Positions 1-64,000 of a stretch of DNA of 64,000 nucleotides are shown here, in pieces (the first letter of the stretch is position 1; the number at the start of each line of letters is the position of its first letter). Position numbers and translations under genes: made by a program. Source of the DNA: Raja brachyura (taxonomy: Eukaryota); the NCBI GenBank assembly GCA_963514005.1, contig OY740807.1, forward strand, positions 2,108,001-2,172,000. The letters run 5' to 3'. Below the pieces are notes generated by a model. That model made no database searches, had not been told where the DNA came from, and saw only the letters and a program-made list of their open reading frames with translations.

Positions 1-152
1 AAATAATTTTACTCACCTGCGGGCCGTTTTCTTACAGCTGTGTTGGAGCTGCGCTCTGCAGCTCTTCCTCTACCGATAGCGTCGACGTAATGCCGATCCA
101 GCGCCAGGCGGGGCTTCTTCACGTAGTCACTTACATGACTCCGAAGTAAAAT
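1..152 (-). mobile_element. Left terminus of a DIRS-family element (second family), continuing beyond the window start
   Basis: Reverse complement reads ATTTTACTTCGGAGTCATGTAAGTGACTACGTGAAG, matching the left end of the DIRS at 13991; internal sequence differs. Confidence 0.75.
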
Positions 153-169
153 CACATTTTTAGAGTAAT

Positions 170-362
170 TTATCCTTCAGATGAATTTATACATATGATT
201 TCTTAGGATAGCTTCTAATGTACTGACTCCTGCAGCCACAAACATATTACTAGCACTACACCATCTAGGTTTACTTAGCAGTGTTCTCATGGCATCATTA
301 CATGACACCTTTAGTCTCTGCAAATTTGTCTTTCCATAGTTCGACCACAGATGCGCAGTAAA
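170..362 (-). mobile_element. Fragment of a non-LTR retrotransposon ORF2 C-terminal region (clade uncertain)
   Basis: Translation TAHLWSNYGKTNLQRLKVSCNDAMRTLLSKPRWCSASNMFV resembles LINE post-RT regions. Confidence 0.45.
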
Positions 363-364
363 GA

Positions 365-493
365 GCCGTTTTCTTACAGCTGTGTTGGAGCTGCGCTCTG
401 CAGCTCTTCCTCTCCCGATAGCGTCGACGTAATGCCGATCCAGCGCCAGGCGGGGCTTCTTCACGTAGTCACTCACGTGACTCCGAAGTAAAA
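365..493 (-). mobile_element. Second, truncated copy of the DIRS left terminus, abutting a CR1 fragment
   Basis: Near-identical to about 23-150; ends in CTCCGAAGTAAAA next to CR1 sequence encoding DWRIANV. Confidence 0.7.
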
Positions 494-728
494 CATTAGC
501 TATCCTCCAATCCACAGGAACTGATCCTGAATCTATTGAACATTGGAAAATGATCACCAATGCGTCCACTATTTCTAGAGCCACCTCCCTGAGCACCCTG
601 GGATGCAGACCATCAAGCCCAGGGGATATATCATCCTTCAGTCCCATTAGCCAACACAATACTATTTCTCGCCTAATGAAAATGTCTTTCAGATCCTCCA
701 CCCCCTTAGGTCTCCTGTCCTCCAGTAC
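494..728 (-). mobile_element. CR1 LINE ORF2 fragment
   Basis: SPGLDGLHPRVLREVALEIVDALVIIFQ motif. Confidence 0.8.
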
Positions 729-2177
729 ATATAACCATATAACCATATAACAATTACAGCACGGAAACAGGCTTTCTCGGCCCTTCCAGTCCGTGCCGAC
801 CATTTGTTTTCCCCTAGTCCCATCTACCTGCACTCAGACCATACCCCTCCATTCCCTTCCCGTCCATATACCTCTCCACTTTACTTTTAAATGTTCAAAT
901 CGATCCTGCCTCCACTACTTCTGCTGGAAGATCATTCCACACAGCCACCACTCTCTGAGTAAAGAAGTTCCCCCTCATGTTACCCCTAAACGTCTGTCCC
1001 TTAATTCTCATGTCATGCCCTCTTGTTTGAATCTTCCCTACCCTCAATGGGAAAAGCTTATCCACGTCAACTCTGTCTATCCCTTTCATCATTTTAAAGA
1101 CCTCAATCAAGTCCCCCCTTAACCTTCTGTGCTCCAAAGAATAAACATAGAAACATAGAAACATAGAAAATAGGTGCAGGAGTAGGCCATTCGGCCCTTC
1201 GAGCCTGCACCGCCATTCAATGTGATCATGGCTGATCATCCAACTCAGTATCCCGTACCTGCCTTAAAGACCTAACTTGTTCAACCTTTCTCTGGAACTT
1301 AGTTGCTGGAACCCAGGCAACATTCTCGTAAATCTCCTCTGAACTCTCTCTATTTTGTTGACATCCTTCCTATAATCAGGCGACCAAAATTGTACACCAT
1401 ACTCCAGAATTGGTCTCACCAATGCCTTGTACAATTTTAACATTACTTCCCTACTCCTATATTCAATGCTCTGATTTATAAAGGCCAGCACACCAAAAGC
1501 TTTCTTTACCACCCTATCTACATGCAATTCCACCTTCAGGGAACTATGCACAGTTATTCCTAGATCCCTCTGTTCCACAGCATTCCTCAATTCCCTACCA
1601 TTTACCATGTACGTCCTATTTTGATTTGTCCTGCCAAGATGTAGCACTTCACACTTTTCAGCTTTAAACTCCATCTGCCATCTTTCAGCCCTCTCTTCCA
1701 AATGGCCCAAATCTCTCTGTAGACTTTGAAAATCTACTTCATTATCCACAGCACCACCTATCTTAGTATCATCTGCATACTTACTTATCCAATTTTCCAC
1801 ACAATCATCTAGATCATTGATGTACATGACAAACAACAGTGGACCCAACACAGATCCCTGAGGTACCCCACTGGTCACCGGCTTCCAACCTGACAAACAG
1901 CCATCCACCATTACTCTCTGGCATCTCCCATTCAGCCACTGTTGAATCCATCTTGCTACTCCGCCATTAACACCCAAAGATTGAACCTTCTTAACCAACC
2001 TTCCAAGGGGAACCTTGTCAAAGGCCTTACTGAAATCCATATAGACAACATCCACTGCTTTACCCTCATCATTTTCCCTAGTAACATCTTCAAAAAATTC
2101 AAGAAGGTTTGTCAAACATGACCTTCCAGGCACAAATCCATGTTGACTGTTCTTGATCAGTCCCTGTTTATCCAGAC
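729..2177 (-). mobile_element. 5'-truncated CR1 LINE (family A, (GTTATATG)n tail) with a nested CR1 family B 3' tail at about 1146-1264
   Basis: RT motifs [27 protein letters not shown]; the nested piece has (TTTCTATG)n and is flanked by a duplicated TAAA. Confidence 0.9.
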
Positions 2178-2701
2178 CCTGTACATCTGGGAGATTGTTT
2201 GTGTCCTCCTTAGTGAAGACAGATCCGAAGTACCTATTCAACTGTTCTGCCATTTCATTGTTATCCATAATTATTTCACACATGTCAGCCTTCAAGGGAC
2301 CCACATTTGATTTTGTGGCTGATCGTCCCCTATCAATAACCGGTACCTGCCTTCTCCCCATATCCCTTGACACCACTAGCCCCTAGAGCTCTATCTAACT
2401 CTCTCTTACATCCATCCTGTGACTTGGCCTCCACTGCCCACTGTGGCAGGGAATTCCATAAATTCACAACTCTCTGGGTGAAAACGTTTTTTGTCACCTC
2501 AGTCTTAAATGACCTCCGCTTTATTCTAAGACTGTGGCCCCTGGTTCTGGACTCGTCCAAGATTGGGACAATTTTTCCTGCAGCTAGCTTGTCCAGTCCT
2601 TTTATAATGTTATATGTTTCTATGAGATCCCCTCTCATCCTTCTAAACTCCAGTGAATACAAGCCTAGTCTTTTCCATCTTTCCTGATATGACAGTCCCG
2701 C
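2178..2701 (-). mobile_element. CR1 family B fragments (3' part of the copy that resumes at about 5868)
   Basis: LGLYSLEFRRMRGDLIETY...RTRGHSL; the sequence GACAGTCCCGC continues as ATCCCATGGATCAATC after the family A insert. Confidence 0.8.
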
Positions 2702-5700
2702 GATATAACCGTATAACCATATAACAATTACAGCACGGAAACAGGCCATCTCGGTCCTTCAAGTCCGTGCCGAACAACTTTTTTCCCTTAGTCCCACCTG
2801 CCTGCACTCATACCATAGCCCTCCATACCCTTCTCATCCATATGCCTATCCAATTTATTTTTAAATGATACCAACGAACCTGCCGCCACCACTTCCACTG
2901 GAAGCTCATTCCACACCACTACCACTCTCTGAGTAAAGAAGTTCCCCCTCATGTTACCCCTAAACCTCTGTTCCTTAATTCTAAAGTCATGTCCTCGTGT
3001 TTGAATCTTCCCTATTCTCAAAGGGAAAAGCTTGTCCACATTAACTCTGTCTATCCCTCTCATCATTTTAAAGACCTCTATCAAGTCCCCCCTTAACCTT
3101 CTGCGCTCCAGAGAATAAAGACCTAACTTATTTAACCTATCTCTGTAACTTAGCTGTTGAAACCCAGGCAACATTCTAGTAAATCTCCTCTGTACCCTCT
3201 CTATTTTGTTGACATCCTTCCTATAATTGGGCGACCAAAATTGTACACCATACTCCAGATTTGGTCTCACCAACGCCTTGTACAATTTTAACATTACATC
3301 CCAGCTTCTATACTCAATGCTCTGATTTATAAAGGCTAGCATACCAAAAGCTTTCTTTACCACCCTATCTATATGAGATTCCACCTTCAAGGAACTATGC
3401 ACGGTTATTCCCAGATCCCTCTGTTCAACTGTATTCTTCAATTCCCTACCGTTTACCATGTACGTCCTATTTTGATTTGTCCTGCCAAGGTGTAGCACCT
3501 CACATTTATCAGCATTAAACTCCATCTGCCATCTTTCAGCCCATTTTTCCAACTGGCCTAAATCACTCTGTAGACTTTGGAAATCCTCTTCATTATCCAC
3601 AACACCCCCTATCTTGGTATCATCTGCATACTTACTAATCCAATTTACCACCCCTTCATCCAGATCATTGATGTACATGACAAACAACAAAGGACCCAAC
3701 ACAGGTCCCTGAGGCACCCCACTAGTCACCTGCCTCCAACCCGACAAACAGCCATCCACCATTACTCTCTGGCTTCTCCCATTCAGCCACTGTTGAATCC
3801 ATCTTGCTATTCCTGCATTTATACCCAACAGTTGAACCTTCTTAACCAACCTTCCATGAGGAACCTTGTCAAAGGCCTTACTGAAGTCCATATAGACAAC
3901 ATCCACTGCTTTACCCTCGTCAATTTCCCTAGTAACCTCTTCAAAAAATTCAAGAAGATTAGTCAAACATGACCTTCCAGGCATAAATCCATGTTGACTG
4001 TTCCTAATTAGACCCTCTTTATCCAGATACTTATATATATTATCTCTAAGTTTATTTTCCATTAATTTGCCCACCACTTAAGTCAAACTAACCGGTCTAT
4101 AATTGCTAGGTTTACTTTTAGAACCCTTTTTAAACAATGGAACAACAGCGCAGTACGCCAATCCTCGGGGACTATTCCCGTTTCTAATGACATTTGAAAT
4201 ATTTCTGTCATAGCCCCGGCTATTTCTACACTAACTTCCCTCAATGTCCTAGGGAATATCCTGTCAGGACCTGGAGACTTATCCACTTTTATATTTTTCA
4301 AAAGTGCCAGTACTTCTTTTACTTTGAAACTCATAGTATCCATAGCTACTCTACTAGTTTCCCTTACCTCACATAATTCAATATCCTTCTCCTTGGTGAA
4401 TACCGAAGAAAAGAAATTGTTCAATATCTCCCCCATCTCTTTTGGCTCTGCAGATAGCTGTCCACTCGGTCTCTCTAATGGACCAATTTTATCCCTTGTT
4501 ATCCTTTTGCTATTAATATAGCTGTAGAAACCCTTTGGATTTACTTTCACCTTACCTGCCAAAGCAACCTCATATCTTCTTTTAGCTTTTCTAATTTCTT
4601 TCTTAAGATTCTTTTTACATTCCTTATACTCCTCAAGCACCTCATTTACTTCATGCTGCTTATAATTATTGTAGATCTCCCTCTTTTTCCGAACAAGATG
4701 TCCAATTTCCCTTGAAAACCAGGGCACTTTCCAATTTTTACTGGTTCCTTTCAACCGAACAGGAACATAAAGATTTTGTACTCTTAAAATTTCCCCTTTA
4801 AATGTCCTCCATTTCTCCTCTACATCTTTCCCATAAAACAAAATGTCCCAGTTCACTCCTTTTAAATCATCTCGCATCTCGTTAAAGTTAGCCTTTCTCC
4901 AATCAAAAATCTCAACCCTAGGCCCAGTTCTGTCCTTCTCCATAATTATATTGAAACTAATGGTATTGTGATCACTGGACCCGAAGTGTTCCCCTACGCA
5001 TACCTCCGCCACCTGTCCCGTCTCATTTCCTAACAGGAGGTCCAGCACAGCCCCTCCTCTAGTAGGCACCTCTATGTATTGCTGCAAAAAACTATCCTGC
5101 ACACATTTTACAAACTCCAAACCATCCAGCCCATTTACAGAATGTGTTTCCCAGTCTATGTGTGGAAAGTTGAAATCTCCCACAATCAGTACCTTGTGCT
5201 TACTACTAATATCTGCTATCTCTTTACATATTTGCTCTTCCAATTCTCGTTCCCCATTTGGCGGTCTATAATATACCCCTATAAGTGTTGCTACACCTTT
5301 CCCACTTCTAAGTTCCACCCAAATAGCCTCCCTAGATGAGCCCTCCAATCTATCCTGCCAAAGCACTGCTGTAATATCTTCCCTGACTAGCAATGCAACA
5401 CCTCCACCTCTTGCCCCTCCAATTCTATCACACCTGAAGCAACGAAATCCTGGAATATTTAGTTTCCAATCACAGCCCTCCTGCAACCATGTTTCACTGA
5501 TCGCCACAACATCATACTTCCAGGTGTCTATCCAGACTCTAAGCTCATCCACCTTTCTGACAATGCTCCTAGCATTAAAATATGCACATTTAAGAAACCC
5601 CCCATCTCTTGTTCTCTGTTTATTTCCTTTTTTTTCTTTCTCCTCTTGTGTCCGAGTGCTTCCCTTTTCTGCTTCCTGCCTCCCATTCTGTCTACTAGCT

Positions 5701-5867
5701 TTTGCTATTTGCTTCCCTCGCCCCAACCATTCTAGTTTAAAGTCTCCCCAGTGGCCTTTGCAAATTTCCCCGCCAGGATATTGGTCCCCCTCGGGTTCAA
5801 GTGCAACCCATCCTTTCTGTACAGGTCCCACCTACCCCAAAAGAAGTCCCAATGATCCAGAAACTTG
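2702..5867 (-). mobile_element. Near-complete CR1 family A ORF2 (APE endonuclease + RT), frameshifted near 4080-4150, inserted in a CR1 family B copy
   Basis: ORF 4083-5831 has NARS, SETW, GDFN, SDH; ORF 2788-4077 has the RT YADD; microsatellite 3' tail at 2702. Confidence 0.92.
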
Positions 5868-6415
5868 AATCCCATGGATCAATCTCGTGAACCTAAGCTG
5901 CACTGCCTCAATCACAAGGTTGTCCTTCCTCAAATTAGGAGACCAAAACTGTACACAATACTTCAGATGTGGTCTCACCAGAGCCCTATACAACTGCAGA
6001 AGAACCTCTTTACTCCTACACTGAAATCCTCTTGTTATGAAGGCCACATTCCATTAGCTGTCTTCACAGCCTGCTGTACCTGTAAACCAACTTTCAGTGC
6101 AAGGACGCCCAGGTCTCGCTGCACCTCCCCATTACCTAACCTGACCCCATTGAGATAATAATCTGCCCCCTTGTTTTTGCCGCCAAAGTGGATAACCTCA
6201 CATTTATCTATATTATACTGTATCTGTCACACATCTGCCCACTCGCTCAACCTGTCCAGGTCCTCCTGCAACCTCCTAAGATCCTCTTCACAGTTCACAC
6301 TGCCACCCAGCTTTGTTTCATCCGCAAACTTGCTGGTGTTGCTCCTAATTCCCTCTTCCAAATCATTAATGTATATGGTAAACAGTTGCGGCCCAACACC
6401 GAGCCTTGCGGCACT
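5868..6415 (-). mobile_element. CR1 family B RT fragment
   Basis: YRALVRPHLKYCVQFWSP and FADET motifs. Confidence 0.8.
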
Positions 6416-7819
6416 GCAAGAAGAGGTAGAAGTAGGGTCACCTACATCAGTGTACTGCGGAATGACACATGGTTTGACAGCATTAACAATCTGAGGACTG
6501 CCATGCTAGATAAACTGGTCTGAGGTGCTATATTTGTGGAACCAGGGATGGCATATAGGCTAAGGCCAACGAATGCCCTTGCATTAGTAGAAGTAGTGAC
6601 AGTAGTGGTAAATGGCAATATACATTCAGAAGCATCTGAATGATTTTGCAGCATCATGCCAGCATGCTGGGTGCTGAGTGACAGTGAACTAATTCCAGTC
6701 ATGCTAGTCAGCATGGCTCAACAATATTAACACTGGGTGATTTTTTAAAATTGTACTTACCATGTCACGTGAAGGCTTGTTTGGTAAGCTCTATGATGAA
6801 ATGTGAATTTTATGTTATGCTATATATTTTTGATGTTATGGAATCAAAATCAAGAATTAACATTTCATAAATGGTTTCACAATTCAGTTGGACAGATTTT
6901 CAGTATTCCATACTGATATTTGAGAATCCATGAAGTTGCATGCAAAATACTGAAAATTCTATGTAGTACGTTCTATTGCATTCATGTGAGAAATACCAAT
7001 TTCCCCAACAAAATACTGATTGGAGCCATCAAAATACGGAAATGCTCGGTGAAACTTGGCAGTTCTACAATTATTCAAAATCACATTTTGTTTGAGAATT
7101 CAAAATGTGATTTGGGATCTTGTTTATGAGTCATCATGGAACTAGAATTTGTTATAATAGTATGACTATAGGTCATACTATTAGTTTGGTTAGTTTGAAA
7201 GCAGTCGTAGTAATGTAAATGCATCATTTAGTTTGACTTCAATTTTCATGATGGAAATTGAAGTCGAACTAAATGTTGTATTCACATCACTATTCCATGT
7301 TGAAATTGATGTGATGTTGAGTTGTTCGGTCAGGAGGACCATTAAAGGTGCACTGCACACACTAACACAGTCTAACAGTAACAGGCAATCAAATCAATAC
7401 ACAAAACATTTTCTGAAAAAGTGTTTTGTTTACTGCAAAAACTTACAGTATTTTATTTGCAGTTTTTACATGCTCCTTTATAACATTTTACATAACATTT
7501 TACAACATTACATTTTGAATATTAAAAAAAGGACACCAATGCTTGATTTTAAAAAATGAATACAACAATGACCCCAATCATCCCATTCCACCCACTCATT
7601 ACTCTTGACGCAACCAAAATTATTTCAGAAATATTGGTCATAAATGTGGTGCAAAAATGCTCCAAAATAAGGCTCCGAATGCTTCAAAGAGCATCTAAAA
7701 CCCCAGAGCTTCCTGGGCCCTTAAGCAGGCCCTGGACCCCGGCCACGATGGGCTTCGCACTCGTGCTTATTTCACATAAAATGTTTGTTACCCTGCCATT
7801 CCAACCCCTTTTTTGAAAA

Positions 7820-8730
7820 GTTTTATATGAATCTGCTATACTTGCCACAGGTGTGGCCTGTCCCTCCCTCCTGCGCCACAGACATCTCCCGGGCCATCTT
7901 CCAGTTCATCTGGGGGTCGAGGATGGATTCAGTGCAACAGGCCACAATGCACAATTCAGCAGACAATGGGGGTAAAAGCGTGCCCAACGTTGCCTTCACC
8001 CCGATTGCCACCTCCATGTGTGGCTGCATCAGGCAGAACGTAGAGGCAAGGCATGTGGGCACCAAGTGTCACTACCTGCTGAGGTTCTACCTGTCCCCGG
8101 TGTTGCAAAGGATAGGCCTGGCACAGATGCCACACAATGCTCCAGTCAGCTGGACATCATCTGTCATTCATGGACCATCTGTCATTCATGGAAAAGTTCT
8201 TCCGGACCAACACCTTTGACCACAAGTCCATCGGGCCGGGTTAACTCGGAACATCATGCAGGCACTGCAGGGAAATGTCTCCATGGATCCTGTGGTGTGG
8301 TTCCCAGAGTAGATGGCACAGCTTGAATGGCGAAATGCCTCATCATCAGAACTCACCAACAAGCACCAAGTCCTGGCTTGGCTGGTGGTGACGGTAGCCA
8401 CCCCAGTCAGATCCTTCCTGTATTTGCTGAGGGGCGCACTGAAGCTTGGTGTAGCCAACGCCAAGGCTCTGTGGGGGAAGTCCAGGGTCGAGGGTCATTC
8501 CACTGCTGGACATTGGCGGGCAGGGTGTGGTGGGGATGCCCCTCAAAAATAAGGGAAGGGATTCCACGCCAGTGGGTCTCATGAGTGGCAAAGGTAGGGG
8601 ATAAATGTGTGAAATTTGTGTAAACAGTTTTGAATGTTTGTATAGCCTCCAAAATTGTCAGATGACATTTTTGCACGGTTCCTGTATTGTATATATTTAT
8701 TACTTGAATAAAGTCTATTTTAAAATAATG
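7820..8730 (+). mobile_element. Degenerate 3' part of a Tx1-like (L1 clade) LINE
   Basis: LLYLPQVWPVPPSCATDISRAIFQFIWG...GGKSVPNV; AT-rich end with AATAAA near 8708. Confidence 0.65.
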
Positions 8731-8907
8731 TTTAAAGAGTTCTCCAGGACGAGGCTATCCCATTGCATTTCGGGTGTGCTGACGCCTACAGTGTCCCCAA
8801 ATGCGGGATACTCAACTGCAAAATTTGTGATAGCGGGGGGCTGATTTCTCCCCTGATTTTTGAACTATAACCAGAATAAAATGCTTTTGTGGCTACAATC
8901 TCTAAGA

Positions 8908-10000
8908 TTTAGAAACATAGAAATATGGAAAATAGTTGCAGGAGGAGGACATTCGGCCCTTAGAGCGAGCACCACCATTCATTGTGATCATAGTTGATCG
9001 TGCCAAATCAATAACCCGTGCCTGCCTTCGCCCCATATCCCTTGATTCCACTTGTCCCTAGAGCTCTATCTAACTCTCTCTTAAATCCATCCGGTGAGTT
9101 GGCCACCACTGCCCTCTGTGGCAGGTAATTCCACAAATTCACAACTCTCTGGGTGAAAATGTTTTTTTCTCACCTCACTCTTAAATGGCCTCCCCTTTAT
9201 TCAAAGACTGTGGCCCCTGGTTCTGGACTCGCCCAACATTGGGAACATTTTTTCTTGCATCTAGCTTGTCCAGTCCTTTTATAATTTTATATGTTTCTAT
9301 AAGATATCCCCTCATCCTTCTAAACTCCAGTGAATACAAGCCTAGTCTTTGAAATCTTTCCTCATATGACAGTCCCGCCATCACAGGGATCAATCTCGTG
9401 AACCTACGCTGCACTGCCACAATCACAACGATGTCCTTCCTCAAATTAGATCAAAACTGTACACAATACTCCAGATGTGGCGTTGTCAGAACCCTGTACA
9501 ACTGCAGAATCCTCTGTCCTCCAGTACATATGGGAGATTGTTTGTGCCTTCCTTATTGAACACAGATCCGAAGTACCTATTCAACTCTTCTGCCATTTCT
9601 TTGTTATCCATAATAATTTCACCCGTGTCTGCCTTCAAGGGACCCACATTTGACTTTGCTACTCTTTTTCCCTTAACATATCTAAAGAAGCTTTTACTGT
9701 CCTTCTTTACATTCCTGGCTAGCTTCCCCTCGTACTTCATCTTTTCCGCCCATATTGCCCGTTTTGCTTCCTTCTGTTGTCCTATGAAAGTTTCCCAATC
9801 CTCTGGCTTCCGGCTACTCTTTGCTGTTATACATCTTTTCTTTTAGTTCTATTCTATCCCTACCTCTTGTCAGCCATGGTTGCCTCCTACTCCCCTTAGA
9901 ATCTTTATTCCGTTTTGGAATGAAATTATCCTGCGTCTTCCGGATTATGCCCAGAAATTCCTGCCATTGATGATCCATCCACATTTCTGCTAGGATCCCT
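8908..10000 (-). mobile_element. Rearranged CR1 family B fragments
   Basis: 3' tail at 8908; VQRRFTRLIP and KSFFRYVKGKRVAKSNVGPL motifs. Confidence 0.8.
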
Positions 10001-10233
10001 TTCCAGATAAGCAGATGGTTGGACAAAGGCCAGAAATAAAAAGACAGACTTCCGGTTGGCGCCATGGAGTAAGTGGAGTCGCGCCATTACAGCTCCGCTA
10101 AAAATTGAAGAAAAAACGGGGGTATAGGGGTCAGTTAAACGTACTTACCACAGGAGAACAACTGGGAACGGCTCCGGTAGCGTTTAAAAGGTGCGTGACG
10201 TCATCAGGCGCGCGACTCTAATAGGAAAACAAG

Positions 10234-11325
10234 ATGCAACGCTCCCCCCCCGCTGGTACTGGTAAAAAACTTACAAGAAGGGAAATAGGCCCCGTTGGAG
10301 CCCTGAGCTCGAGTTTGGCTGCTTCCCAAGAGGAGATCTCACAGAGGAAATCTGAAATGGAGGAACTTAAAAACACTATCCTAGGTGAGATGAAGAAAAT
10401 GCTTAAAGATATGAAGAAGGATTATAAAGCTGATATAAAAAATTTAAGAGCTGATATTCTGGTGTTTCATGAGAGAATTAAAGAAGATTTAAAAAATGAA
10501 GTTATAGAGACGGTAAAGATTATGATGAACGAGTGGAAAGAAAAGGCTGATGCTGAGTTACAAAACCAAATGGCGGAGATAAAGGACAAAGCTGCTGGGA
10601 TTGAAAGAATGCTGGATGACAAGATAGATCCTATTTTAATCTCGCTCGACCAACAAAATGAGGCAATTAAAGAGCTAACTGAGCTTGCTGTATTAAATAC
10701 TAAGGAGAGAGAGAAGCTCCGCTCCGAGAACAAACGTCTATCAGAATTATTACGCAAAATAAACGAGAAATGTATCGATTTGGAGGGATGTCAACGGCGT
10801 AAGAATTTGCGGATAGTTAGTTTGAGTGAGGGTCGCGAGGGAAATCAAGACCCTCGAAAATTTGTTGCAAAACTACTAAAGGATATTTTGAATCTGGATC
10901 AAGAACCCCTGTTGGGCCGTGCACACAGGGCATTAAGACGGGCTCCCAGGAGAGACGCGCCTCCAAGACAAATGATTGTAAAGGTGGCTTACGATCATGT
11001 TTTTGAAGATATGATGAAAATAATAATACGTATGAAAAATCTTAAGTACGAAGGGGATAATATTAGTATCTTCAGAGATTACCCTGCGGAAGTGGCCAAG
11101 AGAAGATCTTTATTCACAGAAACAAGAGGTGTTCTGAGGAATATAAAGGATACAAAGGATCTGAGATATGGCCTGATGTACCCAGCAACATTAAGAGTAA
11201 CCTACAACGATAAGGAGTACCGTTTCGTTAAACATACAGAAGCACTGGAATTCGCTCGAAACATACAGAAGGAAACAGAAGAGGAAGAAGAGCAAGTGGA
11301 TCAAGAACAAGAAGATGACGACTGA
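10234..11325 (+). CDS. L1 ORF1 protein (coiled coil + RRM/CTD, Transposase_22-like), intact, 363 aa
   Basis: DLEGCQRRKNLRIV, RAHR, IFRDY and YPATLRV motifs. Confidence 0.9.
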   Translation: MQRSPPAGTGKKLTRREIGPVGALSSSLAASQEEISQRKSEMEELKNTILGEMKKMLKDMKKDYKADIKNLRADILVFHERIKEDLKNEVIETVKIMMNEWKEKADAELQNQMAEIKDKAAGIERMLDDKIDPILISLDQQNEAIKELTELAVLNTKEREKLRSENKRLSELLRKINEKCIDLEGCQRRKNLRIVSLSEGREGNQDPRKFVAKLLKDILNLDQEPLLGRAHRALRRAPRRDAPPRQMIVKVAYDHVFEDMMKIIIRMKNLKYEGDNISIFRDYPAEVAKRRSLFTETRGVLRNIKDTKDLRYGLMYPATLRVTYNDKEYRFVKHTEALEFARNIQKETEEEEEQVDQEQEDDD

Positions 11326-13563
11326 ACTTTTACAACCCACCTGCGGTTATGAATTATTCATGGAGAAGGAGGAGGAATAATGGACATGGACTTTAATTTT
11401 GGTTTAAAGAGAGATGGATAGATTATTAATAAATAAATTAGTACATTATAGTTTTGTATTATCTATCCTTTAAAAATGTCAATTATTCCCCTAACATAGT
11501 ATCATTTACCCTCCCTAACATTGTATTACTTATCATAATATTAATTATAATAGATACTAGTAACATGAATTATTACTAAGTATATAAATTTAGCACCCCA
11601 CCCCAATATATGCAGCATTTAAGATTGGAGCTGGAATTATTAACATCTTTTTTTTTAAACAGAAGTCAGTAGCCACGTTAGTGTGGCTTACACTAACACA
11701 CACTACACTATATATAGGTGTAGTTACTTTTTTTTCTGGGCACTTTATTAACATCCTTCAATTCACTTTCACTCACATTTTTCATTATTTTTGGTATATT
11801 AGATATTTGATTTTATATTATACAGTATATGAATATATTTACGATTGGTATTACATAATTAGTTTAAGGAGACGTGTATATGGAATAGTAAGACATATAT
11901 TAATTTTCATCAATCCAATGTCTGGGTATAATGTTGAGTTTGACGGGCCGAGACGGCTACTCCAATATAAACCGCCTTAACAGTAAAATGCAAGATATTA
12001 ATGGGAAGACTGGGGGTAATGGAATCACCTTCTGTAGTTGGAATGTTAAGGGAATTAATGAACCAATTAAAAGAGGTAAGGTGTTAGCTCAATTAAACAG
12101 ATTGAAATCAGATGTTACTTTTGTTCAAGAGACTCACCTCAAAAAAGATGCTCGACACAGATTAACAGCTAAATGGATTTCGAAAGTGTATCACTCCTCA
12201 TTTATACATAAGTCTAGAGGGGTAGCAATAATTATTCGTAAAGGTATACCTTTTAAACTAAGTTCTATAATAGAGGATACAGAGGGTAGATATGTAATAA
12301 TTACAGGGGAATTATACTCTAAAAAAGTAATCCTAATGAATATATATGCCCCTAACTTTGATAACCCATTATTTTTTCAGAAAATATTTAATAATATCCC
12401 TATATCTGCTTAATATAACTTAATAATTGGAGGTAATTTCAATTGTACTTTAGATAACTATTTAGATAGATCTTCAACGAAAAGGAAAGCTATCTCTAAG
12501 TCAAGTAAACTTATAAATTATTTTATTAGTACAGCAAATGTTAAGGATATCTGGAGAATAGATAACCCATTGGGACGAGAATATTCTTTTTTCTCGCCTG
12601 TATTCGGAACTTATTCGAGGATAGATTATTTTTTAATAGATTCAAAATTACTTCCATTTACGTATGATGCAAAATATCATAATATTATTATTTTGGATCA
12701 CGCTCCACTAACATTTAAGATAAAATTAAAAGATATAATTATTAAAACTCCTAACTGGAGGCTTAATCCCGAAATATTAAAGGACAAGGCTTGTTATGAT
12801 TACCTGGTAAAACAGATTAAATTATTCTTTGAAACTAATGACAAACCTGAAATTTCACCATCACTTCTTTGGGATACATTTAAAGCATTCATACGCAGTG
12901 CAATAATATCAGCACAAGCATATTTTAACAAAGAAAATCGAAAGACGGAACAAAAGTTGGAAAAGGAGATAAAACAATTAGATATTGAGAATACAAAATA
13001 TCCTTCTAAAGTGCTAAGTAATAAAATTGCATTATTAAAATATAAACTAAATAAAATATACTCTAACCAAGTAATTAAACTTTATCAACAAACTAAACAA
13101 GTGCACTTTGAATTTGGAGATAAACCGCAAAAACTGTTGGCTCGACAACTCAGAAAACGAGATGATGAAAAAATGATACATAGAATTAGATCTGAGCATT
13201 GAAATATATCGACCTTACCAAAAGATATCAATGATATATTTTTACAATATTATCAAAGTCTTTATTCATCTAAAATAACAGGACAAACGGATGGAATGGA
13301 TACATTCCTACAAAAATGTAATATTAACAGCTTAGATCAGGGAGGTAGAGACTTGTTAAACGCTGATATATCAATAAAAGATATTGAAGAATCAATCGGA
13401 TCGTTAAATAATGGAAAGGCTGCGGGCCCTGATGGCCTGAGTGCAGAATTTTATAAGAAATTTCAAGATCTGAAACCCCAAGATTACATACAGTGTATAA
13501 ATATACATATGAACAAGGAAAATTGCCGGAATCTTTAAATGAATCTACAATTACACTTATTCC

Positions 13564-13791
13564 ATATAACGATATAACAATTACAGCACGGAAACAGGCC
13601 ATCTCGGCCCTTCAAGTCCGTGCCGAACAACTTTTTTCCCTTAGTCCCACCTGCCTGCACTCATACCATAACCCTCCATACCCTTCTCATCCATATGCCT
13701 ATCCAATTTATTTTTAAATGATACCAACGAACCTGCCGCCACCACTTCCACTGGAAGCTCATTCCACACCGCTACCACTCTCTGAGTAAAG
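13564..13791 (-). mobile_element. CR1 family A 3' fragment inserted in L1 ORF2
   Basis: TSD TTATTCC at 13557-13563 and 13792-13798; removing it restores TITLIPKVDKDLEDPGSYR. Confidence 0.9.
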
Positions 13792-14194
13792 TTATTCCTA
13801 AGGTTGACAAGGATTTGGAAGACCCAGGATCATATAGAGCAATTGCTCTTTTAAACACAGATCAAAAAATATTAGCTAAAGTTTTATCTCGGAGATTAAG
13901 TTTGGTGATCACTAAAATAATACATCATGATCAAACAGGTTTTCTCCAAAACGTTATTCATCCCATAATTTGAGACGATTATTTAATATTTTACTTCGGA
14001 GTCACGTGAGTGACTTCGTGAAGACCCCGCCAACACGCATGCGCGGCATATCCTCGCGCGCATTTGCTCACGGCAGCTGGGGGGGGGGGGTGCGCTCCCT
14101 CAACCGGCTCCTTCAAAAAGGTAAGCAGCTGCAGGTAAGTTAACCTTAAGCTGGTTTGTCGTTTTTGTGTGGTCTGTGTTGTGTTTACAGAGCC

Positions 14195-15982
14195 ATGGAA
14201 GGAGGAAGGAGTGGGAGTCGCGTTCAGCGAGTAAAGTCCTCGGAGCTGCCCGCTACATCGGGAGCAGCTGAGACACCACCGAGGAAGAAGTCGCGGCAGT
14301 CGGGGAGCTCTGAGCAGCTGACCAGACCCGGCACAACCCCTCTGGCAAAGAAGAGGGTGTCCGCGCAGGAGCAGGGGCTGGGAGACCCTGACTCCAGAAC
14401 TCCAGTGCCCAAGTCCAGGGCTGGAGGTAAGGCACGTGGGGCTCTTGAAGCAAGCGTGTCCGCGAGTGCATCCCCCCCTTTAAAGGTCCCTCGCGGGCAG
14501 AGCAGGGGGGAAGCCTCGCTAAAGTCCAGCCTTGTCGGTACGGCAGGCAGGGACAAGCCACTGGGTAAACCTGCGAGGAAGCAGACCAGTGGCAGTGCTG
14601 GCGTGCCGAGGATCCCTGTGGGGGCAGGATGTACCGGCACACCCCCAGAACAGGCTGCCGTAGTGCGGGCCGGTGGCAGCAAAGTACGGTCCGGCGCCCC
14701 TGCTGAGGCGGGTAGAGCAGACCATGCGCCGCCACAGTCCCGTTTATGTGTGGAACACTGTGGTGGTAAGCCCGCACGGACATCAGAGAGCCCAGTTTCT
14801 GGTGCAAGTACTGACTCTAGCCCTCTTCCCTCCCATCAGACAGAGGGGCCGCTGCTGTCCAAACGACGGCGGACCAGCGGTGTGTCCGTGTGGGAGTCGC
14901 ACAGCCCCGCTGGAGTGGGAGCTGGCGATTTCCCGGCAGTACATTCCGTGAGGGTGTTGACAACTGCTGGAAGCCCCGGTTCCTCTGGAGAGGCTGGGGA
15001 AGACGACCAGTGGCCCGCGTACAGCGGTGACGGTCGTATCGGCCGGTTGGAGCATATGGTGGAGGTGCTCTATCAACGGGACCTGGAGCATCAGGAACGG
15101 GAATCCCAGAGGTCTGGGAGCTACATGCAGCCGCCACCTTCCATCTCCCCGTCGCTTGAGAGCCAGCAAGGAAGTATGGGTGAGCCTGAGGAGGGAGAAG
15201 AGTTCCAGAACCCACAGGAAATGTTGGAGGCGGTGTCGAAATTTGGGTCACCTGCGTCAGCAGGGGGACCACTACATCCCAAAATAGCGGCGTCAATCGA
15301 TTTCCTGACTACGCACCAGCTCCAGGATACCGTGCTCTCGGAAACAGTGGGGAAGTATAAGGCACCAGCAAACTGCAACTCCCTCAACGTACCGAAAGTG
15401 AATGCAGCAATATGGGGGAACATGTCGGCCAACACAAGGGTCAAGGAGGGCAAGCTCCAGAAAATCTTAAAGCTGCTGACAGCAGGTATCACGGCTTTTG
15501 CTCGGTCGCTGGATGCCACGAATGTGTCCGAGGAGCAGCAGGATGCGCTAGCGCTTCTGTGCACCACCCAGTTTGAGATAAACTGTTTTAGGAAGAGCTC
15601 CATCCGGCCAAATTTGAATCCCAAATTTGCGGGATTATGCAGCACCTCCACCGCACCACCACCACCAAGGCAGCTGTTTGGAGAAGACCTGCCTAATCGC
15701 GTGAAGGAACTGGACGAGGAAGCCAAGACTGTGGGGATGATGAGACAGTCTCATTCATCCAAAACTCCCGTTTACACCAGGCAGCAGCCACGTTCCTCGT
15801 TCAGGCCCCACACACCGGTGGACCAAGGCCCCAGAACATATTCACAAACATATTCCTCGTCGGGGGCCCAACAGCAGAGGCCTTTTTTATTCCAAGGCCA
15901 GCCCAAGCCAGCTTGGAAGATGCGGCAACAGGGCCGCGCCACACGGGGAGCAAAGACACCACAGTCCAGACCCCGGCGCTAA
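14195..15982 (+). CDS. DIRS ORF1 (Gag-like), 595 aa from the Kozak ATG
   Basis: GCCATGG at 14192-14198; low-complexity N-terminus; PKVN..IW, DALALL, IRP.L and LFG.DL motifs typical of DIRS ORF1. Confidence 0.8.
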   Translation: MEGGRSGSRVQRVKSSELPATSGAAETPPRKKSRQSGSSEQLTRPGTTPLAKKRVSAQEQGLGDPDSRTPVPKSRAGGKARGALEASVSASASPPLKVPRGQSRGEASLKSSLVGTAGRDKPLGKPARKQTSGSAGVPRIPVGAGCTGTPPEQAAVVRAGGSKVRSGAPAEAGRADHAPPQSRLCVEHCGGKPARTSESPVSGASTDSSPLPSHQTEGPLLSKRRRTSGVSVWESHSPAGVGAGDFPAVHSVRVLTTAGSPGSSGEAGEDDQWPAYSGDGRIGRLEHMVEVLYQRDLEHQERESQRSGSYMQPPPSISPSLESQQGSMGEPEEGEEFQNPQEMLEAVSKFGSPASAGGPLHPKIAASIDFLTTHQLQDTVLSETVGKYKAPANCNSLNVPKVNAAIWGNMSANTRVKEGKLQKILKLLTAGITAFARSLDATNVSEEQQDALALLCTTQFEINCFRKSSIRPNLNPKFAGLCSTSTAPPPPRQLFGEDLPNRVKELDEEAKTVGMMRQSHSSKTPVYTRQQPRSSFRPHTPVDQGPRTYSQTYSSSGAQQQRPFLFQGQPKPAWKMRQQGRATRGAKTPQSRPRR

Positions 15983-17916
15983 CCTTGGAGGTAAGGGGGC
16001 TTGGTTCCGTCCACAACGTAGCATTAGTAACCTCACCGGTGGGGGGACGGCTACGGGGTTTTCGGTCTGCTTGGGATACCCTAACTACGGATCCTTTTAT
16101 TTTACAAAGCATTCAGGGTTATGAGATAGAGTTTATTAATGGCAGAGATCCCCCTTCGCAACATGAGCCTAGTCGCAGATTTGCACTCTCTCAGTCAGAG
16201 AAGGAGCGGGCTCATGTTGAGATACTACGATTAGAAAAGAAAGGGGTGATACAAAAAACGACGCACGAGCCATTGGAGTTTGTTTCCAACATCTTTACTA
16301 GGGTTAAGAAGAATGGAGGCTGTCGGATTATCATCGACTTAACCCAGTTGAATGCTTTCGTACAATATACCCATTTTAAGATGGAGACGTTTGAGACGGC
16401 CAAGCAGTTGGTTAGTCATGGGTACTTTATGGCTTGCATTGATCTGAAGGATGCATACTATACAGTCCCTATTGCTGAACAACATCGAAGGTTCTTGAAG
16501 TTTGTCTGGGAAGGTCAATTATGGCAATATATGGCTTTGCCAAATGGGATTACAACAGCGCCGAGACTATTTACTAAAATTGTTAAACCTTTATTGGCAC
16601 ATCTCAGGAAACAAAACCATGTTATAATGGCATATTTAGATGACATTTACATAGCAGGGAAAACCCTAGAGCACGCCCAGTTGGCAGTCTCGGCCGCTAT
16701 ATCTTTGTTTCAAAGAATGGGGTTTGTAATCCATCCAGACAAATCCAAGTTCAACCCTTCGCAGGTCATGGACTATTTGGGGTTCACTATAGACACTAAC
16801 CAGATGAAAATCACCGTCCCAGTTGACAAAGTGGTGGACGTTCAACAGGCATGCATCAGTTTGTTTGACAACAACAGGCCAACCATTCGGCAGGTTGCTA
16901 AGGTAATTGGCAAGCTGGTTGCCACGTTCCCGGCCGTGAATTATGGTCCGTTGCATTACCAAAACTTACAAAAAAGTAAAATTCTGGCGTTAAAATTGAA
17001 TAACGGACATTTTGACAGACCTATGCGCTTAGGCATAGGGGAGCAAACTGAATTGGAATGGTGGGTTCATAATATTGGAGTAAGTTCCAAACCCATCATT
17101 CTCCCCAATCCTACGGTTCTGTTGCAAACTGATGCGAGTGCCCAAGGCTGGGGGGCAACTGACACTGTAACCAGCTGTGGTGGCAGATGGGACGCTCATG
17201 AGTTCACGCTTCTCCAAGTGCAAGGCATTAATTATTTGGAAATGCTGGGGGTCTTTCATGGACTGCGGGCATATTGCAGTGATTTGCGTCATGCACATGT
17301 CCGCCTTCAAATCGATAATACCACGGTGGTAGCCTATATTAATCATATGGGTGGTATCAGGTCAGTATCTTGTAATGATTTGGCAAATACAATTTGGCTC
17401 TGGTGCATCAAAAGGGGTATTTGGATATCAGCAACGTACCTTCCGGGGATACTCAATACGGTGGCGGACACCAGGTCACGAGTTTTTAATGATAACATTG
17501 AGTGGATGCTGAATCCCCTTGTGTTTGCTGAAATTGTGACAAAATTCAGTATGCCAGATATTGACCTATTTGCGTCTAGACTGAACCATCAGATACCAAC
17601 ATATGTATCGTGGGAACCAGATCCTGGGGCAGTGGCTTTGGATGCTTTTTCACTCCACTGGGGGAAATGGTATTGCTACGCATTTCCCCCATTCTGCCTC
17701 ATCAGCCGGGTATTACAGAAGATTAAATTAGACTCTGCATCAGGCATTCTGGTAATACCCGACTGGCCGACACAACCATGGTACCCGGTGGTCTCCCAGA
17801 TGCTAAAGCACCCGTGGGTGCGAATTGGGAACAACCCACAATTGGTTACTAATCCTGTCACTGGCGAGCCGCATCCGTGCCACGCCTATTTAAACCTGTT
17901 GGTCTGCAGGTTCTGA
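15913..17916 (+). CDS. DIRS ORF2: reverse transcriptase, RNase H and N6-adenine methyltransferase-like domain
   Basis: IDLKDAYY, LPNG, YLDD; TDAS, INYLEM, DNTTVV, N.VAD; IDLFASRLN, YAFPPF. No ATG before the RT domain. Confidence 0.95.
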   Translation: MEDAATGPRHTGSKDTTVQTPALTLEVRGLGSVHNVALVTSPVGGRLRGFRSAWDTLTTDPFILQSIQGYEIEFINGRDPPSQHEPSRRFALSQSEKERAHVEILRLEKKGVIQKTTHEPLEFVSNIFTRVKKNGGCRIIIDLTQLNAFVQYTHFKMETFETAKQLVSHGYFMACIDLKDAYYTVPIAEQHRRFLKFVWEGQLWQYMALPNGITTAPRLFTKIVKPLLAHLRKQNHVIMAYLDDIYIAGKTLEHAQLAVSAAISLFQRMGFVIHPDKSKFNPSQVMDYLGFTIDTNQMKITVPVDKVVDVQQACISLFDNNRPTIRQVAKVIGKLVATFPAVNYGPLHYQNLQKSKILALKLNNGHFDRPMRLGIGEQTELEWWVHNIGVSSKPIILPNPTVLLQTDASAQGWGATDTVTSCGGRWDAHEFTLLQVQGINYLEMLGVFHGLRAYCSDLRHAHVRLQIDNTTVVAYINHMGGIRSVSCNDLANTIWLWCIKRGIWISATYLPGILNTVADTRSRVFNDNIEWMLNPLVFAEIVTKFSMPDIDLFASRLNHQIPTYVSWEPDPGAVALDAFSLHWGKWYCYAFPPFCLISRVLQKIKLDSASGILVIPDWPTQPWYPVVSQMLKHPWVRIGNNPQLVTNPVTGEPHPCHAYLNLLVCRF

Positions 17917-18860
17917 AAAGGCCTTTGATGAACACCGGGATCTCACCGAGGGCCATGGATTTAATCGCTGCATCGTGCAGAGCATCTACAAGACGGCAGT
18001 ACCTGACCCAGATCAGGAAATGGGAGCTATTCTGTTTAAGGAAGAGTGTTGCCTATGATTCTGCCACAATACCTGACGTCCTGGAATTCCTGGCGGGCCT
18101 CCACTATGATGAAGGGCTCAGCTATAGTACCAGGAGCGCGCTGTCCTCGTACCTTCCGGTAGGAGTGGGGACCAACAATCTGGTGTCGAAGTTTATGAGG
18201 GGTGTATTTAACACAAACCCTCCTCGGCCCAGATATAACGCTGTCTGGGATGCAGGAGTTGTCCTGTCCCTGTTAAGGTCATGGTCCCCCATGGTGGGGT
18301 TACCTCTTCACCGGCTCACCCTGAAGGTGGTCATGTTGATGGCGCTCACGTCTGCTCAGCGGGTACAGGCGCTTCAAAAGTTGTGCATTGACAATATGCT
18401 CTCTACCCCTGGGAAAATAACGTTTTACGTTGCAGAACTGCTGAAGCAGCATCGACCCGGATCTTTGGGGCTGCAGTTGGAATTCCAGGCGTACCCCTCT
18501 GATGCCACACTCTGCACAGTCGCCCACCTCCGTTGCTACATTGAGTTGACCCGGTCGATCAGGAATTCGGAACAAGGACTGCTTATCAGCCACAAAAAAC
18601 CACATCGCCGGGTGACAGTGCAGACGATCTCCAGGTGGCTCAGGGAAGTGTTGGATGCAGCGGGTATTGACACTAACTTGTTTAAATCTCATTCCACCAG
18701 GGCTGCATCCACATCAACAGCGAGGGCCATGGAGGTGCCCATGGATCACGTCCTCGCTACGGCAGGATGGGCCAGTGAGTCAACCTTTCAACGGTTCTAC
18801 CATAAGCCATTGGCCGGACCTGCAACATATGCGGATGCAGTACTCAGGGCTGCTCCCTAA
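17877..18860 (+). CDS. DIRS ORF3: tyrosine recombinase
   Basis: SAQR, LLKQ, SHSTR, AGW and FQRFY fit the R-K-H-R-W-Y catalytic pattern; first ATG at 17928. Confidence 0.93.
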   Translation: MPRLFKPVGLQVLKRPLMNTGISPRAMDLIAASCRASTRRQYLTQIRKWELFCLRKSVAYDSATIPDVLEFLAGLHYDEGLSYSTRSALSSYLPVGVGTNNLVSKFMRGVFNTNPPRPRYNAVWDAGVVLSLLRSWSPMVGLPLHRLTLKVVMLMALTSAQRVQALQKLCIDNMLSTPGKITFYVAELLKQHRPGSLGLQLEFQAYPSDATLCTVAHLRCYIELTRSIRNSEQGLLISHKKPHRRVTVQTISRWLREVLDAAGIDTNLFKSHSTRAASTSTARAMEVPMDHVLATAGWASESTFQRFYHKPLAGPATYADAVLRAAP

Positions 18861-19027
18861 TATCATTTGTCCCCAGTCAGGGGGTTTTGTTTATGATTTG
18901 TGTTTAATAAATGTTAATTATTTTCAGATTGTCCAGTCTGGATTGCTTTAACAAACTTCCTCCATCAGGATTGCGGCAGTGTGGTAGCATGGGCGTTGTC
19001 CAGGGCGTGTAATCACAGAGCTTTGAA

Positions 19028-19141
19028 GTCTTCACGAAGTCACTCACGTGACTCCGAAGTAAAATAGTAAGATTAAACAAGAACTTACCAGTTCGAAGGT
19101 TGATCTTTATTTTATGAGGAGTTGCGATGAGGGATTTCGTG
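19028..19141. repeat. DIRS internal complementary region (ICR)
   Basis: First part is the reverse complement of 13989-14025; second part is the reverse complement of about 19280-19356 with one mismatch. Confidence 0.93.
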
Positions 19142-19955
19142 CCCTCCGCTCCCAACCCTCGATCATTATGTTCAGCTGGGTAGTTCGCAGTTTAATCTTA
19201 ATATCCTTACTTTTCGTCGAGTCTGTGATTCCACACCGCTGCTTTGAAGGATGCCGCGCATGCGTGTTGGCGGGGTCTTCACGAAATCCCTCATCGCAAC
19301 TCCTCATAAAATAAAGATCAACCTTCGAACTGGTAAGTTCTCGTTTAATCTTACTATTATATACTCAAAAAGAGTATGTGATACGGAATTAGCTGTTATA
19401 TCCTTAGATGCAGAAAAAGCATTCGATCAGGTTGAATGGCCATATTTATTTAAAATAATGGAGAAATTCCAATTGGGGGATAGATTTTGTAAATGGGTAA
19501 GAATTCTATATTCGAATCCTACTGCAAGAATATTAACTAACCAAATATTATCAGCTAAATTTAAGCTTTATAGGGGTTGTAGACAAGGATGTCCGCTATC
19601 GCCTTTGTTATTCGCTCTGGTGATAGAGCCTTTAGCTGAATGGATTAGATCTGAACCAGAAATATATGGATATAATACTGAAACTACAACAAATAAAATA
19701 TCTCTATATGCAGATGATGTCTTAATTTATATTACAAACCCGGAGATTAGTATTCCCAAGCTATTTAATGTTATAACTAAATTTAGTACATTTTCTGGAT
19801 ATAGAATTAATTGGAATAAAAGTGATATTATGCCTATAACTGGGATAAGATCAAATATATTGCAACAATACCCACTAAAAAAGTAGTTACGGACAAATTT
19901 AATTATTTAGGTATTAATGTATCTAAATCCTATAACTCATTAATTAAATCTAATT

Positions 19956-20472
19956 CAAAGTCAAAGTCAAAGTCAAACAAACTTTATTGTCATTTAGAAA
20001 TACATTGATACATGCAGTTCCAAATGAAATTACGTTGCATTTGGCTCCCTGTGCAACACAATAAATTAACCGAAGGATAGGCATGGGTGAAAAGGATAAA
20101 TAGACAATAGTGGCAGCCCATTACATGGCATTCAGGAGTCTGATGGCTCGTGGGAAGAAGCTGTTGCAGAACCTTGATGTTCTGCTCCTTATGCTGCGGT
20201 ATCTTTTTCCCGAGGGCAGCAGAGTGAACAGTCCGTGATGGAGATGAGTGGGGTCTTTTATAATACTGCTGGCCTTAGACACACAGCGTTTGGTCGCAAT
20301 ATCCCCGATTGAGGGGAGAGAGGTCCCGATGATTTTCTCCGCTGTCCTCACCACTCTCTGCACAGACTTCCAGTCGGAGGCTCTACAGTCCCCAAACCAG
20401 ACAGAGATACAGCTGGTCAGAATACTCTCTATGGTGCCCCTGTAGAAAGTAGTGAGGATGGGATGGGGGACC
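19956..20472 (-). mobile_element. Rex1/Babar LINE 3' fragment inserted in L1 ORF2
   Basis: FYRGTIESILTSCISVWFG...DPTH...LPSGKRYRS...SFFPRAIRLLN; (TTTGAC)n tail; AATT TSD. Confidence 0.88.
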
Positions 20473-22399
20473 AATTATCCACAATTATTAGATAAACTTA
20501 GAAAAAATATTTTATATTGGAAAACACTTCCTATATCTATGATTGGTAGAATAAATGCTATAAAAATGATTTTTTTACCACAACTGTTATATTTGTTTCA
20601 AGCTATTCGCTTTTATCTCCCGAAAACTTTTTTTTTTTTAATTGGTAACATTGTTAATAGTTTTATCTGGGACTATAAAAATCATAGAATAAGTAAAAAA
20701 CATTTATGTAAATCCAAAATAAATGGAGGATTAGCACTTCCAATTTTTTTGTACTATTTCTGGGCAGTTCAGATTAAGAATATGAATTTTTGGTGGGTAA
20801 ATTTGGATCATGAACCAATGTGGTTAAAGATGGAAAAGGAAGATTGTTTACCTTTTAATGTAGGTTCAATTCTTTTTGCGCCAAGAGAAGTACAAAAAAA
20901 AATTTATAGGGACAACCCTATAATTCATAGTAATAGACGTATTTGGAAACAAATAGTTAAGACTTTACATTTAGATAATTTGTCACTTAACCTACCGATT
21001 ATGAATAATCCTTTATTTAAACCCTCTATATTAGATAGGGGGTTTAGACATTGGGATGATTTAGGAATTAAAAGGATAGAACACCTGTACAGAAAGGGAA
21101 AATTTCTTTCATTTCAGGAGTTACAAGATATTTATGGATTACCGTCACATAATTTGTTTAGGTATTTACAAATTAGAGATTATATTAAGTCTAACATACA
21201 AGATTATAAAAATAAAGAACCAGGATTATTAGATGAATTGTTTAATAAACACCCAAACACAGGAAAATTAATAGCTTATATATATAATATTATTTTGGAT
21301 AGGGAGAATCCAACAACAGAAATATATCGTCAAGCATGGGAAAATGAAATAGGTTTATCTATAACGAAAGAAACTTGGGAAGAAAGTTTACAACGTATAC
21401 ATCGTTGTTCGTTAAATGCTAGGCATACATTGATACAATTTAAAGTATTATATAGATTACATTATTCAAAAACCAAATTAAATAGAATTTTTCCTAACGT
21501 TTCTCCTATTTGTGATAAATGTCAGAATTTAGAGGCTAATTTAACACATAGTTTTGTAACGTGTTCAAAACTTAGTTATTATTGGACAGAAATCTTTAGA
21601 GTTATTTCTGAAGTTCTTAGAGTTAAACTGGATCCAGATCCAAAGTTAATAATATTAGGAATTCCGGACTCAAAATTGGTATTAACAGTAAATCAAAGAA
21701 ATTTCTTTGATTACTGTTTGATAATAGGGAAAAAAATAATATTGAAATTTTGGAAGGGAACATTAACCTCCATAATTAAAATGTGGACAGCAGAGGTGTC
21801 GGAGACGTTGTATTTGGAAAGAATCAGATTTGTCCTAATGGACAAATGTGAAATCTTTGAACAAATATGGTCTCCATTTATACAATATTTGAAGGGATAG
21901 CTGTTCTTGGCATCACAACTCAATGGGTACTCGACAGGATTTGATGAAAATAACTCATTTTCAAACTGGGATTTGTATACATGTCTTTACAATATGATGA
22001 TATTATCATTTGTAATAGTTTTATTTACAATATATTTTGTTGTTTCTCTTTTAAATATATATATAATACCTTTTATTGTTTTTAAAAGGGAAATATATAT
22101 ATATTGAATAGATGTATATTAACTAGTGTTTTTTCTTTTTTTTTCTTTCTTTTTTTTTTCTTTCTCTTTACTTTTTTATATTATCAAAATTATTATTTAA
22201 TCACAACCTTTGTTGATTTAAAACCTATTCTTTTTTCTTTTTCTCTCTATTTCTAAAAAACAGAAGATAATAATAATCAATGTGATATTTGTACAATTAC
22301 TGAATTAAGTTGGTATTTGTAAATTTGTTTTCTCATTGTGAAATGTTTACTTCTAATAAAAATATTATTTAAAAAAAAAGAAATAAAAAGACAGAAAAA

Positions 22400-22560
22400 G
22401 ACTCAAAGTGCTGGAGTAACTCAGCAGATCCGGCAGCATATCCAGCGAGCCAGGATAGGTGATGTTTCAAGTTAGGACCCTTATTCAGACTGATTGTAAG
22501 GGATGGAGGGGAAGAAAGCAACACGAGAGGAGGGGCAGGACAAAGTGTGGCAGGTAATAG
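22400..22560 (-). repeat. Short Penelope-terminus-related repeat, degenerate
   Basis: CAAAGTGCTGGAGTAACTCAGC...GACCCTTATTCAGACTGA, similar to copies at about 28850, 29110 and 52830. Confidence 0.55.
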
Positions 22561-22624
22561 TAGAATTGGTGATGAGATCGTAAACAGTCTGGGAGATGAT
22601 GGCCGTCTGTTTGTCGGATGATTG

Positions 22625-23125
22625 GGGATGATCAGCCATGATCACATTGAATGGCGGTGCTGGCTCAAAGGGCCAGATGGGCCTACTACTGCACCTATCT
22701 TTATTCTTTGGAGCACAGAAGGCTAAGGGGGGATTTGATTGAGGTCTTTAAAATGATGAAAGGGATAGACAGAGTTGACGTGGATAAGCTTTTCCCATTG
22801 AGGATAGGGAAGATTCAAACAAGAGGGCATGACATGAGAATGAAGGGACAGAAGTTTAGGGGTAACATGAGGGGGAACTTCTTTACTAAGAGAGTGGTGG
22901 CTGTGTGGAATGATCTTTCAGCAGAAGTGGTGGAGGCAGGATCGATTTTAACATTTAAAAGTAAAGTGGTTAGGTATATGGACGGAAAGGGAATGGAGGG
23001 GTATGGTCTGAGTGCAGGTAGATGGGACTAGGGGAAAATAAATGGTCGGCACGGACTGGAAGTGCTGAGAAGGCCTGTTTCCGTGCTGTAATTGTTATAT
23101 GGTTATATGGTTATATGGTTATTGT
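22625..23125 (+). mobile_element. CR1 3' ends (family B tail followed by a family A 3' end)
   Basis: YSLEHRRLRGDLIEVFK...; (GTTATATG)n tail. Confidence 0.85.
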
Positions 23126-23191
23126 CTATTGTATATTGTATATTGTCTACAGTTACTAGCAAGTGGCTACCGTTGAACAGCATGGTGAGAA

Positions 23192-23288
23192 CAGTCTGAA
23201 GAAGGGTTTCGGCCCGAAACGGTGCCTATTTCCTTTGCTACATAGATGCTGCTGCACCCGCTGAGTTTCTCCAGCACTTTTGTCTACC
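23192..23288 (+). repeat. Penelope-terminus-related short repeat with a hammerhead-like motif
   Basis: CTGAAGAAGGGTTTCGGCCCGAAAC...AGATGCTGCTGCACCCGCTGAGTTTCTCCAGCAC. Confidence 0.65.
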
Positions 23289-24062
23289 TGTGGTGAGAAC
23301 ATCACTTGCCAATCTATTATTACTGACCGAGATTGACCAGCAGGTGGTGCATGCAACAGACTGATTGTGATAATTGCATTGCCATGAGACAAAACATACA
23401 GGAAACATCTTTATTCCATTTAAACATATCTTTATGTAATGTAGAAAGGTAACTTTACAGTACACAGGGAATCTATAGAGTGCAATGAACAATTTATGCA
23501 ACAGAATATATTTGTATTGGGCACAGCTCTTGCTTACAGCACGGATATTTTTCATTGAACATTCGACATTTCTCGGCATTGTTAACATTTATTCAGTGCA
23601 GAACACCCTTGCATCTGTAGAGCCAGGTGTCACATGTCACATTCATGAAAAAATACTGTTTTAGCCACCAGGAACTTTTGTTTTAGTAACTCACTCAACA
23701 TGATGTTAAATTTGACATGGCGAACAATATCTCAGCAATTGGCCGGCCATGTTTTCGTTGACACAGCAGGGAAGGAGTTGTGGGTGTGTGCCTCACTTGA
23801 ATGGGGACAAACCATATCAAATCCACGAAGCCAACAAAAGACAGGTTTAGCCAAGGCTCTTTCGAGTGTCCATGAATCCCCGTTTGTTCAGCAGAAAGTG
23901 GAAGGAATTGTAAGCAAAGTTGTTCAGTTTAAAGATAATTCCCCTCAGGACTGTCGATGAGATCCAAAAGGGTTGGCATAAAGAAAAGGGACGAATAGTA
24001 AACCCAGGGACTTCAAAGGCAACAACAGGGAGGAGTGTGAGTTATTGACGTGTAGCCATTAC

Positions 24063-25319
24063 CATACCTGCCAACATTTGGAAATGAAAAATCTTACTCT
24101 GAGTGCACTCGCCCCTTAAGGGTGGGGTCCAGGAGCCCGCCTTAGCTCCTGGATTTTAAGTTTTTTTTTGTAGTTTGCCGATATCATGATATATTCAGAG
24201 CTGCCAGGTTTTGTCAGAGCATTTCAGTATCCTTGTACCTGGAAATCAGTATTTTGCTGAGGATTTTTACGCGGTGACCTTTTGCTGAATTTTTTTTAAA
24301 TGCACGGTCATACCCATGTAAGAGTACAAGAATGCATAACTTGTTTATTGTGTATTTGTAATACGCTTTATTGTGTATTATATGTCATAGCTGCTTCTTG
24401 CAATTGGTAGCAAAGTCATTTGGTTGCAAGGAAGGAATCTCTCTCTCTCCCTCTCTCCTTTCTACGTATCTCTCCCCCCTCTCTCTCTCTGTCTCTCTCC
24501 CCACCCTCTCTCCCCCACTCCCCCCTCTCACCTTCTCTCTCTCTCCCTCACTCCCCCCCTCTCCCTCTTCTTCCCTCCCCCTCTCCCAGTCTCTCCCCCT
24601 CTCCCTCCCTCTCTCTATATATATATCCCCCTCCCTCTCTACTCTCTCCCTCCCCCTCACTCTCTATCTCTCCCTACCCCTCCCCCTCTCTCTCCCCCCC
24701 TCCTCCTCTCTCTCCCCCCCTCCCCCTCTCTCTCCCCCCCTCCCCCTCTCTCTCCCCCCCTCCCCCTCTCTCTCCCCCCCTACCCCCTCCCCCCTCTCTC
24801 TATCCCACCCTCCACACACACAACTACAACACCTACAACAAGACTCTATGCTTTACACTCTGTGCAAACAACAGAGACAAAGTGTTGGGGGCAGCCATCT
24901 TCTGCTTCAGTGGGGGAAGCTGGTCGGTGATTGGCCCCTCGGAAACAGCGTCTGATTGGCTGCCGTGTTATTTCACAGTTGCACTCCCCTGCACAGATCA
25001 CATTTATCCTCTCATCCTTGTACACTAGTCTCTTTATGGGAATCTCAATCCCCACCGAATCATCCTCGTTGATTGGACACAATGGAATCATCCTCGTTCT
25101 GTGATTGGACACAATGGTCTTGGAGACAGCGGCTGATTGGACGGGTATTTTATAGGAAGCCGGTAGCTGATTGGACGCAACCCCCTTAGAGACAGCGGTT
25201 GATTGGCCATTGTTTCTCCCTCATTTCAAAATCGTACTGTTCAGATTTGTTCAAAAATTGACTTTTTAAACTTATAAATCGGAAGAAATACGATACAATC
25301 GGACTAATTGGTAGGTATG
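24063..25319. mobile_element. Non-autonomous TIR DNA transposon (hAT-like) with a 6-bp TSD
   Basis: TIRs CATACCTGCCAAC and ATTGGTAGGTATG (2 mismatches); CATTAC at 24057-24062 and 25320-25325. Confidence 0.65.
24438..24812. repeat. CT-rich polypyrimidine low-complexity tract
   Basis: Almost exclusively C/T, with TCCCCCTCTCTCTCCCCCCC repeats. Confidence 0.95.
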
Positions 25320-25877
25320 CATTACTAGAACCGCTCACACTGTGATTGGATCTACAAATCTAGACACAAATTTGTGCTCTCCACTAAAGACCCACCATTA
25401 CATGTATGAAATGGATGTTTACCACAACGAGGATAATTCGGTGGGGATTGAGATTGCCATAAAGAGACTAGTGTACAAGGATGAGAGGATAAATGTGATC
25501 TGTGCAGGGGAGTGCAACTGTGAAATACTCACAGTTAGAGAAGACATTGGTGGAGGTCATTGGGACTTGTGGTCTGTATGCCTGTCTGTCTCATCACCTT
25601 GTGTAGCCTACTGCAGGCATTTAGATTTAACATCTCCAGTGCTGTATTCACCACCTCTCGTTTTAAATTGCTTTCCATGTTGTCTGATATTAGACTCTTA
25701 TCCCATCCACTTCTAAACTGCTGACGTAAATATTTTAATTACAGAGAGGACAAAATCCCAATTTCTGCACCACATAGACGCCCAATCTAGAAGTGAAGGG
25801 ATGTAATTGATAATATCAATTGGACAAAGTGTTGGGGGCAGCCAACTTCTGCTTCAGTGAGGGAAGCTAGTCGGTGA

Positions 25878-27287
25878 AATCATTGGACAAAGTCAGCATG
25901 GATTTATGAAAGGTAAATCATATCTGACGAATCTTATAGAATTTTTCGAGTATGTAACTAGTAGAGTGGATAAGGGAGAACCAGTGGATGTGTTATATCT
26001 GGACTTTCAGAAGGCTTTCGACAAGGGCCCACATAAGAGATTAGTATACAAACTTAAAGCACACGGTATTGGCGGTTCAATATTGATGTGGATAGAGAAC
26101 TGGCTGGCAGACATGAAGCAAAGAGTAGGAGTAAACGGGTACTTTTTTGAATGGCAGTCAGTGACTAGTGGGGTATCGCAATGTTCAGTGCTGGGAACCC
26201 AGCGATTTACAATATATATTAATGATTTGGATGAGGGAATTGAATGCAACATCTCCAAGTTTGCGGATGACATGAAGCTGGGGGGCAGTGTTAGCTGTGA
26301 GGAGGATGCTGGGAGGCTGCAAGCTGACTTGGATATGCTGGGTGAGTGGGAAAATGTATGGCAGATGCAGTATAATGTGGATAAATGTGAGGTTATCCAC
26401 TTTGGTGGCAACAACAGGAAAATAGACTATTATCTGAATGGTGGCCGATTAGCAAAAGGGGAGATGCAACGAGACCTGGGTGTCATGGTACACCAATCAT
26501 TGAAAGTAGGCATGCAGGTGCAGCAGGCAGTGAAGAAAGCGAATGGTATGTTAGCATTCATAGCAAAAGGATTTGAGTATAGGAGTAGGGAGGTTCTACT
26601 GCAGTTGTAGTACACCAGGTGATACCACAGGTGGTCTCCAAATCTGAGGACTCAGATGCCATAGAGGGAGTACAGAGAAGGTTAACATAGAAACATAGAA
26701 ACATAGAAAATAGGTGCAGGAGGAGGCCATTCGGCCCTTCGAGCCAGCACCGCCATTCATTGTGATCATGGCTGATCGTCCGTTATCAATAACCCGTGGT
26801 TCACAAGACTGATTCCTGGGATGTCAGGACTTTAATTTGAAGAAAGACTGGATAGACTCGGCTTGTACTCGCTAGAATTTAGAAGATTGAGCGGGATTCT
26901 TATAGAAATGTACACAATTCTTAAGGGTTTGGACAGGCTAGATGCAGGAAGATTGTTCTCGATGTTGGGGAAGTCCAGAACAAGGGGTCACAGTTTAAGG
27001 ATAAGGGGGAAATCTTTTAGGACCGAGATGAGAAAAACATTTTTCACACAGAGAATGGTGAGTCTCTGGAATTCTCTGCCACAGAAGGTAGTTGAGGCCA
27101 GTTCATTGGCTATATTTAAGAGGGATTTATATGTGGCCCTTGTGGCTAGAGTGATCAGGGGGTATGGAGAGGCAGGTACAGGATACTGAGTTGGAAGATA
27201 AGCCATGATCATATTGAGTGGCGGTGCAGGCTTGAAGGGCCGAATGGCCTACTGCTGCACCTATTTTCCATGTTTCTATGTTTCTAT
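25878..27287 (+). mobile_element. 5'-truncated CR1 family B with a nested antisense CR1 tail (26684-26797, TSD GGTT)
   Basis: DFQKAFDK, FADD motifs; TGTTTCTA tail. Confidence 0.88.
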
Positions 27288-27554
27288 ATTGGCCAATTTA
27301 GTATGTGAGAAAATTGAGGATTTCTGCCTTTGCAAAACCTGCTTGGCATCTTTTAGCAAAAGGCTGCAAAGACCACGAGGCTCCAGATGTCTGTGACCTG
27401 GGAGGAAGTTAAGTACAGGGTGATTTCCAGATGTCCTCCAATTGATAATATGTATGAAGGTTTTGCAGAAGGAGCTGGTTCCTGCTGTAAATGCATGCTC
27501 AGGATTGGTTAAGGAGAGAGAGAGGTAGAAAGGAGAGAGAGAGGTAGAAAGGAG

Positions 27555-28005
27555 NNNNNNNNNNNNNNNNNNNNNNNNNNNNNNNNNNNNNNNNNNNNNN
27601 NNNNNNNNNNNNNNNNNNNNNNNNNNNNNNNNNNNNNNNNNNNNNNNNNNNNNNNNNNNNNNNNNNNNNNNNNNNNNNNNNNNNNNNNNNNNNNNNNNNN
27701 NNNNNNNNNNNNNNNNNNNNNNNNNNNNNNNNNNNNNNNNNNNNNNNNNNNNNNNNNNNNNNNNNNNNNNNNNNNNNNNNNNTAGAATTGAGAGNNNNNN
27801 NNNNNNNNNNNNNNNNNNNNNNNNNNNNNNNNNNNNNNNNNNNNNNNNNNNNNNNNNNNNNNNNNNNNNNNNNNNNNNNNNNNNNNNNNNNNNNNNNNNN
27901 NNNNNNNNNNNNNNNNNNNNNNNNNNNNNNNNNNNNNNNNNNNNNNNNNNNNNNNNNNNNNNNNNNNNNNNNNNNNNNNNNNNNNNNNNNNNNNNNNNNN
28001 NNNNN
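27555..28005. other. Unresolved sequence (N runs 27555-27782 and 27795-28005) next to a GA-rich simple repeat
   Basis: Runs of n. Confidence 0.99.
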
Positions 28006-28814
28006 ACTTTGATCCCAAAGGAAACTGTCTTCCATTTAGAACCTCCTGTGGAAACAATGCAATGGGGTATTTTGTGACTGGATTAGGGAACTGTCAATTA
28101 ATGTATTCTATAAACCTTTATTTGTGTTTGGATCATAGGGCTTGCCCCCCCCCCCCCCCCCATATATCTCATGCCACTATATATCTCATGCCCAATATGG
28201 AATAAAAGAGGGGAGACCACGTGAGACTGAGTAGATCTTCTTGGACTGTGCTGACTATCTGGAGGTGTCTATTCGCACGAGGCTGAAGGGCGTGGATGAA
28301 TAGAAAGAAGGATCGCACCCATGGTGTTGGTTAGGTATCGTATAGGAAGTGTTTTTGTGTTTGAGAAGTGAAGAAGTTAGTTGATCTAGAGCTTGACTCA
28401 GTGTTTTACTGAACCAGACTAACTGTGAGATTAGGAGCTAAATTACATAATGACGTAAAAGGGGCAGTGGAGGTTCAGTGGGGCAAGCTGAGAGCTGAGA
28501 GTCAAGGCAGCCAAACCACTGTGGGTAGTTGGAGAGTGCAGAGATATGAAGATTTAAAGTGAGACCATAGATGAAGAAGAGCAAAGGTTTCAGAGGGTTG
28601 CAGGACTGGAAGAGGTTCCAGAGAAAGAGAGGGGATGAAGGCCCACGAGTGATTTGAACATGAGGTTGAGAATGCTAAAACTGAGTCAGGGAACTGGTGG
28701 AGCAAAGCATTAACACACACACTGTTCATTGCCCGGTGACCAGGAAGAGAAGGCTCCAATGTCCACAGTTTGTGACCAGTGAGGCCCACTAATCAGCTCG
28801 CAGATCCAGAGCCA

Positions 28815-29200
28815 CAAGAAACTGCAAGTGCTGGAATCATGGGTAAAACACAAAGTGCTGGAGTAACTCAACATTTCAGGCAGCATCTCTGGAGGACATG
28901 ATGTTTCGGGTTGGGACCCTTCAGACTGACTGTAGAAGGAGTGAGAAAGCTGGAAGAGAGGCTGCAGATCCACATAGGAATGGCAGAGACCAAGCACCTG
29001 TTAATTTGATACAATCACCACTTTCTCCATGTCTCCAAATTAACCTGAAAAGCACAAGAGAAGCCTATGAATAAACAAGATATTGCAGAAACTGGTTTAC
29101 ACAAAAGGACACAAAGTGCTGCAGTGACCCAGTGGTTCAGGCAACATCTCTGGAGAACATAGAGAGTTGATGCTTCGAATCGGGACCCTTCTTCAGACTG
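28815..29200 (-). repeat. Two short Penelope-terminus-related repeats
   Basis: ACACAAAGTGCTGGAGTAACTCA...GACCCTTC(TTC)AGACTG. Confidence 0.55.
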
Positions 29201-30499
29201 GAAAGCCAATGAGATGACCTCTCTTTGTGCTGAACTCCAGCAAGTACGGATAGACACTGCTTCACGGGTCCTTAATCTCAGGTGCCAACTTTTATATGGA
29301 ACACAAAATTTACAGAAGCTGGAATTCCGAGACAAAGATGGACCATGCTAGGAATCATCAGCAGCTCAGGCAACTAATGTGGAGAGAGAAGCAGAGCTGA
29401 GACATTTCACTTGCTCCCCAGGAGATGCTTCCCGACGAGCCGAGTACTGTAAACCCTCGTTCTAATGTAGCCCGTTATAATGGACTTCGGATACAGCGGA
29501 CGGACCTGCTGACACCATCCAGGCTCGTACCATCTCACCAGCCGTTCAGAGCCCCGGCATCCAACCCCACCTCCAACTTGCAAGGTGCACTAGAGAGCCC
29601 TTCTTCACCTACAGCAAGGTCTGGGTGACGCATCTGTTGTTGGGACTCACCATGTAATGCTTTCTTTGGGCAGCTGCCTCTGACAGATACTTTCAGTCAC
29701 TGACTATGGGGCTCTCACCTGCTGCTGCTTCTTGTGTTGGCGGTACATTTGTCCACTCCCGTGTCGATGGCCACTGCCCACTTGGCCTCTCCCCCACCCC
29801 CACCAGATACTCATTATTTCCCCCCACAGTCACCAACATACTCAAATTTGGAGGCGGCAACAGGTCAGCCTCACGGTGACAGAAGGCGTCTTGTCGTTGG
29901 CAGCAGCCTGAAAAAAGCGTTGTCGGCCAGCACGACAACATGAGCCACAATAACAGCCACGCCAAGAAGGGCTCGCTGATGAAGACCAGTTGCATTGGCG
30001 CCAAGCTTTAAGGTCTAACGACACATAATGCTGGACTGACTCAGCAGACTGAATCAGTGTGAAGAAGGCTCCCGATGTCTCCTACCCATGTTCTCCAGAG
30101 ATGCTGCCTGACCTGCTTTGCAAATCTGTGTACTGTCCCATTGAAGTCCACTAATCTTACATCCCACCAACGCATTTCAATGCTTATTAATTATTGTGAT
30201 TATGTATAGTATGATTTTACTGAATTGTATGCAAAATAAACAATTTCACTCTACGCTGGTACACGTGGCAATAATAAACCTAAACTTGTCCCTTTAGCTG
30301 CAGTCGCATCCACAGGCAGGAGATCACGACCAGACCCACACTTCCATCCCGGGACGGCTGCGGCCGGTCCCATCTTTCACCCCCGGCTCCCATCCTGTCT
30401 CTTCCCACCTCTGCCGAACACACCAGGACCTGCAATCTAAGATACCCCTGCTGCGCAACACTACTCAGGGCCCTCCGATTTGATACTCAAGGTAAAGGG

Positions 30500-31420
30500 A
30501 ACATTAGGAGGTCGCGATCACAACATGACAAGTTTTAATCTGCAAATTGAGAGGGAGAAGGTGAAATCGGATATGTCGGTATTGCAGCTGAGCAAAGGGG
30601 ATTACAACGGCACGAGGAGGAGCTGGCAAAGGTTGACTGGAAAGAGACCCTAGCATGGGTGACGGTGGAACAGCAATGGCAGGAATTTCTGGGAATAATC
30701 CGAAAGATGCAGGATCTTTTTATTCAAAAGAGGAAGAAAGTTTCAGGGGGAGAAAGAGGCGACCATGGCTGACAAGGGAAGTCAAGGACAGTATAAAAGA
30801 TAAAGAGAAGGCATATAGCAAAGATTAATAGGAAACCAAATGATTGGGGAGCTTTTAAAGAACAACATAAGGTAATTAAAAAGGCAATACGGGAGAAAAG
30901 GTGAAATACGAAAGTAAGCTAACCAATAATATAAAAGAGGATAGGAAGAGTTTCTTCAGTTATATAAAGAGTAAGAAAGAGGCTAGAGTGGAAGTTGGGC
31001 CGCTGGAAAATGATACAGGAGAAGTGATAATGGGGAATAAAGAAATGTCAACTTTGTTGCTGCAGTCTTCACAGTGGTGACACCAGCAACGTGCTTGAAA
31101 TTCAAGAGAGTCAGGTGTTGAAGTTTGTGGAGCGGCTATTACTCAGAACAAGGTACTTGGGAAGCTGAAAGGGCTGAAGGTGGATAGGCCACCTGGACCA
31201 GATGGACTGCACCCTAGGGTCCTGAAAGACGTGGGTTTATTGTGGAAGCATTGACAGTGATATTTCAAGAATCTCCATAGACAGGAGAGGTCTCAGATGA
31301 TTGGAAAATTGCCAATATTACCCCTCTGCACAACAAGGGAGCAAAGCAGAATAGTGGGAACTATTCGCCAGTTAGTCTGACTTCAGTAGTTAGTAAAATT
31401 TTAGAGTCCTTTATAAAGGA
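30500..31420 (+). mobile_element. Degenerate CR1 ORF2 internal fragment
   Basis: PWLTREVKDSIK and PGPDGLHPRVLK-like sequence. Confidence 0.75.
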
Positions 31421-32409
31421 GTCAATCTGCATTCGCCATCCTCTGCCCTCTAGCACAGCTGATCAAGAGCCTGTTGTAATGTTTGACAACAATCTGACAT
31501 TGACCAGTGGCTGTGGCAGTACAGATTCCATTGAGGCTTCTACACTGAGGAATTCGGGTGCCTGGGGATTATGCGGCAGCGACGTGGAGAGAGTCACCCG
31601 CGATTGTAGCAAGTGAAGGAACAGGCCCATTGTTGCTCTTCTCTGATGTGACCTGGAATGAAGCATTGACTGAATTCCTTGGATCACCGTTATGTCCATC
31701 GGTGAGCGCGGAGTGTGCGAGTGAGGTGTCCGTGGATAGAGGCCATGAGCCCCTGATCCCCCCCCCCCCCCCGGGTCGCTGTGATATCCTAATATTTCCC
31801 TGCTGCTGATCCCAGTCCCCGCTCCTCCCGAATATTATATATTTTTCACAGCTGGAAACCTCGGCGATTTCTCCCTCCCGCAGCGAGCTCTTTCGCAATT
31901 ATTATCAAATGAACTTACTATCAATTAAAATATTGAAGTTCATCGCTTGAAAGAGCAATGAACTGCAATTAATGAAAATATTTTTTAAAGGCTACATTTC
32001 AGGTTCATCGTCTTCCGGAGATTGCAGTTTCTTAATGTTAAATCATTTTTCAAAATGCTCCCTCACGACTCCCTCCTCCCTCACAGGGTCCCAGCGACCG
32101 CGACACCTGCACCGCTTCACAAACAACCAAAAACAGCATCGATTTGTATAACGGCAGCTAAATAAAGACCGCGCCAACACCGGCCGGGTCCCCGTGGGGA
32201 AATGACGAGAACGCAGCTGCATCAGCGCCGCTCAAACACACGGGCTGGCGCCTGGGCTGCTCGGCCCATGGACCGTCGGCAATGTGGTGGTGACTGGACA
32301 CAATGAGACTGATGGAGGGAGACATATTCCAGTTCATAATTCAACCGAGTTATCGATTTCAAGTCCCAGCCCATCAGCTTCCACATCAATGTAATCCTTC
32401 TCAAAAACC

Positions 32410-33110
32410 CATGCTCTCTAATACTTCATTTTCCCACCCCGGAATAAAGACTCTGCATTCACACTATCTATCCGCCTCATGATTATATAACTCTCTATAG
32501 GGTCACCCCTCAGCCTTTTGTGTTCCAAGGAATTTGGCCCTAACCTGCTCAACCTCTCCCTGTAACTCGGGCACTCCAGTTCTTCCAACACCCTTGTGAC
32601 TCTCGATGCACTTTTTCCAGCTTAATTAACATGTTTCCAACATAAAAATGACCAAGTCTGGACACGACTCACCTATTGTGGTCTCATCAACGTGTCTTGC
32701 AAATGTCAGATACTAACTTCTATACTTGACTGATGCAGGACAATGTTCCGAAAGCTTCCTTGACCACCCAGTCTACTTGTGACAACACTGTTATGGAACC
32801 ATGTACCTGTACTCCCTCTGCTCAACAACACTTCATATTTACCGGTTACACCAATTTTAAGGAATTGTGCTCTCCAACCACCCCCCACCACCCCCAACCC
32901 CCGGGCCTTCATTGTGAACCTCCTGCCCTAGATGGTCTTCCCAAAATGCAACGCATTGCAGTTATGTACATTGCGCTCCATTTGAAGTTCTTCAGAGCAT
33001 TTGACAAGTTGATCAAGATCCTGTTTAAACCCCTGATAACCCCCTCAATGTCAGCATTACCAGCTATTTTGTGGCATCTGCAATGTGACTAATCATGCCT
33101 TATACATTCC
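32410..33110 (-). mobile_element. Old, degenerate CR1 RT fragment
   Basis: Nucleotide similarity to the 3' halves of other CR1 copies in the window. Confidence 0.5.
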
Positions 33111-33742
33111 TATACATATTTGACAACTCCGACACCGAGGCACGAGAGAACACAGAGTGTTTGGGACAAGCTTCTAACATACCCTAAACTGCAATAGGTT
33201 AAGAGAGACTATTTAATCAATCAAGACGACCCAAGCTGCTTTGTTGTTATCGGGAAATGCGGGTGCCAGGACACACGGGAAGGCACCCGAACAGTTTACC
33301 AAACGCTCCGGTCGAAATGTGGTCTCAAAGAGTATGTTACTGGAACACAGGGAGGTGCAGAGGTTAAGAAAACTCAAGGGCTCACGACTATCTCAGCCGA
33401 AGGCAGGAACGCTCATGGCGGCCGCGGTTAGATTTGGGACCCAATCATTGTGAATGAGGCGAAGCGGAGGTGTTGGTGCTTGTGGGGCTGCAGGAGGGAG
33501 GTTCCTGGGTCTGGGTCGGGGGTTCTGTGGAGGGCTGAGGACAATGGGTGCGGTACTCCCGATAATTAACTGTAGGGAACTTCACTCATGATGATCGCAT
33601 CATGATGTTCATCCATCGGTATAGAGATGGTGAAGGGGTGAAGGGTGGTGGTGATTCACGGAGTTACGGTGAAAACCGAAACACAGTTGTCCAAGTGTAA
33701 CGGCTCTTCTCAGAATAGACGACTGGCTCTCAGAACAACCCG

Positions 33743-33955
33743 TTCTCTGCCACAGAAGGTAGTTGAGGCCAGTTCATTGGCTATATTTAAGAGGGCGTTA
33801 GATGTGGCACTTGTGGCTAAAGGGATCAGGGGATATGGAGAGAGGGCAGGTACGGGATACTGAGTTGGATGATCAGCCATGATAACATTGAATGGCGGTG
33901 CAGGCTCGAAGGGCCGAATGGCCTACTCCTGCACCTATTTTCTATGTTTCTATGT
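33743..33955 (+). mobile_element. CR1 family B 3' end
   Basis: SLPQKVVEASSLAIFKR...; TTTCTATG tail. Confidence 0.85.
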
Positions 33956-33999
33956 ACTAGAGCTGTCGTAATCCACCCGTTTTAATGATATATCTTGAT

Positions 34000-34291
34000 C
34001 AGTTTAGATTCGTTCAGTTTAGAGATAAAGCGCAGCAACAAGCCCTTCGGCCCATTGGGTCCGCGCCGACCAGCGATCCCCACTATCCTACACCCACTAG
34101 GGACAATTTTTACATTTACCAAGCCAATTAACCTACAAACATTTACGTCTTTGGAGTGTGGGGGGATACCGAAGCTCTCGGAGAAAACCAATGCAGGTCA
34201 CGGGGAGAACATACAAACTCCGTACAGACAGAACCCGTAGTCGGGATCGATCCCGGGTCTCCGGCAGGAACTCTGCCGCTGCTACACCGTG
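34000..34291 (-). mobile_element. tRNA-derived V-SINE (HE1-like)
   Basis: B-box-like sequence, conserved TGTCTGTACGGAGTTTGTA core, CR1-like tail. Confidence 0.75.
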
Positions 34292-34589
34292 AGTCCGTGG
34301 GCTGAGGACAATGGGTGCGGTGCTCCCGCGCTCTTTTAGTGAGGAGGAACTTATTTCGTCATTTGTGGAACTCCTTGCCACCGAGGGCTGTGGAGTCCAT
34401 GTCCAGTGGGCATTTTTAAGGCAGAGGTTGACACATTTTGATTAGAATGGGTGTCAATGGTTATGTGGAAAAGGCAGGAAATGGGATTAGTAGGCAGACA
34501 TCAGACTGGATTAAATGGCGGATTAGACTCGATGGGCCCAATGCCTTAAATTTATTCTGATAATTCATCTCCTTAATTCCAGCCCACGG

Positions 34590-36057
34590 GTGTGTAACAT
34601 GAATATATTCCAAGGTCTCTGCACCTGTGGATTGGAAGATAGCTACTGTTATCCCACTTTTTAAGAAGAGGGAGAGAGAAAACAGGACATTATAGAGCAG
34701 TTAGCCTGGCATCAGTGGTGGGGAAGATGCTGGAGTCAATGAATAAAGATGTAATAGCGGCGCATTTGGATAGCAGTAACAGGATCGGTCCAAGTCACCA
34801 TGGATTTATGAAGGGGAAATCATGCTTGTGTAATTTTCTAGAATTTTTTCAGGATGTATCAAGAAATATGGATAAGGGAGAGCCAGTGGATGTAGTGTAT
34901 CTGGACTTTCGGAAAGCCTTTGACAGGTCCTACACAGGAGATTAGTGGGCACAATTAGAACATAAGGTATTGGGGGTAGGGTATTGACATGGAAAGAAAA
35001 TTGGTTGGCAGACAGGAAACAAAGAGTAGGAATTAACGTGTCCCTTTCAGAATGACACGCAGTGAATAGAGGGGTGCCGCAAGGCTCTGTGCTGGGACCG
35101 CAGCTATTTGCAATATGTATAAATGAGTTAGATGAAGGAATTAAAAGTAACATTAGCAAATGTGCAGATATCACAAAGCTGGGTGGCAGTGTGAACTGTG
35201 AAGAGGATGCTATGAGGATGCAGGGTGACTTGGATAGGTTGGGTGAGTGGACAGATGCAGTATAATGTGGATAAATGTGTGTTTATACACTTTGGTGGCA
35301 AGAACAAGAAGGCAGATTACCATCTGAATGTCGTCAGAATGTTGCAGGATAAGGGGAAGTGCAACGAGACCTGGATGTCCTTGTACACCAGTCACTGAAA
35401 GTAAGCATGCAGACACATCAGGCAGTGAAGAACGCTAATGGCATGTTGGCCTACATAACGAGAGGTTTTGAGTATAGGAGCAAAGAGGTCCTCCTGCAGT
35501 TGTACAGGGCCCCTGTGAGACCACCCCTGGAGTATTGCGTGCAGATTTGGTCTCCTAAATTGAGGAATGCCATTCTTCCTAGTGAGTGCAGCGTAGGTTC
35601 ACGAGGTTAATTCCCGGGATGGCGGGACTGTCATATGATGAAAGAATTGGACGACTGGGCTTGTATTTACTGGAGTTTAGAAGGATGAGAGAGGATCTTA
35701 TAAAAACATATACAATTATTAAGGGATTGGACAAGCTAGATGCAGAGAACATGTTCCCGATGTTGGGGGAGTCCAGAACCAGGGGCCACAGTTTAAGAAT
35801 ATGCGGTAGGTCATTTACACCGGAGATGAGGAAAAACGTTTTCACCCTGAGTGTTGCGAATTTGTGGAATTCTCTGCCTCAAAAGGCAGTGGAGGCCGAT
35901 TCACTGGATACATTGAAAATAGATTTATATAGGGCTCTTAGGTTTAACGGAATCAAGGGATATGGGGAGATGGGGAGAGAATGGGGAGAAGGCAGGAACG
36001 GGGTACTGAATATGGATGATCAGCCATGATCCCATTGAATGGCGGTGCTGGCTCGAA
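34590..36057 (+). mobile_element. Degenerate CR1 family B
   Basis: [20 protein letters not shown] and LEFRRMR motifs across frameshifts. Confidence 0.85.
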
Positions 36058-36079
36058 TTGCTTGGTTTATACAATACAT

Positions 36080-36366
36080 ATTTTAGTTAGTTTTCTTTAG
36101 AGACACGTCCCTTCGGCCCAGAGAGTCCGCACCGACCAGTGACCTCCGCACACTTACACTATCCTACACACACTGGGGACAATTTACATTTATACCAAAC
36201 CAATTAACCTACAAATCTCTATGCTTTTGGATTATGGGAGGAAACAAAAGATCGAGAGGAAAACCTACGCAGCTCGTGGGGAGAACGTACTAATTCCGTA
36301 CAGACAAGTATCCGTAGTCAGGATCGAACCCGGGTCTCTGGCAGTAGCTCAACTGCCACGCCACCC
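36080..36366 (-). mobile_element. V-SINE (HE1-like)
   Basis: Homologous to 34000-34291; GGTTCGATCC B box on the minus strand. Confidence 0.75.
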
Positions 36367-36391
36367 CTGGATTGAATGGATTTTAGATATA

Positions 36392-39300
36392 CAGTGGCTT
36401 GCAAAAGTTTTCATACGCCTTGAACTTTTCCACATTTTGTCACGTTACAACCACAAACGTAAACGTATTTTATTGGGATTTTATGTGATAGACCAACACA
36501 AAGTGGTGCATAATTGTGAAGTGGAAGGAAAATGATACATGGTTTCCAAATTTTATTACAAATATAAAACTGAAAGTGTGGTGTGCAAAAGTATTCTGCC
36601 CCCCTGAGTCAATACTTTGTAGAGCCACCTTTCGCTGCAATTAGAGCTGCAAGTCTTTTGGGGGGTATGTCTCTACCAGCTTTGCACATCTAGAGACTGA
36701 AATTTTTGCCCATTCTTCTTTGCAAAATAGCTCAAGCTATTGGATGGAGAGCGTCTGTGAACAGCAATTTTCAAGTCTAGCCAGAGATTCTCAATTGGAT
36801 TTAGGTCTGGACTTTGACTGGGCCATTCGAACACATGAATATGCTTTGATCTAAACCTTTCCATTGTAGCTCCGGCTGTATGTTTAGGGTCGTTGTCCTG
36901 CTGGAAGGTGAACCTCCGCCCCAGTCTCAAGTCTTTTGCAGACTCCAACAGGTTTTCTTCCAAGATTGCCCTGTAACCATGTAACCATATAACCATATAA
37001 CAATTACAGCACGGAAACAGGCCCTCTCGGCCCTTCCAGTCCGTGCCGAACATTTATTTTCCCCTAGTCCCATCTACCTGCACTCAGACCATACCCCTCT
37101 ATTCCCTTCCCGTCCATATACCTATCCACTTTACTTTTAAATGTTAAAATCGATCCTGCCTCCACCATTTCTGCTGGAAGATCATTCCACACAGCCACCA
37201 CTCTCTGAGTAAAGAAGTTCCCCCTCATGTTACCCCTAAACTTCTGTCCCTTCATTCTCATGTCATGCCCTCTTGTTTGAATCTTCCCTACCCTCAGTGG
37301 GAAAAGCTTATCCACGTCAACTGTCTATCCCTTTAATCATTTTAAAGACCTCAATCAAGTCCCCACTTAACCTTCTGCGCTCCAAAGAATAAAGACCTAA
37401 CTTGTTCAACCTTTCTCTGTAATTTAGTTGCTGGAACCCAGGCAACATTCTAGTAAATCTCCTCTGTACTTTCTCTATTTTGTTGACATCCTTCCTATAA
37501 TTAGGCGACCAAAATTGTACACCATATTCCAGAATTGGTCTCACCAATGCCTTGTACAATTTTAACATTACTTCCCTACTCCGATATTCAATGCTCTGAT
37601 TTATAAAGGCCAGCACACTAAAAGCTTTCTTTACCACCCTATCTACATGCGATTCCACCTTCAGGGAACTATGCACAGTTATTCCTAGATCCCTCTGTTC
37701 CACAGCATTCCTTAATTCCCTACCATTTACCATGTACGTCCTATTTTGATTTGTCCTGCCAAGATGTAGCACCTCACACTTATCAGCTTTAAACTGCATC
37801 TGCCATCTTTCAGCCCACTCTTCCAAATGGCCCAAATCTCTCTGTAGACTTTGAAAATCTACTTCATTATCCACAACACCACCTATCTTAGTATCATCTG
37901 CATACTTACTTATCCAATTTTCCACCCCATTATCCAGATCATTGATGTACATTACAAACAACAGTGAACCCAACACAGATCCCCGAGGCACCTCAATGTT
38001 CACCGGCTTCCAACCTGACAAACAGCCATCCACCATTACTCTCTGGCATCTCCCATTCAGCCAATGTTGAATCCATCTTGCTACTCCGCCATTAACAGCC
38101 CAAGATTGAACCTGCATAACCAACCTTCCATGAGGAAACTTGTCAAAGGCCTTACTGAAATCCATATAGACAACATCCAATGCTTTACCCTCATCAATTT
38201 CCCTAGTAACCTCTTCAAAAAATTCAAGAAGTTTTGTCAAACATGACCTTCCAGGCACAAATCCATGTTGACTGTTCCTGATCAGACCCTGTTTATCCAG
38301 ATGCTTATATATATTATCTCTAAGTATCCTTTACATTAGGTTGCCCACCACTGACGTCAAACTAACAGGTCTATAATTGCTAGGTTTATTCTTTGAACCC
38401 TTTTTAAACAATGGAACAACATGCGCAGTACGCCAATCCTCCGGCACTATTCCCATTTCTAATGACATTTGAAATATTTCTGTCATAGCCCCTGCTATTT
38501 CTACACTGACTTCCCTCAATGTCCTAGGGAATATCCTGTCAGGACCTGGAGACTTATCCACTTTTATATTTTTCAAAAGTGTCAGTACTTCCTCCTCTTT
38601 GAATCTCATAGTTTCCATAGCTACTCTACTTTTTTCCCGTACCTCACAGAGTTCAATATCCTTCTCCTTGGTGAATACCAAAGAAAAGAAATTGTTTAAT
38701 ATCTCCCCCATCTCTTTTGGCTCTGTAGATAGCTGTGCATTCTGGCTCTCTAATGGTCCAATTTTATCCCTCGTTATCCTTTTGCTAATTATATAGCTGT
38801 AGAAACCCTTTGGATTTACTTTCAACTTTCTTGCCAAAGCAACCTCTTAGCTTTTCTAATTTCTTTCTTAAGATTCTTTTTATACTCTTTATGCTCCTCT
38901 AGCACCTCATTTAGTCCATGCCTCCTATAATAATTGTAGATATCTCTCTTTTTCGAACCAAGTGTCCAATTTCCCTTGAAAACCATGGCTCTTTCCAATT
39001 TTTACTATTTCCTTTCAACCGAACAGGGACATAAAGATTCTGTACTCTTACAATTTCCCCTTTAAATGTCCTCCATTTCTCTTCTACATCCTTCCCATAA
39101 AACAAAATGTCCCAATTCACTCCTTTTAAATCATTATGCATTCCCTCAAAGTTAGCCTTTCTCCAATCAAAAATCTCAACCCTAGGTACAGTTCTGACTC
39201 TTTCCATAATTATATTGAAACTAATGGTATTGTAATCACTGGTCCCAAAGTGCTCACCAACGCATACCTCTGTCACCTGACCTGCCTCATTTCCTAACAG

Positions 39301-40759
39301 GAGGTCCAGCACTGCCCCTTCTCTGGTCGATACCTCTATGTATTGCTGCAAAAAACTATCCTGCACACATTTTACAAACTCCAAACCATCCAGCCCATTT
39401 ACAGAATGTGTTTCCCAGTCTATTTTTGGAAAATTGAAATCTCCCACAATCACTACCTCGTGCTTACTACTAATATCTGCTATCTCCTTACATATTTGAT
39501 CTTCCAATTCTCGCTCCCCATTTGGCGGTCTATAATACACCCCTAAAAGTGTTGCTACACCGTTCCCACTTCTCAGTTCCACCCAAATAGCCTCCCTAGA
39601 CGAGCCCTCGAATCTATCCTGCCAAATCACTGCTGTAATATCTTCTCTGACAAGCAATGCAAAACCTCCACCTCGGGTCCCTCCAATTCTATCACATCTG
39701 AAGCAACGAAAATTGAAGTTTTTGGCCTAAATGCAAAACGCTGTGTGTGGCAGAAAACGAACACTGCACATCACCCATATGTATTTGGCTCCATCCATCT
39801 TCCCATCAACTCTGACCAGCTTCCCTGTCCCTGCTGAAGAAAAGCATCCCCACAGCATTATGCTGACTCCACCATGTTTTACAGTGGGGATGGTGTGTTC
39901 AGGGTGATGTGCAGTGCTCGTTTTCTGTCACACATGGCGTTTTGCACCATCCTCCACATGTTTGCTGTGTCCTCCACATGGCCTGTGGCAAACTGCAAAC
40001 AGGACTTCTTATGGCTTTGTTTCAACAATGGCTTTCTTCTTTCCACTCTTCCATAAAGGCCCGATTTGTGGAGTGCACGACTAATAGTTGTCCTGTGGAC
40101 AGATTCTCCCACCTGAGTTGTGGATCTTTGTAGCTCCTCCAGAGTTAACATGGGCCACTTGGCTGCTTCTCTGATCAATGCTCTCCTTGCCCGGCCTGTC
40201 AGTTTAGGAGGACGGCCATGTCTTGGTAGGTTTGCAGTTGTGCATGCTCTTTCCATTTTCGGATGATGGATTGAACAGTGCTCCGTGCGATGTTCAAAGC
40301 TTGGGATTTTTTTTCAAACCTCACCCTGCTTTAAACTTCTCCACAACTTTATCCCTGACCTATCTGGTGTGTTCCTTGGGCTTCGTGATGCTGTTTGTTC
40401 ACTAATGTTCTCTAACAACCCTCTGAGGCCTTCACAGAACAGCTGTATTTATACTGAGATTAGATTACACACAAGTGGACTCTATTTACTCGTGACTTCT
40501 GAAGGCAATTGGTTGCGCTGGATTTTATTTAGGGGTATCAGTGCAATGGGGGCTGAATACTTTTGCATGCCACACATTTCAGTTTTTTATTTGTACAAAA
40601 ATTTGAAAACCATTTTTAATTTTCCTTCCACTTCACAATTATGCGCCACTTTGTGTTGGTCTATCACATAAAATCCCAATAAAATACATTTACGTTTGTG
40701 GATGTAACGTGACAAAATGTGGAAAAGTAAAGGGGTATGAAAACTTTTGCAAGCCACTG
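36392..40759 (-). mobile_element. Tc1-like DNA transposon (IR/DR type, about 210 bp TIRs), defective and split by a CR1
   Basis: TA|CAGTGGCTTGCAAAAG ... CTTTTGCAAGCCACTG|TA; transposase motifs [30 protein letters not shown]. Confidence 0.93.
36976..39710 (-). mobile_element. CR1 family A (endonuclease to 3' tail, frameshifted) inserted in the Tc1
   Basis: ORFs 38911-39657, 38331-38837 and 37317-38258; TGTA at 36972-36975 and 39780-39783. Confidence 0.92.
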
Positions 40760-41769
40760 TATTGTTGGACGTGAAGGGAATTGATGCTCTGGGTTTCGTG
40801 CGGGAGGGTAGCACTCGGGTGAATGATCAGCCACCTTCACGTTGAACAAGGGCGAGCCGAGGCGCAAGCTCGGGGGAGTTGACCCCTCACCCACGTGGTT
40901 GCATCCCAACACACTGCTGATTCCTGGATCGTCTTCGGCCTAACCCGAAACAAATCTCTCGCCATATCACCCTAGGCCTTTGGCCCTGGGATCGGGTAAC
41001 ATTCGTCACAGAGTAATTGAGTCACACAGCACAGTAACAGGCGCTTCGACCTAGCTGTGCCAACCACGATGCCCCTTCTCCACTCGTCCCACCTACCTGC
41101 GTTGGGCCCAAATCTATCCGAAACTTTCCTATCCATGTACCTGTACAAATATATTTGAAATTCTACTCTCGTTCTGCCTCAACTATCTCCTCTGGCAGCG
41201 CGTTCCATAAACCCACCACTCTCTGTGTGAAATATGATTGGCACATCTTGATTTAATTAATCCGGTTTAATTTATGGCCAATGGTCAGCTCTGGATGTTG
41301 ATGGCGGTGGATTCTGTAGTGCTGTGTCATTGGGTATCACAGCTTGGTGGACAGACTCTTTGTTCAAAGAGGCGATTAATGGCACATGAACAGTAAATGG
41401 TTGTTCTGTGATCCTGCTGGATATATATTATATATTATATGGGAAGAATCCATTATATGGGAAGAATCGGATACAATTATGACTTTCGAAATATATGTAT
41501 TTGAACAGCTATGTGGATTGAAAGGATTTAGAATGATGAGGGCTAAATGCATGCACTGGGACTCGCTGGCATGCGTTGACAAGGTGGGCCGAAGGGCTAG
41601 GGTTTCGCTGCTCTACAACTCGATATGGAAAGTACAATGAATACAACTGCCATGTGATCCCAGAATGGGCTGGTGGGATGGGAATGGTGAAAGTGCTGTA
41701 GATGTTGGGCAGTGCTCGCTATTTTGGGGAACTATGTGGATTGAACGGATTCAGAAAGAGGAATCCAGG

Positions 41770-42466
41770 CGTCACATCTCACAACATACTTGGTGCACCC
41801 TTGAAGTATCTTGGCATCAAATTGCGAATGATCTACGTTGGAATGGTCAGACTCATCATGTAACAGTGAAAGCATCAGGTGTCCTAAACTTCCAGAGGTG
41901 CAACTTCCATCATTATTCAGCTTCTGTCAAGGAGAAGTTGTATTTCACCCTCGTTAGACCTCATCTGGACTACGCAGTTGCAGCTTGGGACCCATACACA
42001 GATAAAAACATTTCATCCATCGAACGTGTCCAAAGACAGGCCGCTTGATTTGTTACTAACACCTACGAGAGAGAAGTGAGTGTCACCAAACTTCTGAATT
42101 CTCTGGGGTGCAACCCTCTCCAAGACAGACGTGAAGCTCACCGTTTGACCTGTTTTTGCAAAATGTTAAATGGTCAGCTAGACATAGATCACAAGACCCC
42201 AAACCAATTAGGAGCAGACGAGGGCATTCGATCCAATTTGTGGTCCCAGCCTCAAAGACGGACGTATACTGACATTAGTTCTTTCCACACACTATTAAAG
42301 CATGGAATAATCTCCACCAAGCCACGGTTGCCCAACCAGATGCAACTAAATTTAAAGTGGCACTTTCTTCCCAATAACCCTCTCTGGCTAAACCCCTCCC
42401 TTCACCACCTCCAGTTTAAATTCAAGTTGGAATATTTCGGAGGACCAAGTAACCAAGAACCAAGAA
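41770..42466 (+). mobile_element. 3' fragment of a divergent CR1-group LINE
   Basis: LYFTLVRPHLDYAVAAWDPYTDKNISSIERVQRQAA; short CCAAG(T)AA tail. Confidence 0.7.
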
Positions 42467-42654
42467 CTCCTGCAGTGATGTACTGGGGCTGTGTGGATTA
42501 GCTTCCAAAAAACATTGAACAGGCCGATGCCTGGATTGTCAACTACAGTAAGAAATTTGAGCTACTTGGTTGCATTCTCTGAAACGCTGGGAGTTGCGGG
42601 GAATCCTAATGGACGTATATAAAGTTATGGGGCACAAATAAGATCAACAATCAG

Positions 42655-43482
42655 AACATAAAACATAGAAACATAGAAAATATTTGCAGGAGGAGGCCTT
42701 TCGGCCCTTTGAGCCGGCACTGCCATTCGTTGTGATCATGGCTGATCGGCCCCTATCAATAATCCGTGCCTGCCTTCTCCCCATATCCCTTGATTCCACT
42801 AGCCCATAGAGCTCTATCTGACTCTCTTCTAAATCCATCCAGTGAAATGGCCTCCACTCCCTCTGGGGCAGAGAATTCCATAAATTCACAACTGACTGGG
42901 TGAAAACGTTTTTTCTCACCTCAGTCTTAAATGACCTACCCTTTATTCTAAGACTGTGGCCCCTGGTTCTGGATTCGCCCAACATTGGGAACATTTTTTC
43001 TTGCATCTAGCTTGTTCACTCCTTTTATAATTTTATATGTTTCTATAAGACCCCCCCTCATCCTTCTAAACTCCAGTGAATACAAGCCTGGTCTTTTCAA
43101 TCTTTCCTCATATGACAGTCCCGCCATCCCAGGGATCAATCTTGTGGACCTACGCTGCTCTGCCTCAATCACAAGGACGTCCTTCCTCAAATTAGGAGAC
43201 AAAAATTGAACACAATACTCCAGATGTGGTCTCACCGCTATACAGCTGCAGAAGAACCTCTTTACTCCTATACTGAAATCCTTTTGTTATGAAGGCTAAC
43301 ATTCCATTAGCTTTCTTCACTGCCTGCTGTATCTGTAAGCCAACTTTCAGTGACTGGTGTACAAGGACACTCAGGTCTCGCTGTACCTCCCCCTTACCTA
43401 ACCTAATCTCAGTGAGATAATAATAAAATGCCCCCTTGTTTTTGCCGCTAAAGTGGATAACCTCACATTTATCAATATTATA
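42655..43482 (-). mobile_element. CR1 family B 3' portion
   Basis: RPHLEYCVQF, RTRGHSL motifs; tail. Confidence 0.85.
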
Positions 43483-44478
43483 CGGTAGTGTACCCAAGTC
43501 AAATTGTATTATACTGTATTGTACTGTATTGTACCCAAGTCAAATACTAGAGGGTACATTTTTAAACGTGAGAGTGGCAAAGTATGAATCAAATGTGTGG
43601 GGCAGGGGTTTTACACAGAGGTTGGTGGATGCCTGGATCACGCTGCCGGGTGCGGTGGTTTAGACAGTGGCGTTTAAGAGACATTTGCATATCCGAGGAA
43701 ATGTGGGATATGGATTATGTGCATGGAGAGGAGCTTTTGCCTTAGCGACTGGTCTGGCAGGCCGAAGGGTCTGTTCATGTGCTGTACTGATGTTTCTTCA
43801 ATGTCCTAATAATCTTAGTTTGCGCAAAGCCTGACCCAACTGTTTGAGGCGAATCGCGATTCTCCAGGTTCGCGTTCCGGCTGCTCTTGGGAAACGGTCG
43901 CCAGTCAATTGGGTGTTATGCATTTTGGGGATTAGTTTTATTCTATATTTAAACAGGCAAAGTACAGATGCGTCCGGTTTCCTGCAAGGTTTTCCCAATC
44001 CCAGATCTGAACCTGTTCATTGATGAGACAGTTTCGCTGCGGGCAGAGAGTGTTTGCGCGGGGTTGATCAATATGATGCGGAGCAACTTTGATCTCATCG
44101 ACCGGTGGGATAGAAGCGATGGACTGAATGGCCCGCCGGCTCAGACCACAATAGCCAATCCGAATGTCTGAAACCATTCTACCCTGATATTAATAAAATC
44201 TTCACCAGCCTGAAGCTGAAGCCGGAGATTAAACCTGTAGTTGAAGATTCAGAATTTGACGATTGGTTTATATTTAATCGCGGATACGAAATTTAGCGGT
44301 AAGAGACTTGTGCATTGCGGGCCGAAGGGCCTATTTCTGTGCTGCATTGTACTATGTTCTATGTCCAACCAAAGATGAAACATTTTTAGGCTAGAGGTTG
44401 CTGTTTTGTTTTGTGTTTACTTGTATGTTTTTATAATCATATAATCATATAACAATTAGAGCACGGAAACAGGCCTTA

Positions 44479-45995
44479 TCATAGAAAGATAGAAAAATAG
44501 GTGCAGGAGTAGGCCATTCGGCCCTTCGAGCCTGCACCGCCATTCAATGTGATCATGGCTGATCATCCAACTCAGTATCCCGTACCTGCCTTCTCTCCAT
44601 ACCCCCTGATCCCTTTAGCCACAAGTGCCACATCTAACGCCCTCTTAAATATAGCCAATGAACTGGCCTCAACTACCTTCTGTGGCAGAGAATTCCAGAG
44701 ACTCACCACTCTCTGTGTAAAGAATGTTTTCTTCATCTTTCCTAAAGGAATTCCCCCTTATCCTTAGACTGTGACCCCTTGTTCTGGACTCCCCCAACAT
44801 CGGGAACAATCTTCCAGCATCTAGCTTGTCCAACCCCTTAAGAATTATGTACGTTTCTATAAGATCCCCCCTCAATCTTCTAAATTCCAGCGAGTACAAG
44901 CCGAGTCTATCCAGTCTTTCCTCATATGAAAGTCCTGACATCGCAGGAATCAGTCTGGTGAATCTTCTCTGTACCCCCTCAATGGCAAGAAAGTCTTTCC
45001 TCAGATTTGGAGACCAAAACTGTACGCAATACTCCAGGTGTGGCATCGCCAAAACCCTGTACAACTGCACTAGAACCTCCCTGCTCCTATACTCAAATCC
45101 TTTCGCTATGAATGCAAACATACCGTTTGCTTTCTGCACCACCTGCTGCACCTGCATGCCTACTTTCAATGACTGGTGTACCATGACACCCAGGTTTCGT
45201 TGCATCTCCCCTTTTCCTAATCTGCCACCATTCAGATAATAGTCTACCCTCATGTTTTGCCACCAAAGTGGATAACCTCACATTTATCCACATTATACTG
45301 CATCTGCCATGCATCTGCCCATTCACTCAGCCTATCCAAATCACCCTGCAGCCTCCAAGCATCCTCCTCACACCTAACTATACCCCCCAGCTTGGTGTCA
45401 TCTGCAAATTTGGAGATGTTACATTGATTTCCCTCGTCCAAATCATTAATATATATTGTAAATAGCTGGGGTCCCAGCACTGAGCCTTGCGATACCCCAC
45501 TCGTCACTGCCTGCCATTCTGAAAAGTACCCGTTTACTCCTACCCTTTGCTTCCTGTCTGCTTGCCAGTTCTCTATCCACATCAATACTGAACCCCCAAT
45601 ACCGTGTGCTTTAAGTTTGTATGCTAATCTCTTTAAGTTTGTATGCGGGACCTTGTCGAAAGCCTTCTGAAAGCCTATATATAAGATATAACACATCCAC
45701 TGGTTCTCCCTTATCCACTCTACTAGTTACATCCTCGAAAAATTCTATCAGATTTGTCAGACATGATTTACCTTTCGTAAATCCATGCTGACGTTGTCCA
45801 ATGATTTCACCACTTTCAAAATGCGCTGCTATCCCATTTTTAATAACTGACTCTAGCAGTTTCCCCACTACCGATGTTAGGCAACTGGTCTGTAATTCCC
45901 CGCTTTCTCTCTCCCTCCTTTTTTTAAAATGTGGGATTACATTAGCTACCCTCCACTCCTCAGGAACTACTCCAGAATCTAAGGAATTTTGAAAA
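44479..45995 (-). mobile_element. CR1 family B, degenerate
   Basis: FADDTKLGG, QGSVLGP motifs; tail. Confidence 0.85.
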
Positions 45996-46012
45996 ATTTC
46001 TAAGAATTTCCA

Positions 46013-46445
46013 GGCCGTGCCGACCATTTATTTTTCCCTAGCCCCATCTACCTACACCCAGACCATACCCCTCCATTCCCTTCCCGTCCATATACCTATC
46101 CACTTTACTTTTAAATGTTAAAATCGATCCTGCCTCCACCACTTCTGCTGGAAGATCATTCCACACAGCCACCACTCTCTGAGTAAAGAAGTTCCCCCTC
46201 ATGTTACCCCTAAACTTCTGTCCCTTAATTCTCATGTCATGCCCTCTTGTTTGAATCTTCCATACTCTCAATGGGAAAAGCTTATCCACGTCAACTCTGT
46301 CTATCCCTTTCATCATTTTAAAGAACTCAATCAAGTCCTCCCTTAACCTTCTGCGCTCCAAAGAATAAAGACCTAACTTGTTCAACCTTTCTCTGTAACT
46401 TAGTTGCTGGAACTCAGGCAACATTCTAGTAAATCTCCTCTGTAC
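46013..46445 (-). mobile_element. CR1 family A 3' fragment
   Basis: VQRRFTRMLP...TRGHDMRIKG. Confidence 0.85.
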
Positions 46446-46509
46446 ATACATTTTTAATGTACATCCATTTTGTATTATGTGGGGGGGGGGGGGGGGGGGG
46501 GGGGACCAT

Positions 46510-47070
46510 TTTTTTAAATCTCTTTCCTCGACGGAGATGCGACTTTTTCAACGTATCTCGTCTGCACAACGGCTTTAACATCGCGGAGCTGGGAGAAAAT
46601 TAGGGATAAGTTATTTGACTTCCATCACAGTGGGGAATGTGAGGTCGCCGGAAAAACAAGATGGACTTGCTGCCTGCACTGGTGAGGACTCGGAGGCAGT
46701 GCCGTGAGCTCAGTGATCTCGGTGTTTTGCAGGGACATGGCTCCGTGAGGACATCCCGGAGTCTGCGAGTGTGGACGGGACGGTTCGGGCGGACAGGGAC
46801 TGCAGAGAGAGTGACTGCGGTCGGTACAACTCTGGTCACATCACGGTGAAGGAGCGCGTGTGTGGCCCGGACATTGAACCGGGACATTGAACCGGCTTTG
46901 GGTCTCCGCTTATGCTGTGGCCCTGGGGATTCTCACACGCCGCTGTGGTGGCTGTTTAAGTCGATGTGTAATTTGTATGTGGTTATGTATCTTGTTGTTT
47001 TTTTGAATGATTGTTGGCAAATCAAATTCCTGGTATGTTTACATACTTGGCTAATAAATTAATTTCAATA
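46510..47070 (+). repeat. Probable retroposon 3' end (Rex-like tail)
   Basis: Ends CAAATTCCTGGTATGTTTACATACTTGGCTAATAAATT, a hairpin followed by an AATAAA-type tail. Confidence 0.4.
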
Positions 47071-47287
47071 AGAATTAAACGACATTTAATTTGCCGTCAG
47101 CAGATTCTAAAGCGCCGGAAATCAATCTCCGCCCACACAGGTTTCATGGCCCCTCCCACTCATTACATTCCGGTTAATAAAGACAACCAGAGGCTCTGGT
47201 TTCCAGACACTGGACCCCGAGCGGCTCCCGGACTTTGCAGTACAACACGAGTGGTTCTGAAGATTTGGTGTTCGCCTGTCCGGAAGA

Positions 47288-47336
47288 ATGGCCCCAGCGC
47301 TGCACCTCCTGTGGCCTCTGCTGCTGCTCCCACCAG
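47288..47336 (+). CDS. Ig light chain exon 1 (leader peptide MAPALHLLWPLLLLPP)
   Basis: ATG at 47288, hydrophobic signal peptide, phase-1 donor CAG|GTGAGA. Confidence 0.9.
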
Positions 47337-47714
47337 GTGAGACTCGGGTTGGTTCACGACTGTTTATCTGCAACGAGGCTCGTTAAAATCTCCACCATCG
47401 TCGGTGCTCTACGCGTGTCTAGCCTTCTGTGGGCTCCAGATCACCCAGTCGTTTCATCTGTCCATAAGTGATGGGCCATTCAATCTCTATCTGATCTATC
47501 TCTTTCTCCTAACCCCATTCTCCTGCCTTCTCCCCATAACCCGTCACCCGTACGAAACACGGATCTATCTATCTCTGCCTTAGCTTGGCCTAAACCGCCG
47601 TGTGTGGCAATTAATTCGCCTCTTGAACTAAAGAAACTCGTCGTCATCTCATTCTAAAGGAATGTCCATTAGTTCTGAGGCTTTGATTAAGGTTTTCATT
47701 GTGTTTTGTTGAAG

Positions 47715-48074
47715 GATTCCTGGCGATCCCAGTCCTGAATCAGACCCCAACGTCCGGACCTGTCTCCGCGGCACAAACCGGCCGCTTAGAGTGTCGGATG
47801 CAGAACGGAAATGTTGCAAGTTACAGTGTATATTGGTATCGACAGCGTCCCGGGGAGAGACCAGAGCGGGTGATAACATATAGCACGGGTAATGATATCT
47901 ACCGTGGCAGTGGGTTCACAGACCGGTTCCAACCGTCCAGAGATACCTCCGCCAACAGCTACATCCTGACCATCGGCACCCTGGAGCCCAGAGACGCCGC
48001 CGTCTACTACTGTGCAGTGTGGGAAAACAACGTGGGATACACCTTCAGCCCTGGGAGTATCCTGGATATAAAGA
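47715..48074 (+). CDS. Ig light chain exon 2: germline-joined VJ (type I / NS5 / sigma-cart-like)
   Basis: Acceptor TTTTGTTGAAG|; C23, WYRQ, RF, DAAVYYC; CDR3 AVWENNVGYT; J FSPGSILDIK; donor A|GTAAGT; no RSS. Confidence 0.95.
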
Positions 48075-48579
48075 GTAAGTGACTCCCTCGTTCTGTTCCC
48101 ATGAATCCCCTTTGCAGTCGTTCTCATTCCCCAGTCCGGGAACGCTCTGGAAAAACTTGCTCTGCCTCTACTCGGCGCGGGAGGCCATTCAGCGGTCGGG
48201 AGAGTATTCCCGCCTGCGGGGAACGCTAGCCCGCGGGGATTCCTGCATCGTTAACACAAGTCGTAGTTTGCGACAATCAAACGCGTTAATGTTGGGGAAA
48301 CAAGGAAGACAATTTGCAGGCATTCTGATGAATGACATTGAGGGAAATACTGTGCAGCGGGTTGGGCAAGTCGGTTAGAGAGTGTAGCGGGAAAGGACGT
48401 GTTGGTGCGGGCTCGGGGTGTAATCCGGGATGAACCGGTCGCTTCCTCGTCTCTTCACCTCTCAATGGTTTGCGGAGCCGCGCTGCGTCCCGCCGCTCCC
48501 CTTGCGTCACTTGACAGGGAGTGTTGGATATCCGGAGGCCTCTCCAGTACCGGTACTTCCCGCCATAACTCCTTAAAGT

Positions 48580-48890
48580 GGGTGCGGCACATTGGCTCAA
48601 TGGTAGATATGTTGCCTCACTGCGCCAGATTCCCCGGTTCGAGCCTGACCTCGGGTGCTGTCTGTGTGGGGTTTGCAAGTTTTCCCTGTGACCCCCTGCG
48701 ATTGTTCCGGTTCCCCCCCACATCCCAAAGACGTGCGGGTTTGGAGGTTAATTGCCCGACGGTGAATTGTCCCGAGTGTACGGGGAGTGGGTGAGAAGCG
48801 GGATATCATAGAACTAGTGTGAACGGGTGATAATGGTCAGTGTGGACTCGGTGGGCCGAAGGGCCAGTTTCCATGCTGTGTCTCCTAAAA
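48580..48890 (+). mobile_element. V-SINE (HE1-like) in the J-C intron
   Basis: A box TGGCTCAATGG, B box GGTTCGAGCC, V core, CR1-like tail. Confidence 0.8.
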
Positions 48891-49180
48891 TAGCTACATT
48901 CGCAAATTCACATTCAAGCGAATTCCAGAGCTGGGGAATTATTGAACCCCGCAATGAAATCGTCTCGACAGAGCGACGTAAAGCCGAGCGGCGCCAGGTG
49001 GAGGGACGGGGCCGGGGTGATGTTACTCAAGTGGGTTTAGAGCTCTCGGCCTGGTGTTGGCTGTAAGGCGACAGCTGCGATTAACCTGGGCCAATCTTCA
49101 TTAGCCGGCTTAGACCGGCTGGGTTCAATAGCCGCGTCCTTTTCCTCGACTTTCACGAATTGTTCGTGTCATCGACGGTC

Positions 49181-49384
49181 TTTTAGTTTTAGAGACAGCC
49201 CGAAAACAGGCCCTTCGGCCACCGAGTCCACACCGACCAAAGATCCCCGCAAACGAACACTCCCCTACAAACACTAGGGACTAAACGTACAAACTCCGTA
49301 CAGACATGCACCTGTGTTTAGGATCCGACCCGGCTCTCTGGCGCTGTAAGACAGTTGCTCCAGCGCTGCACCACCGCGCCGCCC
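49181..49384 (-). mobile_element. Internally deleted V-SINE in the J-C intron
   Basis: Head GGCGCGGTGGTGCAGCGCTGG and core TGTCTGTACGGAGTTTGTACG on the minus strand. Confidence 0.75.
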
Positions 49385-49501
49385 AGTCACTGACACTTTC
49401 CGTGGCCGAGTTCGTTTCTCTCGCGTTGGGGTCAGTGTGTGGCGCTGCCGACGGTCTCCATCAACTAATGTTTCTCTTCTCCTCCGCCTCTCCACACACA
49501 G

Positions 49502-49830
49502 GTAGCGAGTCTCGGAAGCCCTCACTTCTCCTGCTCCCTCCGTCTCCGGATGAAACTGGCACGGGCTCGGCCACACTCAGCTGCCTGGTGAGCGGCTTTA
49601 AGCCGGGCTTCGTGGCGCTGCGCTGGGCCGTGGACGGCGTGGAGACGGAGAGCGGGGTGACGTCGGGCGCCGTGTCCCCGGACGCCGAACAGACGTACAG
49701 GCTGAGCAGTTACCTGCGGGTCCCCGCCGCCGCATGGGACAAGGGCTCCAGCTATTCCTGCAGCGTCGGACATAGCTCGCTCAGCTCGCCTCTACGACAC
49801 ACCGTCTCGTCGTCCACCTGCGCGAACTGA
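49502..49830 (+). CDS. Ig light chain exon 3: constant (C1-set) domain
   Basis: Branch point CTAAT, polypyrimidine tract, CAG|; PSLLLLPPS, ATLSCLVSGF, W, YRLSSYL, YSCSVGH, C-terminal Cys; the spliced CDS is 738 nt (245 aa), in frame. Confidence 0.95.
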
Positions 49831-50096
49831 GTTCGTGCCATTGGCATCGGCTGCCAATTCTCTGCTATGTTTAACACAGAGAGAGCTTCACTGTGGTCTG
49901 CCGCCACCTTGAGCAATGTAACCTATAGCAATGTCCACTTCTGGGAACAACACGAATATGTAATTATCTCAGAGATCAGTGCGAATTTCTTTGTTGATTT
50001 GTCCTCTGTGTTTTACTGCCTCTGTCTGTAGAGTGGGGGGAGATCCCATGTAGACAGTAACCGTGTTGTGATTGGATCTGGTGTATCTCGGCTTTT

Positions 50097-50102
50097 AATA
50101 AA
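50097..50102 (+). terminator. Polyadenylation signal of the Ig light chain gene
   Basis: First AATAAA after the stop codon (about 267 nt downstream), followed by GT-containing sequence. Confidence 0.7.
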
Positions 50103-50550
50103 AATGAAAAACTGCGGTGTGATTCCATTGGTCTATTTTCACGCGGTTCCTCGCAGTACATTGAGGGGTTTGGCGCAAAGACCTGGCGATCAGGAGCCGC
50201 CTTACACACAACTACAACCAGTTCCGCTCAAACGGCTCATTCTGCTCCTCTTGATCAATAGCACTCTGTGTCCCGCACCGACCTCTTCCCCCCTCTCCCA
50301 CCTGTCGCCGTCTGCCGGTCCCTCTATTCTGCGTCCCGACTCCCCTACCTCCATCGCAACCTCACGTGTCTATCCTGCTCCCCATTTCCCACCTACCCCC
50401 CCCCCCCCCCCCCCCCCCACCCCGCCACCGCTCCCTCTGGATGCCAGATGCACAATCTCGCCGCTCTTTGGTCAAATTTGGGGGTGGGGACACACACACA
50501 TGAAACACGGTGCTGGACTCTTCCGCTCTGAACCATCCCTGGAACACGTG

Positions 50551-50700
50551 GGTAGGTGAAAACTCGGGTAGAGACCCTTCTTCAGATTTAGCTCCGAACC
50601 TAAACGCTGAAGAAGGGTCTCGACCCGAAACGTCGCCTATCTGCTTCGCTCCGTAGATGCTGCTGCACCCGCTGAGTTTCTCCAGCCTTTTGTGTACCCC
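50551..50700. repeat. Back-to-back short Penelope-related repeats with hammerhead-like motifs
   Basis: 50551-50585 (-) and 50607-50640 (+): CTGAAGAAGGGTCTCGACCCGAAACGTC. Confidence 0.65.
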
Positions 50701-50924
50701 CGTCACCGATCCATGTTCTCCATGCATGCTATCCGACCCATTACCAATGCCTTTCCATGGTAAACCAGCATCTGCAGTTGCTTGTTTGCAGTTGCCGCTA
50801 TAAATGCACGAAGTTCTCAGAACTCAGTAAGTGTGACGCTATCTCTCGGGAAGCATTCGCTACTGAGGGCCTAATGGGTGAACACTAAAGTACACAAGAG
50901 CTGATCACCGGGTTGTGAAGGTTT

Positions 50925-51527
50925 AAGAATAAACTGCAGATGCTGGAAAATCGAAGGTAGACAAAAATGCTGGAGAAACCCAGCGGGTGAGGCAGCATCT
51001 ATGGAGCGAAGGAAATAGGCAACGTTTCGGGTCCAGAGGGCGGGGGGGGGGGGACAAGAAAGGAAGAGGCGAAGTCAGTAGGCTGAAAGAGAGCTGAGAA
51101 GGTGAGGAGAAAGCAGGGACTACCTGAAATTGGAGAAATGCAGTCTAGATAGCCATAGGGGTCAGTGGGTGTCGGCCAGTACATCTACTTACTGACCGAC
51201 ATCTACTATAAACCCACTGAGTCCCATGGCTATCTGGACTAAGCTTCTTCCTACCCCGCTTCCTGTAAGGACTCCATCCCCCACTCCCAATTCCTCCATC
51301 TACGCGGCATCTGCTCCCAGGATGAGGTGTTCTACTCCAGGGCATCTGAGATGTCCTCATTCGTCAGGGAACGGGGCTTCCCCTCTTCTACTATAGATTA
51401 GGCTCTCACCAGGGTCTCTTCTATACCCCGTAACTCTGCTCTCATTCCCCAACCCCCCACTCGTAACAAGGGCTGAGTCCCCCTTGTCTTCACCTTCCAC
51501 CCTACCAGCCGTCACAAACAACAAATA
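50925..51527. mobile_element. Penelope-like fragments (antisense terminal repeat followed by a sense RT C-terminal piece)
   Basis: 50925-51140 is the reverse complement of the 52720-52920 type end; 51170-51527 encodes TDIYYKPT...YLD...SIP.SQFL. Confidence 0.7.
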
Positions 51528-52040
51528 GTGGGATAGAATATACAGGCATTTGGATGGGCAAGGGCTGATTAGGGACAGTCAGCATGATTTTGTAAGTGGG
51601 AGGTCATGTCTCACAAATCTGATCGATATTTTTGAAGACGTGACCAAAAAGGTTGATGAGGGCAGCGCTGGAGATGTAGTGTACATGGAGTTTAGTAAGG
51701 TGTTCGACAAGGTGCCGCATGGTAGGCTGCACTGGAAGGTTAGATTTCATGGGATCCAAGGAGAGATAGCTGAATGGAAGCAAAATCGCTCCATAGAAGG
51801 AAGCAGAGGGTGATGGTGGAAGGTTGGTTATCAGAATGGAGGCATGTGACTGGTGGTGTGCCACAGGGTTCAGTGCTGGGCCCGTTATTGTTTGTCATCT
51901 ACATCAATGATTTGGCAGTGTGAGAATTAAGGGACATAAGTTTAGGGGTAACATGAGGGGAACTTCTTTACTCAGAGAGTGGTGGCTGTATGGAATGAGC
52001 TTCCAGCAGAAGTGGTGGGGGCAGGATCGATTTTAACATT

Positions 52041-52920
52041 TACCAGGGTCTCACCAGGGTCTCTTCTATACCCTGTAACTCTGCTCTCATTCCCCAACCC
52101 CCCACTCGTAACAAGGGCTGAGTCCCCCTTGTCTTCACCTTCCACCCTACCAGCCGTCACAAACAACAAATAATTCTCCGACATTTTCGCCACCTCCAAC
52201 GGGATCCCAGCACTGGCCACATCTTCCCATCTCCTCCCCTGTCTGCTTTCCACAGAGACCGCACCCTCTGTAACTCCCTGCTCAATTCATCCCTTCCCAC
52301 CCAAACCGCTCCCTTTCCTGGCTCTTTCCCTTGCAACTGCAGGAAATGCTACACTTGTCGCTTTACCTCCCCCCTCGACTCCATTCAAGGACCCAAGCAG
52401 TCTTTCCAGGTGCGGCAGAGGTTCACCTGCACATCCTCCAACCTCATCTATTGCATCCGCTGCTATAGGTGTCAGCTGCTCTCCATCGGCGAGACCAAGC
52501 GTAGGCTTGGCGATCGCTTCACCCAACACCTCCGCTCGGTTCGCATTAACCAACCTTATCTCCCGGTGGATCAGCACTTCAACTCGCTCTCCCATTCCGA
52601 ATCTGACCTTTCAGACCTTGGCCTCCTCCATGGCCAAAGTAAGGCCCACCGTAAATTGAAGGAGCAGCACCTCATATTTCGCTTGGGCAGTTTACACCCC
52701 AGCGGTTTGAACATTGACTTCTCCAGTTTCAGGCAGTCCCTGCTTTCTCCTCCCCTTCTCAGCTCTCCCTCAACCCACTGTCTCCGCCTATTCATTTCTT
52801 CTTCCCGCCCTCCACCCTCACATCAGTCTGAAGAAGGGTCTCGACCCGAAACTTTGCCTATCTCCTTTGCTCCATAGATGCTGCCTCACCCGTTGAGTTT
52901 CTCCAGCATTTTTGTCTACC
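52041..52920 (+). mobile_element. Penelope-like element 3' part with GIY-YIG endonuclease and terminal repeat
   Basis: FTCTSSNLIYCIRC..C.LLSIGETKRRLGDRF..H; hammerhead-like motif at 52828-52860. Confidence 0.88.
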
Positions 52921-53460
52921 ACCGGGCTGGTAATAGTCCTATTAAAGACAGGGCTTTATTTCGTTAATACATGAGCATTTATTGATCGGTTCATTAATTA
53001 GACACACTTGATCCGAGTTACAACCACAGACTCTCACAAATAATTCAATGAATGCCCACACAAAAGATCATGAGGTGAAATGGGTGTCTGAGGGGTTGGG
53101 CGAAGCCATTTCATTGGGGTTGATGATTGAGGAGAAGGTGGGAGCTGGAGATTGGGTGTAAAGAATAAGGAAAGTCAGGACCCCGAGTTTAATGCTGCAT
53201 ACCGATATTGTATGTGCCGTAAGTCTCAATGAATGGTTAGAGAAGTGTAAATAAAAATATGGAGATTGTCAGGGTGCAAAGGCTTGTGTCGTGAGGTAAG
53301 AAATTCCAACCGGATAAACAGCGTTTTTCATTGAGACCAGTCATTAAATTATAGAGCAGCACAGCACGGATACAGGCCCTTCAGGTCACCTTACCCCTCC
53401 GACCTAGTTGGCATGCCGGGCTAGTCACATTTGGTTGTAAGCTGTGGGCCGAGCATCGAA

Positions 53461-55588
53461 AATAGAAACATAGAAACATAGAAATTAGGTGCAGGAGTAG
53501 GCCATTCGGCCTTTTGATCCAGCACCGCCATTCAATATGATCATGGCTGATCATCCAACTCAGTATCCCGTACCTGCCTTCTGTCCATACCCTCTGATCC
53601 CCTTAGCCACAAGGGCCACATCTAACTCCCTTTTAAATATAGCCAATGAACTGGCCTCAACTACCCTCTGTGGCAGAGAGTTCCAGAGACCCACCACTCT
53701 CTGTGTGAAAAAAGTCCTTCTCATCTCGGTCCAAAAGGATTTCCCCCTTATCCTTAAGCTGTGGCCCCTTGTCCTGGACCTCCCCAACATCGGGAACAAT
53801 CTTCCTGCATCTAGCCTGTCCAACCCCTTAAGAATTTTGTAAGTTTCTATAAGATCCCCTCTCAATCTCCTAAATTCTAGAGAGTATAAACTGAGTTTAT
53901 GCAGTCTTTGTTCATAAGACAGTCCTGACATCCCAGGAATCAGTCTGGTGAACCTTCTCTGCACTCCCTCTAAGGCAATAATGTCCTTCCTCAGATTTGG
54001 AGACCAGAACTGTACGCAATACTCCAGGGGTGGTCTCACCAAGACCCTATACAACTGAAGTAGAACCTCCCTGCTCTTATACTCAAATCCTTTTGCTATG
54101 AAAGCTAACATGCCATTTGCTTTCTTCACTGCCTGCTGCACCTGCATGCCTACTTTCAATGACTGGTGTACCATGACACCCAGGTCGCGCTGCATCTCCC
54201 CTTTTCCTAATCGGCCTCCATTTAGATAATAGTCTGTTTTCATATTTTTGCCACCAAAGTGGATAACCTCACATTTATCCACATTATACTGCATCTGCCA
54301 AACATTTGCCCACTCACCCAGCCTATCCAAGTCACCTTGCAGTCTCCTAGCATCCTCCTCACAGCTAACACTGCCCCCCAGCTTAGTGTCATCTGCAAAC
54401 TTGGAGATATTGCCTTCAATTCCCTCATCCAGATCATTAATGTATATTGTAAATAGCTGGGGTCCCAGCACTGAGCCTTGCGGTACCCCACTAGTCACTG
54501 CCTGCCATTGTGAAAACGACCCGTTTACTCCTACTCTTTGCTTCCTGTTTGCCAGCCAGTTCTCTATCCACATCAATACTGAACTCCCAATGCCGTATGC
54601 TTTAAGTTTATATACTAATCTCTTATGTGGGACCTTGTCGAAAGCCTTCTGGAAGTCCAGATACACCACATCCACTGGTTCTCCCCTATCCATGCTACTA
54701 GTTACATCCTCGAAAAATTCCACAAGATTCGTCAGACATGATTTACCTTTCATAAATCCGTGCTGACTTTGTCCAATGATTTCACCACTTTCCAAATGTG
54801 CTGCTATCCCATCTTTAATAACTGACTCCAGCAGTTTCCCCACTACCGATGTTAGACTAACTGGTCTGCAATTCCCCGGTTACTCTCTCCCCCCCTTCTT
54901 AAAAAGAGGGGTTACGTTTGCTACCCGCCCATCCTCAGGAACTACTCCAGATTCTAAAGAGTTTTGAAAGATTATCACTAATGCATCCACTATTTCCGGA
55001 GCTACTTCCTTAAGTACTCTGGGATGCAGCCTATCTGGCCCTGGGGATTTATTGGCCTTTAATCCATTCAATTTACCCAACACCACTTCCCGACTAACCT
55101 GGATTTCACTCAAGTCCTCCTTTGACCCGCGGTCCCCTGCTATTTCCGGCAGATTATTTATGTCTTCCTTAGTGAAGACGGAACCAAAGTAGTTATTCAA
55201 TTGTTCCGCCATATCCTTGTTCCCCATGATCAACTCACCTGTTTCTGACTGCAAGGGACCTACATTTGTTTTAACTAATCTCTTTCTCTTCACATATCTA
55301 TAAAACTTTTGCAGTCAGTTTTTATGTTCCCTGCCAGTTTTCTTTCATAATCTATTTTTCCTTTCCTAATCAAGCCCTTTGTCCTCCTCTGCTGGTCTCT
55401 GAATTTCTCCCAGTCCTCTGGTATGCTGCTTTTTCTGGCTACTTTGTACGCATCATCCTTTGCTTTGATACTATCCCTGATTTCCCTTGTTATCCACGGA
55501 TGCACTACCTTCCCTGATCTATTCTTTTGCCAAACTGGGAGGAACAATTTTTGTAGTTCATCCATGCAGTCTTTAAATGTCTTCCATT
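53461..55588 (-). mobile_element. CR1 family B, 5'-truncated
   Basis: 427-aa RT ORF 53560-54843; tail. Confidence 0.92.
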
Positions 55589-55904
55589 CTAGAAAATGTG
55601 TCTAGAATGTGTGTCACCCGTGTCTGGGAAATACTTGAAAGTTTGCACAGATTTAGATATAACATAATTGAGAAGGAAGTCATAACTCGTCAGTGCAAAC
55701 GGTTGCACATTCATTCATGAATCCAATTAGAATACGATGTCGAAAAAGTAGGCGCCATCTAGTGTCTAACGCCCATATTACTGCATGGGAAGCCTAATTC
55801 TGTGCTGCTGTTTTAACATATATATATGCTTGTGAATATGAGTGTAATTATATATAATTATATTATATAAATATAATATAACAAATATAATTTTGCATAG
55901 CCAA

Positions 55905-57632
55905 AAGAGACGGGGGAGATATTGAACAATTTATTTTCTCTATTCAGGATATTGAACGCTGTGAGGTAAGGGAAAAAAGTAGAGTAGCTATGGAAGTACG
56001 AGGTTCAAAGAGGAGGAAGTACTTTTGAAAAATATAAAAGTGGATAAGTCTCCAGGTCCTGACAGGTATTCCCTAGGACATTGAGGGAAGTTAGTGTAGA
56101 AATAGCAGGAGCTATGACAGAAATATTTCAAATGTCATTAGAAACGGGAATAGTGCCGGAGGATTGGCGTACTGCGCATGTTGTTCCATTGTTTAAAAAG
56201 GGTTCAAAGAATAAACCTAGCAATTATAGACATGTTAGTTTGATGTCAGTGGTGGGCAAATTAATGGAAAGGATACTTAGAGATTATGTATATAAGCATC
56301 TGGATAACCAGGGTCTCATCAGGAACAGTCAACATGGATTTGTGCCTGGAAGATCATGTTTGACAAACCTTCTTGAATTTTTTGAAGAGGTTACAAGGGA
56401 AATTGATGAGGGTAAAGCTGTGGATGTTGTCTATATGGATTCCAGTGAGACCTTTGACAAGGTTCCCCATGGAAGGTTGGTTAAGAAGGTTCAATCTTTG
56501 GGTGTTAATGGCGGAGTAGCGAGATGGATTCAACAGTGGCTGAATGGGAGATGTCAGAGAGTAATGGTGGATGGCTGTTTGTCAGGTTGGAAGCTGGTGA
56601 CCAGTGGGGTTCCTCAGGGATCTGTTTTGGGTCCACTGTTGTTTGTCATGTACATCAATGATCTAGATGATGGGGTGGAAAATTGGATAAGTAATTACGC
56701 AGACGATACTAAGATAGGTGGTGCTGTGGATAATGAAGTAGATTTTCAAAGTCTACAGAGAGATTTGGGCCATTTGGAAGAGTGGGCTGAAAGATGGCAG
56801 ATAGAGTTTAATGCTGATAAGTGTGAGGTGCTACATCTTGGCAGGACAAATCAAAATAGGACGTACATGGTAAATGGTAGGGAATTGAGGAATGCTGTGG
56901 AACAGAGAGATCTAGGAACAACTGTGCATAGTTCCCTGAAGGTGGAATCGCATGTAGTTGGGTGGTAAAGAAAGATTTCGGTGTGCTGGCCTTTATAAAT
57001 CAGAACATTGAATATAGGAGTAGGGAAGTAATGTTAAAATTGTACAAGGTATTGGTGAGACCAATTCTGGAGTATGGTGTACAATTTTGGTCGCCTAATT
57101 ATAGGAATGATGTCAACAAAATAGAGAGAGTACAGAGGAGATTTATTAGAATGTTGCCTGGGTTCCAGCAACTAAGTTACAGAGAAAGGTTGAACAAGTT
57201 AGGTCTTTATTCTTTGGAGCGCAGAAGGTTAAGGGGGGGACTTGATTGAGGTCTTCAAAATGATGAAAGGGATAGACAGAGTTAATGTGGATAAGCTTTT
57301 CCTATTGAGGGTAGGGAAGATTCAAACAAGAGGGCATGACATGAGAATTAAGGGACAGAAGTTTAGGGGTAACATGAGGGGAACTTCTTTACTCAGAGAG
57401 TGGTGGCTGTGTGGAATGAGCTTCCAGCAGAAGTGGTGGGGGCAGGATCGATTTTAACATTTAAAAGTAAAGTGGATAGGTATATGGACGGGAAGGGAAT
57501 GGAGGGGTATGGTCTGAGGACAGGCAGATGGGACTAGGGGAAAATAAATGGTCGGCACGGACTAGAAGGGCCGAGAAGGCCTGTTTCCGTGATGTAATTG
57601 TTATGTGGTTATTGTTATATGGTTATATGGTG
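55905..57632 (+). mobile_element. CR1 family A, 5'-truncated
   Basis: RT ORF 56081-56968 and onward; GTTATATG tail. Confidence 0.9.
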
Positions 57633-57869
57633 ATATCATGACGTCGTTGGCTGTGTGACGTCATGAGGTCATATGCTTGCTGCAGGGCAAGTTATGTTTG
57701 TAAAAGTACTTTTTGTAAAATTTGTAATGTGAATAACTTGTAAAATATACCATCAATCTGAACAAAACTTTCATACACCACACCACAGGACAATGGTAAG
57801 GTAAGCCAAAAATATTCGCGCTATCGTGTTGGCGTAATTTCAGGATCACTCTCATAGACAGACAAACAT

Positions 57870-58020
57870 NNNNNNNNNNNNNNNNNNNNNNNNNNNNNNN
57901 NNNNNNNNNNNNNNNNNNNNNNNNNNNNNNNNNNNNNNNNNNNNNNNNNNNNNNNNNNNNNNNNNNNNNNNNNNNNNNNNNNNNNNNNNNNNNNNNNNNN
58001 NNNNNNNNNNNNNNNNNNNN
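57870..58020. other. Unresolved sequence (N run)
   Basis: Run of n. Confidence 0.99.
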
Positions 58021-58054
58021 TAGAGAGAGAGTAGGACCTCTCAGGAATAAAAGC

Positions 58055-58850
58055 GGTCACCTCTGTGTGGAGCCACAGCAGATGGATAAAGTCCTCAGTG
58101 AGTATTTCTCCTCTGTATTTATTGATGAGAAAGAGAGTAGGATGGAGGAAATTGGAGCGGTCACTGGAAGTGTCACGAGGGCAGTCAGGGTTACCGTCGA
58201 GGAAGTACTGAAGGTACTGTCGTGTTTGAAGGTAGACAAATCTCTGGGGCCTGATCAGATATATCCGAGGATATTGCAGGAAATTGCGGGAGCCCTGGTT
58301 GAAATTTATGAGTCGTCCTTCAATACAGGAGAGGTGCCAGTGGATTGGAGGGTGGCAAATGTTGTGCCTCTTTTCAAGAATGACTTCAGGGAAAATGTTG
58401 GGAACTATAGGCCGGTGAGCTTAACATCTGTAGTTAGTTAGTTAGTTACTGGAGAGTATTCTGTGGGATAGAATATACAGGCATTTGGATGGGCAAGGGC
58501 TGATTAGGGACAGTCAGCATGATTTTGTAAGTGGGAGGTCGTGTCTCACAAATCTGATCGATATTTTTGAAGACGTGACCAAAAAGGTTGATGAGGGCAG
58601 CGCTGGAGATGTAGTGTACATGGAGTTTAGTAAGGTGTTCGACAAGGTGCCGCATGGTAGGCTGCACTGGAAGGTTAGATTTCATGGGATCCAAGGAGAG
58701 ATAGCTGAATGGAAGCAAAATCGCTCCATAGAAGGAAGCAGAGGGTGATGGTGGAAGGTTGGTTATCAGAATGGAGGCATGTGACTGGTGGTGTGCCACA
58801 GGGTTCAGTGCTGGGCCCGTTATTGTTTGTCATCTACATCAATGATTTGG
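58055..58850 (+). mobile_element. CR1 fragment
   Basis: KVDKSLGPDQIYPRIL, DWRVANVVPLFK, NYRPVSLTS. Confidence 0.8.
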
Positions 58851-61800
58851 CAGTGTGAGAATTAAGGGACATAAGTTTAGGGGTAACATGAGGGGAACTT
58901 CTTTATTCAGAGAGTGGTGGCTGTGTGGAATGAGCTTCCAGCAGAAGTGGTGGGGGCAGGATCGATTTTAACATTTACCAGGGTCTCACCAGGGTCTCTT
59001 CTATACCCCGTAACTCTGCTCTCATTCCCCAACCCCCCACTCGTAACAAGGGCTGAGTCCCCCTTGTCTTCACCTTCCACCCTACCAGCCGTCACAAACA
59101 ACAAATAATTCTCCGACATTTTCGCCACCTCCAACGGGATCCCAGCACTGGCCACATCTTCCCATCTCCTCCCCTGTCTGCTTTCCACAGAGACCGCACC
59201 CTCTGTAACTCCCTGCTCAATTCATCCCTTCCCACCCAAACCGCTCCCTTTCCTGGCTCTTTCCCTTGCAACTGCAGGAAATGCTACACTTGTCGCTTTA
59301 CCTCCCCCCTCGACTCCATTCAAGGACCCAAGCAGTCTTTCCAGGTGCGGCAGAGGTTCACCTGCACATCCTCCAACCTCATCTATTGCATCCGCTGCTA
59401 TAGGTGTCAGCTGCTCTCCATCGGCGAGACCAAGCGTAGGCTTGGCGATCGCTTCACCCAACACCTCCGCTCGGTTCGCATTAACCAACCTTATCTCCCG
59501 GTGGATCAGCACTTCAACTCGCTCTCCCATTCCGAATCTGACCTTTCAGACCTTGGCCTCCTCCATGGCCAAAGTAAGGCCCACCGTAAATTGAAGGAGC
59601 AGCACCTCATATTTCGCTTGGGCAGTTTACACCCCAGCGGTTTGAACATTGACTTCTCCAGTTTCAGGCAGTCCCTGCTTTCTCCTCCCCTTCTCAGCTC
59701 TCCCTCAACCCACTGTCTCCGCCTATTCATTTCTTCTTCCCGCCCTCCACCCTCACATCAGTCTGAAGAAGGGTCTCGACCCGAAACTTTGCCTATCTCC
59801 TTTGCTCCATAGATGCTGCCTCACCCGTTGAGTTTCTCCAGCATTTTTGTCTACCACCGGGCTGGTAATAGTCCTATTAAAGACAGGGCTTTATTTCGTT
59901 AATACATGAGCATTTATTGATCGGTTCATTAATTAGACACACTTGATCCGAGTTACAACCACAGACTCTCACAAATAATTCAATGAATGCCCACACAAAA
60001 GATCATGAGGTGAAATGGGTGTCTGAGGGGTTGGGCGAAGCCATTTCATTGGGGTTGATGATTGAGGAGAAGGTGGGAGCTGGAGATTGGGTGTAAAGAA
60101 TAAGGAAAGTCAGGACCCCGAGTTTAATGCTGCATACCGATATTGTATGTGCCGTAAGTCTCAATGAATGGTTAGAGAAGTGTAAATAAAAATATGGAGA
60201 TTGTCAGGGTGCAAAGGCTTGTGTCGTGAGGTAAGAAATTCCAACCGGATAAACAGCGTTTTTCATTGAGACCAGTCATTAAATTATAGAGCAGCACAGC
60301 ACGGATACAGGCCCTTCAGGTCACCTTACCCCTCCGACCTAGTTGGCATGCCGGGCTAGTCACATTTGGTTGTAAGCTGTGGGCCGAGCATCGAAAATAG
60401 AAACATAGAAACATAGAAATTAGGTGCAGGAGTAGGCCATTCGGCCTTTTGATCCAGCACCGCCATTCAATATGATCATGGCTGATCATCCAACTCAGTA
60501 TCCCGTACCTGCCTTCTGTCCATACCCTCTGATCCCCTTAGCCACAAGGGCCACATCTAACTCCCTTTTAAATATAGCCAATGAACTGGCCTCAACTACC
60601 CTCTGTGGCAGAGAGTTCCAGAGACCCACCACTCTCTGTGTGAAAAAAGTCCTTCTCATCTCGGTCCAAAAGGATTTCCCCCTTATCCTTAAGCTGTGAC
60701 CCCTTGTCCTGGACCTCCCCAACATCGGGAACAATCTTCCTGCATCTAGCCTGTCCAACCCCTTAAGAATTTTGTAAGTTTCTATAAGATCCCCTCTCAA
60801 TCTCCTAAATTCTAGAGAGTATAAACTGAGTTTATGCAGTCTTTGTTCATAAGACAGTCCTGACATCCCAGGAATCAGTCTGGTGAACCTTCTCTGCACT
60901 CCCTCTAAGGCAATAATGTCCTTCCTCAGATTTGGAGACCAGAACTGTACGCAATACTCCAGGGGTGGTCTCACCAAGACCCTATACAACTGAAGTAGAA
61001 CCTCCCTGCTCTTATACTCAAATCCTTTTGCTATGAAAGCTAACATGCCATTTGCTTTCTTCACTGCCTGCTGCACCTGCATGCCTACTTTCAATGACTG
61101 GTGTACCATGACACCCAGGTCGCGCTGCATCTCCCCTTTTCCTAATCGGCCTCCATTTAGATAATAGTCTGTTTTCATATTTTTGCCACCAAAGTGGATA
61201 ACCTCACATTTATCCACATTATACTGCATCTGCCAAACATTTGCCCACTCACCCAGCCTATCCAAGTCACCTTGCAGTCTCCTAGCATCCTCCTCACAGC
61301 TAACACTGCCCCCCAGCTTAGTGTCATCTGCAAACTTGGAGATATTGCCTTCAATTCCCTCATCCAGATCATTAATGTATATTGTAAATAGCTGGGGTCC
61401 CAGCACTGAGCCTTGCGGTACCCCACTAGTCACTGCCTGCCATTGTGAAAACGACCCGTTTACTCCTACTCTTTGCTTCCTGTTTGCCAGCCAGTTCTCT
61501 ATCCACATCAATACTGAACTCCCAATGCCGTATGCTTTAAGTTTATATACTAATCTCTTATGTGGGACCTTGTCGAAAGCCTTCTGGAAGTCCAGATACA
61601 CCACATCCACTGGTTCTCCCCTATCCATGCTACTAGTTACATCCTCGAAAAATTCCACAAGATTCGTCAGACATGATTTACCTTTCATAAATCCGTGCTG
61701 ACTTTGTCCAATGATTTCACCACTTTCCAAATGTGCTGCTATCCCATCTTTAATAACTGACTCCAGCAGTTTCCCCACTACCGATGTTAGACTAACTGGT

Positions 61801-64000
61801 CTGCAATTCCCCGGTTACTCTCTCCCCCCCTTCTTAAAAAGAGGGGTTACGTTTGCTACCCGCCCATCCTCAGGAACTACTCCAGATTCTAAAGAGTTTT
61901 GAAAGATTATCACTAATGCATCCACTATTTCCGGAGCTACTTCCTTAAGTACTCTGGGATGCAGCCTATCTGGCCCTGGGGATTTATTGGCCTTTAATCC
62001 ATTCAATTTACCCAACACCACTTCCCGACTAACCTGGATTTCACTCAAGTCCTCCTTTGACCCGCGGTCCCCTGCTATTTCCGGCAGATTATTTATGTCT
62101 TCCTTAGTGAAGACGGAACCAAAGTAGTTATTCAATTGTTCCGCCATATCCTTGTTCCCCATGATCAACTCACCTGTTTCTGACTGCAAGGGACCTACAT
62201 TTGTTTTAACTAATCTCTTTCTCTTCACATATCTATAAAACTTTTGCAGTCAGTTTTTATGTTCCCTGCCAGTTTTCTTTCATAATCTATTTTTCCTTTC
62301 CTAATCAAGCCCTTTGTCCTCCTCTGCTGGTCTCTGAATTTCTCCCAGTCCTCTGGTATGCTGCTTTTTCTGGCTACTTTGTACGCATCATCCTTTGCTT
62401 TGATACTATCCCTGATTTCCCTTGTTATCCACGGATGCACTACCTTCCCTGATCTATTCTTTTGCCAAACTGGGAGGAACAATTTTTGTAGTTCATCCAT
62501 GCAGTCTTTAAATGTCTTCCATTCTAGAAAATGTGTCTAGAATGTGTGTCACCCGTGTCTGGGAAATACTTGAAAGTTTGCACAGATTTAGATATAACAT
62601 AATTGAGAAGGAAGTCATAACTCGTCAGTGCAAACGGTTGCACATTCATTCATGAATCCAATTAGAATACGATGTCGAAAAAGTAGGCGCCATCTAGTGT
62701 CTAACGCCCATATTACTGCATGGGAAGCCTAATTCTGTGCTGCTGTTTTAACATATATATATGCTTGTGAATATGAGTGTAATTATATATAATTATATTA
62801 TATAAATATAATATAACAAATATAATTTTGCATAGCCAAAAGAGACGGGGGAGATATTGAACAATTTATTTTCTCTATTCAGGATATTGAACGCTGTGAG
62901 GTAAGGGAAAAAAGTAGAGTAGCTATGGAAGTACGAGGTTCAAAGAGGAGGAAGTACTTTTGAAAAATATAAAAGTGGATAAGTCTCCAGGTCCTGACAG
63001 GTATTCCCTAGGACATTGAGGGAAGTTAGTGTAGAAATAGCAGGAGCTATGACAGAAATATTTCAAATGTCATTAGAAACGGGAATAGTGCCGGAGGATT
63101 GGCGTACTGCGCATGTTGTTCCATTGTTTAAAAAGGGTTCAAAGAATAAACCTAGCAATTATAGACATGTTAGTTTGATGTCAGTGGTGGGCAAATTAAT
63201 GGAAAGGATACTTAGAGATTATGTATATAAGCATCTGGATAACCAGGGTCTCATCAGGAACAGTCAACATGGATTTGTGCCTGGAAGATCATGTTTGACA
63301 AACCTTCTTGAATTTTTTGAAGAGGTTACAAGGGAAATTGATGAGGGTAAAGCTGTGGATGTTGTCTATATGGATTCCAGTGAGACCTTTGACAAGGTTC
63401 CCCATGGAAGGTTGGTTAAGAAGGTTCAATCTTTGGGTGTTAATGGCGGAGTAGCGAGATGGATTCAACAGTGGCTGAATGGGAGATGTCAGAGAGTAAT
63501 GGTGGATGGCTGTTTGTCAGGTTGGAAGCTGGTGACCAGTGGGGTTCCTCAGGGATCTGTTTTGGGTCCACTGTTGTTTGTCATGTACATCAATGATCTA
63601 GATGATGGGGTGGAAAATTGGATAAGTAATTACGCAGACGATACTAAGATAGGTGGTGCTGTGGATAATGAAGTAGATTTTCAAAGTCTACAGAGAGATT
63701 TGGGCCATTTGGAAGAGTGGGCTGAAAGATGGCAGATAGAGTTTAATGCTGATAAGTGTGAGGTGCTACATCTTGGCAGGACAAATCAAAATAGGACGTA
63801 CATGGTAAATGGTAGGGAATTGAGGAATGCTGTGGAACAGAGAGATCTAGGAACAACTGTGCATAGTTCCCTGAAGGTGGAATCGCATGTAGTTGGGTGG
63901 TAAAGAAAGATTTCGGTGTGCTGGCCTTTATAAATCAGAACATTGAATATAGGAGTAGGGAAGTAATGTTAAAATTGTACAAGGTATTGGTGAGACCAAT
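58463..64000 (+). repeat. Near-identical tandem duplicate of 51528-57065 (offset 6935 bp): CR1, Penelope, CR1-B and CR1-A
   Basis: Identical ORF sets at a constant offset; only about 5 substitutions noticed by eye. Confidence 0.95.

Follow-up and report, generated by a model that had tools for sequence, protein, structure and literature searches.

DIRS1-like retrotransposons, as presented in the passages of Piednoel et al. (2011; PMC3266345), carry three open reading frames, a pol gene in which reverse transcriptase (RT) is followed by RNase H and methyltransferase, a tyrosine recombinase (YR), inverted termini and an internal complementary region, with ATT ends and an AAT junction. Those passages describe overlaps between the reading frames, and mention neither an expression mechanism nor splicing or an intron. 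Expression signals are described for other systems: the slippery heptamer of HIV-1 is U UUU UUA (PMC4373837), and for Ty1/Copia elements the passages of Oberlin et al. (2017; PMC5580714) report alternative splicing that provides Gag in excess, the Gag-only message arising through a new stop and early termination. A literature search lying outside Repbase, Poulter and Butler (2015) and Goodwin and Poulter (2001), which may mention a shift or a splice, returned no report of DIRS expression through a frameshift plus a splice, and no paper on DIRS elements with ribosomal frameshifting. Such a mechanism is not stated in the main-text passages of PMC3266345, PMC6681497, PMC7192593, PMC3950715, PMC3783388 and PMC4495291, nor in those of PMC9341512, PMC3537659, PMC4157794, PMC5633606 and PMC5580714, and DIRS is not mentioned in the first 300,000 characters of PMC5009743.

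We analyzed a window of 64,000 nucleotides from Raja brachyura (assembly GCA_963514005.1, contig OY740807.1, positions 2,108,001 to 2,172,000), in which an intact DIRS1-like retrotransposon occupies positions 13988-19358 of the + strand, as do all features given below. Its architecture shows no difference from that laid out in the passages of PMC3266345. The left inverted terminal repeat (13988..14049; inverted arms I3 and I4 and the terminus itself) opens with the starting ATT of the element, the right one (19251..19358) closes with its final ATT, and the internal complementary region (19028..19141) contains the 3-bp AAT circle junction at 19063-65; the latter two were delimited by repeat search and sequence. 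The element lies in a decayed LINE, whose frame breaks off at RRLFNI and resumes as IYSK beyond the element with a single ATT in common, and a target-site duplication beyond the 3-bp crossover is absent, as in DIRS1-like elements. Assignment to the PAT or Ngaro superfamilies was rejected: their mark is split direct repeats (Ngaro also being devoid of a methyltransferase), and the repeats here are inverted, with no long direct repeat found within 11000-23000. DIRS elements are abundant in this genome, where the copies or candidates in three groups number at least 6,304, 3,829 and about 1,990. A scan of viral contigs did not find a relative.

ORF1 (14195..15982; ATG at 14195, stop at 15980-82) encodes a putative Gag of 595 aa, so labeled by its position in DIRS1 elements as given in the passages of PMC3266345, and had no Pfam match. 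ORF2 (pol, 15697..17916) encodes an RT (RVT_1, E 6e-20) followed by an RNase H region and a methyltransferase-like region, and its first ATG lies at 16381. We take YLDD at 16633 as the RT motif, the RNase H region to begin at about 17128, and FPPF at 17683 as the methyltransferase-like motif. The assignment of the two latter regions comes through 59 full-length aligned homologues (41-67% identity), among which Pfam identifies RT_RNaseH in 16, Dam in 33 and PCIF1_WW in 43; none of these three families matched the window's own Pol protein. ORF3, open from 17853 to 18860, encodes a tyrosine recombinase rather than a DDE integrase. Its Phage_integrase match (E 4e-6) scores 27.0 bits, 0.1 bit below the cut-off of 27.1, and PF00589 is present in homologues; the recombinase motifs are presumably R at 18360, HSTR at 18690 and RFYH at 18792. 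Searching by sequence for solved structures gave no match.

A preliminary description of this locus proposed that two successive -1 shifts lead from Gag to Pol and from Pol to the recombinase. Its frames, stops and heptamer positions are correct, save that the second ATG of ORF3 is at 17955 and not at 17956 (the first being at 17928). Both heptamers are in phase, the Gag frame holding TTTTTTA (15883-89) and the Pol frame TTTAAAC (17889-95), and the corresponding slip products of 1240 and 1555 aa are open, with no internal stops. Seen from the window alone, the surprise of this pair is modest, with 12 strict heptamers among 4660 positions and a chance of about 0.011 for the joint pair; the chance of a heptamer in the two overlaps is 0.027 and 0.050 under codon shuffling, and 0.10 and 0.019 under letter shuffling. 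The downstream stimulators that had been picked out by hand do not outperform shuffled sequences in the window copy (z -0.21 for 15890-15960; 0.00 for 17896-17966).

Close copies are about 99% identical to the window element and uninformative for conservation. The comparative set comprised divergent loci from other families in the R. brachyura genome (40), from metagenomes (71, out of the best 80 of 514 relatives) and from prokaryote assemblies (21). Together with the window, these loci were grouped into 80 families with less than 85% Pol identity, most of them 35-50% identical to the window element; counts for the first heptamer and for the donor discussed below use the 65 families whose upstream sequence was of sufficient length, and splice-site scores are simple consensus counts of our own. 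Of the 74 families having both Pol and the recombinase, 71 encode the recombinase in the -1 frame relative to Pol.

The first heptamer, T TTT TTA at 15883..15889, is kept in 29 of 30 close copies. Across families, a strict heptamer no more than 300 nt upstream of the GGRL motif is found in the shift phase in 49/65 cases, compared to 16 and 12 in the other phases, and this bias sharpens to 40/65 versus 3 and 0 for TTTTTTA or AAAAAAC, the latter being the heptamer of MMTV gag-pro (A AAA AAC). The Pol-body background for strict heptamers is 111, 82 and 91 of 320 windows by phase. The Pol frame is open from a strict shift-phase heptamer in 44/65 families, and the 21 that do not have one include 9 in-frame fusions and some that are broken or carry TTTTTTG. 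Of 43 Gag-frame Phe-Leu pairs near the junction, 23 are written T TTT TTA. In a phylogeny of 47 intact families, counting TTTTTTG, a U6 or A6C site is present in 33 of the 41 shifted families and a heptamer in none of the 6 in-frame Gag-Pol families, which derive from 3 changes, and the two heptamer types alternate along the tree. Folding directly 3' of the site is modestly stronger than expected in 37 families (mean z -1.1 to -1.2, compared to -0.05 and +0.34 at 60 nt distance), and the window's own fold is unexceptional (z near 0 against a family mean of about -1.1). The Gag-to-Pol shift put forward in the preliminary description is thus strongly supported by phase-locked conservation, and a programmed -1 shift at this heptamer is likely.

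Past the shift site, the Pol frame is open through a 34-codon linker (15889..15990) to a predicted donor at 15990|15991, which lies 8 nt past the Gag stop and at a Pol codon boundary. The predicted acceptor, 17909|17910, falls at a codon boundary of the recombinase, so that the two sites would delimit an optional GT..AG intron of 1919 nt (15991..17909), in phase 0 at both ends, containing the RT, RNase H and methyltransferase regions and joining the Pol frame to a 316-codon YR exon (17910..18860). Consensus donors and acceptors with conserved phase recur among the families. Donors scoring at least 7/9 occur in Pol phase 0 in 55/65 families, versus 8 and 3 in the other phases (background 52, 69 and 21 of 763), and the donor is 0-55 nt past the Gag stop in 36/37 families. 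Furthermore, the Val-Ser pair of the linker uses AGY for serine in 37 of 54 cases, compared to 24 of 124 in Pol. Junction-dependent decay follows a rule of 50-55 nt, and since the donor is only 8 nt past the Gag stop the spliced RNA would escape it.

At the other end, the frame of the recombinase is open for at least 180 nt upstream in 52/69 families, compared to 1/69 for the third frame. The acceptor coincides in most families with the methyltransferase FPPF-S motif, which we scored in 62 of 69 families, dropping the 7 without a PPF pattern. The serine of this motif is written AGY in 38/40 families, against a background of 24%, and the YR frame is open from the AG that follows PPF in 38/40, whereas it is open in only 5 of the 22 families without this AG (17 closed). 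The window's clade has FPPF-C, with TGCAG at a C-terminal Cys-Arg as the predicted acceptor instead. This co-variation of acceptor and open frame amounts on the tree to about 5 changes, of which 2 are forced, such that a Fisher p overstates the support, and we consider it good but not overwhelming evidence. When the best donor and acceptor were chosen blind to phase, the resulting joint was in frame in 36/60 families, tied in 13 and out of frame in 11.

Two NCBI gene models from sea urchin (P0121 and P0122, both predictions) join a Pol-frame-like linker ending in KE to VLK and the recombinase; the match between the sea-urchin and window linkers is not significant. Other long recombinase proteins were discarded as candidate fusions: P0126-P0134 are long-overlap reading frames and not splice evidence for Gag-YR products, and P0074, P0123-P0125, P0130 and P0131, in which Pol is joined to YR, are frameshifted copies or gene models. 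None of the listed data sets containing the sequence is registered as RNA. Four sequence runs, all of contigs and one of them RNA only by guess, gave 12 listed joints, none of them at the predicted sites, an outcome that speaks neither for nor against splicing.

Taken together with the pol-less genomic copies of related families described below, these data suggest, with a probability of roughly three in four, that the three genes are expressed from the Gag start by means of a single -1 shift (15883-15889) and a single optional downstream intron (15991-17909). Most ribosomes would end at the Gag stop and release the 595-aa Gag, and a minority would slip at the first heptamer and enter the 34-codon linker. 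If the intron is retained, translation would continue into a Gag-RT-RNaseH-methyltransferase protein of 1240 aa, with the unspliced RNA also serving as the main template for copying; if it is removed, the product would be a Gag-linker-recombinase protein of 915 aa without RT. The Gag fusion may serve the co-packaging of the recombinase. The idea in the preliminary description of a Gag-linked recombinase made at a fixed low ratio survives in this model, with the predicted 915-aa protein in place of the 1555-aa polyprotein. That description had also named spliced or subgenomic RNAs bringing ORF2 and ORF3 behind start codons of their own as evidence that would count against its cascade; a spliced RNA does appear to be involved, as predicted here, and it would yield a linker-recombinase fusion rather than an ORF3 translated from its own ATG.

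Pol could also be made by the -1 shift and the recombinase separately, from an internal promoter, by ribosomes re-initiating at ATG 17928 or 17955, or after splicing of a leader donor onto the YR acceptor, in which case the Gag-linker splice would mainly provide a Gag-only message. The window does contain both ATGs, some in-frame ATG is present in 47/69 families, and the predicted spliced RNA would indeed encode plain Gag. On the other hand, an in-frame ATG before the YR start is absent in 22/69 families, and ATG 17928 is missing in the two nearest families. A leader intron is predicted directly before the Gag ATG (14121..14190, donors 14121 and 14135, acceptor AG 14189-90), with a comparable donor and acceptor in sister subfamilies, and it appears to be real in the sister family, where one copy (L287) lacks it precisely while retaining pol; no leader-intron-free copy of the window's family was found. 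A copy joining leader to YR was not found in the sister family, and a Gag-only purpose requires neither phase 0 at donor and acceptor nor a YR frame open from the acceptor. We therefore regard separate expression of the recombinase as unlikely.

The original proposal of two consecutive -1 shifts, giving Gag, Gag-Pol and a 1555-aa Gag-Pol-recombinase, accords with the in-phase heptamers and open frames noted above and with the -1 position of YR in 71/74 families. The second heptamer (T TTA AAC, 17889..17895) is in phase 15-21 nt upstream of the acceptor, and TTTAAAC/T is kept in 6/6 close copies and 20/20 sister-family copies. Against this, in the stretch from 120 to 15 nt upstream of the YR anchor, heptamers are in phase in 7/69 families, compared to 13 and 3 in the other phases, and the second heptamer is missing in 16/16 copies of the L053 family, which is abundant and intact in the same genome, as well as in 10/18 full-length relatives. 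The dipeptide at this position varies freely among homologous proteins, no stimulator rises above shuffles, and the fixed phase of YR is accounted for by acceptors embedded in Pol motifs. The second shift, and with it a double shift like those of MMTV and HTLV, thus does not hold up, and we consider the cascade very unlikely. The second heptamer is likely incidental; in the window's family and the sister family it may act as a minor backup.

A third alternative dispenses with a functional splice, treating the donor and acceptor look-alikes as by-products of protein motifs, and it bears on the genomic copies devoid of pol. With the expected splice junction fixed in writing before the search, the junction pattern gave 3 exact matches in the genome (control 0) and, when as many as 2 mismatches were allowed, 107 matches (control 1). 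Among 35 matches checked, pol is absent from donor to acceptor in 34, the end of Gag running directly into YR at the predicted joint; match L211 turned out not to be a pol-less copy. About 100 of the 107 matches come from a single amplified subfamily, which leaves few independent events, and 27 copies of that subfamily (L166-L192) have lost the heptamer. Pol-less copy L164, in turn, retains both termini, the heptamer, the leader intron and an open linker-YR frame. In flank trees, from which L284 and L285 were excluded, the placement of 14 pol-less copies relative to 18 full-length copies implies 4 changes, 3 of them forced, and a single pol-less clade is rejected (p-AU 2e-5 and 1e-99, one tree per flank), with the proviso that recombination between copies could lower the number of forced changes.

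The joint is flanked by a 4-nt microhomology, AGGT, common to both ends, and a deletion could give identical letters. The pol-less copies might accordingly be microhomology deletions, with EV/QV, FPPF and CR conserved as protein-level motifs. The genome matches included no pol-less copy from the window's own family, and those listed included none from the L053 family. Nevertheless, the synonymous choice of AGY after the linker Val and after PPF fits the splice consensus, the predicted pair is one of 62,299 shared 4-mer pairs within the element and recurs in separate lineages, and the leader intron is likewise lost precisely, making the absence of a functional splice highly improbable. These genomic copies argue for precise intron removal in related families, and by homology splicing would extend to the window's family. 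Equally improbable is that Pol is reached through a splice into the Gag/Pol overlap or from its own ATG with the first heptamer unused, since a Pol-frame ATG upstream of GGRL, present in 21/56 shifted families, is missing in the other 35, the window included, acceptor-like sites in the overlap have no phase bias (17, 22, 21), and the heptamers are phase-locked, alternate between two types and are missing in in-frame fusions.

Returning to the model of one shift and one optional intron, its extension beyond the window element is on balance probable, at somewhat lower confidence. Short-overlap DIRS1 elements across animals would share a logic in which one -1 shift gates both enzymes and an optional pol-spanning intron selects Gag-RT or Gag-recombinase. 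The acceptor would have resided ancestrally in the methyltransferase FPPF-S motif and moved several times to other Pol motifs, and the spliced RNA could be copied, founding non-autonomous families. DIRS elements are abundant in animals, and the passages of the literature examined do not explain how translation reaches their pol and recombinase genes, which lack start codons. Recoding upstream of a splice choice would be an unusual route by which a single start codon sets the levels of three proteins. The model also predicts a Gag-tethered recombinase and supplies protein boundaries for biochemistry, would account for the conserved EV and FPPFS motifs as being in part RNA signals and for a class of pol-less non-autonomous elements, and specifies exact, testable signals.

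Retroviral-type heptamers and protein ratios set by splicing are familiar parts, and their combination in DIRS elements was not found in the literature search outlined above. Within DIRS, the window's clade has short overlaps, unlike the long-overlap elements. Compared to retroviral and Ty3/Gypsy -1 Gag-Pol shifting, the window element and its relatives present the same two heptamers and the same overlap at the Gag C-terminus, with a modest downstream folding signal in the average over families; the differences are that the shifted frame would lead here to a splice choice, that there is no protease, and that a recombinase outside pol replaces the integrase. The double shifts of MMTV and HTLV are not matched by the window element. 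Retroviral env is translated from its own start codon on a spliced subgenomic RNA that uses the 5' major donor. The DIRS arrangement resembles it in reaching a third gene through the removal of pol, and differs in that the donor is placed after the Gag stop and a Gag fusion is the predicted product. The likeness to Ty1/Copia elements, as described in the passages of Oberlin et al. (2017), is that intron retention gives the full-length Pol RNA, splicing gives a subgenomic RNA, and the purpose is a protein ratio. In contrast to Ty1/Copia, the predicted DIRS splice would preserve the reading frame, excise pol entirely and bring in an enzyme encoded downstream, and it would depend on a prior frameshift.

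The DIRS element of the window interrupts the reverse transcriptase of a decayed LINE, parts of which lie on either side of it (11904-13987 and 19359-21900) and which, from its motifs, we label L1/Tx1-like. Each LINE-bearing flank carries a further inserted fragment, at approximately 13590-13800 on the left and 19960-20470 on the right. The left flank is common to the window's element and to a second copy in the same genome (L002/L202; G000 C29:1842483 onward), about 280 kb apart, and because the two share this flank, the second copy is a segmental or assembly duplicate and not a separate new insertion. The leader contains a stretch of roughly 12 G residues (14079-14091) that differs in length between the contigs compared.

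Genomic copies lacking the donor-to-acceptor interval include a non-autonomous, pol-less DIRS subfamily of about 100 copies (L166-L192 and L213-L218), which retains the internal complementary region and the right terminus; the slippery heptamer is gone, and the frame of the tyrosine recombinase (YR) is broken in most members. The donor-side letters of this subfamily match those of a full-length copy, L287. In the long-overlap elements that proteins P0126-P0134 represent, the YR frame is open across pol for 300-800 codons.

Twenty-one DIRS loci (L142-L162) fall within bacterial or archaeal assemblies derived from metagenomes, 11 of them in assemblies labeled Sedimenticola, and most likely reflect contamination by host-animal DNA.

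Several families encode Gag and Pol in a single frame. Those of the window's own genome (L051, L052, L055 and L065) retain the donor, and four further families (L079, L090, L093 and L097) present two overlapping donors, 5 nt apart, the first in phase 1 and the second in phase 0. Use of the phase-1 donor could yield Gag with a short tail, replacing the lost frameshift.
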